DNA of 64,000 nucleotides from Octopus vulgaris (taxonomy: Eukaryota), in the NCBI GenBank assembly GCA_951406725.2, contig OX597823.1, positions 59,706,001-59,770,000 of the forward strand, read 5' to 3'. This document shows positions 1 to 64,000 of this stretch, in pieces. The notes under the pieces were generated by a model, which made no database searches, was not told the DNA's origin, and saw only the letters and a program-made list of their open reading frames with translations. The stretch's first letter is position 1; each line of letters starts with the position of its first letter. The position numbers and the translations under genes were made by a program.

Positions 1-725
1 TTTTATCCAAGAAAAAGGTCACCAATTTGGGTCAAAATATACATTGCTGACAAAATGCAAACTGCTGGAACAGATACTGCAAAGTATCTCACCTGACCCT
101 CAAACATTTTTGACATTCCAATGCCTTGGACCGGTCCTTTTTTATTGACCACAATATGATAAGAAGTAAAGCTGATCTTGGTAGGATTTGAACTCAGAGT
201 GTAGGAAGTTCAGGAAAAATGCACCAGGAATTCTATTGAATGCACTGACATTTCTGCTAATTCATTACCTATTTCTGCTTTTCTGCTACACAATAATAAA
301 TATGATGACAGACAAGGTGAGGCGTGAAAGCTCAAACTAATAATATAATGGTATAACAATGACAGCTGAGATTTCAATTTAAAATGACCTAAGAAGATTT
401 GAATGAAAAGAGAGAAATTAAGATTTGTGAGAATGATGACTTTTGCAAAGCTGTTGAAAGTAAATAGTTATTATGCCTTTTGATACCACCAACATGTCTG
501 TGACTGCCTCTTGTTCTATGATAAAAATTTCCTGTTTAAAAGGGGTCTAAATTAAAGCCTGCTATTGAAAATATTTTGTTAATTTATGCTCTAAACCCCC
601 ATCTTAAAAATAGCAAAGTAGGTTTACTGATTATTTTCCTCCTTTTAAATGAAATTTGAAACCAAGACGATGTATTTCAACAGAAATAGGGAAACAAAAG
701 AGTTAAAGCATTTTCTTTAACTTCC

Positions 726-1187
726 TTCAGTCATTTGACTGCGACCATGCTGGAGCACGGCCTTCAGAGCAAATCGACCCCAGGACTTATTCTTTGTAAG
801 CCTAGTACCTATTCTATCGGTCTCTCTTGCTGAACCACTAAGTGACGGGGACATAAACACACCAGCATCGGTTGTCAAGCGATGTTGGGTGGGACAAACG
901 CAGACTCACAAACATATACATACATATATATATATGATGGGCATCTTTCAGTTTCCAACTACCAAATCCACTCACAAGACGTTGGTCAGCCCGAGGCTAT
1001 AGAAGAAGACACTTGCCCAAGGTGCCAAGCAGTGGGACTGAACCCAGAACCATCTTCCAAATCCACTCACAAGGTTTTGGTCGGCCCGAGGCTATAGTAG
1101 AAGACACTTGCTCAAGGTGCCACGCAGTGGGACTGAACCCGGAATCATGTGGTTCGTAAGCAAGCTACTTACCACACAGCCACTCCT
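726..1187 (-). mobile_element. tRNA-headed SINE, family A (internal TA/CA microsatellite), with internal duplication
   Basis: The minus strand starts GGAGTGGCTGTGTGGTAAG (A box)...GGGTTCAGTCCC (B box), followed by GTGGCACCTTGAGCAAGTGTCTT. The same body recurs at 1750-2115, 44862-45293 and 46740-47146. The segment ~963-1050 is repeated at ~1057-1140. Confidence 0.9.
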
Positions 1188-1469
1188 GATCGTTTCTTTT
1201 CTAGCTACTTGTATTTGAACAGGTAACTAAAACCTATGGCATAAAAAGTTGACAGACACACTCACATTGGATTATATAATTTCTCCATTTCTTTCGGAAA
1301 TACATTATTGTCTAATTGGACTGATACTTCAATTAGCAAGCACTTCTCTTTATGGAATATCTTTAATGGCAATATCCGGTTGCTTTTCCTTGATTTTCCT
1401 CTGGATGTGTGAGTGTGTGTGTGTGAAATGGCACAAGCCCTAAATATAGACATATTATTATTTTTAAAG

Positions 1470-1511
<42 letters not shown>

Positions 1512-1749
1512 ATGCCTGTAATAATTTTATAATACTGGTATTATTTCCAACATTTAAAAGCTCCAGATCCATTGTGCATATACATCTATACTCTCTAGGT
1601 TCAAACTGAGTAGTCAGAAGCAATGTGATTGCTTTTCTCATCATTAAACTCTGCATAATTGGCTATCACATTTTGTATTTTGCTTCATTACATGTTTTCA
1701 ATAGTTTCCTGTGTAAAGGCTTCGTTTTTATATCATACGCTTTTACTCT

Positions 1750-1959
1750 TTTTCTTGTTTCAGTCATTTGAGTGTGGCCATGCTGGAGCACCGCCTTTTA
1801 GTCAAACAAATCGACCACAGGATTTATTCTTTGTAAGCCTAGTACTTATTCTCTCGGTCTCTTTTGCCGAACTGCTAAGTTACAGGGACGTAAACACACC
1901 AGCATCGGTTGTCAAGCTATGTTGGAGGAGACAATCACAGACACACAAACATATACACT

Positions 1960-2011
<52 letters not shown>

Positions 2012-2115
2012 CGACGGGCTTCTTTCAGATTCCATCTACCAAATCCACTCACATGGCTTTGGTTGGCCCGAGGCTATAGTAGAAGACACTTGCTCAAGGT
2101 GCCAAGGTTGGTAAG
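1750..2115 (-). mobile_element. SINE family A, head truncated
   Basis: Colinear with 726-1187 and 46740-47146, including the central (CA)n(TA)n tract. Confidence 0.88.
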
Positions 2116-2449
2116 CAAAACACATCCTTTGATTTTTCACTTGGTAGTTTTACACATTTTTGCCAGTGCTGAGATATTTTTATCCACTTTTCTTTTGGTA
2201 AGTTGTGTCAGGTATTGAACAGGCAAATTTTTAGCTTAGTATTTAGTGCCAAACAATTTCTCTCCCTCTTTCTTCATTCTCTACACATTTACATGTCATT
2301 ATAGTCATACTTTTTTGTTGCTTATTTCGAAGAGAGAAAACAGTAGCTTTAATTTTTCTTTTTTTTTTTTTTGCCTTTTATTGAGCTATTGTTGCTCTTT
2401 GTATGTTTCCCAATCCTTTTTTAAAGTTAATCTTCTAATCCTATTCTAA

Positions 2450-4380
2450 ATTATCTCTAATACGTTTCTAGTAACAGAAAGCTTCTACACATGAAGTAGA
2501 GTTTAATAAACAAATCATGTATCTGATCTTACTAGTTGCATTCTGAAAAATACATTATTGTTCTTGTTTCCGTATCTCTCCTTTTAAATTCGATAATTCA
2601 ATTAGCATTCATTTAAGAACATAATAAGTTTATGACTGTATAAATACCTATTACCTTAATTTTGCATTTAGCTATTAACCTAATGCATCTGTAATAGCTT
2701 TCTTACCTGTGTATTTTTCTTTATATAGGTTTCATTCCTTAGTATTTGCAAATTTGATTTGGATCTAATTCTCTTCCCTCTGTTTCTTCCTCTAACATGA
2801 TATTAACAATGTTTATTTACTTTCTTAAACACGAGGATGAATTTATATAAATTCCTCCTATGAGGTTGTGCACTCTCTGGAGCAGAGTTTCTAGTTGTTT
2901 ATTATCTTCAGCATGCAACTTGAGGTCACCCACATGTAAACTATGATTAATGGAACTCCACAAAGCATTTTAATCGAAGCCTGTTGTTGTTGTTCAGGCA
3001 AAATAGAAGGGATAGGATTCGTTTTTATTGTTCTTTCCTTTGTTTGTATCAACTGACTGATTTCCCCATTTTTGTCTTATGTTTTACGTTTCCACTCATT
3101 ATTATTTATGTAGAGAACACAGTCAAAATCCTTCAGGTAGTCAATCAGTTTTATGCACAAATTCTTCTTTTTTTACTCTATAGTCATCAATCGTTGGTTT
3201 TGTAAATTAATAATTAATCTTTACAATCATTTGAGTCGTGGCAACCTCACCATTGTTATTCTGAAATTGAGCTCTTTTGTTTTACTTTTCGTCTGCAACA
3301 CCTCTGGCTATAAAAAGACAGAATATAGGTCCACAATCTCTAGTGTTTGCTGTTCTTTGGGATTAAGATCATTTTCTCCTTAACTACTCAGGTATTGTTT
3401 CGTCTCTTTCAATAGGTCATTAAGTATTTTTGCCAGTACATCATGCATACCTGTTAAATATTTCAACAAGAAATCTGAATTTTATTAATTCCTGATGCCT
3501 TCCAGCTACTTCTTGTTATATATTATTATTTGTAGTACTTAGGCTTCTTTTTCAGTCCATGTGCTTCATTTGTTTTAATCATTCACATCTTATTGTGATT
3601 CTTTCATTGTCTGCACTCCTACTCAAATTATTATTGTTCTCTTGCTGTTGGCAATACACTGATTTCTAGTTTTCAGTATCTACTTTTTGGTGGAATTGCG
3701 TAGGTGGATTCGAAAAGGATGGGTTCTTCGTGATTTAATAAGGATCTCTTGTTTTATAGGTTCTTTGATCCCTGCTACTTTTCTCTGATTATGTTCTTTT
3801 CTTAAGTACGTGTCTCTGCTTTCTATTCACTTGAATTTTTTTTGTTAGTTTGTTTTAATTTCTCATCGGTTTCATTAAGGATTTACAGTTATTTTTATAT
3901 TATTTTCTATCTCCTCAATAATTTTCCAGTGTGGTTTCGTTCATCACAGTGATATTGATGTTTGCATCTATTTTCATTAAGTATGTGATGGCCAGTTTTT
4001 GTGCTTTTCATTGTTGTTATTCTATCATTAAGTTTTATTTTTGGAAGAGTATTTCACTAGGCTATAAGATCTCTTATCGATTTTAATTCTTTAACTATTT
4101 CCATTTTTATATTATTGTCATATTTATAATTTCCATATTTAGAATTTTCTACACTTGAATTTATCTCTTTTTTTTCATTTATTCATATTTTCATTATGTT
4201 ATTCTTGGTTTGGCTTTTGTTGGTCAGTATTCTGTAGGTGGTTTGAATTGTTGTGTATTTTTATCTTATTTGTTGTGCATGTGGTAGGTCTATTTTCAAG
4301 CCTTATATTCTAAACGTTTCTAACTTTACTGTCTTTATTCTCACTGCTTGCATTTTTGTTGCTTGTGTTTTGATTATCCT
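2450..4380 (-). mobile_element. Decayed R4/Dong-like non-LTR retrotransposon RT region
   Basis: Degenerate minus-strand motifs occur in the correct order: WKASGINKIQ (~3475-3507, cf. WKAPGPDGIQ), IDYLKDF (~3125-3146, cf. IDYKKAFD), INHSLHVGDLKLHAE (~2907-2951, cf. INHLLYMDDLKLYA) and KY*GM (~2731-2747, cf. YKYLG). There are many stops and the boundaries are approximate. Confidence 0.6.
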
Positions 4381-4385
4381 CATAT

Positions 4386-4600
4386 ACAGAGCGCTCTCCT
4401 CTTAGGAACAGAAACCTGGACTATGAGAAAAGAACTTCCAGATCACATTGACAGATTCTTATGATGACTTTGAAGATCTCATAACATGAACATAATATCA
4501 ATTTATAGACAAAATCCTTCCATCTCAACAATTATTGCTGATGCAGAGTAGGCTTGGCTGGCTATTACTATTACTATGAACAATAGGCCGTGTCAGACTT
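4386..4600 (+). mobile_element. Decayed RTE-type LINE fragment (post-RT region)
   Basis: Translates ESALLLGTETWTMRKELPDHIDRF, resembling the RTE motif ESILLYGSETWTLTK..L...LD.F. Confidence 0.5.
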
Positions 4601-5254
4601 AGATTTTTGTAACTTCCAAATTAGAGGAGAAAGTTTACTTAACTATTTTGATGTTATTGGCAGAAAAAGTAAACCTCCCAAAGGTAAAGAGGGACAGGGA
4701 TTCCTGACACAGCATTGTAAGATTCCTTTCGGTTGTGAATACTTGAACAATATTTTCATAATGTATTCTTTCTTTTAGCTGATACATTTCTAAATTGTAG
4801 GGTGATGGAGGAAGAAGACAACAGAAAAAGAAGCAAACAGGAGAGAGAAATACAAAGACCTTACCTGTTGACCCAAGGGATGAGCGATCACTGTCAAGAA
4901 ATAAACATGTCCTTGCACACTGCCATCTCTGCTCGAACTGCCAGCATGTGCTTCCTGCCCACGCATGCCCCATGGCTGTGCCACAGGCCTATGCATTCTT
5001 CACTTCCATCTACCTCATCTGCAATCCTCTCCACCAACACCACATAGCTCATCACAACCCATAACACCACTGATACCACATAGACCTGTAGAATTAGAGG
5101 GAATTAAAAGAAATAATTTTTATGAGGATCTTGTCTTAACTGCATAAAACATAAAATTAGTGATAAAATAAAATGAGTGAGGTACTGAGGTCAATATAAT
5201 TGACTAACCACCCTTGATTGCAAATATCAAACATTTGCACCTTTGCTAGAAACA

Positions 5255-5709
5255 GGGCGGTGAGCGGGCAGAATTGTTACTGCTCTGGGCAAAATACTTA
5301 GCAGCTTTTCTTCCTTCTTTATGCTCTGAGTTCAAATTCTGCTGAGGCTGATTATACCTTACATCCTTTTGGTGGTGGTGGGGGCGATAAAAATAAGTAC
5401 CAGTTGATCACTGGGGTCAATACGATTAACCTACCCCATCCTGGACATTGCTAGCTTTGTGCCAAAATTATCATTATCATCATTATTAAGGCAGTGAGCT
5501 GGCAGAATTGTTAGTACACCAAGCAAAATGCTTAATGGCATTTCATCTGTCTCTACTTTCCGAGTTCAAATTCTGCCAAGGTCGACTTTGCCTTTCATCC
5601 TTTCATCCTTTCAGGGTTGATAAATTAAGTACTAGTTACGCACTGGGGTCGATGTAATCGACTTAATCCCTTCCCACAAATTTCAGGCCTTGTGTCTATA
5701 GAAGACAGG

Positions 5710-5792
<83 letters not shown>

Positions 5793-5960
5793 GGCAGTGA
5801 GTGAACAGAATTATTAGCATGTCAGACAAAATGTTTAGCAGCATTTCATTCAATTCCAGAGAACGACTTTTACTTTCAGCTTTTCAGTGTCAATGAAATA
5901 AGTACCAACTGAATACTAGGGGTCAATGTAATTGATTAGCTCTCGCCTCCCAAATTTAGA
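5255..5960 (+). mobile_element. Three head-to-tail copies of tRNA-headed SINE family B, separated by (ATT)n-type tracts
   Basis: The motif GGCRGTGAGCTGGCAGAATTGTTAG...GAGTTCAAATTC...TTTGCCTTTCATCC...AAGTACCAGTT...GGGGTCRATGTAAT recurs at ~5256, ~5490 and ~5793. (ATT)n lies at ~5710-5790. Confidence 0.85.
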
Positions 5961-6078
5961 GAATTTCACACACACACACAGATGCAAACACTACACGCAC
6001 ACATACATACACACACATATAGGTGTATGTGCATGCATATAACACATATGTATGTATGTATGTATACACACACACACA

Positions 6079-7638
6079 CACCACATTTCAACTTATTAAT
6101 GATGTAACATTTTTTATAGTATTTAAAACCTACTCATTTGAATTCAATGAAATTTTCACAGAATGTTGATAACAGCAATATACGTGTGGTGTGTAAAAAA
6201 CGTGAGGTCCTGTAAAACAACACAGAAACTACGGCCATCTACCCAATTTACATAAACTTTCAGTTTCAAATTATTAGCGAGGTGTAATTAAAACTCATGT
6301 AAACAAGAAATACAATTTAATTGTTTGATGTACACACTGAAATTAAAACACATACAGTCATAAACTTGGAAGAAATAGAAATATAGAATAGAACAGCATT
6401 CAAAAATGATAGGTCAGCTTGTTAATAAGGGATATATGAGCATTTGTTTGAAGTAAGTTGAAAACAGCACTGGTTCATGGAACATGCTAGTTTCTGGATC
6501 GTCTCTGATGTTATACCACAAGATACATCCACTATTCCCGCCACAGTTCATTCTTGCTCCTAAACTAGAGCCTATTCTAGTAAACTTGTCGCTTTAGAAT
6601 ACTTCAAAAGTTTTCTATTGCGTTTAAGTCAGGGAATGAGGAGGTCACTTCATCTTCCGAGGTCTGCAAAAGCCTAATTGTTGCAGATACTTTGTAGTTT
6701 CCTTCGCTGAGTGTGAGGATGCATTATGTTGCATGAAAATTATGGTTGTCTTGAAGGTGATCCTTTGCTTTTTTAACTAAGGTTCAAGATGCTCCTTCAG
6801 AAAGGCTAGGTAAGCATCTGCAGTCATTTTAATACTGTCAGGCATTTTTGAAGGACCAACCATAATATTTCCAATAATATCTGTGCAAATCGTGATACCT
6901 CTTCTCACTTGTCAGGGTATCAAGTATTGATGACGATCTCATCCATTTACAGCACATCACTCGCCCCGACCATCAGGTCCATTAACAATAGCATGAGTTT
7001 CGTCCATAAACAAAACTTTTGAAAAGACAACCTTCATGTTATCTTCTGTTCATTTCAGATGATTTTGTAGGTGTATTTTGTTTAAAGGAGGTCTTTTAAC
7101 TGATGTCACTGGTTTACAGACCTTTTTCAAGAGACGACATCAAGTAGTTCTGGATGCAGTTGTTTCGCCAATGCACTTGAAAAGTTCTCCACTTGTAAAA
7201 CCTGGGTTCTTTACAGCTTCACGCTTAATACGTGACAGACAACATTGAAAAAAACAGCCCTCAACTAACCCTTGCTGGCTCTCTTATGTATCTTTGTAGT
7301 AACTGTAACAATTTTTTTCACAGTTTGGGGATATCTTCCAATTATTTTGGATATTTCTTTTGCAAGTTCAGAAGTAATAACAGATTTCTCTGAAGCAGTT
7401 AAGTCACATTTACGATGCATAATTACTCGATTATCAGACCATTCATTAATAATTTGGAACACTGAAAGTTCGTGGAAATCATGCAGTTTGTTTACATTTG
7501 TGCAAAACCTGAGGGATTTTTTACACATCATGTACATATAACTTGCCATCATTCTGTGGAAATTTCATTGAATTTCAACGAGTAGCTTTAAAATAAAATT
7601 TTAAAGATTTTACGTCGTTAACAATTTGAAACACAGTG
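6079..7638 (-). mobile_element. Tc1-family DNA transposon (near full length, inactive)
   Basis: ~90-bp imperfect TIRs at 6079-6170 and 7547-7638; the right end is CAGTG|TA. A disrupted transposase runs on the minus strand from ATG at 7420 (MHRKCDLTASEK...KVLFMDETH...IFMQHNASSHSAK...*PPHS). Confidence 0.88.
6425..7420 (-). pseudogene. Tc1-like DDE transposase pseudogene
   Basis: It has a paired-like N-terminus, VLFMDE (first catalytic D), MQHNASSH (cf. MQDNAPSH) and a remnant of WPPxSPDLNPIE. Multiple stops and frameshifts are present. Confidence 0.8.
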
Positions 7639-7659
7639 TATATATAATGTATACAAAAT

Positions 7660-8660
7660 TGTTGTGAGATGTGTAATATCCAGTACTTCAAACTAAGTCC
7701 TTCTTCGGGGTAAATTTAACAAGAGAGTAATAAATAAAGACAGCAGTGTTTCACGTCCTTTATATTTATTGACAGAAGATAGCAAGAGCATGTATATTCA
7801 GCGTAACAGCTAGTTAATATCTTTACTGCTTTCCTGTTTAGACATAAGTTTGTAGAATCAGAAGATTATTTAGTAGTTTACAGGGTTGTGGTTTCTTGTA
7901 GAAAAGAGTTTCAGTGTTTGTATTTTCTTTCTAACTTATTATCATTGATACTTTATGAGTGGATTGTAAGTTTTGATGAGGTTTTCATAATGAATTCAAG
8001 TATTCTATAGTCTGGGTGCATTTGATTCATGTAATAAAATTTATGGTGTAATTTGTATTTGCTTGGCGTAGTGTCTGCTGTATTTATTGAGTCTATTGGT
8101 GAATTTATTATATCATACGTGTTCTTTGAAAATATTTGTATATCCATAAATGGTTATTGCTTATTGCTACATACTTGGTCGGTTTCTTGTGGTAGGTAGA
8201 ATATAAAAACTTATCCGATGAATATATAGCGTACAGATCTCTTGTAAAAGTGTAAAATAAATAATTATCCATTTCTTTAACGAAGTTCTCTGTGAGTGAA
8301 TTTATTTTCAAATTTATTGGCAACAGAGGATTATGATATTTGAAGATTTTTAAAGTTCTATAGATATAAGCTGAGGTAAAATTCTTTTAAGTGGTGAAAT
8401 GGGATAGTTTCTGTTGATACATTTGCTTCAGAAATTAATTTGTTAGGATTAACTTTACGTTGAAGTGTTACCTTCCTTAATTCTTCTGAAATTGTTCTAA
8501 CAGTAAGTAGATTGTTAATTTTAGTAAATGTCTTTGTTCAAAATAACAAATAAATAGCTCCGTTCGTATTAGCTTGAATTAAATATTTATTGTTGGACGA
8601 AGGTGTATCCAGGTTTATTCCTTTTAAGCCAGAAAAAGATTTTAAGAAATAATCGTCCAT
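7660..8660 (-). mobile_element. Penelope-like element remnant
   Basis: ORF 7953-8147 contains KFYYMNQMHPDYRILEFIMK, resembling the PLE motif YYRNQM..NYK.DE. A very degenerate hammerhead-like relic (CCGAAGAAGGACTTAGTTTGAAG) lies on the minus strand at ~7688-7710. Confidence 0.5.
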
Positions 8661-8763
8661 TATATTCTTTTCCTCAATGGTGAATGCTCTCTCACCCTCT
8701 CTTTCACTCTCCTCTTCTCTTTTCCTTTCTCTGTATACACATGCATACAAACATGTATGTGCA

Positions 8764-8835
<72 letters not shown>

Positions 8836-9127
8836 GTGTAGGAAGATATGGAGCTGAACGAAGATTTAACAAACTTCCTTTTTATTATTTTCTACATATG
8901 TTTCATATAGACATACATACATATATATATATATACACACATACATATATACATGCATACATATATACATGCATACATAGATACATACATACATGCATAC
9001 ATACATACATGCATGCATACATACATGCATGCATACATACATGCATACATACATACATACATACATACATACATACATACATACATACATACATACATAC
9101 ATACATACATACATACATACATGTGTG

Positions 9128-9430
9128 AAGGCACGTGGCTCAGTGGGTGGAGTGTAGGGCTCACATTCCTGGACTGCACGTCGTGTACTTTAGCAAAACA
9201 CTTTATTTCACATCACTCCAGTTCACTCGCCTGTAGATATGAGTTGCAACATCACTGGTACCAAACTGTATTGGCCTTTGCCTTGAATAACATCGGTGGT
9301 GTGGAGAGAAGAGGCTGGTATGCATGGATGACTGCTAGTCTTCCATATACAACATTGCTTGGACTTGTGCCTCGGAGGGGAACTTTCTAGGTGCAATCCC
9401 ATGGTCAATTATGACCAAAAGAGGTCTAAA
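9128..9430 (+). mobile_element. tRNA-headed SINE family C (CORE-like central domain)
   Basis: GGCACGTGGCTCAGTGG head, then TTTAGCAAAACACTTTATTTCAC...CTCCAGTTCACTC...ATGAGT. Homologous to the minus-strand copy at 59403-59718. Confidence 0.8.
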
Positions 9431-9483
9431 AACAAACATGTATTTTATTTCTTTTACTTGTATCAGCCATTTGACTGAGGCCA

Positions 9484-10109
9484 TGCCCGTGGGCATATGG
9501 CGTAGTGGTTAAGCCGAAATGTTGTGCCCACGGGCATATGGTCTAATGGTTAAGAGCGCAGGCTACTAACCCCAAGATTCCGAGTTTGATTCCAAGCAGT
9601 GACCTGAACAATAACAATAACAATAATAATGAAAATAATAATAATAAATAATAATAACTTAACTGATTGGAAGTGTTATCATGTACATCGTTTTGTCTTG
9701 GTATAAAAGATGGGCTACAGCAAATATTCTGCTCAATACCACAGATTTGCTTGTCAGTTGTTTGACCTTAACCAGTTGAGCATGTCCCTTAGTGGCTGAC
9801 GATATGTGCATCTCTGATCACGAGCAGAAGTAGTGGGGGAGCATCATAGCCATGTGTTGAGAAGGATGGGCTACTCATAGCCATGTGTTTGAGCGGGATG
9901 GGCTACTCAACCTGAAGAAAATTCTAACTGGGCCCCACCTGCAAGGTCATGTGCTGTTTATCTTGATATGAGATCACCATGTCGCGCACATATGGTTGTG
10001 ATGCATGTGCCTAGTGTACCCTTATCAGACGGGTAGTCATGTTGGGTATACTGGGCTTCGTATATTTTACCCCAGTGTCACTTTGATGGCATGCTCTGCT
10101 CGCTCACTC

Positions 10110-10150
<41 letters not shown>

Positions 10151-10300
10151 CAACAACATCCAAAATCCCTTAGGAATGAGAACCCAGGTTCGAAATTTCC
10201 CCAAGGCACCTGAAGAAGACTGGAGGGTATATCAGCCAAAACGTGTTAACAACAAACAAGATGGGGACAAATATCCATCAAATGTAAATAATGTAAATAA
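9484..10300 (+). mobile_element. tRNA-headed repeat with (AAT)n spacer and hammerhead relic, interrupted by a LINE 3' end
   Basis: A box TGGCGTAGTGG/TGGTCTAATGG and B box GAGTTTGATTCC lie at 9486-9605. The body resumes after 10146 and contains CTGAAGA-AGACTG...CAGCC-AAAACG at 10210-10243. Confidence 0.6.
9661..10146 (+). mobile_element. 3' UTR of an (AAT)n-tailed LINE (probably R4/Dong-like)
   Basis: A closely similar copy lies at 34271-34760 and a short terminal copy at 41037-41081. All end CTCACT followed by (AAT)n. This copy sits inside an AAT-rich tract. Confidence 0.65.
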
Positions 10301-10689
10301 TAAAAGATAACTCATGAAAATAATAGGAAAATAATAAATGCATCAGGCGTGGTTATGTGTTAAGAAGATTTGTTCGACCCTTCAATGTGGTGCTACAGCA
10401 TGACCACAGTCAAATGAGTGAAATATGTAAAAGAATGAAATATACATTAATTACAAACAATAACAAACTCTACCATCCGCATCACTCCCCAGCTCCACTT
10501 GTTCACGTCTACCCATCCTCTCTTCTAAAATGTGAGTTATCATGTAGCTCCTCTACAGCAAGAAACCGGTTCTGCTCTGACTATCTTTTGTTCCTTGTAT
10601 CATAGAATAAAGTTTTTCCCCTGGAGGTTCTTAGCCTTGTAATCTGTGTGATGACCTATCAAGTTCTGGTGACACAAAAAGAAGAAAAA

Positions 10690-10832
10690 GCACCCAGTAC
10701 ATGCTGTAAAGTGGTTGGTATTAGGAAGGGCATTCAGGCGTAGAAACCCTGCCAAAGCAGATAGTGGCACATGATGCAGTTCTTAGACCAATCAGATCAT
10801 GTCAAATCCTCCAACACATGCCAGCATGGAAC

Positions 10833-10850
<18 letters not shown>
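10690..10850 (+). mobile_element. RTE 3'-tail fragment ending in (GAT)n
   Basis: AAAAGCACCC...GTGGTTGGTATTAGGAAGGGCAT...CCAGCATGGAA followed by (GAT)n. Matches the terminus of the RTE at 16330-16495. Confidence 0.7.
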
Positions 10851-10864
<14 letters not shown>

Positions 10865-11200
10865 GGTGGTGGTGGTGGTGGTGGTGGTGGTGGTGGTGGA
10901 GGTGGTGGTGATAGCTACAGCAGCAGTGGTGATGACAGCAATGATGGCAGTAGTGGTGGTAATGGAAGTGGTGGTGGTGGTGATAGTGGTGGTGGTGGTA
11001 GTGGTGATAGTGGTGGTGGCAGGCATTGTGATAGTGGCAGCAGTAGTGGTGGCAATGGTGACAGCAGTAATGGTGATGGTGTGGTGGTGGCAGTAGTAGT
11101 GGTAGTTGTGGTGACGGCAGTTGCAGAGGTGGTGATGGTGGTTATGGGGGTGACACTAGTGGCGGAAGTGGCGATGGTGGCAGTGGTTGTGGTGATGATG
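10850..11200. repeat. Compound (GGT)n/(GAT)n/(GCA)n microsatellite
   Basis: Directly visible trinucleotide runs. Confidence 0.95.
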
Positions 11201-11536
11201 AATAATTCTAGCTGGAAAAAATTAAAACAGCAATGGTAATGCTTACACCAATCATATTGGCCATGCCTAGAATAAATAAGCAGCAAAACACACACACACA
11301 CACACACTCTCGCATCACTTTATACAGAAAATAACAATATAGGAGTTTAAAAACCATTCATGATGGATTTGAAAGCCTTAATGTTTTCAAACAATCTGCA
11401 GGGAACTCATAAATTAAGGTATACAAAAAATACCTTAATATAAAAAAGATCAATCTTGAGAAAAAACATGCTTTAAATACAAAATATGTAGATAAGTATG
11501 GACATTAATGCACACATACACACGTATACATACATA

Positions 11537-11651
<115 letters not shown>

Positions 11652-11756
11652 ACATATATATATGTATAAGAATGATGTTATTTCTAAAAACAATAATGTT
11701 AGTGGGCATGAGCGTAAAGCCATATAATTATATATATAAGCATTTTATTTTTTACT

Positions 11757-12400
11757 TCTTTCAGGTATTTGACAGCGGCCATGCTAGAGCACCACCTTAA
11801 AGGGATTTTTAGTCAAAGAAATCGATCCCAGTACTTATTTTTTGTAAGCTTACTACTTATTCTGTTGGTTGCTTTTGCCAAAATGCTAAGTTACAGGGGT
11901 GGGAAAAAACACACCAGCATCAGTTGTCAAGCAATTGTGTGTGTGGTGGGGAGAAACACATGCACAAAGACCACCCCCCATATATATATATATGTATATG
12001 TATGTGTGTGTGTTTGTGTGTGTGGGTGTGTGTATGTTTGTGTGTCTGTATTTGTCCCCGCCCACCATTGCTTGATGACCGATGCTGGTGTGTTTACGTC
12101 CCTGTCACTTAATGGTTTGGCAAAAGAGACCGATAGAATAAGTAGTAGGCTTATAAAGAATAAGTCCTGGGGTCGAATTGTTTGACTAAAAGTTGTGCTC
12201 CAGCATGACCGTAGTCAAATGACTGAAACAAGTAAAAGATAAAAAAATAAAAGAATATATATATGTCACTTAGTGGTTCAGCAAAAGAGACCGTTAGAAT
12301 AAGTACTGGGCTTACAAAAGAATAAGTCCCGGGGTCGAGTTGCTCGACTAAAGGCGGTGCTTTAGCATGGCCGCAGTCAAATGACTGAAACAAGTAAAAG
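11757..12400. mobile_element. Cluster of SINE family A 3' halves: one minus (11757-11935) and two plus (12040-12240, 12270-12400)
   Basis: The same 3' body (AAAAGAGACCGATAGAATAAGTA...CAGTCAAATGACTGAAACAAGTAAAAGA) is present in opposite orientations around a microsatellite. Confidence 0.85.
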
Positions 12401-12644
12401 AGTATGTATACACAAGTACACACGCCTACACATATACGCATACATGTGTATACATTTATTTACACATACAGTTGTATATATTTATATACATACACTCACA
12501 GACGCACACATACAAACTTTGATTTCTCTACTCTTGTGAATGTATGTTTGTATGGGAAAACTATAATATTATGTTCATATATAACCTTTATTATCAGTAG
12601 GTATTTCACATTCGATACAAGTGCAATAATAACAACAACAACAC

Positions 12645-12727
<83 letters not shown>

Positions 12728-13220
12728 GTAATAAGTAACCAGAGAATACAGGAAAAAATAAAAAAAGACATTACACATATTCTATTAGTTGGTTAATAAT
12801 GAAAGATTTCGTATATATGACTGCCATGACAGAATATACAAATCTAACTACAGATTGTGTCAACTAGTCATATGTACTGAACTTTTGTGTCAGAAATCAC
12901 AGATACCGTGTGCGTCTTTTCACATATGCATGTGTGTGTGTGTGTGTGTGAACAGAGATACAGACTCTTAAATATATTTATGGCAATATCTCTAATTTTA
13001 TTGCTTTTATCAATAACACCACTTCTAAATATCCCCTCCTTGTACCAATGAAAATGACACAGCCTCTTCATATTGTAGATATATTAGCAAACCAGCACAC
13101 AGCAAAAGGAAATGCATGTATCTATATTTGCTTTGATGTCATTTTATGCATACTCAGGAATGCTCACATTTTTACATTTTTACATATATGTATATATATA
13201 TATTCATATGTGTCTGTGTG

Positions 13221-13254
<34 letters not shown>

Positions 13255-13528
13255 TCATACACACAAGCGTACACACACACATACGCACATATATACATTT
13301 ATACTCATACATATACAAATACGTGTACATATAAATATACATATATAATTATACACAAGTGCACACATACATATATATACACACACACATACATGTGTAT
13401 GTATAAATATTTTTTATACATATGCATATATAAGCATCTACATATATTGCTCTATTATATATATATATACAATTACACATACATTTATACATTTATAATT
13501 TTAGACCTATGTATACATGTACTTTTAC

Positions 13529-13587
<59 letters not shown>

Positions 13588-13623
13588 CATTATGTGTGTG
13601 CGTGTATACATACATGCATATAT

Positions 13624-13697
<74 letters not shown>

Positions 13698-14516
13698 CTG
13701 TGTGTGCCTATGTGCGTGTAATTATATCTACATAGACACATTCACATGCACGCACATACAAGATTGAATATACATTGTCTAGTATATAATTGGTTGCTTT
13801 TTCTCTTCTACAAAAATATATAAATATTCATTTACTTATGCATGCATATGTATATGCACTTAGATTATGACTATACATTCATAGTGTAGTCATAACTGAT
13901 ATTTATATTTATTTTTTTAACCAACATATTTTTGCTACAAGAGTAAATGCAATAGATAAGTTATTGCTAAATTGACAGTAGTTCTAAGTGCAATAACTGA
14001 ATAACTTTAACATGGAATGTTTATGATAATAAAAGGGATTCTATTTATATAAAGAATAAAAGAGAAATGGCTAAAGGAGCATACAGAAAGAGATAAGGCA
14101 GAATTTGTCACTGAGGTTATTTAAAATCAATTTATATAAACTATTACTGGCTATTATTTATTTTTTGTGTTTGAATAATAGATAGAAGTAAGTCATGATG
14201 TACAATGCAATATACTGTCCCCTGTTCTTATTTGGCACTAAAATGTATAACTGTGTGTGAATGCATACGTGCTCATATATATATATCATCATCATCATCA
14301 TCATCATTCATCATCATCACTTAATGTCCATGTTCCAGGCTGGAAGGGATTGGATGGTTTAACTAGTTCCGATGTGTCCAAGGACTGCATCAAACTCCAA
14401 TGTCTGCTTTAGCTTGATTTCTATGTTTGTTTTTATAGCTGGATGTTTTTCCTTACGTCAGTCGGACATATACATATATATACATATGTATATGTATATA
14501 TATATATATATATATT

Positions 14517-14700
14517 GATAGAAATGATAAGACAACAAAATAATGAAAGAGACTTCAATATTATGTAAGTAGAGGAATTTATCTGTAAATACAATATTTG
14601 ACAATTATTCGGCAGCCATGATAAAACTCTGAGTTTCGGATGTCAGGACGGAAACCCACGCTGCCATCTCTTCAGTTATCTGGCCATTGAAAAAATTTTA
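14517..14700 (-). mobile_element. Penelope-type pLTR-like repeat with hammerhead (left arm of inverted pair)
   Basis: 14585-14697 is the imperfect reverse complement of 16499-16610. It is flanked externally by (TA)n and contains a hammerhead core. Confidence 0.7.
14615..14684 (-). ncRNA. Type I hammerhead ribozyme (putative)
   Basis: The minus strand reads GCCA-GATAA-CTGAAGA-GATG...CATC-C-GAAA-CTCAGAG-TT-TTATC-A-TGGC. Stem I is GATAA/TTATC (extended by GCCA/TGGC), stem II is GATG/CATC with one extra C, and stem III is the near-palindromic ACTC-A-GAGT. Confidence 0.7.
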
Positions 14701-14721
14701 ATTTTCATGTAATTCAAAACA

Positions 14722-15714
14722 GGTTGCCCCTGGGAGCTCCTCTATGCTGATGACCTGGCTCTCATAACAGAATCACTACCGGAACTAGAAAAGAAATTTC
14801 GGGTGTAGAAGCAAGGGTTAGAATCAAAGGGCCTTAGGGTAAATGTAGCAAAGACCAAAGTTATAGTAAGCAGAAAGGCGAACTCAGCACACACACCCTC
14901 AGGCAGGTGGCCCTGCTCGATCTGTAGGAAAGGTGTAGGTAGAAACTCCATAAGATGCACCCAGTGTAAGCTATGGATACATAAGAGGTGCAGCAACATC
15001 AAAGGGAAATTAACTGATAAGATAGCTTTCATGTGCTGCAGATGCACAGGGACAATAAACACCACAGATACTCAGAAAACAGATTCCATCACACTCCAGG
15101 GGGAGAAACTAGAAGTAGTTGATAGTTTCCGCTACTTGGGTGACCAAGTTAGTAGTGGAGGTGGATGCTCAGAGAGTATCACCACTAGAATACGAATAGC
15201 CTGGGCAAAGTTCAGAAAGCTCCTACCCCTACTGGCAACAAAGGGTCTCTCGCTCAAAGTGAAAGGTAGATTGTATGACGCATGTGTGCGAACTGCCATG
15301 CTTCACGGTAGTGAAACATGGGCTGTGACTGCAGAGGACATGCGTAGACTTGAAAGGAATGAAGCTAGCATGATCTGCTGGATGTGTAATGTCAGTGTGC
15401 ACGCACAACAGAGGGTAAGCACCCTGAGATAAATGCTGGACATAAGAAGCATCAGATGTGGTGTGCAAGAGCAACGCTTGCGATGGTATGGTCATGTACT
15501 GCGGAGGGATGAGGAGAGATGTGTGAAGAAGTGCCACTCCCAAACAGTTGAAGGTATCTGGGGGAGAGGTAGACCCAAGAAGACATGGGATGAAGTAGTC
15601 AAGCATGACCTCAGAGCGCTGGGCCACACTGAGGCAATGGTGAAGGACTAAGATCTCTGGAGATATGCTGTGACTGCAAAGACCCGGGCTGCTTCCTGCA
15701 CCAGTTCCGCATAG
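14722..15714 (+). pseudogene. RTE reverse transcriptase C-terminal pseudogene with embedded PHD finger
   Basis: RT motifs as above. A C4HC3 pattern (CSIC-x10-CTQC-x4-HKRC-x14-CCRC) lies at 14914-15045, between YADD and YLG. Confidence 0.9.
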
Positions 15715-15833
15715 CCCCTGCCCATTCAAAGTACCTTGGATTCCAGTACATCCCGCTGTGCTTGAGGAGACCTGTTGAGTCAAGTACATGAACATCGAAA
15801 TAAATATCAATGGAAATAGTAGTTGTGATACCT

Positions 15834-16335
15834 GTGCCGGTGGCACATAAAAAGCACCATCCGAACGTGGCCGATGTCAGTGCCGCCTCGACTGGCTTCT
15901 GTGCTGGTGGCACATAAAAAGCACCATCCGAACGTGGTCGATGCCAGCGCCGCCTTGGCTGGCTTCCGTGCCGGTGGCACGTTAAAAGCACCCACTACAT
16001 GTACATCGAAATAAATATCAATGGAAATAGTAGTTGTGATACCTGTGTCGGTGGCACATAAAAAGCACCATCCAAACGGGACCGTTGCCAGCGCCACCTC
16101 AACTGGTTTCTGTGCCGGTGGCACATAAAAAGCACCATCCAAACGTGGCCGATACCAGTGTCGCATCGACTGGCTTCGTTGCCGGTGGCACATAAAACGC
16201 ACCATCCGAACGTGGCTGATGCCAGTGCCGCCTTGGCTGGCTTCCGTGCTGGTGGCACGTTAAAAGCACCAACCGATCGCAGCCGATGCCAGACTCCCCT
16301 GGCACCTGTGCAGGTGGCACGTAAAAAGCACCCAC
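15834..16335 (+). repeat. Tandem array of ~67-bp units in the RTE 3' UTR
   Basis: The core GTGCCGGTGGCAC(A/G)TAAAAAGCACC starts at ~15834, 15901, 15968, 16045, 16112, 16179, 16246 and 16308. A 211-bp higher-order duplication is present (15792 vs 16003). Confidence 0.92.
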
Positions 16336-16498
16336 TACACTCGCAGAGTGGTTGGTGTTAGGAAGGGCATCCAGCTGTAGAAACACTGCCAGATCAGACT
16401 GGAGCCTGGAGCAGCCCCTGGCTTCCCAGACCCCGGTCGAACCATCCAGCCCGTGCTAGCGTGGAAAACGGACGTTAAACGATGATGATGATGATAGC

Positions 16499-16610
16499 AT
16501 TTTTTCGATGTCTGGATAACTGAAGAGATGGCGGTGTGGGTTTCTGTCCTGACACCCGGAACTTGGAGTATTATCATGGCTACCAAATAATTGTCATATT
16601 TTATATTTAC
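16499..16610 (+). mobile_element. Right arm of inverted pLTR-like pair, with mutated hammerhead
   Basis: GATAA-CTGAAGA-GATG...CACC-C-GGAA-CTTGGAG-TA-TTATC at 16515-16575. The core GAAA is changed to GGAA. Confidence 0.7.
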
Positions 16611-16886
16611 ATATATATATATATATAGAAACAAAGTATGGGCATTTAGTTCACAGGTGATCTAAAGATCTAAATGATTAGGTACACTCACTAATCCCAG
16701 CAGCTTTTTGATGTTGATACTGTCCAAAATTAACAATATTATCGTTAAAGATGTGAAAGTGTAATGACTTTTGGGATAGTAACCGATGAGGAAAGGGCAG
16801 GTCCATGTCGTGTTTGTGAATTTTCCATTTGCTGTTTGTTTTGATGGTGTTTAATCTTTGAAACTATGCACATACACACACACACT

Positions 16887-16949
<63 letters not shown>

Positions 16950-18581
16950 TCACACACACACCACACAATATATATATAGCTAGATAGCTAGATAGGGAGA
17001 TAAGTGGATAGATAGATGTATGCATGTACATACATGTATATATGTGCACATACATATACATTCATATGCACACATACATGTATACACACATCTGATATAG
17101 ATTTGTTAGAACATGTGCATGCATTTATGCATGTGTGTGTGTGTGTGTGCATCCATGTGTGCATGTGTGTGCCTGCACGAGTATGTTGCAATATATTTGT
17201 GTTCCAATTCTTACTTAAAGTACTTTACAACTGTGACTTCAGTGCCACATCATGCTGATTACTAAATCTTCTTGTCGAATTTTGAATAAACTTAATCAAG
17301 AAATGTTCAACCTCCCTATGTCTAAACACCAGTAAGTATTTTCTTAAAACGTCTCACAGGAAATTAGACAATAATTAATCAATGATAACAATAGCAAGAA
17401 AATTGAAATTCTTTTTAGAACTACACAAGTGTTTTAGAAATATACTTACCCTTACAAAAAATATAACTATAATAGAAAGAGCTTTATAAATAAAATACAA
17501 TTGTATATATAATCACATGATTGTTTTAAAACTAGCAGCTAAATCTCTCTCAAATATCTTTATTTTCTTTGAAGCAATTATCTTGTGTTTGTTTTTGCTT
17601 TTCATTGTTCAGAGTACATTTAGTGGTATAAATGTGAGCTCGGCACAGTTAGGAACAGCTAGAGACATTGCGTATTTGATTCATTTAATCAGCTATCTCT
17701 CTATGTATCGTGGCTTCATGTTTCTGCTTCTGCTTAAGATTTGATTGGAGATATACAATAACAATAATCACTGATTGAAGTTGTATATCATCACATAAGC
17801 TACTCAATGTACAAATCGAATCAGTTTTAAAAACAAAAAACAAAAAGAAAAATCAAAACAACATTTCCATGTCTTCAGTGCAGTAACAATGTATTTTAAG
17901 TCTTTGGTTTATTGCAAACTGTTTTAAAAATTGAACGATAATGAAACATTGACAAAATACTCAAGCCTAATCCAACAATAAGATACCAGGTTTTGTGTTC
18001 AATTCCATTGTGTGGTATCTTGAGCAAGAGTCTTTTACAATAGCACCAGACCAATCAAAGCTTTATAAATGGATTTGGTTGATGGAAACTGAAAGAAACC
18101 TGTCACACAAGTATACATACATACATCCAGTGATTTTGCATGCGAGCTAGATTACATATACATATGTGTACATGCATTTGTCAGTATATTTTAGTTTTGT
18201 ATTTATATGTCTGTATATGTATGTGGTCTGCGCACATCTATCTGTGTATGTTGATGTATATATGTATAGTTTAGTATGAGCATGTACTGTTGTGAAATAT
18301 TTTAATGCATTTTAATATTTTAATTTCAATTTCCATGTATTAATTATATTTTCTTTATTAATGACAATATGTATTTTAACCAAAGATTCGATGTAAGGTT
18401 TTTTCCTCGACTTTTATAATTTTATATATTTTTTATATTTTTTTATATTTTATATTGAGCTCATTTTTGTTTATCGCTCGAAAATGACCATTATTTGAAA
18501 GGACCAATCAAACAAGTCCATTTTTAAAGGTGTAGCATTTATACTAGTCTTGAGATAGAATTGACATATCGGTTCTATTTT

Positions 18582-18635
18582 AACAAAAACTGTCCGACGA
18601 ATGGAAACGTGAAACTCAGAGTAACAGGTTTTGTT
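18582..18635 (+). ncRNA. Minimal type I hammerhead-like motif (CCGA core) in a Penelope-type 3' repeat
   Basis: AACAAAA-A-CTGT-CCGACGA-ATG-GAAA-CGT-GAAA-CTCAGAG-TA-ACAG-G-TTTTGTT. All three stems pair. It is followed by AATAAA and (TA)n. Confidence 0.6.
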
Positions 18636-18763
18636 GAATTTCTGCTGCTTTGAAATAAAGTATATATATATATATATATATGCATATATATATACATAAA
18701 TACACATGCATACATACATACATACAGACAGATAGATATATAGTTAGATATATATATATTCAT

Positions 18764-18840
<77 letters not shown>
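18764..18840. repeat. (GATA)n microsatellite
   Basis: Directly visible. Confidence 0.97.
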
Positions 18841-19059
18841 CAGAGAGACAGGCAGAAACTCTTTCGCTGAAAGAGTTGTTTAATTTTGTAGCACATGAAA
18901 ATTAGGGTGGTGGAGATGTCTGTAAAATGTAAATAAGGACACTGGTATGGCTGTGTGGTTAGGAAGTGAAATTTACTTCACAACCACATGGTTTTGGGTT
19001 CAATCCCATTGTGCAGCACCTTGGACACATATGCATATAAAATATATATGTGTGTGTGT

Positions 19060-19120
<61 letters not shown>

Positions 19121-19370
19121 CTGACCTCAGTAGTATTTGAACTCAGAACATAAATCCAAAAGGAAGTGAGATATTCTTGCTTTTGTCACCAAAGATTTGT
19201 TCACAAGGCTTTTGTTGACCGTAAGACTGTGGTAAAAGACATTTCTTTAAGGGTGTCAGGCATTGGGATTGAACCAACAATCAGGTGAGTTGTGAAAATG
19301 AACTTCTTAATTGCACAACCATGCATGTGTCAATGATTTACGAGATCTTGTGATAAAAACGTTCACGACA

Positions 19371-19432
<62 letters not shown>

Positions 19433-19679
19433 TTGGCAGCAGCAGCAGCTTAGATATCTCTGGAATGAATATTTCAGTTGTGGTATGCGTGGACATCGTA
19501 TATCATACATCAGATAGAATGATATACAATTGAAGTCAAGTTCATGATATTAAGTTACACACACTGATTCAACTCGTATCAACATCGATTAAAAAAAAAC
19601 AAACAAAAAAGGACTATTATAATGGTGATGATCTTGTTGTTGTTAATTATAATTAAGGACAGTGAGGGCAACTAACAAT

Positions 19680-20250
19680 GCTAATGAGAATGACAGTGAC
19701 AATGATGGAAAAAACTATGGTGATGACAGCCACAACGATGGCAATGACATTGAAGAGGAGGAGGAAAGGGAGGAGGAGGAAGAGGACTAATTATGATTAT
19801 AATGATGATGTTGATCATGTTGCTAATGATAATGATGATGATGATGATTATGACCACGGCAACGCCAATAATGATGAAGATGATAGTGGTGGTGGTAGTG
19901 ATTGGTGGTGGCGGCGTTGGTGGTGGTGGTGGTGGTGGTGGTGGTGGTAGTGATTGGTGGTGGCGGTGTTGGTGGTGGTGGTGGTGGTGGTGGTGGTGGT
20001 GGTGGTGGTGGTGGTGGTGGTGGTGGTGGTGGTGAGGGTGATGGTAGTAGTGGTGGCGGCGGCGGCGGCGGCGGTGGCGGCGGTGGTGATGGTGGTGGTG
20101 GTGGTGGTGGTGATGGTGATGGTAGTAGTGGTGGCGGCGGTGGTGGTGATGGTGGTGGTGGTAATTGGTGGTCTGGTGGTGGTGATTGGTGGTCTGGTGG
20201 TGGTGACTGGTGGTGGTGGTGGTGGTGGTCGGCAGTGGTGATGATGCCAA
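19680..20250. repeat. Compound (GAT)n/(GGT)n/(GGC)n low-complexity tract
   Basis: Directly visible. It is the source of the poly-G/V/W/H ORFs. Confidence 0.95.
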
Positions 20251-20959
20251 TGGTATTTGGTAGCTGTATCTAGATACCTTAACTTTAAAGAGGACAGTTA
20301 AATTTATTTGATGAAAACCATATGAGAAGTTTAAAATTCCAATAATAGACATTATGGACTCTGCAATTGGTAACATTGCTTAATTTAATATATTCTATAC
20401 TTAATGGATACAGCTGTTTGCTGTCAAACATCTAATTTGATTTTACTTACTCTAGATCTCAAAATGATTGTCACTATCATTTATATATACTATTTTTTTT
20501 TTCCTCAGTATCTCATACATATTGTTTGTTGTATCATGAATTTTGGTATATCTATACAAAGGACTAATGAATTCATACAGAACTTTTGTTTCACACTACT
20601 TTAAGCTCTGTTAAATTTTATTTAGTTTCAAAGGTAGATTTTAGCATATTGTTTCATTTTCTGAATGTTACTGTCTATACTAATTACTTACGGTCTACTT
20701 GTGGTTAATATCTTCTTGATTTTCATATTCAGGACAACATCGTCAAGTGAACAGTTCATGTTTCATGAGTTCAAATTCAAGACAGGGTTTTATCTCTTTC
20801 TGCTTATAAAAAAGAAAATACCCATCTAATTTTGTTATGAAAGCATACAAGTGTTTAAATAGGGATAAAATATATCATTTTTGTCAAGTCCCAATTATAT
20901 AGAACAGCTTAAATTCATCCCAAGTAGGGTAATGAAGCACATATAGATTACAATTCTCA

Positions 20960-21380
20960 TTAAGGCAACAAGCTGGCAGAATCGTTAGCTAGCTGAGCAA
21001 AATGGTTAGCAGCGTTTCATGTGTCTTCATATTCTGAGTTTAAATTCCACTGAGGTTGTCTTTGCCTTTCATCCTTTCAGGATTGATAAAAAAAAGAACG
21101 AGCTGAGTGCTGGGATCAATGTAATTGGCTTAACCCCCTCCCCTAAAATTGCTGGCCTTGTGCCAAAATTTGAAGCTAATATTACGGGTCTCCATTGAGA
21201 TGACATGCTGGCAGAATCATTAGCATGCCAGGTGAAATGCTTAGTGGCATTTCATCTATCTTCATGTTCTGAGTTCAAATTCCATTGAGATCAACTTTGC
21301 CTCTCATGCTGTCAGGGTCAATAAAATAACTATTAGTTCAGTACTGAGGCCATTGCTGCCTTGTACCACAATTTGAAACC
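20960..21380 (+). mobile_element. Two SINE family B copies
   Basis: GCTGGCAGAATC...CTGAGTT(T/C)AAATTCC...TTTGCCT(T/C)TCAT occurs at ~20972 and ~21207. Confidence 0.8.
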
Positions 21381-22849
21381 AATTTTATAGTTTTCCAGTT
21401 GCCTGAAGACGTAATCTTTAACAACCTGTGACTTTTACCGACAGCTAAATGTGCCTAGTCGATAAGAATTATTGATGACATATAAGCAATTGGCCAATAG
21501 TTTAACATACTCCTCTCAGCTCGTTAGTCATTAACTAAAATTTGATATTTGACAAGATCAAAGAACAATAAATTAACAGATCCAGTAATATATTGGATTA
21601 ATTACCTTGCAATTTTGTTTTCTTTTTCCTTTTTGTTTTGTCCTATTCTCTGTCTGAGTTGAAATTTGCCTGGTTCAACTTTATATGCCCTCTCTCTAGC
21701 CAATGAATTATGTACCCACTTGGATGTATAGAATGAACTCAACTTCTCACTAAATGTGTGGCCTGTCCTTTCACCAATGCAAGAAATTATTTGACTAAAT
21801 TAATTGTTAAAAAGTCCTGGAAATCACTGATGATCTGTGTCAGTAAAAAGTGTTTATTGATAAAGTATTAAGTATTTTCAGTTTGTATATCATTTAGAGA
21901 GGAATTCTTTTACAAATGGACAGAGTCCTTTGCTGGAGAAAGAGAAGAGAAAGGAATTTTCATGTATCTTTCATTTGTTTTAGTGTAATATTGGCAAGTA
22001 TTTTCACACTTTGACAGTACACAAAAAGAAAAAAAAATGAAGCATTTCTTTTTCCCTGATGAAAGACTCAGTTTGAAAAACCAGAAAATTCTCTTAATGA
22101 TATACAAATTTGAAAGCTTTACACTTTATCTAAATTAATGCTAAATATTGTTTAAAACTTGTGGAAATGTTTCTGTTTTGTCTTTTGGATAACTAGCAAA
22201 AACAACTACATAAGTTGATTCTCTTGAAAATTTTGTGGAATCTCTTAGAAAAAGTAAAAAAAAAATGATAGTTTTCCTTATTAATTTCCATAAACTTTCA
22301 AATGAATAATGATGTTGCAAGAATTAATTATTCTAATTGACTTGTGCTTTATAAAATAAAAAGCAATAATTTATATCAGAATACATTTTAATTAATATTT
22401 TCCAACATGCAGCTCAAATTTAACTCTTTGTAGATTTCCTACAAAAGCAAGCAAAATATACAAATGACTCATGTTTTGGTTTACTAAACTGAAATAGTGA
22501 GTGTAGCATTGTAATTAGTGGATTACCTGAATAAAAAGCAGAATAAAATTACAGAATTAATGATTTTTAAAATTGGTATAAGGTCCCTCCCAGAATTTAG
22601 GAGACTGATAATGCTAAACTAGTCAACCCAGAAACTTCATGAATTATTTATTTAATGCAACAGGATAAAAAATAGTTTCTTTTATTTAGAACACAAAAGC
22701 ATATGGTTAAGATATAGATAAATCAATTAGTTAAGCACTCACTACACTTTATTATCATTTGAGGTAATGAGGAAGTCTTTAGTGGTTGCTTGATTTGCTT
22801 GGAACTGCAGCCAAATCTCTAACTCTCAGTATTCTGTTTGCATTCCTTC

Positions 22850-23870
22850 AGATCACTTAGCAGAACTGATCAAGCAATCATTGGCAGTTTAGATAACTGT
22901 GAGATCTAAGGTAGCCCAGGGTTAATGAACAAATCTCCCAATAATTTTTTCAGACACACTTTCCCATTTCCTTTTAATGATGTCCAACTTCTCTTGTCGC
23001 CTTGCTCTTGCTCATCACTATACAACGATGAAGATGAACTGCTAATTTTTAACAAGACTGGTGCTACCTTAAGAAACCTTTGTTCCTTGGTGCCCCACAT
23101 CACTGGAAGTCACTGGTATTAGTAGCACAGGTAATGAAGCAGATTCATTCACTCCCTCTTTAGCTTTCCTTGAAGCTGTGATAAACGGAATACTAGATAA
23201 ATAGGTGAACAACAGCCAAGGTTTTCATCACTAGGACCTATAATTGCTGGTAATTATAATTATTATAATTATTATAATTAATTATATAATCATAATTACT
23301 GGTAATTATAATTATTATAATTACAATTACTGGTACTGCTCTCTCCGCTGCTAGCTGCTGTTTTTTATTTTGTTTGGATTTTATTCTTTTGGTTGGAAGG
23401 CTCTTACGGTTGTACCTATTTCTCTAAGATCTATTTCCTCCTCATTGCTACAAAACAATGGGTTGGAACTACTTCTTGGAGATCCTGGCTGACTCTATAA
23501 ATCAGTGCAGATGACATTTCAGAATTTTTAGTACCCATCACATCCACTGATGCAGAGACAAGCAAGAGGTGACTTTGTATGTTTACAAACTAGCTTGCAT
23601 GTGTGTAGAAACCTATGTTGGATCTACCAGATGTCAAATACTTCAAATGATATTCAAACATTTTTGCAAAGTCATATCACCTTGCAGTATTCAAGCACTA
23701 GATAGGATTTGGGCTTAGTGGAACTCACAGATACTACAATTTTCTGAATGTTCAAAGTAAGCTTTATTAAAAAGAATGAAAAACCCATCCTGAAATGCTG
23801 GAGAGAGATTAATCATGGAAGTGTACATACATTGTATCTCTGAAACAGTGGCAGTGTCCAAGCTCCTGAT
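22850..23870 (-). mobile_element. Highly decayed LINE ORF1 (gag-like, I/Jockey/Nimb type)
   Basis: The minus-strand remnants FFILFNKALL...VPLSPNPI*CLN (cf. FILTF...V.PYIPNPLRCFNC) and CSNEEEIDL (cf. CP...EKEI) occur in the expected order. Boundaries are uncertain. Confidence 0.4.
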
Positions 23871-23879
23871 GTACTAAAT

Positions 23880-24100
23880 TATTGGTTACAAATTTTAGCA
23901 CAAAGCCAGCAAGTTTGGGGGAGGGCACAAGTTAATTACATCAACCCCAGTGATCACCTGGTACATATTTTATTAACCCTGAAAGGTATGAAAGGCAAAG
24001 TCAACCTCAGCGAAATTTGAACTCAGTACATAAAAACAGTCAACATGTTACTAAGCATTTTTCCCAGCAAGGTAAATATTCTGCCAGCTTCCTGCCTTGA
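23880..24100 (-). mobile_element. SINE family B
   Basis: Reverse complement of the family B body (GAAAGGCAAAGTCAACC...ATTTGAACTCAG...TTCTGCCAGCT). Confidence 0.8.
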
Positions 24101-24399
24101 TATATACTAAATTATTGACAAGAAAATATATGAACAGCATTTGATATTGGGTTATTAAACTTGAAGGAGTTAATAATCAAATGTCAACAATTTATTCAAC
24201 AGCAAGTATTAAAGTCTACATTCATTTTTTAATTCAATTCAATCTTCAATTGTGTGACTCTGTTGTAATATTCATACACTTATGTTACCTATTCTACGAT
24301 TCCATTTTGTTATGCTGTTCACATATACATCTCTCACTTCCTCTCTCTACTCATACATCTCTCATTTCTCTACCAATCTTCCTTATTCTAGGTGTAGAT

Positions 24400-24550
24400 C
24401 CCCGTAACTTAGTGGTTCGGCAAAAGAGGCCGATAGAATAAGTACTAGGCTTACAAAGAATAAGTCCTGGGGTCGATTTGCTTGACTAAAGGTGGTGCCC
24501 CAGCATGGCCACAGTCAAATGACTGAAACAAGTAAAAGAGTAAAAGAGTA
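24400..24550 (+). mobile_element. SINE family A 3' half
   Basis: CCCCGTAACTTAGTGGTTCGGCAAAAGAG...ACAAGTAAAAGAGTAAAAGAG. Confidence 0.85.
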
Positions 24551-25027
24551 TTCATTTCGTCTAGCCATCTACCTACCTTGTTTTCTAATTATCTGTTTAT
24601 ATATCTATCTATCCATCTATTTTTCTATCCCTCTGACTATTCTGACGTCTACCTACCTATGTTTTCCATCTATCTGTCAATCTAGCTAGCTAGCTAACTA
24701 CAAGCTACCACTCTGTCTGTCTATCTAGCTATCTGTCTGCCTATGTATCTGTCTGTGTGCCTATCTATCTAGCTAGCTATATGTTGTCTGTCTGTTTATC
24801 TGTCTATGTATCTATATACTTTCCTACATTTACTGATAACCAGGAAGATTATATTTACCAAACATTTCAGGAAGCCTACATATCTTAAAAAACATAAACA
24901 CGGAAAATCATGCTAATCAGATTAAAATGACTGGAAAATTGGGGAATAAAAAATTGTTGTTCTTCCATGGTAAAATTCAATATTTGTGACTTTCAAGTTT
25001 TCTCACTCATACACGTCAGATTGTGAA

Positions 25028-25293
25028 TTAAATAAAATAAATAAATGTTCCTTCTCGAGCCATGCCTGACTCATAAGGGCTGGTTTCCCAGTTTAAGTGG
25101 CATAGAAATTCCCCACCTGGGCAGGACGCCGGTCCACCGTAGGATTACTCATTTTTGCCAGCTGAGTGGACTGGAGCAACGTGAAATGAAGTGTTTTGCT
25201 CAAGAACACAATGCATCACCCAGTCCAGGAATCGAAACCACAACCTTACGATCATGAGTTCAATACCCTAACCACTAAGCCACATGCCTCCAC
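25028..25293 (-). mobile_element. tRNA-headed CORE-like SINE family D with 11-bp TSD
   Basis: Head GGAGGCATGTGGCTTAGTGGTTAGG...GGTTTCGATTCC on the minus strand. The TSD CAGATTGTGAA lies at 25017-25027 and 25294-25304. The head and core match 61075-61330. Confidence 0.9.
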
Positions 25294-25751
25294 CAGATTG
25301 TGAAATACTGGAATAATATACAGTTACTAATAGCTGGGAAAATAATTCATCCAGCAGACTTCCTCACAGTTTCCATCTATTCCGTTTTATCTACATGTCT
25401 TGGATCAGCCTGAGACTATGATAAAAGTCACTTTCTAAAGATGTCAAACTGTAGTCGAACCTAGGGCCTTGTAATAGAAAAAACATGAACTTCTTACTCA
25501 TCTAATCATGTTGCATCCACAATACTGCTATGTTGGTTTCAAATTTTGGTATAAAGCCAGCAATTTCAGGAAAGGGGTAAAGTCAATTATATCGACTCCA
25601 GTGCTCAACTGGTTCTTATTCTATCAACCCCAAAAGGGGATTTTAGCACAAGATCAGCATTTTCAGGAAAGGATTAAAGTAAATTATGTTGGCCCCAATG
25701 CTCAACTGGTACTTATTCTTATTTCTTTATTACACTATCACACATGGTTCT

Positions 25752-26154
25752 AGTAACACAGGAATGGATGGCTGAAAATTTTCATGATCACATAACCCCA
25801 AACATTTGGCCTCCTAATTCCCCAGATCTCAATCCATTGGACTATTACATCTGGAGTGCTGTTGAGAGAGAAGTCAACGAACACACTCATAACACCTAAG
25901 ATTCTATGAAAGTTGCCATAGTCAGAGTAATGTCCAAAATGAATCAAGACCACTTGATTTGAGCATGTAGATGATTTAGATCTTGCACAGAAGCAGTTGT
26001 TGAAGCTGAAGGTGGCATAATTGAATAACATCATAGAAAAGAAGGTTTATTTTTATCCTCATAGCATTTTATGATAAATGAATTTATTGTCTGTTATTAT
26101 ATACCTGTTTTGTTATAAACATAAATAAATCTCTCCTGAAATATCTTATGCATC

Positions 26155-26157
<3 letters not shown>
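25752..26157 (+). mobile_element. 3' fragment of a maT/DD37D-type Tc1/mariner transposon
   Basis: Translates WMAENFHDHITPNIWPPNSPDLNPLDYYIWSAVERE...EAVVEAEGGIIE* (stop 26026-26028). It ends in a TIR-like ...ATGCATCCTG before (TA)n. Confidence 0.85.
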
Positions 26158-26200
<43 letters not shown>

Positions 26201-26202
<2 letters not shown>

Positions 26203-26570
26203 TCATCATCATCATTTAACGTCTGCTTTCCATGCTAGCATGGGTTGGACGATTTGACTGAAGTCTGGCGAACTAGATGGCTGCACCAGACTCCAATCTG
26301 ATCTGGCTGAGTTTCTACAGCTGGATGCCCTTCTTATCGCCAACCACTCGAAGAGTGTAGTGGGTGCTTTTACATGCCATCTGCAGGGAGGCCAGCTTGT
26401 TGCTCTGGCAACGATCACACTCATAAGGTACTCTTAGCCCTTTACTAGCGTGGATGCCAGTCATCGAATTTGATTTTGATTTTGATTTTGATTTCACTTG
26501 CCTCAACAGGTCTTCGCAAGCAGAGTTTAGTGTCCAATGAAGAAAAGGTACGCATAAGTGGACTGGTTGC
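26201..26570 (-). mobile_element. RTE 3' UTR/tail fragment
   Basis: Reverse complement of the RTE terminus with (CAT)n. It also shares AGACCTGTTGAG.CAAGT with 15768-15786. Confidence 0.85.
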
Positions 26571-26606
26571 ATATATGTACATATGTGAGTGTATATATAT
26601 GTATAT

Positions 26607-26666
<60 letters not shown>

Positions 26667-26889
26667 GTATGTATATGCATATATGTACATATATGTATAT
26701 GTGTGTATATATATATATATTGGGCTTCTTCTGGTTTCTGTTTACCAAGTTCACTCACAAGGCTTTGGTCAGCCCAGAAGACACTTGCCCAAGATGCCAT
26801 ACAGTGGGACTGAACCTGGAACCATGCAGTTGGGAAGCAAGCTTCTCACCATACATTTTATTACTTTATCATATAAGTAATTACTTTAA

Positions 26890-26934
<45 letters not shown>

Positions 26935-27369
26935 TTCTCTTTTTCTCTCTCTCCCTCATTTATTTACTCACACTTCGTTTTCTGCTTAAAAAAACTGTAT
27001 CTACATAGCTTAAGTCAGAATACAAAATCACACTGGAGAGATCCAATTAAGATTAAAATATATATATGTAATTGGAATTTTATGTTTTTTTAATGTCTCC
27101 ATTCTTTTCATTACTATGAAATAAACTGATTCAATACTAACCCAAACAATAGCTTTAAGGTAGCTAAGTAAGATTATGTCTCTCCCTCACAAAAAATAAA
27201 ATGAATGGATTAATCAAATATTCCAAGAAAATTCTAAGAAAATAGTCATATTTTGCAGTAGTTTATTTGCTTTTCTCATGCAATTCTACTTGAAATGAAG
27301 AGAAATGGCGATTTCTCAATTGAACAGAAATGATAAAAGTTTGGTTAGTTATTTAATAACATGGATGTC

Positions 27370-27540
27370 CACTCTGCTGGGTGGTTGGTGCTAGGAAGGT
27401 CATCCAGCTGTAAAAACCATGCCAAAACAGACACAGAAGTCTTGTGCAGGCTCCTGCCTGGCCAACTCTTGTCAAACTATCCAACCCAATGCCTGCATGA
27501 AAGATGAACATTAAACGATGATGACGATGTTGATGATGGA
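27370..27540 (+). mobile_element. RTE-tail-like repeat ending in (GAT)n
   Basis: GGTTGGTGCTAGGAAGGTCATCCAGCTGTA...CATTAAACGATGATG. Confidence 0.75.
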
Positions 27541-28828
27541 CGTAGATCTATTACTGAGTTTTCTCTGCTTTTTCTTTTAGTTCCAACAATTGAAATACTA
27601 GTTAGCAGACTTGAATAATTGTTAAAGTTAATATTGAGAGATAGAGAGAATGTTAAACTAAACATAAATCAGCTGCAATTTTTTCAGCCGATTCAATGGT
27701 ACAGAAGTAATAATTGATAGCTAACAGCATCTGCTTTCTGAAACTACATTCAAGGTGTTCTTAAAATCTTTAAAACGGATAGACTGTCCTGCATTCTTCT
27801 GTTTATATGACAAGCAGAAGAAAAGAAAAGAAAAGAAAACTAGCATGGTACCATACAATTTCTTTCAGCATTGGATAAATTCTATGACTGAAAAATATGC
27901 TTTGAGGCTCATTAGATTTCAGTTATTTGGCTTTTGATTTTTTTTTACATATATTTCCATGTTTGTTTTATTCGCACTCTAATATCTTATGTTTTAAATC
28001 TGCTGTCACTTACAATAACATTTTCTCTAAGATTTATTCTTCAGCTAACATCTTGAAGCAAAATATATGAGCGACTACACTTCATTTACTTTTCTTTTTA
28101 TTTTCTGCTTCAACGATAAGCCAACCAGCAGTATAAGCACTCTAAAATATGGTCGTCTACCAAGACAATGTGATTGAACTAAAAGTGCAATAAATGGAAA
28201 ATTTCACAACTAAAGCATTAAAGCAAAGTGTAAAAGGAAAATGAAAAATATTGTTTTAACAAATATTGAATGTTTTAACAAATATTAAAGGAGATAATGA
28301 AAGATACATTCTAAATCTTTCTAAATCTCTTATAATCATGAAGATCATGAAGATACTGAAAGTATTTCATAGACATATTTCTTAGTTGGAATTTAAGCTA
28401 AATGTTTGTCAGGTACATTATTTCTTTTTTTTTTCTCTGACATTTGTCTGTCTAAAAATAATGCCATTTTGAAAAATGGCAATTTTCATTTTTATTATTT
28501 TTCAAATAATAATAAATTTGATGCATTATATATGATCCAAATGACATTTTGGCAAAACTAAATTGAATTAAAAATTATTTTAAAATTATTTGACTTTACT
28601 CACAGAGGATTTAACTAAACCATTCTCAAAATATTGCTAGTAGAGACATTGTATCTTTCGGGTAGTTGGCTATAAGTTTTCATTTTAGAATAAGCAAATT
28701 AAATTAGTTGTAGTATTGATATCATACAAACTTCTAGAACATTTCTTCAGTTTTATTTATATACATCAGCTGTCTGAAATTAATTGCTCAACCATCTTAC
28801 AGTTTTAATCAGTGTCATCATGACATCC

Positions 28829-28899
<71 letters not shown>

Positions 28900-29929
28900 T
28901 GGATAGATAGTTATAGATACATATACATACATACATACATACATACATACATACATACATACACATATATACATACATACGTACATATGTACTTACATAC
29001 ATACATACATACATTCATACATTCATACATACATACATGCATGCACACATACATACATACATACATACATACATACATACATACATACATACATACATAC
29101 ATACATACATACATACATACATACATACATACACTCAATCTGTCAGAATCTCAGAGAAAGGTTTTTAAAAAATATGTTTGGTGTTGTTTGGAATTTATTT
29201 CATTTCATTTATCTTTTTTTTATTACTTTTGATGGTGGGTGCTTGCTTTTAATTTTTTACAGATTTGGGATTCACTACCTGATGTTTCATTGCTTATGAC
29301 ACATGTTTTGGACATATATTTTAGATTTATATATCATCTAGTAAAAAAAATATATTATATCTTAATATTAAAAAATATTACATATCAATGCCATGTGATA
29401 TATTCCTATCAGATATTGTTTTAAATTTTTTCTGTTTTAAATCTCACAGATGGCACTATTTTCTTAATGCAATTTCTCTGTTCCAACAGATTTTTTTCTG
29501 TTTTTAATATGCTGCTTTTAGGTGATTACTTCGAGTATCAAAGTTTGATTTGATTGTAAAAAGCATGCATTTGTTGCTGTAAAATCTAAGCAACAGCCTT
29601 AGCCCTTTAAACAGACAGATCTTCCATTCTATGTTTCAGAATTTTTTTTATAATGTGTAAGAAGTTTTTTTTAATTAGTAGATGTGATATAGATTTCTTT
29701 ATTTCTTTCTAACTTCAAAATAATTTCAAATCTATTTCCCCATGCTGAAATGAATTAAACTAACTTGCAATTTATGGATAATTACATTAATACTTGGAGA
29801 AAATTGCTGTCAATATTGTTGCTGTTATTACTGTTGTTGCTGTTGCTGTTGTTGCTGTTGCTGTCCTTGTTTGTCCCCTCTATGTTTAGCCCCCTGTGGG
29901 CAATAAAGAAATAGATATATTTATATAGG

Positions 29930-30065
29930 CAGGGCATCCAGGTGTAGAAACTATTCCAAACCAGACTGGAAGTTGATGCTGCTCTCCAGCTTACCAATTC
30001 CAGTCAAACCATCTAACCCATACCAGCATGGAAAGCAGATGCTAAAAGATGATGATGATGAGGAT
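29930..30065 (+). mobile_element. RTE-tail-like repeat ending in (GAT)n
   Basis: AGGGCATCCAGGTGTAGAAAC...CCAGCATGGAAAGCAGATGCTAAAAGATGATG. Confidence 0.7.
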
Positions 30066-30104
30066 GATATATAAAGAGAGAAAGAGAGAGAGAAAAGAGA
30101 GAAA

Positions 30105-30125
30105 TACATACATATATACACACAC

Positions 30126-30158
<33 letters not shown>

Positions 30159-30403
30159 CACACACACATACATACATACATACATACATACATACATACA
30201 TACATAATACATACATACATATATACACACACACATACATACATACATACATACATACATACATACATACATACATACATCATACATACATACATACATA
30301 CATATATACACACACACACATACATACATATATACATACATACATACATACATACATACATACATACATACATACATACATACATACATACATACATACA
30401 TAC
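30105..30403. repeat. (TACA)n microsatellite (similar tracts at 8910-9122 and 28918-29132)
   Basis: Directly visible. Confidence 0.97.
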
Positions 30404-32518
30404 AAAGGAGCCTTGGATCTAAGTTAGAAACTAGCTCTTTCTCTAATGGCAAGAAGTCTTGAAATAAAACTGAATGACGTATATACGTTTATAGACACTT
30501 GAGCTGAGACAGCAAATTGGCAGAGTTGTTACAGTGTTGGACAGAATCCGTTATGTTGTTTGTTCTGGCAGTCAGCACTCTAAGTTCAAATCCTCCAAAG
30601 ATTTGTTTTACAATCTTTATCCTTTGAAGTTTGATAAGAAAAGTACAAGTCCAAGGTGGGGGATTAAGGAAACTGCTGAGGCCTCAACTGACATATGTTA
30701 TGGTCTCCATTCCAATTTGTTATGTTCTGAGTTCAAATTTGGCCTGCTAACACTCTGCTCCTTAAAGTGCAAAATGGATCTTTTTTGGAGTCAGTTAATT
30801 GTGATGAACTTACTCCAAACCAATCAATGTCTGATTGAACCACAAAATTATTAAAGCAGTAACTCGGTCACAATAATAAAATGGCCCATTCAACATAAAA
30901 TAGCATAAATAGATGTTAAGAAAACATAATCAATTTATTTATTTCTTGCAGCTGGACACATATTAATTTATGTGCCAATCAAGTTACAATTGTATAAATG
31001 TTACAAACGGTGTGCTGATACTCTGTGAGTTTTCAAATCCTTTCTAAATATATCAAATAATTATACATGAGCGAAGGAAAAAATAAATTATCAAGTATAT
31101 TATTTATATTGATTTAGTTCATCCAAACCATTCCAAAAAGAATCTTAAAGTTATGATTCTAATAATAGCTATGACAATCATATTATGAACAGGAAATAGA
31201 AAATAAAGAAAGAATGAAATCTGAAAAAAGAAAGAAAATTGAGACAGATGGAGAATGAATACAAGAGATTGAATAAATGGATAGGGGAAAGAAAGATATA
31301 TGTTGGAAATTTTGTTTTTCTTAATGCTAACTTACATTATATATTTGCTGTGACAGTTTCATATAGATTTGCATTGAAGCAGAACATGCTTTGGTCAGGT
31401 TGTAGCCAATTAGCTTACATTCCAATATATTGAAATAAATACAGGTGCTTGTTCAAGCAGACAAAACCAATTAAATACAACATTGAGGCCCTGTTGAATT
31501 GCATGGCCCCATATAAAGTACTTGATGATAATATCCACATGTTATGAGGCATTCGTTTATAAGTCGCCTTTTAAATTTGCATTTCATCTGGTTATTGTAT
31601 CTATTTGACATGCTATTTATTAGTGCAAAAATATAAATTAATATACAGATGTGTTGATGTCTACTTACACATGGGTCACAGGTAAGAAAGATGATGAACA
31701 GGCCTATCATCTTTTCTCACTTCATATCCATTAGAGTAGCTTTTACAGTAGGTAACAGACAAAGAATTGCATTCATGTCACCACCAACACCACCACCACC
31801 ACCACCACCACCATCACCACCAATCCCATTGAGAAAGAAAGGGGAAATTTTATATAAATCTTATATAACTAGATTATCTATTTGCTGATAACAGAACCCA
31901 TGGTTTGTTCCGATATTATTATGAAAGAAAATATGAAAAGCTGCCAGACGTAAATGCCTTGATTGGAGGTATAAACAAATATGTTATTGATATATAACAG
32001 TTAGATGAGTTGAGTTGCATTGAGTTAGAAGAGAATAAAATACAAGAAAACAAGAGGTAAACTACAGTATTTAAGAATTGTATATCAGTGTTTATGACAG
32101 ATCCTAATTGACTTTGAATAAAATAGTAATATAATAATGTTGTGAGAATATATACAATTAGAACGAGACGTATCTCTGTTATTAAAATTTAGGTTTGAGG
32201 GAGAAAATAATGCCTACAAGAGACATGAAAGAATTGGTTTATTGATGATAATAATAGAGTAGGAATTTTATCTCGTCAGAAAACAAATATTAGATAGTTC
32301 TTCAGTTATGGTTTTAGGGGGTTTGCTCGCTTATTAAAAGGAAAAAATTTTTAAATGTCAAACAAATATATGAAAGGATTAATCAGGAAAATGTGCTATC
32401 ATGGTAAGGGACAAAGGTGACATCTCTTCCTATTGATATTAGATAATAATAATAACGATAATAATAATAATAATAATAATAATGATAATAATAATAATAA
32501 TAATAATACTAATAATAA

Positions 32519-32660
32519 CCACACACATTCCATGTAAAACACTTTCAGTACATTGAAAATAAGAGCACCACAACAAACCAATATTGCACATACCCAAGGC
32601 ACTCAGAGCTGCACTTGGTAGTGCAGTGAAAGCACGTGATAAAAATAAGACTGCTGAATA
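32519..32660 (+). mobile_element. 3' end of a second R4/Dong-like LINE family inserted in (AAT)n
   Basis: The ORF end HIPCKTLSVH* (cf. R4/Dong TAHILRK.L) is followed by a short UTR. (AAT)n lies on both sides. Confidence 0.55.
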
Positions 32661-32672
32661 ATAATAATAATG

Positions 32673-32780
<108 letters not shown>

Positions 32781-33069
32781 GTTGTTATTATTATTATTAT
32801 TTTTATTATTGTTATTATCATTATTATTATCATTACTATAATAATAGTAAAAAGATTAAGATTGGTACTTGGATGTTGATTGTCTTTCGCAATAATTAAC
32901 AACCAATTATCAAAGCTTATAATGTGTGGTAAAAGACCCTGTGAGAACTCTGATAACAGGCTGCTGTCTGCTCTCAGAATCAACCAGAGCTAACAAGACC
33001 AAGTGCTCTGAGAAGTAAAACTATAATAATAATAATAATAATAATAACAATAATAATTTTTTTCTGCTA

Positions 33070-33290
33070 TAGACACAAAGCCTGGAACTTTGCGGAAGAG
33101 AGAGCTAGCTGATTAAATTGTTCCAAATGCTCAACTAGCACTTATTTTGTCAACCCTGAAAGGATGAAAGGCAAAGGTGACCTTAGTAGAATTTGAACTG
33201 AGACTGTAAAGATGGATGAAATGCTGCTAAGCTGTTTGACCAACATGCAAACAATTCTGACAGCTCATTGCCTTTATGATGATGATGATG

Positions 33291-33327
<37 letters not shown>

Positions 33328-33650
33328 CAATATTATTTATCTCACTTGTAACTGCTTTGAGAGCTACAGCATTCAGATGCTCCAGTGGGGTTTTGTGTAT
33401 AAAGAGAGTTACTAATTAATATTTGTTATATTATAAGGCAGCAAGCTGGCAGAATCATGAGAATGCCAGCTAAAATGCTTTGCAGTATTTTACTCCACCT
33501 TTACATTCTGAGTTCAAATTCCACCAAGATGGACTTTGCCTTTCATCCTTTCAGGGTCGATAAAATAAATACTAGGTGAATGCTGGAGTCGATGTAATCG
33601 ACTTACTCCCTCCCCCACAATTGCTGGCCTTGTGCCAAAATCTAAAATCA
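33070..33650. mobile_element. Two SINE family B copies, divergently oriented (minus 33070-33275; plus 33435-33650)
   Basis: Family B motifs in both orientations. Confidence 0.8.
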
Positions 33651-33779
33651 ATATTTGTCATAGTTTTGTAATGCCTAAAAATTCACAGTATGTGAATGAG
33701 GAAATATTCCTTTGAAATGAAAATATTTTTGTGAAATACGTTGATAACTGTTGTACCATACTTAAAATGCCACCAAAAT

Positions 33780-34200
33780 TTTGGTGCTCATTAATAACTA
33801 AAGGAATTTTGACTGCTACAATTAGTTATATAAATTTGAGATTTGTTGACTTTAGCAATATCATTCAGGATTTCCCCCAATCTTGATTCACAGTAAATGC
33901 ATTTGATGTAATGATGCACAAAATTATTTGCATGTTTCCAATAATCTCCTACATCAGTACAAATTCCTTTTATACTCAAACATTTGAGCTTCAGATTAGA
34001 CTTAATCACATGGGGTTGATGATTGGTGTGATAGAACAGATAAATGTGGGATGATGTCAGTTTGCAATATTGTTCTCTCACTACACCGCTTTCTGAAAGT
34101 CTATGCAAATTTTTGGAGAACTACAAGAATTTCATGTTGGACTTAAAACTCGTCACAGGAGCTATATCATAATTACAAAACTTCAGTTAGACTTATAAAA
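33780..34200 (-). mobile_element. Penelope-like RT C-terminal remnant
   Basis: ORF 33791-34108, YCKLTSSHIYLFYHTNHQPHVIKS...IKGICTDVGDY...HYIKCIY, resembles the PLE motif YxKPTDSHxYLxxxSxHPxHxxxS...RICS...F.xRGY. Confidence 0.65.
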
Positions 34201-34270
34201 AAAGACACCATTAATGAACTGCAACCAGAGTCTGGTTTCATGACTGTACAGGGATTTAAATATCTTTAAT

Positions 34271-34915
34271 ATCATGTACATGTTTTGTTTTGGTATAAAA
34301 AGATGGGTTACAGCAAATATTCTGCTCAATACCACAAATTTGCTTGTCAGTTGCTTGACCATAACCAGTTTAGTAAGACCCTTTGGCTGACAATATGTGC
34401 ATCTCTGATCATGACCAAGAATTAGTGTGGGAGCATCATAGCCATGTGTTAAGAGGAAGTCTTTGGAGTTTGAATAAGTCACCTCTGGAAACGTGAGTGC
34501 TTCATTCAACATTCTTAAACAACCCTTATTCAAGGACCCCTTGAATGGGATGGGCTACTCGACCTGAAGCAAATTCTAACTGGGACCCACCTGCAAGGTC
34601 ATGTGCTGTTTATCTTGATATGAGTTCACCATGTTGAGGACATATGGTTGTGATGCATGTGCCTGGAGTACCCTTATCAGACAGGTAGTCATGATGCATA
34701 TAATGGGTTTCATACATTTTACCCCAGTGTCACTTTGATGGCATGCACTGCTCTCTCACTAAGTAATAATAATAATAAAATAATAATGATAATAATAGTA
34801 ATAATAATAATAATAGTAATAATAATAATAATTATGTTAATAATAATAATAATAATAATAATAATTATAATAATAATAATAATTATAATAATAATAATAA
34901 TAATAATAATAAGAA
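34271..34915 (+). mobile_element. (AAT)n-tailed LINE 3' UTR (same family as 9661-10146)
   Basis: Colinear with 9678-10109. It retains a segment (~34455-34545) that the 9.8-kb copy replaces with a short local duplication. Confidence 0.8.
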
Positions 34916-34929
34916 GAAGAAGAAGAATA

Positions 34930-35130
34930 GTTTCAAATTTTTCCACAAGGGCAGCAATTTTTGAGGAGGGGATAAGCCGATTATATCAACCCTAGTTTTC
35001 AACTGGTACTTAATTTATCAAAAGGATGAAAAGCAAAGTCGACCTCAGTTGAATTTGAACTCAGAACATAGTGACAGACAAAATACCACTGAGAATTTTA
35101 CCTAGCATGCTAATTATTCTACCAACTCAC
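34930..35130 (-). mobile_element. SINE family B
   Basis: Reverse complement of the family B body. Confidence 0.78.
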
Positions 35131-35566
35131 CACCATAATGATAAGGAAGAGGAGAAGAAGAAGAAGAAGAACAACAACAACAACAAGTTTAAACAAGAAG
35201 AAGAAGAAGAAGAAGAACAACAACAACAACAATAACAAGAAAGATGATGATGACAACGACAACGATGACGACGATAACGATGATGATGATGGTCATCATC
35301 ATCATCATGACATTGATAATAAACACCACAACAGCAAGAAAATAAATATAACAAAATGCAAAAATAAAAGGAATGCAAGTATTTATGTGACATTTTTTAC
35401 AAAAGAGCTATTTAGTGTGAGATAATGACTATGTGTGTATGTATGTTTGTGCATGTCTATATACAAAAATACACAATTAATGCAATTATACATATACACA
35501 TATATATATGCACACACCTGTATATTCACATACATATGTATATATGCATATACAAATAAATATTTA

Positions 35567-35610
<44 letters not shown>

Positions 35611-37014
35611 TATACATATATATACACACATATGTATATACACATGCATATCTATATATATAAACATGTATACATACATATGTGTGTATATATATATATA
35701 TACACATATATATACATACATTTATATACGTGTACATACACATACATATATACATATACATATATACTACACATGTACTTCCACACTCACACACACACAC
35801 ACGTGTGCACACGTACACACATGTCATGCAGATTGTTGATATTTAAGCAACCATTGTGCTTGCAAATATGGAGAATTCATTTAAAAAATGCTCAAAAGAA
35901 AACTAGAATTTTTTTTTTACTTTTTCTGTTTTTTTACACAAAAGAAAAACGTAATTTGTAGTAATTTAAGAATTTATTGAAACAACGATTCCACTGATGA
36001 AATAATAGCGTAAATGTTTTATTTTATTTTATTTTATTTTTTGCTTTCTGGAATTTATTTATTTATATATTTATCTATTTATTTTATAATTGCTTAATAT
36101 TTTGTTTTGTTTTTCTTGAAAGTAAATGCTAATTGGAGATTTATATGCACTGCTAAATAATAGTAGGAGTCTACTGGGGCCTTCAAAACCCACACTAAGT
36201 AGGAATTAATTTCGATAATAACCGTTTAAGTAATTTCATCAAGATTATAGGATTAAATGTTTTGAAGTGGTATGTGTGTAGTAATGCAATAATGTCGATG
36301 ATAACAGTGATTTACAATGGTAAAAGATGATGATGCTGCTACAACTGATGATGACGATGATGATCATCATCATCATGTTGATGAATGATGATGAGGAAGA
36401 AGGAGAGATGGAGGAAGAGATGGGAGAGGAGAAACATAAGAGGGTGAACAATGGCGATGATTGCAATGACGATGATGATATTGATCACAGCAGTCTTGAG
36501 TGGGGGAGGGGCACTAGTGGTGGGGGTGGTGGTGGTGGTGGTAGTGTTGTTGTTGGTGGTAGTGGTGGTGGTGGTAGTGTTGTTGTTGGTGGTGGTGGTG
36601 ATGGGGGTAGTGGTTTGTGTTTGATTGAAATGTAAATCTAAACACTGGAGTAAGCTTAGTTACCATTGAATAAACTTCTGGTGGAACCAGATTTGTGGGA
36701 AGGCAGAACGAATGGAGGAATGAATGAATAAATGAAGAAAGGAACGAAGGAAATATTTTCAATGTTTAGTTAACTGGCCAAAAATACATAACTTGGGTAC
36801 TATAATAATTATGTTTGGAACAGTCATGGGCATTGTGTGGTCTGCAAAACCTTTTGAATGGCACACCTAAGTTCTAAAGGAAAATAACATTTATTGAAAG
36901 TACCTTGAATATTTTTAGTTGTGCAGCCCACCTAAGGATGAGTCATGTCTCATGTAGTCCACTTCTTGAAATAGATTGCTTTCTTCCTGGTTTAGAGTAT
37001 TTATTTGTCACAGT

Positions 37015-37900
37015 AAGGTGGTGAGCTGGCAGAATTGTTAGCACACTGGACAAAACTCTTAGTAGAATTTCATCCATTTTCTTCTTGCTTCTTCTTATTT
37101 CTTTGCTGCCCATAAGGGGCTAAACATAGAGGGGACAAACAAGGACAGACAAAGGGATTCAGTCGATTACATCGACCCCAGTGTGTAATTGATACTTATT
37201 TAATCGTCCCCGAAAGGATGAAAGGCTAAGTCGACCTTGGCGGAATTTGAACTCAGAACGTAGAGGCAGACAAAATACCGCTAGGCATTTTGCCCGGTGT
37301 GCTAACGTTTCTGCTAATTCGCCACCTTACTTCTTCTCGTAATGGCATTCACCCATGAAGGGTTAAGCTGGCTCCTATTGAGTTCACCATGTTGTGAGTT
37401 CATAGGAGTTTCAAGCGATGATCAGAGTCTGTGAAAATAGTTCCGGTCTGTATTCATAAGCCACTATATATGACTGGTGGTTACCCATCCTTGTGTTATG
37501 CCTTCTCACAGCACGATATGCACAGACGTAATCCAATGCTACCAGGAAGCCCCTGGATTCCAGAACAGATGCTGCCTGGAATTCCCCATTGCCCTCTAGT
37601 TAGCCAGGTTGTAGCCCTAGCACCACTGGTATCAGACTTGTCCACCTTCAGTGGCCCTTTCAGAGATTCAAAGTCCCTGACGACATAGCTCTGACACTCA
37701 CTCAGTTAACCTTCCCACCATGATGAGGTCAAGGGTTGAGCTATGAGGAAGGATTTCATCCATCTGTATGTTCTTAGTGCAAATTACTCCACGGTCAACT
37801 TTGCCTTTCATCCTTTCGGGATCTATAAAATAAGCCCAAATGCAATTGACAAACCCCTTTCCATTATAATTTCAGGCTTTGTGCCTATAGTAAATAGGAT
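37015..37900. mobile_element. Nested insertion: SINE B (+) split by a 675-bp minus-strand retroposon, itself carrying a full SINE B (-, 37095-37329)
   Basis: The TSD ATTTCATCCAT lies at 37067-37077 and 37753-37763. SINE B resumes in register after 37763. A (CTT)n tail sits at the left end of the insert. Confidence 0.8.
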
Positions 37901-38806
37901 TTATTTATTACAGTGTACAAAATAATTACCCTGCCATGGATGGTACTCCTTAGAAACCAATTCCAATTTTTCTTCTTTCTCTTGTTTCAATTATTGGACT
38001 ATGGCCATGCTCAGGCACTGTCTTGAATAAATTAGTCAAACAGCTCAATGCCAGTAGATATTTGACATTTTTTCTACAGGGACATAAACAACCCAACACC
38101 GGTTGTCAAGCAGTGGGTGGAGTGGGGGGAGGCATACACAAACACATGTACACATATACACATGTACATCAACTTTTTCTAGCCAAAAGGTCATTTAAAA
38201 AAAATCTAATACCTATGTACTATTATTTTATCTGCTTTGAGTTTCACTATTCAACAAAAAAGAAAAAAGAAAAAGAACTGTTTTACACTCTCTTGGCTTC
38301 TAAATTCTTCAGATGTCATCAGTTCCATTGAATGGCATTTTAGGCAAGAGTCTTCTTCTATAACCCTGAGCTGAGCAAAGCCTTTTGAGAGGATTTGAGT
38401 ATTTGGGAGATGGAAATTTGAAGATATGTATGTGTGCATGTGTGTGCACGTGTGTGTATCTTTGTGTTTGTCTCCCACCATTGCTTGATGATAAGTGTTG
38501 GATGGTTCATGTCCCTGTAACTTCATGGTTCAGCAAGAGAGACTGATAGAATAAGTACTATGCTTTAAAAAAAATAGTACTACAGAATCTATTCACAAGG
38601 CATTTGTAGACCCAGGGCTATAGTAGAAGTTACTTACTCAAGGTGTCATACGATGGGAATAGATTTGAGACTAAGCAATGAGACAATGAGAAAGGAATAT
38701 TTTATGATCTGCATATGTCAAAGTAGAAATTAGCCATGTGTGTGAGTGTCTTAGAATCATTGTCGTCGTCATCATCATCATCACCACCACCACCACCACC
38801 ACCACC

Positions 38807-38840
<34 letters not shown>

Positions 38841-38867
38841 TCATCATCGTCGTCGTCGTCGTCGTCG

Positions 38868-38915
<48 letters not shown>

Positions 38916-39216
38916 CCCCCATTAAACTCCTTTCTTCTTCATGATCATATCATTAATGTTATCACAATTGTGATCACCATCCTCATCAAATATTTTCCCT
39001 AATACAACCACTGCCACCACCACCACCACCACCGCCACTATCACCTCCACCACTACTGCCACCATCACTATCCTCCTTCTCCTTCCCCTCCTTTTCTTCA
39101 TCATCTTCATCTCCCACTTCTTCATTATCTTCATTATCATCAACATCAACAACCATAATATCATCATTATCATTATCATCATTATCATCATCAACAGCAT
39201 AACCATCACTGTCATC

Positions 39217-39248
<32 letters not shown>

Positions 39249-39749
39249 ATCTATTTACCTATACTGGCATAGATTGGACATATCTGTTATACAGCATGCA
39301 ATTGCCATGTGTCTCTATCTTTTGTCCTTTTGTGTATAAGTGACAGCATTTTCTATCATGACCTCATCTCTTTGTCTTCAGAAGCATTCCTCTGCCATGT
39401 GTACGTCTTTCAATAACAACTCACTTCCTCTTGTCTATTTGCATTACATGTCTATACCACGACAATCACCTCCTATGCATACATTAACCGATATATTTAA
39501 TGGCGACCTACTCACTTTTACTCTGCCTTTCTTCCAACCGAATGTCATGCATGCTATGAATTATACTCAAACGAACATTTCTTTCCATCCTTCTCCATTC
39601 TTGCACATTCAATATCAATGACTCAATTCACGCTCTATCATACTTTTTATTTGTGCTTCTTATTCTCACTAAAAAGTCCCAGCTTTTGGCCACACTGTCT
39701 TCTATACTACTATTCTAATGGCCTCTGTTTCTCAGATTTGGCCGGTTGT

Positions 39750-39990
39750 CATCATCATCATCATCATCATCGTTTAACATCCATTTTCCATGCTAGCATG
39801 GGTTGGGCGGTTTGACCAGGTTCTGGGAAGCCTGGAGGCTGCACCAGGCTCCAGTCTGATCTGGCAGAGTTTCTACAGCTGGATGCCCTTCCTAACACCA
39901 ACCACTCTGCGAGTGTAGTGGGTGCTTTTTACGTGCCTCCAGCATGGGTATCACAACTACAATTTCCATTTGATTTTTGATTTTTGATTT
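39750..39990 (-). mobile_element. RTE 3' tail fragment
   Basis: (CAT)n-CGTTTAAC...CTGGATGCCCTTCC...GGGTGCTTTTTACGTGCC...GGTATCACAACTAC. Confidence 0.85.
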
Positions 39991-40554
39991 TGTATTTAAT
40001 TAGAGAGTATGATAGGTAGCTTAATGGGAATTTAGTTACATCCCATTAGTATAGGAAAAAACCTTTCATAGTTCTGTTAGATTAAATAAATAACCAGTCA
40101 AATACTGAAATAGATGAAATCCATTCTACTAATTTTCTAAATTACTGTTCTAATTACTTAACGCAGTATCATACGTATGTGGAAGTATGTATTGCATAAG
40201 GGCTATTAAATGAACTCAAGATGGGAAATAACAAAAGTGTCCAGAGACAAGTTTTACAACAGTAAGTATACATCTGTAGTTATGCCATATATATTACAAC
40301 TGCAGAAATGTTATAAAGCAAACTGGTAAGACATTTCAGTTGTTAAAACATTATAGATATTTATTGTGAGTTTGTCTATTCTGGCACTCTTGACACACTC
40401 GTCCAACTTTCATTCATCCTTCTTATACACATTCCTCATTAATCATTACATTCAGTACTCGGTCCTTTCTCCCCAGAATACCACCCCACCGGAATCTCGC
40501 TTCTGTTCATGTCTTTCTTGCTGATGTTGACATGCAACACTTTAAGCAAAATAT

Positions 40555-40770
40555 TGATTTCAAATTTTGGCACAAGGCCAGCAATCTTAGGAGAAGGTGC
40601 AAGTCAATTACAGCAACCACAGTTTTCAACTGATATCTTTTTTATTGACTTTGAAATAATGAAAGATAAAGTCTACTTCAGTGATATTTGAACTTGGGAC
40701 ATAAAGACAGACAAAATACCATTTATCATTTAGCCTGGTGTGGTAATGATTCTGCCAGCTCACCACCTTA
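40555..40770 (-). mobile_element. SINE family B (diverged)
   Basis: GGCACAAGGCCAGCAAT...ATTTGAACT...TTCTGCCAGCTCACCACCTT. Confidence 0.75.
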
Positions 40771-41083
40771 ATTTTAAGCAAAGTATTAATAGCAGGCTGT
40801 GTGGTAAGTCGTTTATTTCCCAACCACATAGTATCAGGTTCAGTCCCACTGCATAGCATTTTGAGCAAGTTCTTCTGCTCTTAAATTTTACTACATCTCC
40901 TCTGCTTTTCTTTTTCTCCATACCTATTGTTTGTATTAACTATACACAGGCACGTTATCCAGTTCTTATTTCATACATTCTTAAATATCATGCATTATGT
41001 ACTAAGGATCTGCAAATGTCAAAGTAGAAATTAGCCATTTTACACCAGTGTCACTTTGATAGAATGCACTGCTCTCTCACTAA

Positions 41084-41129
<46 letters not shown>

Positions 41130-41354
41130 TAATAATAATAATAATAATAATAATAATAGAAGAGCATTGTCGATGTGAGAACTGTTGCTGCTCATGTATT
41201 TTAATTTAACTTAAAAAAAAAAAAAAAAAAAAATGAACGAACTATTGAGTTTGGTTTAATGGCCTAACAATGTATACTATGAGTTTCTTTGCCCTAGGAG
41301 TCGGGAAGACACTCAGCAAGAAATGGAAGCAAATTTGAAAGAAGAAAAAAAAAA

Positions 41355-41402
<48 letters not shown>

Positions 41403-41624
41403 GTTTCAAATTTTTCCACAAGGGCAGCAATTTTTGAGGAGGGGATAAACCGGTTACATTAACCCTATATTATCCTCTTTTCTATATTATCCTTTATGTT
41501 CATTTTGTTTTGATACTCAGAATTGATTCAAGGGAGACTTGGCTGCTTTTTCTAGCTGGTTGAAAAACCATATAACAGGTTTTCTTGTCATTGCCTCATC
41601 ATTGCACTAGTTTATCGGGAAAAG

Positions 41625-41655
<31 letters not shown>

Positions 41656-42632
41656 TATTGAATTGATAAAAGTATATTGCTGGTACTTACTTATCTCATC
41701 AATCCTGATTGAATGAAATATTTCAAATTTTAAATCACTACATTTACTATTCCTACAAACAATTGGAAGTAGAAGAATGCAGCAAAATACGAAGTGAAAT
41801 GCAACATTAAATATTCTTTAAGATTTATTCAATAATAATAATCATTGCCCATCTGTCTCCGCATAAAGATGGTAAAATACGTAAATAAATATCAAAATAA
41901 AAAAAAAAGAATGTATTGGTGGATATTCTTTTATGAGGAGGAATTTATTCTTCTCTTTGGAGAAATATTCTTTTCAATGTTCAAAACTCAATATCTCGTC
42001 ATTTGTGAAATGGGCTCATATATCAGCCAATATTTCATGTTCGAATTTAATGCTTGCATTTGTAATTTGAAATTTTTCATTTTAACAATTTCTTCACCAC
42101 CCCCAATCTTCATGCCAAAATCTGCTGCAATAAACACAAGATTTCAGTGGGAAGTGAATGCAGACATTTATGATAGTTTAACGAGAGCTGTTTGTGGAAT
42201 GGATGTGGAATGGATATGAAGGTGTTATGGGAGGGGGATTAAAATGTGTCCGTCGAATAACAACTGTTTCTCTACTCAATGGACAAATTTCCCATCAAGT
42301 TAGATGTTATGTTAAAGAAAACATTGAAAATATTTGTAAATGGTAATAAATGGAAATGTCTACATTTATTCCATAACGAGCATTCACTACCAGTTGTATA
42401 TTGTGAAAAGTATTCTTAGGAAATACATGTTGATGTATTGATGTATATATGTATGCATTGATCTAATGTACACATTGATATATATATGTAGGTATGTGCA
42501 TTTATATGTATGTGTATGCACATGTGCATGTGGAGACATGAAAAGAAAAAGAGAGGGAGAAAAACAAAGAGAGGAAGAGTTAGAGAAGGCGAGAGAGAAA
42601 TTTTAGTACAAATATTTGTATGTATATATATG

Positions 42633-42663
<31 letters not shown>

Positions 42664-42792
42664 GTAACAAGTGTGAGTATGGGATTATATATTGTCCCAC
42701 ACACATTCGCACATTGTGGGAGAATATATACATACATACATACATATATGTGTGTGTGTGTGAGTGTGTATGTATGTATGAATATATTGTAA

Positions 42793-42834
<42 letters not shown>

Positions 42835-44861
42835 ACGCAGTTTATGTAAACATATATCTGTGAATACAGAGATTTCTAAGTAGAAGTATTTTTATCTTTT
42901 ACCATTTTTCACTGTTTATGGTAGCATTATAATGTCTATTAATGTATTTTTATAGGAAATTGAACAACACCCTGACAAGCACATGTTTCCTTGGTGCTTT
43001 GACATAACAAACCAATATTTGCAGATCTGTGTAAGATTACACATCTTATAATGTATTTATTATACAGTACTGGTCAATAAAGAATTTTCAGCTAGTTTAA
43101 TATTAGTCTACTTTATGAGAATTGATGGCATTCTATTTGTGGACAATATTCAAGAGAGAGAATTATAAAGCTGTAGATTTTATACAAAAGTGTTATAGGC
43201 TAGAAGGTAATAGGTTTTGTCATGAGTGGAACTGTTTCTTGTTTTTAGGTGAAAATTTCAGGCAAATATATTAGTAATAAAACTAAAATGCCATTTTTCT
43301 TTTCATATTTAAAGATATTTTCAAATGTAAAGAAAAGAAAAGAAAAAAATATTTACATTTATTTTTCCTGTTTTTAACTGGATTAGAATTTAAATAAGTT
43401 TTGATATATTTGAACAGAAGAACTAAGATACTTTTTAAGACTGATTCACAAATCATATTTTGAGTATTAAATAAATCCTACTTTGAGTATTTAGTAAATC
43501 ATATTTTGAGTATTATGTATGTATTCATGTTTATAAAATCTAAATATTTGTTTTGTTTTTGCTTTTGTTTTTTGCAAATATAATTTTATGATTACATAAA
43601 TATGCAGGTAAGTATATGACTTATAAAGCCGGAACACTACTTTTCTTTTACCTTTCAGTATATTTTCAAATTTATTTCATATTTTTGTGCTGATTCAGAA
43701 TTCAAAGTAAGATATATTTTAATGTTTTTTTTTTTGTTTCGCGCACGTGTGTGTGTGTGTGTGTGTGTGCGTATGTGTGTGCTTCCTTCCTTGACTTTTA
43801 CGTTGTTGAATAAGAAAGATAAGGTAATTTTATGATTGATTCCAAAATCATATTTTCATAATCGAGTAAACCATATCAGTGACATACGGACAGGTTAATA
43901 TGGTATCAGACATGAATGAATCAACTGCTAAGATTTTCAATGTAAAATTTTCAATTAGACTACCAGACAGTTTAGTGTAACCGGAGTGGTTGTCTTATTG
44001 AACTGACCTGTGATGGAAGGTGTTCCAACCATTTCCATCTCATCTTGTCTTTCATAATATATCTTAAACTAAATTATCCCAATGTATTTTCTGTTTAAGA
44101 ATGTAAGATACGATTTGAAAGAGACTTAGCAGTTATTCTAACAGGTCAAGTGATTGTGTAAAGGCTTTTTTATTGGTTCATTAATATTCAGCAGTTATTA
44201 TCCTGTTGCCAATCTCCAATGTAATACTGTGTCCTTGATCAAGAAACTTTATTTTCAATGATTATACCCTTTGGCTGTATGTGAACAGCGTTAGTTAATG
44301 TAAATGATTACAGCAAGCAGCTGCAAATGAAGTAATAGCACTGCAAAACTGATATCAGTTTGGCTGGATTGAAGTGAGCTTAATTCCTTTTTCAGGTCAT
44401 AACCAGAGAGGCTGTATACCTGCAGATCTACCATGACAATAGTTAATCACATAGTTAAATGCTGGAGATATTAGAATACTAAACTAGAAATGATTATGTG
44501 ATGAAATTAATACAATATTAGACAATATGTATTTAATTATTTTGGTAATTATGGGAGACAACTCAAGACATATTTATGCCTTCTTATGATTTCATCAACA
44601 AAGTAGAAATTTTACCATAATTGGCAAAGTGCTGATAGGAGAATCACTAAATGTACATGAATGTATACTGGTTGATATCAGAGTCAGCTCAAAGGTACTG
44701 GCAACTAAGTTGAGCATCATTGGCTTGGGGATTCTTCGTCTTGAGTTTGGTATCTTTGAAATAAATGTAAAAGAGGAGAATAATAAATAAAATGATCTCT
44801 TTATTCTTGTATTTAATAAATTACAATAAATACTTTATTTCTACCTTTACAGGTTATATTT

Positions 44862-45039
44862 CTGGAGCACTGCTTTTAGTCGAGCAAATCAACACCAGGA
44901 CTTATTCTTTTGGAAGCCTAGTACTTATTCTATCGGCCTCTTTCTGCTGAACCACTAAGTTACGGGGGACATAAACACACCACCATTGGTTGTCAAGCGA
45001 TGTTGGGGGACAAACACAGATACACAAACATATACACAC

Positions 45040-45080
<41 letters not shown>

Positions 45081-45085
45081 CATAT

Positions 45086-45123
<38 letters not shown>

Positions 45124-45293
45124 ATACACATATACGACAGGCTTCTTTCAGTTTCCATCTACCAAATCAACTCATAATGCTTTGGTCAGCCCATGGCTAT
45201 AATAGAAGACACTTGCCCAAGGTGCCATGCAGTGGGAATGAACCCGGAACCATGTGGTTGGTAAGCAAGCTACTTACCACACAGCCACTCCTG
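44862..45293 (-). mobile_element. SINE family A, 3'-truncated, flanked by a long direct duplication
   Basis: Full head and body. The flanks 44742-44865 and 45311-45395 are duplicated. Confidence 0.9.
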
Positions 45294-46739
45294 CATCTAT
45301 CAAATAAAAATGAGTTTGATATCTTTGAAATAAAAGAGAAAAATAATAAATAAAATGATATACTTTATTTCTACCTTTACAGGTTTTATTTCTGGTGAAA
45401 ATTTTCCAAAAAATATATTTCTAATGGCATTAAAATTCAGCTTCCCTCAAGGAGCCAATAACTCTAGAGATGGTTCTACATGTACAGAGATATTGTGAAT
45501 GAGCTTCTGTTCAAGGAACATAAATCTATTTATCCTTGTTATGCCTATCGAATAAAAATTAATTCTCCTCCTAATTCACAGTAGTATGTTTAGAGGAAAT
45601 AGGGGCATCCAGCTCTAAAAACAAGCAGCTGTTCGAACAGAACTAATACCACCTCCCACTTCAACATTGAGAAATACATGTAAACAGAACAAAAAAGGTT
45701 AAATTTAAAACTTATTACTAAATCATATTTTTGGTATAAAATTTGCATTTGAATTTATTAAATATTTTTCAGACAAGTGATACAAGATATAGTCCATATT
45801 TTATGGCTAATAAGGTATAATATTTAACTCATATTTTACAACACAGATATAATTTTTCTGTTCATATATTTTTAAATTCAAATTAAAGATGCTGGATTTT
45901 TTTGTTTCTGTTTTTGTTTTTACTTGCTAAACTGACATTTATTAACTTAAGAAATTTAAATATTGACTTTAAGCATTTTTAGATGAAATTGACCATTGTC
46001 CACCTATAGATTTGTTTTTCTAAACTTTATATATATAATTTTTGAAAGGTTGGGGGAGCTTAATTAATTTTTCTTATCATATGCTTTTTGTCATTAATTC
46101 TTTTGTGCGTGATATTAAAATAAATTTGATTTAATTGTGTACTTTAGTTTCTATTTGGAAACCAAATAACATAATAAATATGTACCAGTTGATTAATTTA
46201 ATTACAGACAAGCAAATATAATTCATACATTCATATGTATATATGTGTATGTGTTTATATATATATGTATATATGTGTGGAGGGGTATAGGTACAGACAC
46301 ACACACACTCACATACACACATATATAGTCAAATGTGCATACACACACACATATATATATTAACACACAAATGTGTGTATATATCTATATGCATATCAGT
46401 ATATATATATACACACACATATAAACTATTGATTTTTGTAAGGTTGTTTATCAGAAACTTGTTTATCAATGCTGAATAAAGTTGGTGACAAGAACTGTTA
46501 TGATGTAAGTGACAAGCTCTTTGCAAGTTAATATACTGACATGGGCTCAAATTCCAAATGAAGTAATTGCGCCATGTTTACACTTTTAGTAATCCTTTGG
46601 CAGTCTTGAGCATTATACACCTCCCTCCACAAAATATATAGGATCCTTTGTGTCTGTTTGTAAATTATCTTACTTCTAAATAAATTTATTTTCCTCTGCA
46701 AATATAAAAACATACATATTTCATTACTCTTTACTCTTT

Positions 46740-47146
46740 TATTTGTTTCAGTCACGTGACTATGGCCATGCTGGAGCACCACCTTTTAGTCGAGCAAATC
46801 GACCTCAGGTATTATTCTTCGTAAGCCTAGTACTTATTCTATCGGTCTTTTTTGCCGAACCGCTAAGTTACAGGGACATAAACACACCAGCATCGGTTGT
46901 CAAGCGATGTTGGGGGGGGGACAAACACAGACACACAAACATATACACATACACACACACATATATATATATATACATATATACGACGGGCTTATTTCAG
47001 TTTTCGTCTACCAAATCCACTCACAAGGTTTTGGTCGACCTGAGGCTATAGTAGAAGACACTTTCCCAAGGTGCCACGCAGTGGGACTGAACCTGGAACT
47101 ATGTGGTTGGTAAGCAATCTACTTACCACACAGCCATTCCTACGCC
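46740..47146 (-). mobile_element. SINE family A, full length
   Basis: Head, microsatellite and 3' body with an (AAAGAGT)-type tail are all present. Confidence 0.92.
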
Positions 47147-47389
47147 TATCATTCATGATTTTTATTCCATAACTCCTTCTGCATGTATGTTTCAGACTTT
47201 TATTGTTGAAGCAAAATAAGACAGAAATGCATCTGAACTTGTCCCCCATATCTTTTAAGAAAGAAAAAATTATATTAGTTCTTAAATTATATAGGTATTA
47301 TCTAACTATCTCATTCTTAATCTGATCCTAAGTTAAGTTCACTCAGTTTGAAGAATCTATCTTGTTATTCATTTCTGCGACATTCTAAT

Positions 47390-48470
47390 CACACATCCAT
47401 TGTACTGGATCTGTGCTCTCTAACTGTGGAGAAGCACCAGCTCGATCTGGAGAAACCTGTTAATCTTCGAGTTATGCTCTCTGCCAAATAACGTTCTTCT
47501 AGAGATCCTTCAAAGGAACCCCATTTTAGCTGCTTGTATTTGCAGTCATACTCTTTCAGTCATCTCCCAATATTCATGGACATAGGTGAGGATAGGCACA
47601 AAAAATCGAACTGAAGATAGCAAGTTTGTCTTTTTTACCAACCTCTCTTCTTTTGAGGATCGAAAGCTGGAACTGGTGTACTATACGGCCTGTACCAAGA
47701 ATTCTAGCATCTAAATCAACATCCTGGCTTCCATCATTCGTAAATACAGCTATGAAATATTTTTCCACTTGTCTCAGTGATGTTCTACTACCAAAAGAGT
47801 GCAATGAGAAGACTTTCTTGAGAAGACCAAAGTCTCAGGCTTTGCAGCACTAATTTGCATTCTTAGTTTGCAGAACTCTGCAATGAATCCATTCAGTTTT
47901 ACACTGGAGATCACCTTCTGATGAATCAAGTAACACTATGTCATATGCAAATATCATCCAACCGATTCTGCACTTACTGATTGTGATAACCACTTCCATA
48001 GTGACTGTGCATATCAATCCATTTCATAAAGTCATGAAACAAAATTATGAAATAGTTTCTGTTGCAACTATTCGTGCCTTATGTGTCGCCTGTGCAAAAG
48101 AGGAGGCTTGTTTTCGTACCAAGCTTTGTAAGCCTCCTTCTTTGTTCGAATGACATCTTAAACTTCCTGGTTAACCAGGGGTTTCTCTTACCGCCTGATG
48201 CCACACTGAGCTGCTTTCAACCAAAGTATTATACAGCTGAAGAAAAGACTGTCAAACAAAATAATGTGCACCCTGCTTTGATATCCTCAATTCGGTCAGG
48301 AAGGCATCTGAATTTGGATGCAATAGTGCTTTCATATTTGTTACTGATACCATAATCAGGGCTTTCTCTTTTATCCTATAATCCTCACTGGACTCAACAG
48401 TTTTCTGGGATTTCCCCAGGTAAATAGCTTTAGGTTGCAGACAACTAGCTCAGAATCAAAAAGGTTAGAA
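47390..48470 (-). mobile_element. Decayed RTE (Expander/Rex3-like) LINE, internally deleted
   Basis: The minus strand gives IFAYD (~47939-47953, cf. LFADD) and LRQVEKYFIAVFTNDGSQDVDLDARI...KRREVGKKDKLAIFSSIF, plus an upstream linker remnant GGKRNPW. Confidence 0.75.
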
Positions 48471-48514
48471 ATGATAACAAAATCTATCAGTGAGCTTTGT
48501 CCCGAAATATCTCT

Positions 48515-48932
48515 AAGAGCACCATCTGAGCATGATCATTGCCAGAGCAGCTAACTGGCTTCCGTGCCGGTGGCACGTAAAAAGCACCATTCAAGAGTGA
48601 TCATTACCAGCGTCGCCTTACTGATAGTTGTGCCGGTGGCACGTGAAAAAACATCCAAGCATAATCGTTACCAATGCCGCTAGACTGGCTCCTGTGCAGG
48701 TGGCATGTAAAAAACACCATTTGAGCATGGCCGTTGCTAGTACCGCCTGACTGGCCCTCGTGCCGGTGGCACGTAAAAGCACCCACTACACTCTTAGAGT
48801 GGTTGGCATTTGGAAGGGCATCCAGCTGTAGAAACTCTGCCAGATCAGATTGGAGCCTGGTGCAGCCATCTGGTTCACCAGTCCTCAGTCAAATCGTCCA
48901 ACCCATGCTAGTATAGAAAGCGGACGTTAAAC

Positions 48933-48992
<60 letters not shown>
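48515..48992 (+). mobile_element. RTE 3' UTR with four GTGCCGGTGGCAC units and (GAT)n tail
   Basis: Same repeat core and terminus as 15834-16495, but with different inter-core sequences. Confidence 0.88.
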
Positions 48993-48993
<1 letters not shown>

Positions 48994-49854
48994 CATCAGA
49001 TATGAACTCAAGACCTACTGAGCTTGTAGTCTCGTAATCTCATAGATTCATTAACTTCACATCTGGTCAGTAATAAATCTGACTTACAACTCAAAGGCTA
49101 AAGCTTTATCTATGCTTGTCACTCGATCTGCTATAAATATCAATCAAATCTCTCTCTAGTGTCTTTAGAAAACTAAAGACCACTTCAGACGAAATTGTTT
49201 CTGATCTATTGAAAAAGACAAAATGATCGTAGATGGAACGTTTCTAAATACAAGTCTTCTCAATTAAGGACAACCAGCCTGAGATTAGAATACAATTAGA
49301 AAATAAAGAAGAAATAAATTAGGTTAAGAAAAATAAATATATCCTTTGTACCCTACCACTTTGATATAGTGGTTAAATTTTCAAACCTTATACATTTATT
49401 AAATTATATTTGTTTAGGGATTTAAACAAAGGTGTATAACAGTTGATATGATAAAAAAAATTTCTGTGCTTTAGCTTACATATATAGTTATATATATATA
49501 TATATAGTAACACAGGAAACAGGTACTCCCAAACTGATATACTAATTTATTATTATCTAATTAAATTGGAATGATAAACGTCTCACATGACTTTTTTTTT
49601 TGTTTTCCTTTTTCACTGCAAATTTTATATGCGAGTTTTCTTTTATAAAATCATTTGAAGATAATTTTTGTTAACTTAAAATAATTGCTTTTTATGTTTG
49701 AATTATATAGACTAAAATAATATATTCTAATGCCATTAAAAGATAAAATGAAATAAAGAAAGAAGTAAAAATAAAAAGGAACACAGAGAACATAAAATAA
49801 TGTTTAATAAAATTAAAATAAATAATAAAACTGTAACTTCAAATGCTATTGTCC

Positions 49855-49904
<50 letters not shown>

Positions 49905-51859
49905 GTGTGTGTGTATATATGTATATGTGTATATATATATTTATATACACACACACGTATATATATATATATATGCATACATATACACACACACACACAC
50001 ACTCATATATATATATATATATATATATGCATACATATATATATATACATACATATACACACAAATATATATACAAATTAATATCATATAATATATATAG
50101 ACATATGTGATATTAAATATAAGATATACACACATATTTTACGCACACATACATATATGTATGTATGTTTGTATGTATGTACGTATGTCAAATAGAGTGT
50201 AAATTTACCAAGAAGCTAAAGATGGAAATTAAATATAAATTTTTCAACAATAACAAAAATAGTTTATGTTGTCGGACTTTGATTTTAAGTCAAATATGGC
50301 TTGAATATCATTTGATTTAAAATGCTGACAATTCGCACAATTCGTAAACACATTAACACACAAATGCACACGGATACATTCATATACATAGACACTGATA
50401 CATAAAAAAATACGCGCATCTCTATTTGCATTTACATGAAATATAAATATATACATGATATGTATCTTTATTAAATGTTTGTATGTATCTTCATATATGT
50501 GTTGATGTAAAATATGCATAGATAGATAGATGCAAAGCTACGTGAAAATTTATAGGTGCACACTTGATAAAAATTTGCATTCATAAGTTATATTGATTTC
50601 CTGCCTTGTTCTTAATAGAGTTTATTTATTTATTTCTATTTTTATATATTTCTTTTAAAATTTTTCGTTTTTTTTCTTCAAATTTTAGTTTTACTTATTT
50701 AATTTAATTCTTCACAAAATTAGATATCTTTTTAATCTAACAAATATTAGAATGCATTTTTAACAAAAAATTATCTTTTCTTATTAATATCAAGACACAA
50801 ATATCCATTCTAAAGACCTAGATCTTTTATGAAATTATATGCATACATACAACATGACTATGTTCAAGCAGTGTATTATACATGCATATATATATATACA
50901 TACAGGAAAACGTACATACATATGTATATATATATGTACATGTACGTATGTATCCATACATCCATATATCAACGTCTAGTTAAATGTATATACATATAAA
51001 CCGAAGCAAACATATATCTATGTGTGAGTGAGTGTGTGTGTGGTTATAGTTATCTATCTCCCTACACACACACAGACACACATATATATATGTATATAAT
51101 ATATATGCATACATGTATATCTATATCTGTCTATATGTATGTAAATGTTCATATATATATATATATGTATAGGCAAAAGTACATATTTACATATATGTAA
51201 ACATATAGGTTACTCTATAGGTAAACATGAATTCAGGCTAACAAGCATACAAAAATATATACCAACATACATACATGCATTACATACATATAAGTATACA
51301 TCTATACTCAGAACACGTGGTGAGAAAAATAAAGAAGGAATAAGACACCTTTAGTCTGTTGAAAACATATCTATTATCTCTGTTTTGGCTGGAGAAATAG
51401 GGTGTATAGTAATCTATCAAGGTTAAAATAATGCAGAAGTTGTTTTGAAGAAAAAATACAGCTTCATAATTCATTCACTACAAATGAATCTAATATTTGG
51501 TTAAATAAGGATCTACAAGTCCTTAGCATTTAAAAAACAAATAACAGTACAAGACAGCTTTTGGAGAGGATGGTTGTCATTCCTTTGTAATGTTACCCTT
51601 GAATGTGTGACCACCTGAAATAAACATTCAAACAACAATCAAGAAGAGAAAACATGTTTATATTGTATTATATACAATATATACATATATGCATATATAT
51701 ATGTCTGTATGTTTGCAAGTACGTGTGTGTGTGTGCGCGTGTATTCTCACACACTGGTAAGTGTACAAATGAAAGAGAGTGGCACTCACTCAACACATTT
51801 GACAAGAGTTACATATATTATTCAATAACTGTTTTTTATCTGTGCAATTAAAGTTTCGA

Positions 51860-52560
51860 AGTCTTACAAAACAAACCTAACTCATCAAGCACGTAGAGAT
51901 GAATTTGGCTCTCTGCAGTCTTCAAGCTTTTGTAGAGGATTAGTCCTTACCAATCCCAATAAACGCAGTTAATTGTTTTGTGCAGATGCAGCTTTGGGCC
52001 TCTAACATTCTTTGCTCTTTTTTATATTGATGAAAAGACACCATTTTTTATTACCGGTGCTGATGCAGTAAAAACTTTCTACCTGTTACCATGAGTTATC
52101 TGCTATTAAATCAACAAATGAATGGTGATAGAGGAGCTGGAGTTTCCCACTTTCGCTTGGAGCGCGTGGCACCCATGCACTAAATTTTTGAGAGAAGGTG
52201 ATGGGTGATGGTATCATGAGAGCATCTCATTTGCTGGCCCAATTCTTTAGTGGAATGACGTGGATTGTCGTGGATGACCTCATTCGATTACTCCTCATTC
52301 AACTGAGCAGGCTCGCCAAAGCACGAAGTCTGTGAGGTCGAATTATCCCGCTTTGAATCATGAAAGTTATTTCTTTCCGGTTCTTCTAGTAATAGCGCTT
52401 CTCCATACACAGCACAAATATTTTAAGCAGCTTGGACAGCTTTGGAATCTTGACTGAAAGTGAAGAGAAGCAGGTGTTGAAAATGCTCATTTTTTAAACT
52501 TCTTCTTGGCATTCTATCGTTATTCATCTGAAAAGAGATAATATGTATTCAAATTTCAAA
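51860..52560 (-). mobile_element. Mariner transposase remnant (5' half)
   Basis: The minus strand gives KNEHFQHLLLFTF...NICAVYGE, IHDNPRHSTKEL, SAWVPRA (cf. WVPHEL) and ISTGNKKWCLFIN (cf. VTGDEKWxLYxN). Confidence 0.8.
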
Positions 52561-55079
52561 AACGACAAACAATAGTCGTGAAGGAAGAAAAGCACTACAG
52601 AAAGAACAAAAACAAAAACAAAAAAACACAGAAGAAAAATCACAAAATATTACGATAAAAATATTTTTCATATTAATTCAAATAATATTGGAAAGAAATG
52701 AAAAAAATTACCTGACAACTCATATATATGATAATAGAATATGAACGAAGTTGCCCAAATTATTCTACGTACGTTTCCATAGCATTGTTGTTTATTTACT
52801 TATTAGTTTATTATGCGTGTGTGTGTTTTATGGACCCATGTATTGAAATCCACGTGATGGTTGTAAACGAGTAGCACTGTCATCCAAATGATATCTTACA
52901 TTTCCAGTTTTCCATGACAAACATGCCTGTCCATAGAATGTATTACTTTGATTACAAATTATTGAGAATTGGCAATATAATGGGCAGCCAACCATAGAAA
53001 ATTTGCCTCAATAAATTCCGTATGACCGATGAGTAGACTTAAAACTATGATGTGCATACTATGTAGTTGTACGTATGTGACGATTTATGTTTGAGACTTG
53101 ATGCTTGTTGTATGTATGTTGTATGTATGTGTATATATAGTGGACATATCCTGGAAATGTTTGACGCTTGTTTCTTGTCTATAAAATCTCATAATGTTTG
53201 TTCTCAACGCCGTTGACAAAGAGAATGCCAAAATAGAGTATAAATATCCTTTAATTCAATCAGATGGAATCAAACTGATTAAAATGAGATGTTTCCCCAA
53301 GTGCTGCTCCAGTAGTTTTGTCAAGTGTCTCTGATGTTTAGAAAACATTGATATTTCATAATATTCCAAGACATTGTCTGGAGCAGAAACTATTTTAGGG
53401 AATTCCACCAGTACAATCTGAAGATCCCTTGCTTATACCTTGGTAAATACGTGTACATAGAGATTATATTGTACCAGAAGAAAAGTTATTACTTCTGGAG
53501 CAAGCCATATTAAACTGCAAACAGTATGGATACGGACCGACACATTATTGTGGTTTATTTAAGTATATATTGACAGCAACACACCTATCTGTTGACTTAG
53601 AATTAGCTACAGTAGCAGTATATCAGAGAAATTGTTAATGTGGAAAAGGCATAAGTCACTCGCTACATTGTAAAAAGCAAAAACGTTGTATCACTATGAA
53701 AATGAAAATGATTTCTTTTGATCGAAAAATGTTTCATGATAAAGATTTGAACCATCTGTTTATTGCATTAAATATTCTGTACTACTCCTACTACAATACA
53801 GAAGATTATACAAGATAAGGACTATTCTCAATACAGAGTGTTATAAAAAGTGAGAGAGACAATTGTTACAAGCGTTTTTCTATAGACAGCTTTTACATGC
53901 CATCGTGTTTTGTTAGAAAGCCTTTCAAAATTATATGAAATTCCAATGCATTACCAATTTTCTTGTCAGTTTTTTTTAAAAGTATTTTACTTCCCCACCC
54001 CGCCTCACAGTAATAGCTATTTGCATCACACAGCAACTCTTAAAAAAACTATAATTCACATACTTGAGAACACATTTTGTATAAATGAATCACTTAATGA
54101 ACATTGATATACAAACATTTGTGCAACGTATTTCTGCAAAAGTATTTATGTATTGTCCTATTTTATATAAAATACGAACTTCTGTTTTTATATAACACAT
54201 GAGATAATGTGAGTTTTTGATGTAATACATTAACAATTGTGTTATAATACTTAAATAATAATTATCTCACCATATAGATTGGCAGGTCTATATCATATTG
54301 TTGGGAAATCTAGAAATAACAATCGTTCAAATGCTAATAAAGTTACTGTATTTGTTGTCTTTTCTGTGCGACCATCCAACTTTGTTTTCAACATTTCTGT
54401 ACAATTTTGATATCCATTTATCATCAAGCATGTGAGGTTTACTCTATGTAAAGTACAACTAATTCACTATAGCTCCCAGTGGCATATCACAGGTTTTGGC
54501 CTCTGTCTATAGTAGAAATATTGGCTACACCTTGCCTTAAAACGTTGCATACTTTTCAATACAACAAACACTTATATACAAAGTGGTCACTCTGTGCAGT
54601 CTGCACACTGCATACCCCATACTACGCTAAAGCAATGTGTTCTTTTAGATTCACCTACGAAGCAGCGCCTGTATTTTAGATATAAATCATATACATTATA
54701 AACCATAAACATTTTCAAAACACCGTTAAATAACTTTACTTAGTAACTGTGTACTTCTTATTATATTTATCTGGTGCACTTAGAAATACATTCACGAGGT
54801 GGTCTTGTATAAACTCTCAATATACCATCTTTTGTAATTTCACACATGCCTTTGTATTTGTACATATTTCCTTCTTTGCATTCTTATTTTATTTGATTTC
54901 ATTGTATTTCATTCACATTTTCTAAAATGGCTGATCGTGCATAAAAAAATGATACTATAACAGAATATATCCCTATCCCTTCTGTGCTGGTGTGAGAGTG
55001 TTAGTGACATTACATGTATATATGCGGGTGTACAAATGTATGAATGTGTGTGCGAGAGAGTTTATGTCCATGTATACAT

Positions 55080-55185
<106 letters not shown>

Positions 55186-55286
55186 GTTAATCTAAACACG
55201 AAAACACAAAAAGAAAACACAACAACGCGAGGACGTGGAACAAATATAGTATTATTGGACGCTCAGGAAGGAAGGGAAGAAGGAGG

Positions 55287-55321
55287 GCTTAACGTTTCGA
55301 GCGGAGCTCTTCGTCAGGAAC
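55287..55321 (-). ncRNA. Minimal hammerhead relic in a Penelope-type terminal repeat (~55187-55389)
   Basis: The minus strand reads GTTC-CTGACGA-A-GAGC-TCC-GCTC-GAAA-CG-TT-AAGC. Stem II is perfect, stem III is the palindromic AACGTT, and stem I is weakened. Confidence 0.6.
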
Positions 55322-55389
55322 ATAGGAAAAGGAAAGATCCAGAGAAGGGAAGACGGGGGGAAAAATCGCCAACGGTACACACGCAGTCA

Positions 55390-55587
55390 CGAGGGGTGCT
55401 GAAAAGTTCCTGGCTTTGGGTAAAGAAAATACAGGAGAATCAGTTAATTATTCCCCTCCCAGATTCACACACTTATCGCAGCCGTTCTTCAGTTTTTCTA
55501 AGCCCTGCAAAAGAACTCGGAAGGTTGGGCCTCCAACCAGGCCTTTCGTAATACCCTTAAAACCAGGAACTTTTTAGCACTACCTCA
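55390..55587. mobile_element. Mariner-type MITE (~200 bp)
   Basis: TIRs CGAGGGGTGCTGAAAAGTTCCTGG and CCAGGAACTTTTTAGCACTACCTCA, the latter followed by TA. Confidence 0.8.
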
Positions 55588-55939
55588 TATATTGGTTATG
55601 TTTGGCACATTGAGAAAATCAAAGGTAGATAGAAAATGGCTCATAAATTATCAAGTCATATGTATCCTCTTCAGATGGAAAAAGTGAACAGAATCTCACA
55701 CCGGATTTTGGCCAGATATTTACTGCTGACTGGATATGCACCTTTTCTAATCTAGCTTGGGCAATACTCTTAATACCATAGTCTATAAATGACTATGGAT
55801 GCCAGCTTCTGCTGGTTTTCAAGTAAGATGCTTTATTCCATGTCTTCACATGCATAACTGCCAAGCTTCCACAATTTTTGTTTTTGAAGGTGTAACTAAT
55901 ATTACTCCTGCACAACAGTGTAATATATATATATATGTA

Positions 55940-57044
55940 TCAGGTTGAGTAAAAAGTAAGTAACGCTTTGAACCAAGAAGAATTTGTACCAGATTTTTTT
56001 GCAGAGTTTTGAATTTTTTAAAAAATTTTTTGCAATTTTCTGATAATACAGACATAGACTTGCCCAACTGCATCAATAAAGTAACATTGATATTTTTTTC
56101 ACCGTTGTAATAATCATCTGAAATAGAACAGTCAAAACGCGATATTTGAGCAATTTTGCTATTCAAAAAAAGGTCGTAAAGCAGCTGAAACTGCTCGCGA
56201 TATCAACGAAACGTTTGGTGAGGAAATGACCAGTAAGTGGTCAACTCGAAAATGATTTAAACGATTTCACAGGGGAGTCCTGAGCCTTGAAGATCGTGAG
56301 CGTAGTGGACGTCCATCTGTCATCAATGACAGTCAATTAAAGACCGTCATTGAGAAAGATACATGTAAAACCACTCGATAACTAGCAAAAAGACTTCAAA
56401 TTGGCCAGAAAACTGCGTGTAACCATTTGGATGCGATCGGAAAATCAAAAAAGCTTGACAAATGTGTACCACACAATTTGAATAAAAATTAGAAAATGTG
56501 CAGATATGAAATTTGCTCGTCGTTTCTTCTTTGCAACCAGACCGATCCATTTCTCGACCATACTGTAACTTGCGAGGAAAAGTGGATTCTGTACAATAAT
56601 AAAAAACGTTCTTCTCAGTGGTTGTACCAAAATGAAGCACCGAAAACCTTCTCTAAACCCGAGCTCTTCAAAAAGAAGGTTATGGTAATTTTTTGGTGGT
56701 ATACTGCTGGACTCATCCCCTATAACTTCTTAAAACTCGGACAAAATATTATGGCAGAAACATTGCCATGAAATTGCCAAAATGAACGAAAACCTGCTAC
56801 TCCTCCGTCCTAGACTGATCAACAGAAGAGGGTCAATCATTCTTCATGACAATGCTCGACTACACGTTTCCCTACCAACACTCCAGAAGTTGAGGAAACT
56901 TGGCTACGAAGTTCTTCTCCAACAAGTTTATTCCTCAGACCTTTCTCTTTTTCAAGCACCTTGTTCAAAAATCAAACCGATGCCCAAAGTGCGTTCAAAG
57001 AGTTCGTCAGCTTCAGAACTCCAGATTTTTATGTTACCCGGAAT
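55940..57044 (+). mobile_element. Mariner DNA transposon (Hsmar1/SETMAR-like transposase), 3' end lost
   Basis: It starts TA|TCAGGTTG. The transposase remnant reads KAAETARDINETFGE...LEDRERSGRPS...KKLDKCVPHNL...TVTCEEKWILYNN...ILHDNARLHV...YSSDLS...FYVT. It is truncated where the 57045 element begins. Confidence 0.9.
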
Positions 57045-57271
57045 AAGCGTCGATGCCTCCTAGGGCTAAACAGCAGTGGTGTAATTCCCTTACGGGGCTG
57101 TCATGTTATGTTGACAGTATACAACCACTCTATCGCTCCACCACCGCTCATGTCTCTTTGAGACATTTAGAAATTTAATATTTCTAATTACGGTGACCAG
57201 TGAATAGATTTCACTGTAAATATATATATTTGCGAAAGCTAGACAGGCATCTCAACCAGCAGGTCTCGCTA

Positions 57272-58954
57272 CTTGGAAGTGTTTGTGTGGGATTTTCGAT
57301 TTTGCGGTTGTGAGTTGGATTTTGCTGATTATTGTTGATGAAAACTGTTGCGTCGTGTTGAACGTTATAATTGTTGAATTCTTTGTTGGGTATGCAAGCC
57401 CAAACTTATGCGGGTGCAGCAGGCAAAGGCCTGGCTGCGAACGAATTACAGTTGGAAGAAATAATTGTCGAGAAGGAAAATTTGAGGAAATACTACGACA
57501 GCTTCAAGAAGGAAGGTGACTGTCTGAGGGTTACACCACCTGAAGAAGAAGTGAAAGAAACGGAGAAAAAATCATAACATACAGAACATGGAATGTGGTC
57601 TCAAAGAGAATAGAAGTAGCAGAGGTGAAAGAGATTGAGAAATGTCTACAGGAAATTAAAGGAAGAACTACCTTCTACAATAGAGGTAGAAAATACGCAA
57701 CGGTAGACGTTCGTTTTGAAAATAAAGACGAAGCGAAGAGGAATGCAACGACAGTGCTGAGATCGGAAAAATGGGTTTTACTTCCTAGTTATTGTGGAAA
57801 AAGAGCAGTTAGGATACGAATAAGCAAAATCCCACCGGAACTTGATACCGAAAGAATAGTAGCTGCAATAATCTACAACTGCAAAGAGAGCGTGGACATA
57901 CTTAAGGTGGAAAAGTCGAAAGAAATAAACTGGTGGGGTTATGCGGTGCAGGCTTCGGTCCACATAACCATGCCAGATTTGTATAACATCACGGAGGAGT
58001 TGGTGTTCCCCGACGAGACACGACTGAGAGTCGTGGTGGAGAGGAGACCTCCAGTGTGTTATAAGTGTAAGAGCAGAGGGCACATGAAGGATGTGTGTCC
58101 TCAAAGAGAATTACAAGAGAAGATGATAGCACTGGAGGAAGGAATGGAGGCTTTGACAGAGGAGTTAGAAAAGGAGAATATGGAATTGCAGCGGAAGAGG
58201 AAATCGTGACAACAGATAATGTGGAAAGTGGCGACGAGTTAGGGAAGTAGAAAGAAAAGGAAAGAACAGAAGAAAAAGAGGATAGAAAGCAAACACGGGT
58301 GGGACAACCACCCAAAGACCAAAAAAAGAAAAAAACTAAAAAGAAGTCTGCCGATGATACAGAGGATCGAACGCACGAAGGGAGTGATACAGCAACTAAA
58401 GTGAGTGAAGGTTCAACGTGGTATGAAACGGAAAAATGGTCAACAAAAGTGGAAGAATGTCTGAAAACATGCAAGGAAGGAGGAAGACCAAAAGGAAGAA
58501 ATCTCAAAGCGGTAATGTTGTACAAAAAGGATAAAGAAATTGAGAAAAAATTAGCGATAATGATAAATCTAACAAGAGTGAAATTGAACCCGAGGATATA
58601 CGATATCCAAATAAAGGCTGCAATTGTGGATAAAGAGACGGTAAAAAAATTAATAAATTTGTTTTCAAATACAGCTGTGTGCATAGCGCACTACGTTCGA
58701 TATGACAGTTTGCTCGGCGTTACAGAACAGGATGAATTACTCGTTTACATTACTGACGAACACTCCAGATAGTACAACTGTAATTGTAAATGAAACTGCG
58801 AGCTTTGGGGGGCTCGTAAGCCATTTCATTTAATTCATTATTTATATTTCACTTCATATCATCCCTTCTGTATTTTTGTTATATGTACCCCATGTCCTGC
58901 ATTGAATTGTTATGTCGCCTCTTGATTAGGGCTATTGTGCCTATAATAAAGATA
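57272..58954 (+). mobile_element. ORF1-only Tx1/L1-like non-LTR element with 21-bp TSD
   Basis: Flanked by CTCAACCAGCAGGTCTCGCTA (57251-57271) and CTCAACCATCAGGTCTCACTA (58955-58975). It has a GT-rich 5' UTR, a zinc-knuckle ORF and a T-rich 3' UTR ending AATAAAGATA. Confidence 0.7.
57392..58772 (+). pseudogene. Gag-like/ORF1 protein with RRM-like region and CCHC zinc knuckle, split over three frames
   Basis: It begins MQAQTYAGAAG and continues YATVDVRFENKDEA...RIRISKIPPEL...RPPVCYKCKSRGHMKDVCP (CX2CX4HX4C), then a coiled-coil/charged tail. The segments 57371-57577, 57595-58209 and 58299-58772 are in different frames. Confidence 0.75.
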
Positions 58955-58976
58955 CTCAACCATCAGGTCTCACTAT

Positions 58977-59023
58977 CCTGGGCTGATGACGAGTTAAGAC
59001 CCAGAAACATGCATGTCCTCAGG
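58977..59023 (+). ncRNA. Type I hammerhead ribozyme (putative; stem II partly mutated)
   Basis: CCTGGG-CTGATGA-CGAGTTAAGACCCA-GAAA-CATGCATG-TC-CTCAGG. It has a 6-bp stem I, an intact core, a palindromic stem III (ACATGCATGT) and a GUC site (predicted cut after 59017). Confidence 0.75.
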
Positions 59024-59184
59024 TGTGAATCCTAGCTGGTGGGAGTGCTTGCCTCCCCTTCGCAAATATAAGGACACAGGAAATGTGTCAAAGCCGACAG
59101 GAAGCGTCGATGCCTCCTAGGGCTAAACAGCGGTGGTGTAATTCCCTTACGGGACTGTCACGTTATGTCGACAGTATACAACCA

Positions 59185-59241
<57 letters not shown>

Positions 59242-59402
59242 TTAGAGACAGGTGTTCTCTATATAGAATACACTTCGAAGTGCTCAAGGGATTTGAACTT
59301 GAGCTGGTAGGTGAGTAAATATAATGAAGTTAGGCAAGTCAATTTACACAGAATATTAAATACATTTAATAGAAAAAATGTACAAGTGTATATGGGTGGA
59401 AA

Positions 59403-59718
59403 AAAAGAGTGACCACGGGATTGCACATAGAAAATTACCCTCTGAGGCAGAAGTCCGGGCAAGATTGTTTATGAAAGACCAACAGTCACCCATACATACC
59501 AGCTTCCCTTCTACATGCCACCGATGTTATCCAAGAAAAAATTAAAGACCAATACAGCTTGGCACCAGTGACGCCGCAACTCATTTCTACTGCTGAGTGA
59601 ACTGGAGCAACGTGAAATAGTGTCTTGCTCAAGAACACAACACACAGCCCGGGCCAGAAATCGAACTCACAACCTCACGATCGTAAGCTCGACGCTCTAA
59701 CCTCTGAGCCATGCGCCT
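59403..59718 (-). mobile_element. SINE family C, full length
   Basis: Minus-strand head AGGCGCATGGCTCAGAGGTTAGAGCGTCG...GAGTTCGATTTC. The body matches 9128-9430. Confidence 0.88.
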
Positions 59719-59783
59719 ACACACATACACACCCACATACACACATACACTCACACACACATATATATATATTCATACATATA

Positions 59784-60170
59784 TGGATGAAAGCACTCCG
59801 TCGGTTACGACGACGATGGTTCCGGTTGATCCGAATCAACGGAACAGCCTGCTCGTGAAATTAACGTGTAAGTGGCTGAGCACTCCACAGACACGTGTAC
59901 CCTTAACGTAGTTCTCGTGGATATTCAGCATGACACAGAGAGTGACAAGGCCGGCCCTTTGAAATACAGGTACAACAGAAGCAGGAAGTAAGAGTGAGAG
60001 AAAGTTGTGGTGAAAGAGTACAGCAGGGATCGCCACCATCCCCTGCCTGAGCCTCGTGGAGCTTTAGGTGTTTTCGCTCAATAAACACTCACAACGCCCG
60101 GTCTGGGAATCGAAACCGCGATCCTATGACCGCGAGTCCGCTGCCCTAACCACTGGGCCATTGCGCCTCC
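59784..60170 (-). mobile_element. tRNA(Arg)-like-headed SINE family E, CpG-rich and apparently young
   Basis: Minus-strand head GGAGGCGCAATGGCCCAGTGGTTAGGGCAGCGGACTCGCGGTCATAGGATCGCGGTTTCGATTCCC with clear A/B boxes. It resembles octopus OR-type SINEs (from memory). Confidence 0.85.
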
Positions 60171-60171
60171 C

Positions 60172-60365
60172 AGCAATTTTAGAGAGGTTAAGAAAACGAT
60201 TACATCGACTTCAGTGTTCCACTGGTACTTATTTTATCAACCCAAAAAAGGATGAAAGACAAAGGCAACCTTGGTGGAATTTGAACTAAGAACACAAAGC
60301 CAAAGAAATGCAACTAAGCATTTTTGTCCAGCATGCTAACAATACTGGAAGTTAATCACCTTAAA
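60172..60365 (-). mobile_element. SINE family B (diverged)
   Basis: ACTGGTACTTATTTTATC...GGATGAAAG...GAATTTGAACT. Confidence 0.72.
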
Positions 60366-60576
60366 TATATATATATATAATAAGGATAGATATTTAAGAT
60401 GGCTTTCAATGCCCTTTTGGGCCAAAAATCTTTTATTTTCATGACTTTGGCCAAACCAGAGTACAGCAAAAAACATTTATCCAACTTGCCATGCAGTAGG
60501 GTCAAACCCAATTGGTTATAAAGCAAACTTCTTAACCCTAATGGTGTGTTTGTGCCTAATCAAATAGCATGGATGC

Positions 60577-60617
<41 letters not shown>

Positions 60618-61074
60618 TGTCTAATCAAATAGCATGGATGCTTGTGTGTGTGTGTGTGTGTGTTTGTGTCTGTGTGTATACATATAATCATCATCATCAT
60701 CATCACCATCTTTCAATCTTCCATTATGAAGAAGTGCTTTTGATATATGTTTTACAAAGTTTTGAGCTAATTGTCTCAAGAGGTACCCCACTACAAAATA
60801 TATGAATAATTTTCTGCTTACTGGGCTGATACAACAGGAAATAATGCTTTGCCTACACTCACCGTGCTACTCAGTCTAAGAAATTAAAACCTATGTCCTT
60901 CTGTGCAGTAACCCACGCAAATACACACATGTACACATTTGTAGATGCACACTTATGCAGGTGCACATATATGCATGTATACACTTCCACCAATATGTAC
61001 ATATATAAGTCAGTGTGTATATTTATATATATTTATATATATATATATATGTGTGTGTATGTGTGTGTGGGTGT

Positions 61075-61330
61075 GGAGGCGCGTGACTTAGTGGTTAGGG
61101 TGTCAGCACCATGATCATAAGATTGTGGTTTCGATTCCTGGATTGGGTGACGCGTTGTGTTCTTGAGCAAAACACTTCATTTCACGTTGCTCCAGTCCAC
61201 TCAGCTGGCAAAAATGAGTAACGCTGCGGTGGACTGGCGTCCTGTCTAGCTGGGGAACATATACGCCATTGAAACCGGGAAACCGGACCCATGAGCCTGG
61301 CTACGCTTTAAAAGGGCGCATTTATTTATT
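61075..61330 (+). mobile_element. tRNA-headed CORE-like SINE family D
   Basis: GGAGGCGCGTGACTTAGTGGTTAGG...GGTTTCGATTCC...TTGAGCAAAACACTTCATTTCACGTTGCTCCAGTCCACTCAGCTG, with a (TTTA)n tail. Confidence 0.88.
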
Positions 61331-62446
61331 ATATATATATATACATACATATGTGCATACGTGTGTGTATATAGAGAGACACAATCACACAGGCATACAC
61401 ACACACACACACACATACTCATCTCTGTTTATACACTTTCACACACACATATATATATATATATACAAATATTTATACATTTTCTACAATCAGATTGCAT
61501 AAAAAAAAACAGAAAAGATAACAGATGAAGCTATTAAAGAGATTTTTACACAGGAATATTTCAGATAGATAACATTCTTAATGTTCAGCTGGAATTGATA
61601 TAATAGTTTGTGCAAAACCTGTCTAATTGGTTACTAAAAACTTTTGGGATGGTCAGAGCACCTTTTTGTACATTCATTATAAGAATAGCTTATATAGAAT
61701 TTTTATAGTCAATGTCATATGTTTTGTGCAATAAATATATATATGTAACCAAATAATAAAAAAAAATCTGTAATGATAAAAAAAAATATATTAATAATGG
61801 TTTGCAAAAATTTCCGAAGCTTTTGGCTGTAATTGGGACTAATGCACTGATAGGTTTGAAAAAAATATACTACTAGGAGACATCATTAAGGAAAATAGAT
61901 TATGCTGGGTCCTTAGAGAGAAGTCTTTGAAAGGGAATAAAAAATATAAATGATAAAAAAACAAAATTATGTTTTACTTTCATAAGCCATTTATCATGAT
62001 TTTTTGTTAAAGGACAATGTCTTAAAAGAATATGAATTCGTTCTGTAAATACATATATAGATACATAAATACATATATACATACTTACATATATATATGT
62101 ATGTATATAAGTATGTATGTGTGTATGTATATGTACATTTATTTTATTTACATCAATATACCTCTCAGTAAGTGCCAAACACAAAAAGTGAATTATTTTT
62201 ATATTTCGTATTTATATGTAATGCATTTTTCTTGCTTTTTTTTTATACATATGTTTTATATTGCAAATGATATAGCAAGATATATCAAGCAGTTAAAAAC
62301 GAGAAAAGAAACTTTGGTAATTTCCATTTTCACCAGTTTTTATTACCTTCTATATTTGTATGAATATACATATACATACATATATATATATACATATATA
62401 TATATACATATATATATATATGTAAATATATTTATATATATATGTG

Positions 62447-62508
<62 letters not shown>

Positions 62509-62886
62509 TATACAACATTAAAGAAAAACCAACATATCTGAAATAAATTAGAAGCAGAGAATGGGCAGGGAAAAATGTTTTTTCGATCTGTTAATATTGT
62601 AAATGAATATATATTATGTAAGAGGACAATGTGGCAGGCTAACAAAAGTATTCTACTTAAAGAGGAATCAGGTATTTGACATAATCCTATAAGGTTTCAA
62701 ATAAGGAAAAGAAGCTGGACAATAATATCGATATTCTTAGATTTAGTTAATGTTTTGATTGATAGCTGGTTAATGTTTGTATTATTTGCTTGTTTGTATT
62801 TGTTTGTCTTCGTAATTATTCATATGTGTGTGTGTGTATGTATATATGTGTGTGTGTGTGTATGTATATATGTGTGTGTGTATGCG

Positions 62887-62932
<46 letters not shown>

Positions 62933-62976
62933 TATATATATATAGGTATATGAATATATATGTCTATAAACATATA

Positions 62977-63025
<49 letters not shown>

Positions 63026-63255
63026 CTCATACACACATATATATATATGCATAAGTAGTTTGTGTATGTATGTATTTTGTATTTAAGTTGATTTGAATAC
63101 TCAAAATTATAAATAATTCGATGAAGACTAAATAACCATTAATTGAACCATTGATGTTTGATAAATTCATCTTTAAACTTAACTAGTATTAACATCAATC
63201 TAATAATATTAACCAATATAGGATTGTGTGTACTTCTGTGTTGGTGTGTATGTGT

Positions 63256-63299
<44 letters not shown>

Positions 63300-63532
63300 G
63301 TGTGTGTTTCTTTAAAGTGTACTTGTTTGAATTGATGGATAAATAGAAATATACATTGTCAGTTAAGTGGATAATGATGGAAATCTCTGTCAGAATGGAG
63401 TGGTCGGTGAAAGGATGAAGGAGGAAAGATGGGTACATGATGTGGATATATATATGTGTGTGTGTGTATATACCTATGTATATACCTATGAACTTATATA
63501 TACCTTCACATATACATATATATATATATGTA

Positions 63533-63609
<77 letters not shown>

Positions 63610-63616
63610 ATACAAA

Positions 63617-63654
<38 letters not shown>

Positions 63655-64000
63655 CATATATATGCACACTCTCATACACACATATACACACAAATACAAA
63701 CAAACTTCAGTGACTGATATTATTGGTTCAAACTATGTTTAGAAATTTCTTACAAAGTTTTCTTTTAGAACTTTTATTTATTTTATTATTTTAATTCGTA
63801 AAGTGTTTCATAAACCAAAATTAAGTGGATAAGAATTTGCGTTTAAAATCTAGACTCTTAAACAAATTAAGTTAAAAAGAAAAAAAAGAAAACAAATAAT
63901 CCGAATTTTTTTTACGTAGATTTCAATGAAATTTTTATTTAATTTTTGTTCAACTTCAAGTTTTGAGGCAGAATTTCAAGATCAGCTTAAATCGTTAATT

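Follow-up and report, generated by a model that had tools for sequence, protein, structure and literature searches.

Does the LINE that sits directly beside a hammerhead ribozyme in the genome of Octopus vulgaris target that ribozyme, travel together with it as one unit, or follow some other cue at the site? We addressed this question in a window of 64,000 nucleotides (contig OX597823.1, positions 59,706,001 to 59,770,000; the window means this whole stretch, and its positions and plus strand are used below) and in related copies elsewhere in the genome. An insert of 1683 bp (57272-58954) lies between a left (57251-57271) and a right (58955-58975) target-site duplication that are identical at 19 of 21 positions, and the best match to this 21-bp sequence in the rest of the window, on either strand, reaches at most 16/21, which confirms the near-perfect duplication described in an earlier note on this DNA. 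The last bases of the left repeat, together with CTT, recur at the 5' junctions of copies at four different loci (L001, L006, L008, and L010) and, judged by this recurrence, are probably the head of a donor RNA, in which case the real duplication likely falls a few bases short of 21. The insert carries one gag-like open reading frame, ORF1 (from the ATG at 57392 to the TAG at 58772), which is interrupted by internal stops and shifts frame twice, and which contains a CX2CX4HX4C zinc knuckle (58054-58104) whose match to zf-CCHC (PF00098, E 0.0011) is weaker than the curated cut-off. Neither the list of open reading frames nor a domain search gave an APE or RT within the insert. Its conserved 3' end motif (58937-58952) includes the AATAAA (58945-58950), is not followed by poly(A), and ends in 10 bases, ATAATAAAGA, that are common to an autonomous partner. 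The earlier description of a single gag-like frame without endonuclease or RT and with AATAAA downstream is therefore upheld, with a weak knuckle match and a broken frame.

The insert interrupts a non-coding host unit of ~374 nt that resembles a non-LTR retrozyme, with its upstream part at 57045-57250 and its downstream part at 59024-59188, where it reaches the family's usual 3' end and adjoins a (CT)n(TA)n microsatellite. The first 94 nt of the unit (57045-57138) are repeated at 59102-59195, exactly 2057 bp further on, so the 2057-bp composite noted earlier is real. Between the insert and the downstream part stands a type I hammerhead motif with a palindromic stem III (58977-59023), which begins 1 nt after the right repeat, as had been claimed, and whose predicted cut (after 59017) lies 63 nt past the end of the element. 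For the window copy, the best reading is that it inserted independently into a host unit of the usual kind. Directly upstream of this unit lies a decayed mariner transposase remnant (56150-57044; PF01359, E 5e-15). A second hammerhead-like core (CTGACGA...GAAAC) that belongs to another repeat family is present on the minus strand at 55300-55330 of the window, and also at L039, L101, and L143.

A DNA search of the 2.8-Gb genome with the insert yielded 310 candidates, of which the best 40 were scored; most of these were near full length with the same ends, as were most of the 30 best loci, which places the window insert in a dispersed family. Intact natural ORF1 frames were found in L022, L029, L077, L069, and L074 (~440-480 aa from stop to stop; 460 aa counted from the first Met in L022), and their layout comprises tandem RRM-like folds, a CCHC knuckle, a charged linker, and a small C-terminal domain. 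The fold comparison suggested in the earlier note, run on a structure model from 20 natural sequences (mean pLDDT 62.7, ~80 for the N-terminal half), gave tandem-RRM proteins as the best match (E 2e-4, with a low whole-chain TM-score) and put no name on the C-terminal domain. When six intact ORF1s were compared by a simple counting method, dN/dS for the N-terminal 250 residues was 0.08-0.26 in 15 of 15 pairs. The ORF1 of this ORF1-only lineage is under purifying selection. Further, more divergent short families have the same 3' end and, where checked, ORF1-like frames. The sole named ORF1 homologue is from Octopus bimaculoides, and the nearest named homologues come from O. bimaculoides and Argonauta hians.

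The autonomous partner that the earlier note proposed searching for, with the same end and an APE-RT, is present. At L064 an APE-RT-zinc-finger ORF2 lies upstream of an ORF1-only copy and ends in the same last 10 bases, and a search with this ORF2 region returned many copies that are ~96% identical. Both frames exist intact: an ORF1 of 499 aa (L128) and an ORF2 of 1134-1140 aa (L126, L135, L149, and L150), with a natural 1132-aa ORF of L149 carrying PF03372, PF00078, and PF13966 (APE, RT, and C-terminal zinc finger, respectively). Between the autonomous ORF1 and the protein of the ORF1-only elements there is clear homology (E ~1e-35) at 22-25% identity. Placement of the partner lineage in the L1 group is supported, and the closest solved structure to its ORF2 is human L1 ORF2p (E 4e-66 versus 3e-23 for R2). 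Membership in the Tx1 clade is likely, and leans on RT features and on an ORF1 with RRM-like domains and a CCHC knuckle, both present here, which we take to be typical of that clade; NCBIfam and cluster names gave no clade name, and the protein homologues found were unnamed or hypothetical.

We then asked where the elements insert. The 16-nt tail motif occurs 210 times in the genome, compared with 3 occurrences of a control. An unselected sample of 60 stretches, covering 62 of the first 68 tail-motif sites listed (6 were left out), contained a true element tail at 56 sites. Of these tails, 44 are joined to a hammerhead unit or its first bases (42 by alignment score and 2 by eye) and 12 lie elsewhere. 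Most copies thus share one target, as the earlier note expected of a site-specific element, and do not lie in unrelated random flanks, as it expected of a one-off insertion. The hammerhead units that host inserts fall into approximately five sequence types, and the exact tail-plus-hammerhead-core pattern has 163 matches genome-wide, compared with 4 for a reversed control. Among the best 30 autonomous loci, 29 have the 3' end, which by eye lies at a host-unit site in 24, at base 1 of U2 in 4, and elsewhere in 1. Both the sampled ends (44/56) and the autonomous ends (28/29) exceed the 20% of flanks that is used to call target preference in Tx1 LINEs (PMC4494074; this and the other papers are cited from excerpts). 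Different families are stacked at one site at L064, L080, L076, L120, and L285, and assembled contigs of sequencing runs bridge the empty site in three out of four runs. Duplications in 32 full-length copies measure 13-26 nt (13-21 nt in 30 of them).

The same lineage also inserts into snRNA genes. Exact junctions between the tail and base 1 of U2 number six genome-wide, and one of these is an ORF1-only copy between the U2 promoter and U2 base 1 (L198/L291). There is one junction with U1, a 5'-truncated case without U1 promoter or flank on its left. Two U2 clusters (G000:C3:20.77-20.84 Mb, L175-L188, and C23:43.31 Mb, L128 and L156) hold autonomous copies inserted at base 1, two of them in tandem, and two different types of U2 promoter are used. 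No insertions were found among 15 U5 loci, 20 U1 loci, or 20 U6 loci (many of them pseudogenes) examined. Off-target copies have their own 15-17-nt duplications at unrelated sites, and because an Rfam scan of 20 off-target or unexplained loci returned only one 5S gene, ~3 kb from L091, these sites are not other known RNA genes. At L091 itself (~1-1000 and 2950-3300), an ORF1-only copy lies in an ~80-nt tandem repeat near 5S that is probably 5S spacer.

These dissimilar targets have an upstream motif in common. ATCAGT(G/C) is found 56-61 nt before +1 in 20 of 20 U1 loci (-57 to -59), in 23 of 26 empty U2 loci (-57 to -61), and in 13 of 15 U5 loci; it precedes none of the 20 U6 loci, many of which are pseudogenes. 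The proximal sequence element (PSE) of vertebrate snRNA genes lies ~60 bp upstream of the start (PMC4494074), and by the analogy of position we infer that ATCAGT(G/C) is the Pol II snRNA PSE of this animal. All host-unit types carry the motif 53-60 nt before the insertion site, and they differ from one another around the insertion point apart from AT(C); every target starts with AT, and most with ATC. In the window, a PSE-like variant (ACCAGTG, 57196-57202) of putative promoter function is followed by a TA-rich, possibly TATA-like stretch (57217-57229) ~30 nt before the predicted transcription start, an ATC at 57249-57251 that lies 53 nt from the start of the motif. In its strict form the motif stands in front of 21 of the 32 full-length copies of the ORF1-only type versus 0.75% of 6400 control windows, where the 21 are not independent events, the motif being short and the host copies related. 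For intact autonomous 5' ends, with one mismatch allowed, the motif is present in 16 out of 18, at 57-60 nt in 15. It is absent upstream of L025 and L111, the two full-length off-target copies checked. The position of the nick differs by subfamily, from ~-4 to ~+10 around +1 (~14 nt). Two autonomous copies in an inverted pair of host units stand head to head, each with its own promoter motif (L127/L129, L155).

Since the same lineage is found at base 1 of U2 and, once, at U1, where there is no hammerhead, what is targeted is more aptly called the +1 of an snRNA-type promoter, and not the ribozyme. The inference in the earlier note of a Tx1-family lineage that targets this retrozyme survives in part: the site-specific lineage, its ORF1-only derivative, and its autonomous partner stand, and the ribozyme as the target falls with the U2 and U1 insertions. 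U6 genes with a real-looking promoter (L229-L233, L222, and L224) have a different motif, TATGC(A/T)AAT(T/G)AG, ~70 nt upstream together with a TATA box, so the Pol II and Pol III snRNA promoters of this animal seem to use distinct elements.

The 5' heads of the elements bear on where their RNAs began. Three autonomous copies in U2 genes (L156, L159, and L165) carry U2 bases 1-14 followed by the first bases of a hammerhead-unit type, a copy in a GT microsatellite (L009) starts with U1 base 1, and L002 and L003 have a local duplication followed by a second head that starts at the predicted ATC; the heads show microhomology with the target. Because heads start at the +1 of a different target, the donor RNAs likely began at the +1 of a host promoter. 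U1 and U2 heads have been accounted for by template switching (PMC4494074); the heads here match insertion at +1. Template switching to abundant small RNAs, as in the SINEU proposal, could explain the U1 head, but it also requires unit RNAs that start at that ATC.

We consider it fairly probable that an ORF1-only LINE of the L1 group, probably of the Tx1 clade, inserts at the predicted start of snRNA-type promoters and likely borrows them. We propose that the host promoter would drive an RNA that starts at +1 and runs through the head, the element, and then the host, and that the partner ORF2 would act in trans on the ORF1-only RNA, copying it by target-primed reverse transcription. Position would decide the site, either because the machinery touches the initiation complex on the PSE or because the DNA is open at +1, with a loose sequence preference. 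The abundant hammerhead units would be landing pads that can be lost without harm, which protects the essential U genes. The hammerhead may shorten read-through RNA to a point 63 nt beyond the element end, and a filled unit may now and then be carried by the host's own Penelope-like machinery. The distance from the promoter element is nearly fixed across dissimilar targets, as such positional targeting predicts. The ~14 nt that the nick register spans between subfamilies count against a rigid tether, the 12 of 56 sampled ends off target, the absence of insertions from the 15 U5 and 20 U1 loci, and the truncated state of the lone U1 case count against promoter targeting, and some reading of sequence at the target is possible, as all targets begin with AT. 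A fuller version is slightly less likely than not to be correct: the LINE would read the SNAPc/PSE complex and land at the +1 of any U1/U2-type promoter, its load would have shifted to thousands of promoter-mimicking retrozymes, its ORF1-only satellites would be kept under selection with ORF1p possibly acting as the tether, and filled units would sometimes be re-mobilised by the host.

The usual explanation for target-specific LINEs in animals is that their endonuclease reads the target sequence. Applied here, a sequence-reading APE would select the site, helped by read-through RNA that carries target sequence and pairs with the DNA at the nick, and the link with promoters would only reflect which inserts come to be transcribed and give rise to new subfamilies. 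This reading is in line with the role ascribed to the endonuclease in Tx1 target choice (PMC4494074), with the AT(C) at +1 that targets have in common, with the differences between subfamilies in nick register and favoured host types, and with the microhomology of heads. However, one autonomous family that is 96% identical occupies both U2 base 1 and unit types that differ beyond 3-4 bases, no other feature is as constant as the distance to the upstream motif, and selection of donors alone leaves unexplained that roughly four-fifths of the sampled copies hit the target. On balance we regard classical targeting, the main rival to promoter parasitism, as rather unlikely.

The earlier note had also inferred that the composite now replicates as one self-cleaving, nucleocapsid-encoding unit. 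A protein-coding retrozyme of this kind would move by the Penelope-like route of its host, and several loci seem to bear the marks of that route. Five loci join a truncated insert, hammerhead, and host tail to an inverted copy, without promoter or duplication: both inverted arms hold the insert 3' end, the hammerhead, and the host tail in L098/L035, L282, and L021, and in L019 and L101 the inverted arm that adjoins a truncated insert is host sequence. No duplication could be detected at several further truncated copies. Copies that are inverted and 5'-truncated have been described as a signature of PLEs (PMC8557442), and the host units themselves show 5' truncation and inverted copies of this kind, the latter in 10 of 29 host loci (two of which are one locus), so hitchhiking of filled units with the host's PLE-like machinery probably occurs; later DNA rearrangement is also possible. 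As the main mode of spread, however, the composite is ruled out by the scatter of filled hosts on the host tree and the changes of host type on the insert tree. Filled hosts (19 of 50 rows) require 13 changes on the host tree and never a single change in 200 bootstraps, numbers to be read with 56 of 500 shuffles being as low as 13 and with doubtful labels in the tree (L049 is filled yet labelled empty, and the tail of L044 is very short). The insert tree requires 12 changes of host type, compared with a minimum of 5 and 24 when shuffled, and this partial clustering by host type could reflect RNA homing or co-mobilisation just as readily as shared age. Inserts 92-94% identical to that of the window (L002 and L003) lie in a host type only 76-78% like the window's, copies with the head of the window copy lie in different host variants and are each locally duplicated, and the family is also present at the U2 gene (L198/L291) and at unrelated sites with 15-17-nt duplications. 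The ~2.06-kb tandem units that co-mobilisation might leave are absent from the fetched loci. We therefore find it improbable that the filled unit replicates as one, and what is left of the earlier inference is its weak form, in which some composites show the host's inverted-duplication signature. As for the parent of the host unit, a GIY-YIG fragment by L064 was considered and dropped, since the 3' region of that PLE family (25 loci) has no match to the unit. The PLE family with RT and GIY-YIG at L241-L265 is very abundant (16721 candidates, best 150 scored) and has open frames of up to 717 aa; the 500 nt that follow its matched region contain no hammerhead core of canonical form.

A lineage that targets the hammerhead itself, for the sake of a ribozyme-made 3' end, would explain why most insertions lie 20-40 nt before a core with a covarying stem I and why the elements have no poly(A). 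The identity of the motif at 58977-59023 leans on the hammerhead core motif and on covariation in stem I; the window copy has one mismatch in stem II, and a scan of the window at Rfam gathering scores gave no hit. Across 63 junction-adjacent motifs, stem I retained 5.29 of 6 pairs versus 3.76 when shuffled (maximum 4.21 in 500), with the partner strand taken as the best of the allowed positions and with related rows, and it shows compensatory changes between host types. At 10.1-11.1, the pair that closes stem II, host types A, B, and E have a non-canonical C-A or T-T and the others G-C. The active fold was not recovered by energy minimisation of either the monomer or the dimer, a result that we weigh neither for nor against the ribozyme. 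When stem III is a short palindrome, as here, hammerheads need a dimer and cleave poorly as single copies (PMC4209133), which argues against a ribozyme-made end, as do the U2 and U1 insertions without ribozyme and a distance to the core that differs between host types more than the distance to the promoter motif does. If the predicted activity is real, a cut 63 nt beyond the element may give a 3' end, but it cannot be required given the U2 insertions, and we judge targeting of the hammerhead highly improbable. The last reading, in which the window insert is a two-ORF LINE of the usual kind that lost its interior in a single event and came to lie here by chance, fits the broken frame of the window copy and is almost certainly wrong, being refuted by dozens of dispersed, near-full-length copies of the same length, several ORF1-only families, purifying selection at the dN/dS given above, and an ORF1 only 22-25% identical to those of the aligned autonomous families. 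Same-length dispersed copies with an intact, constrained ORF1 indicate that the ORF1-only elements are long-lived lineages and not one-off deletions, and the HAL1-like derivative proposed earlier is borne out: an ORF1 without ORF2 has multiplied as such.

Insertion at snRNA-type promoter starts, the reading we prefer, can be compared with known systems. Tx1-clade LINEs include Keno in U2, Tx1L in Tx1D, and Tx1-Mar in Mariner-N4_AMi (PMC4494074), and the octopus lineage resembles this clade in its APE-bearing two-ORF structure, a multicopy RNA gene or mobile element as target, tandem stacks, U1/U2 heads, and a suggested dependence on flanking transcription (PMC4494074). Keno and Utopia cut inside U2, with a downstream flank from nucleotide 39 (PMC4640811), whereas here the downstream flank starts at about U2 base 1 in six junctions; by these junction sequences the lineage is not Keno. 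Moreover, unlike target-specific Tx1 elements, one family here uses several unrelated targets with a common promoter motif. HAL1 (half-L1) is a non-autonomous, ORF1-only derivative of mammalian L1 (PMC5753468). The octopus elements are likewise ORF1-only and non-autonomous with a 3' end common to an autonomous relative, but they form a site-specific mollusc lineage of L1/Tx1 type with several divergent families, and are an analogue of HAL1 and not a member.

Position-specific insertion near the starts of small-RNA genes is also known from Dictyostelium TRE5-A and NLTR-A and from yeast Ty3, which follow Pol III tRNA or 5S promoters (PMC5911963). TRE5-A belongs to the L1 group, has the APE-RT-zf layout, and encodes an ORF1p that binds TFIIIB; TRE5 inserts 40-54 bp upstream in the opposite orientation (PMC5911963). 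Here, by contrast, the cue would be a PSE-type (U1/U2/U5) promoter and insertion is at the predicted +1 in sense orientation. By analogy, the octopod lineage most likely works like TRE5/Ty3 targeting moved to Pol II snRNA promoters. The host unit, in turn, resembles metazoan non-LTR retrozymes (170-400 nt, type I hammerhead, PLE-like integration; PMC7229834; bioRxiv 10.64898/2026.07.22.740005) in size, hammerhead type, and PLE-like integration, and it resembles hammerhead-bearing newt satellite 2, for which an snRNA-type promoter was reported (PMC2220036, citing Coats 1994), in its snRNA-type promoter motif. It differs from retrozymes as these excerpts describe them in forming dispersed partial tandems in a mollusc that serve as landing pads for LINEs and at times carry them. 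A study of O. vulgaris repeats reports 13 recently active L1-Tx1 families, and the main text of that paper, as excerpted, makes no mention of hammerhead, retrozyme, or snRNA (PMC13282606). In the open literature, apart from Repbase, supplements, and most subscription journals, we found no LINE that targets hammerhead repeats or snRNA starts. Each ingredient has a precedent (target-specific Tx1, HAL1, and retrozymes with an snRNA promoter), and the combination was not found in that literature.

Because one LINE family uses several sites that differ in sequence but have a Pol II snRNA promoter motif in common, tethering becomes directly testable in an animal, and the copies with intact ORF1 and ORF2 make assays feasible. 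A position-specific APE-type integrase would also be of interest for safe-harbour gene insertion. Promoter capture would offer a simple origin for U1/U2-headed retroposons, whose transcription has been called an open question (PMC4494074). With the octopus host unit, a mollusc retrozyme joins newt satellite 2 in bearing a promoter motif of snRNA type. If our reading is true, the hammerhead unit, the autonomous LINE, and its ORF1-only satellites would make up a parasite system of three tiers that depends on a single promoter element.
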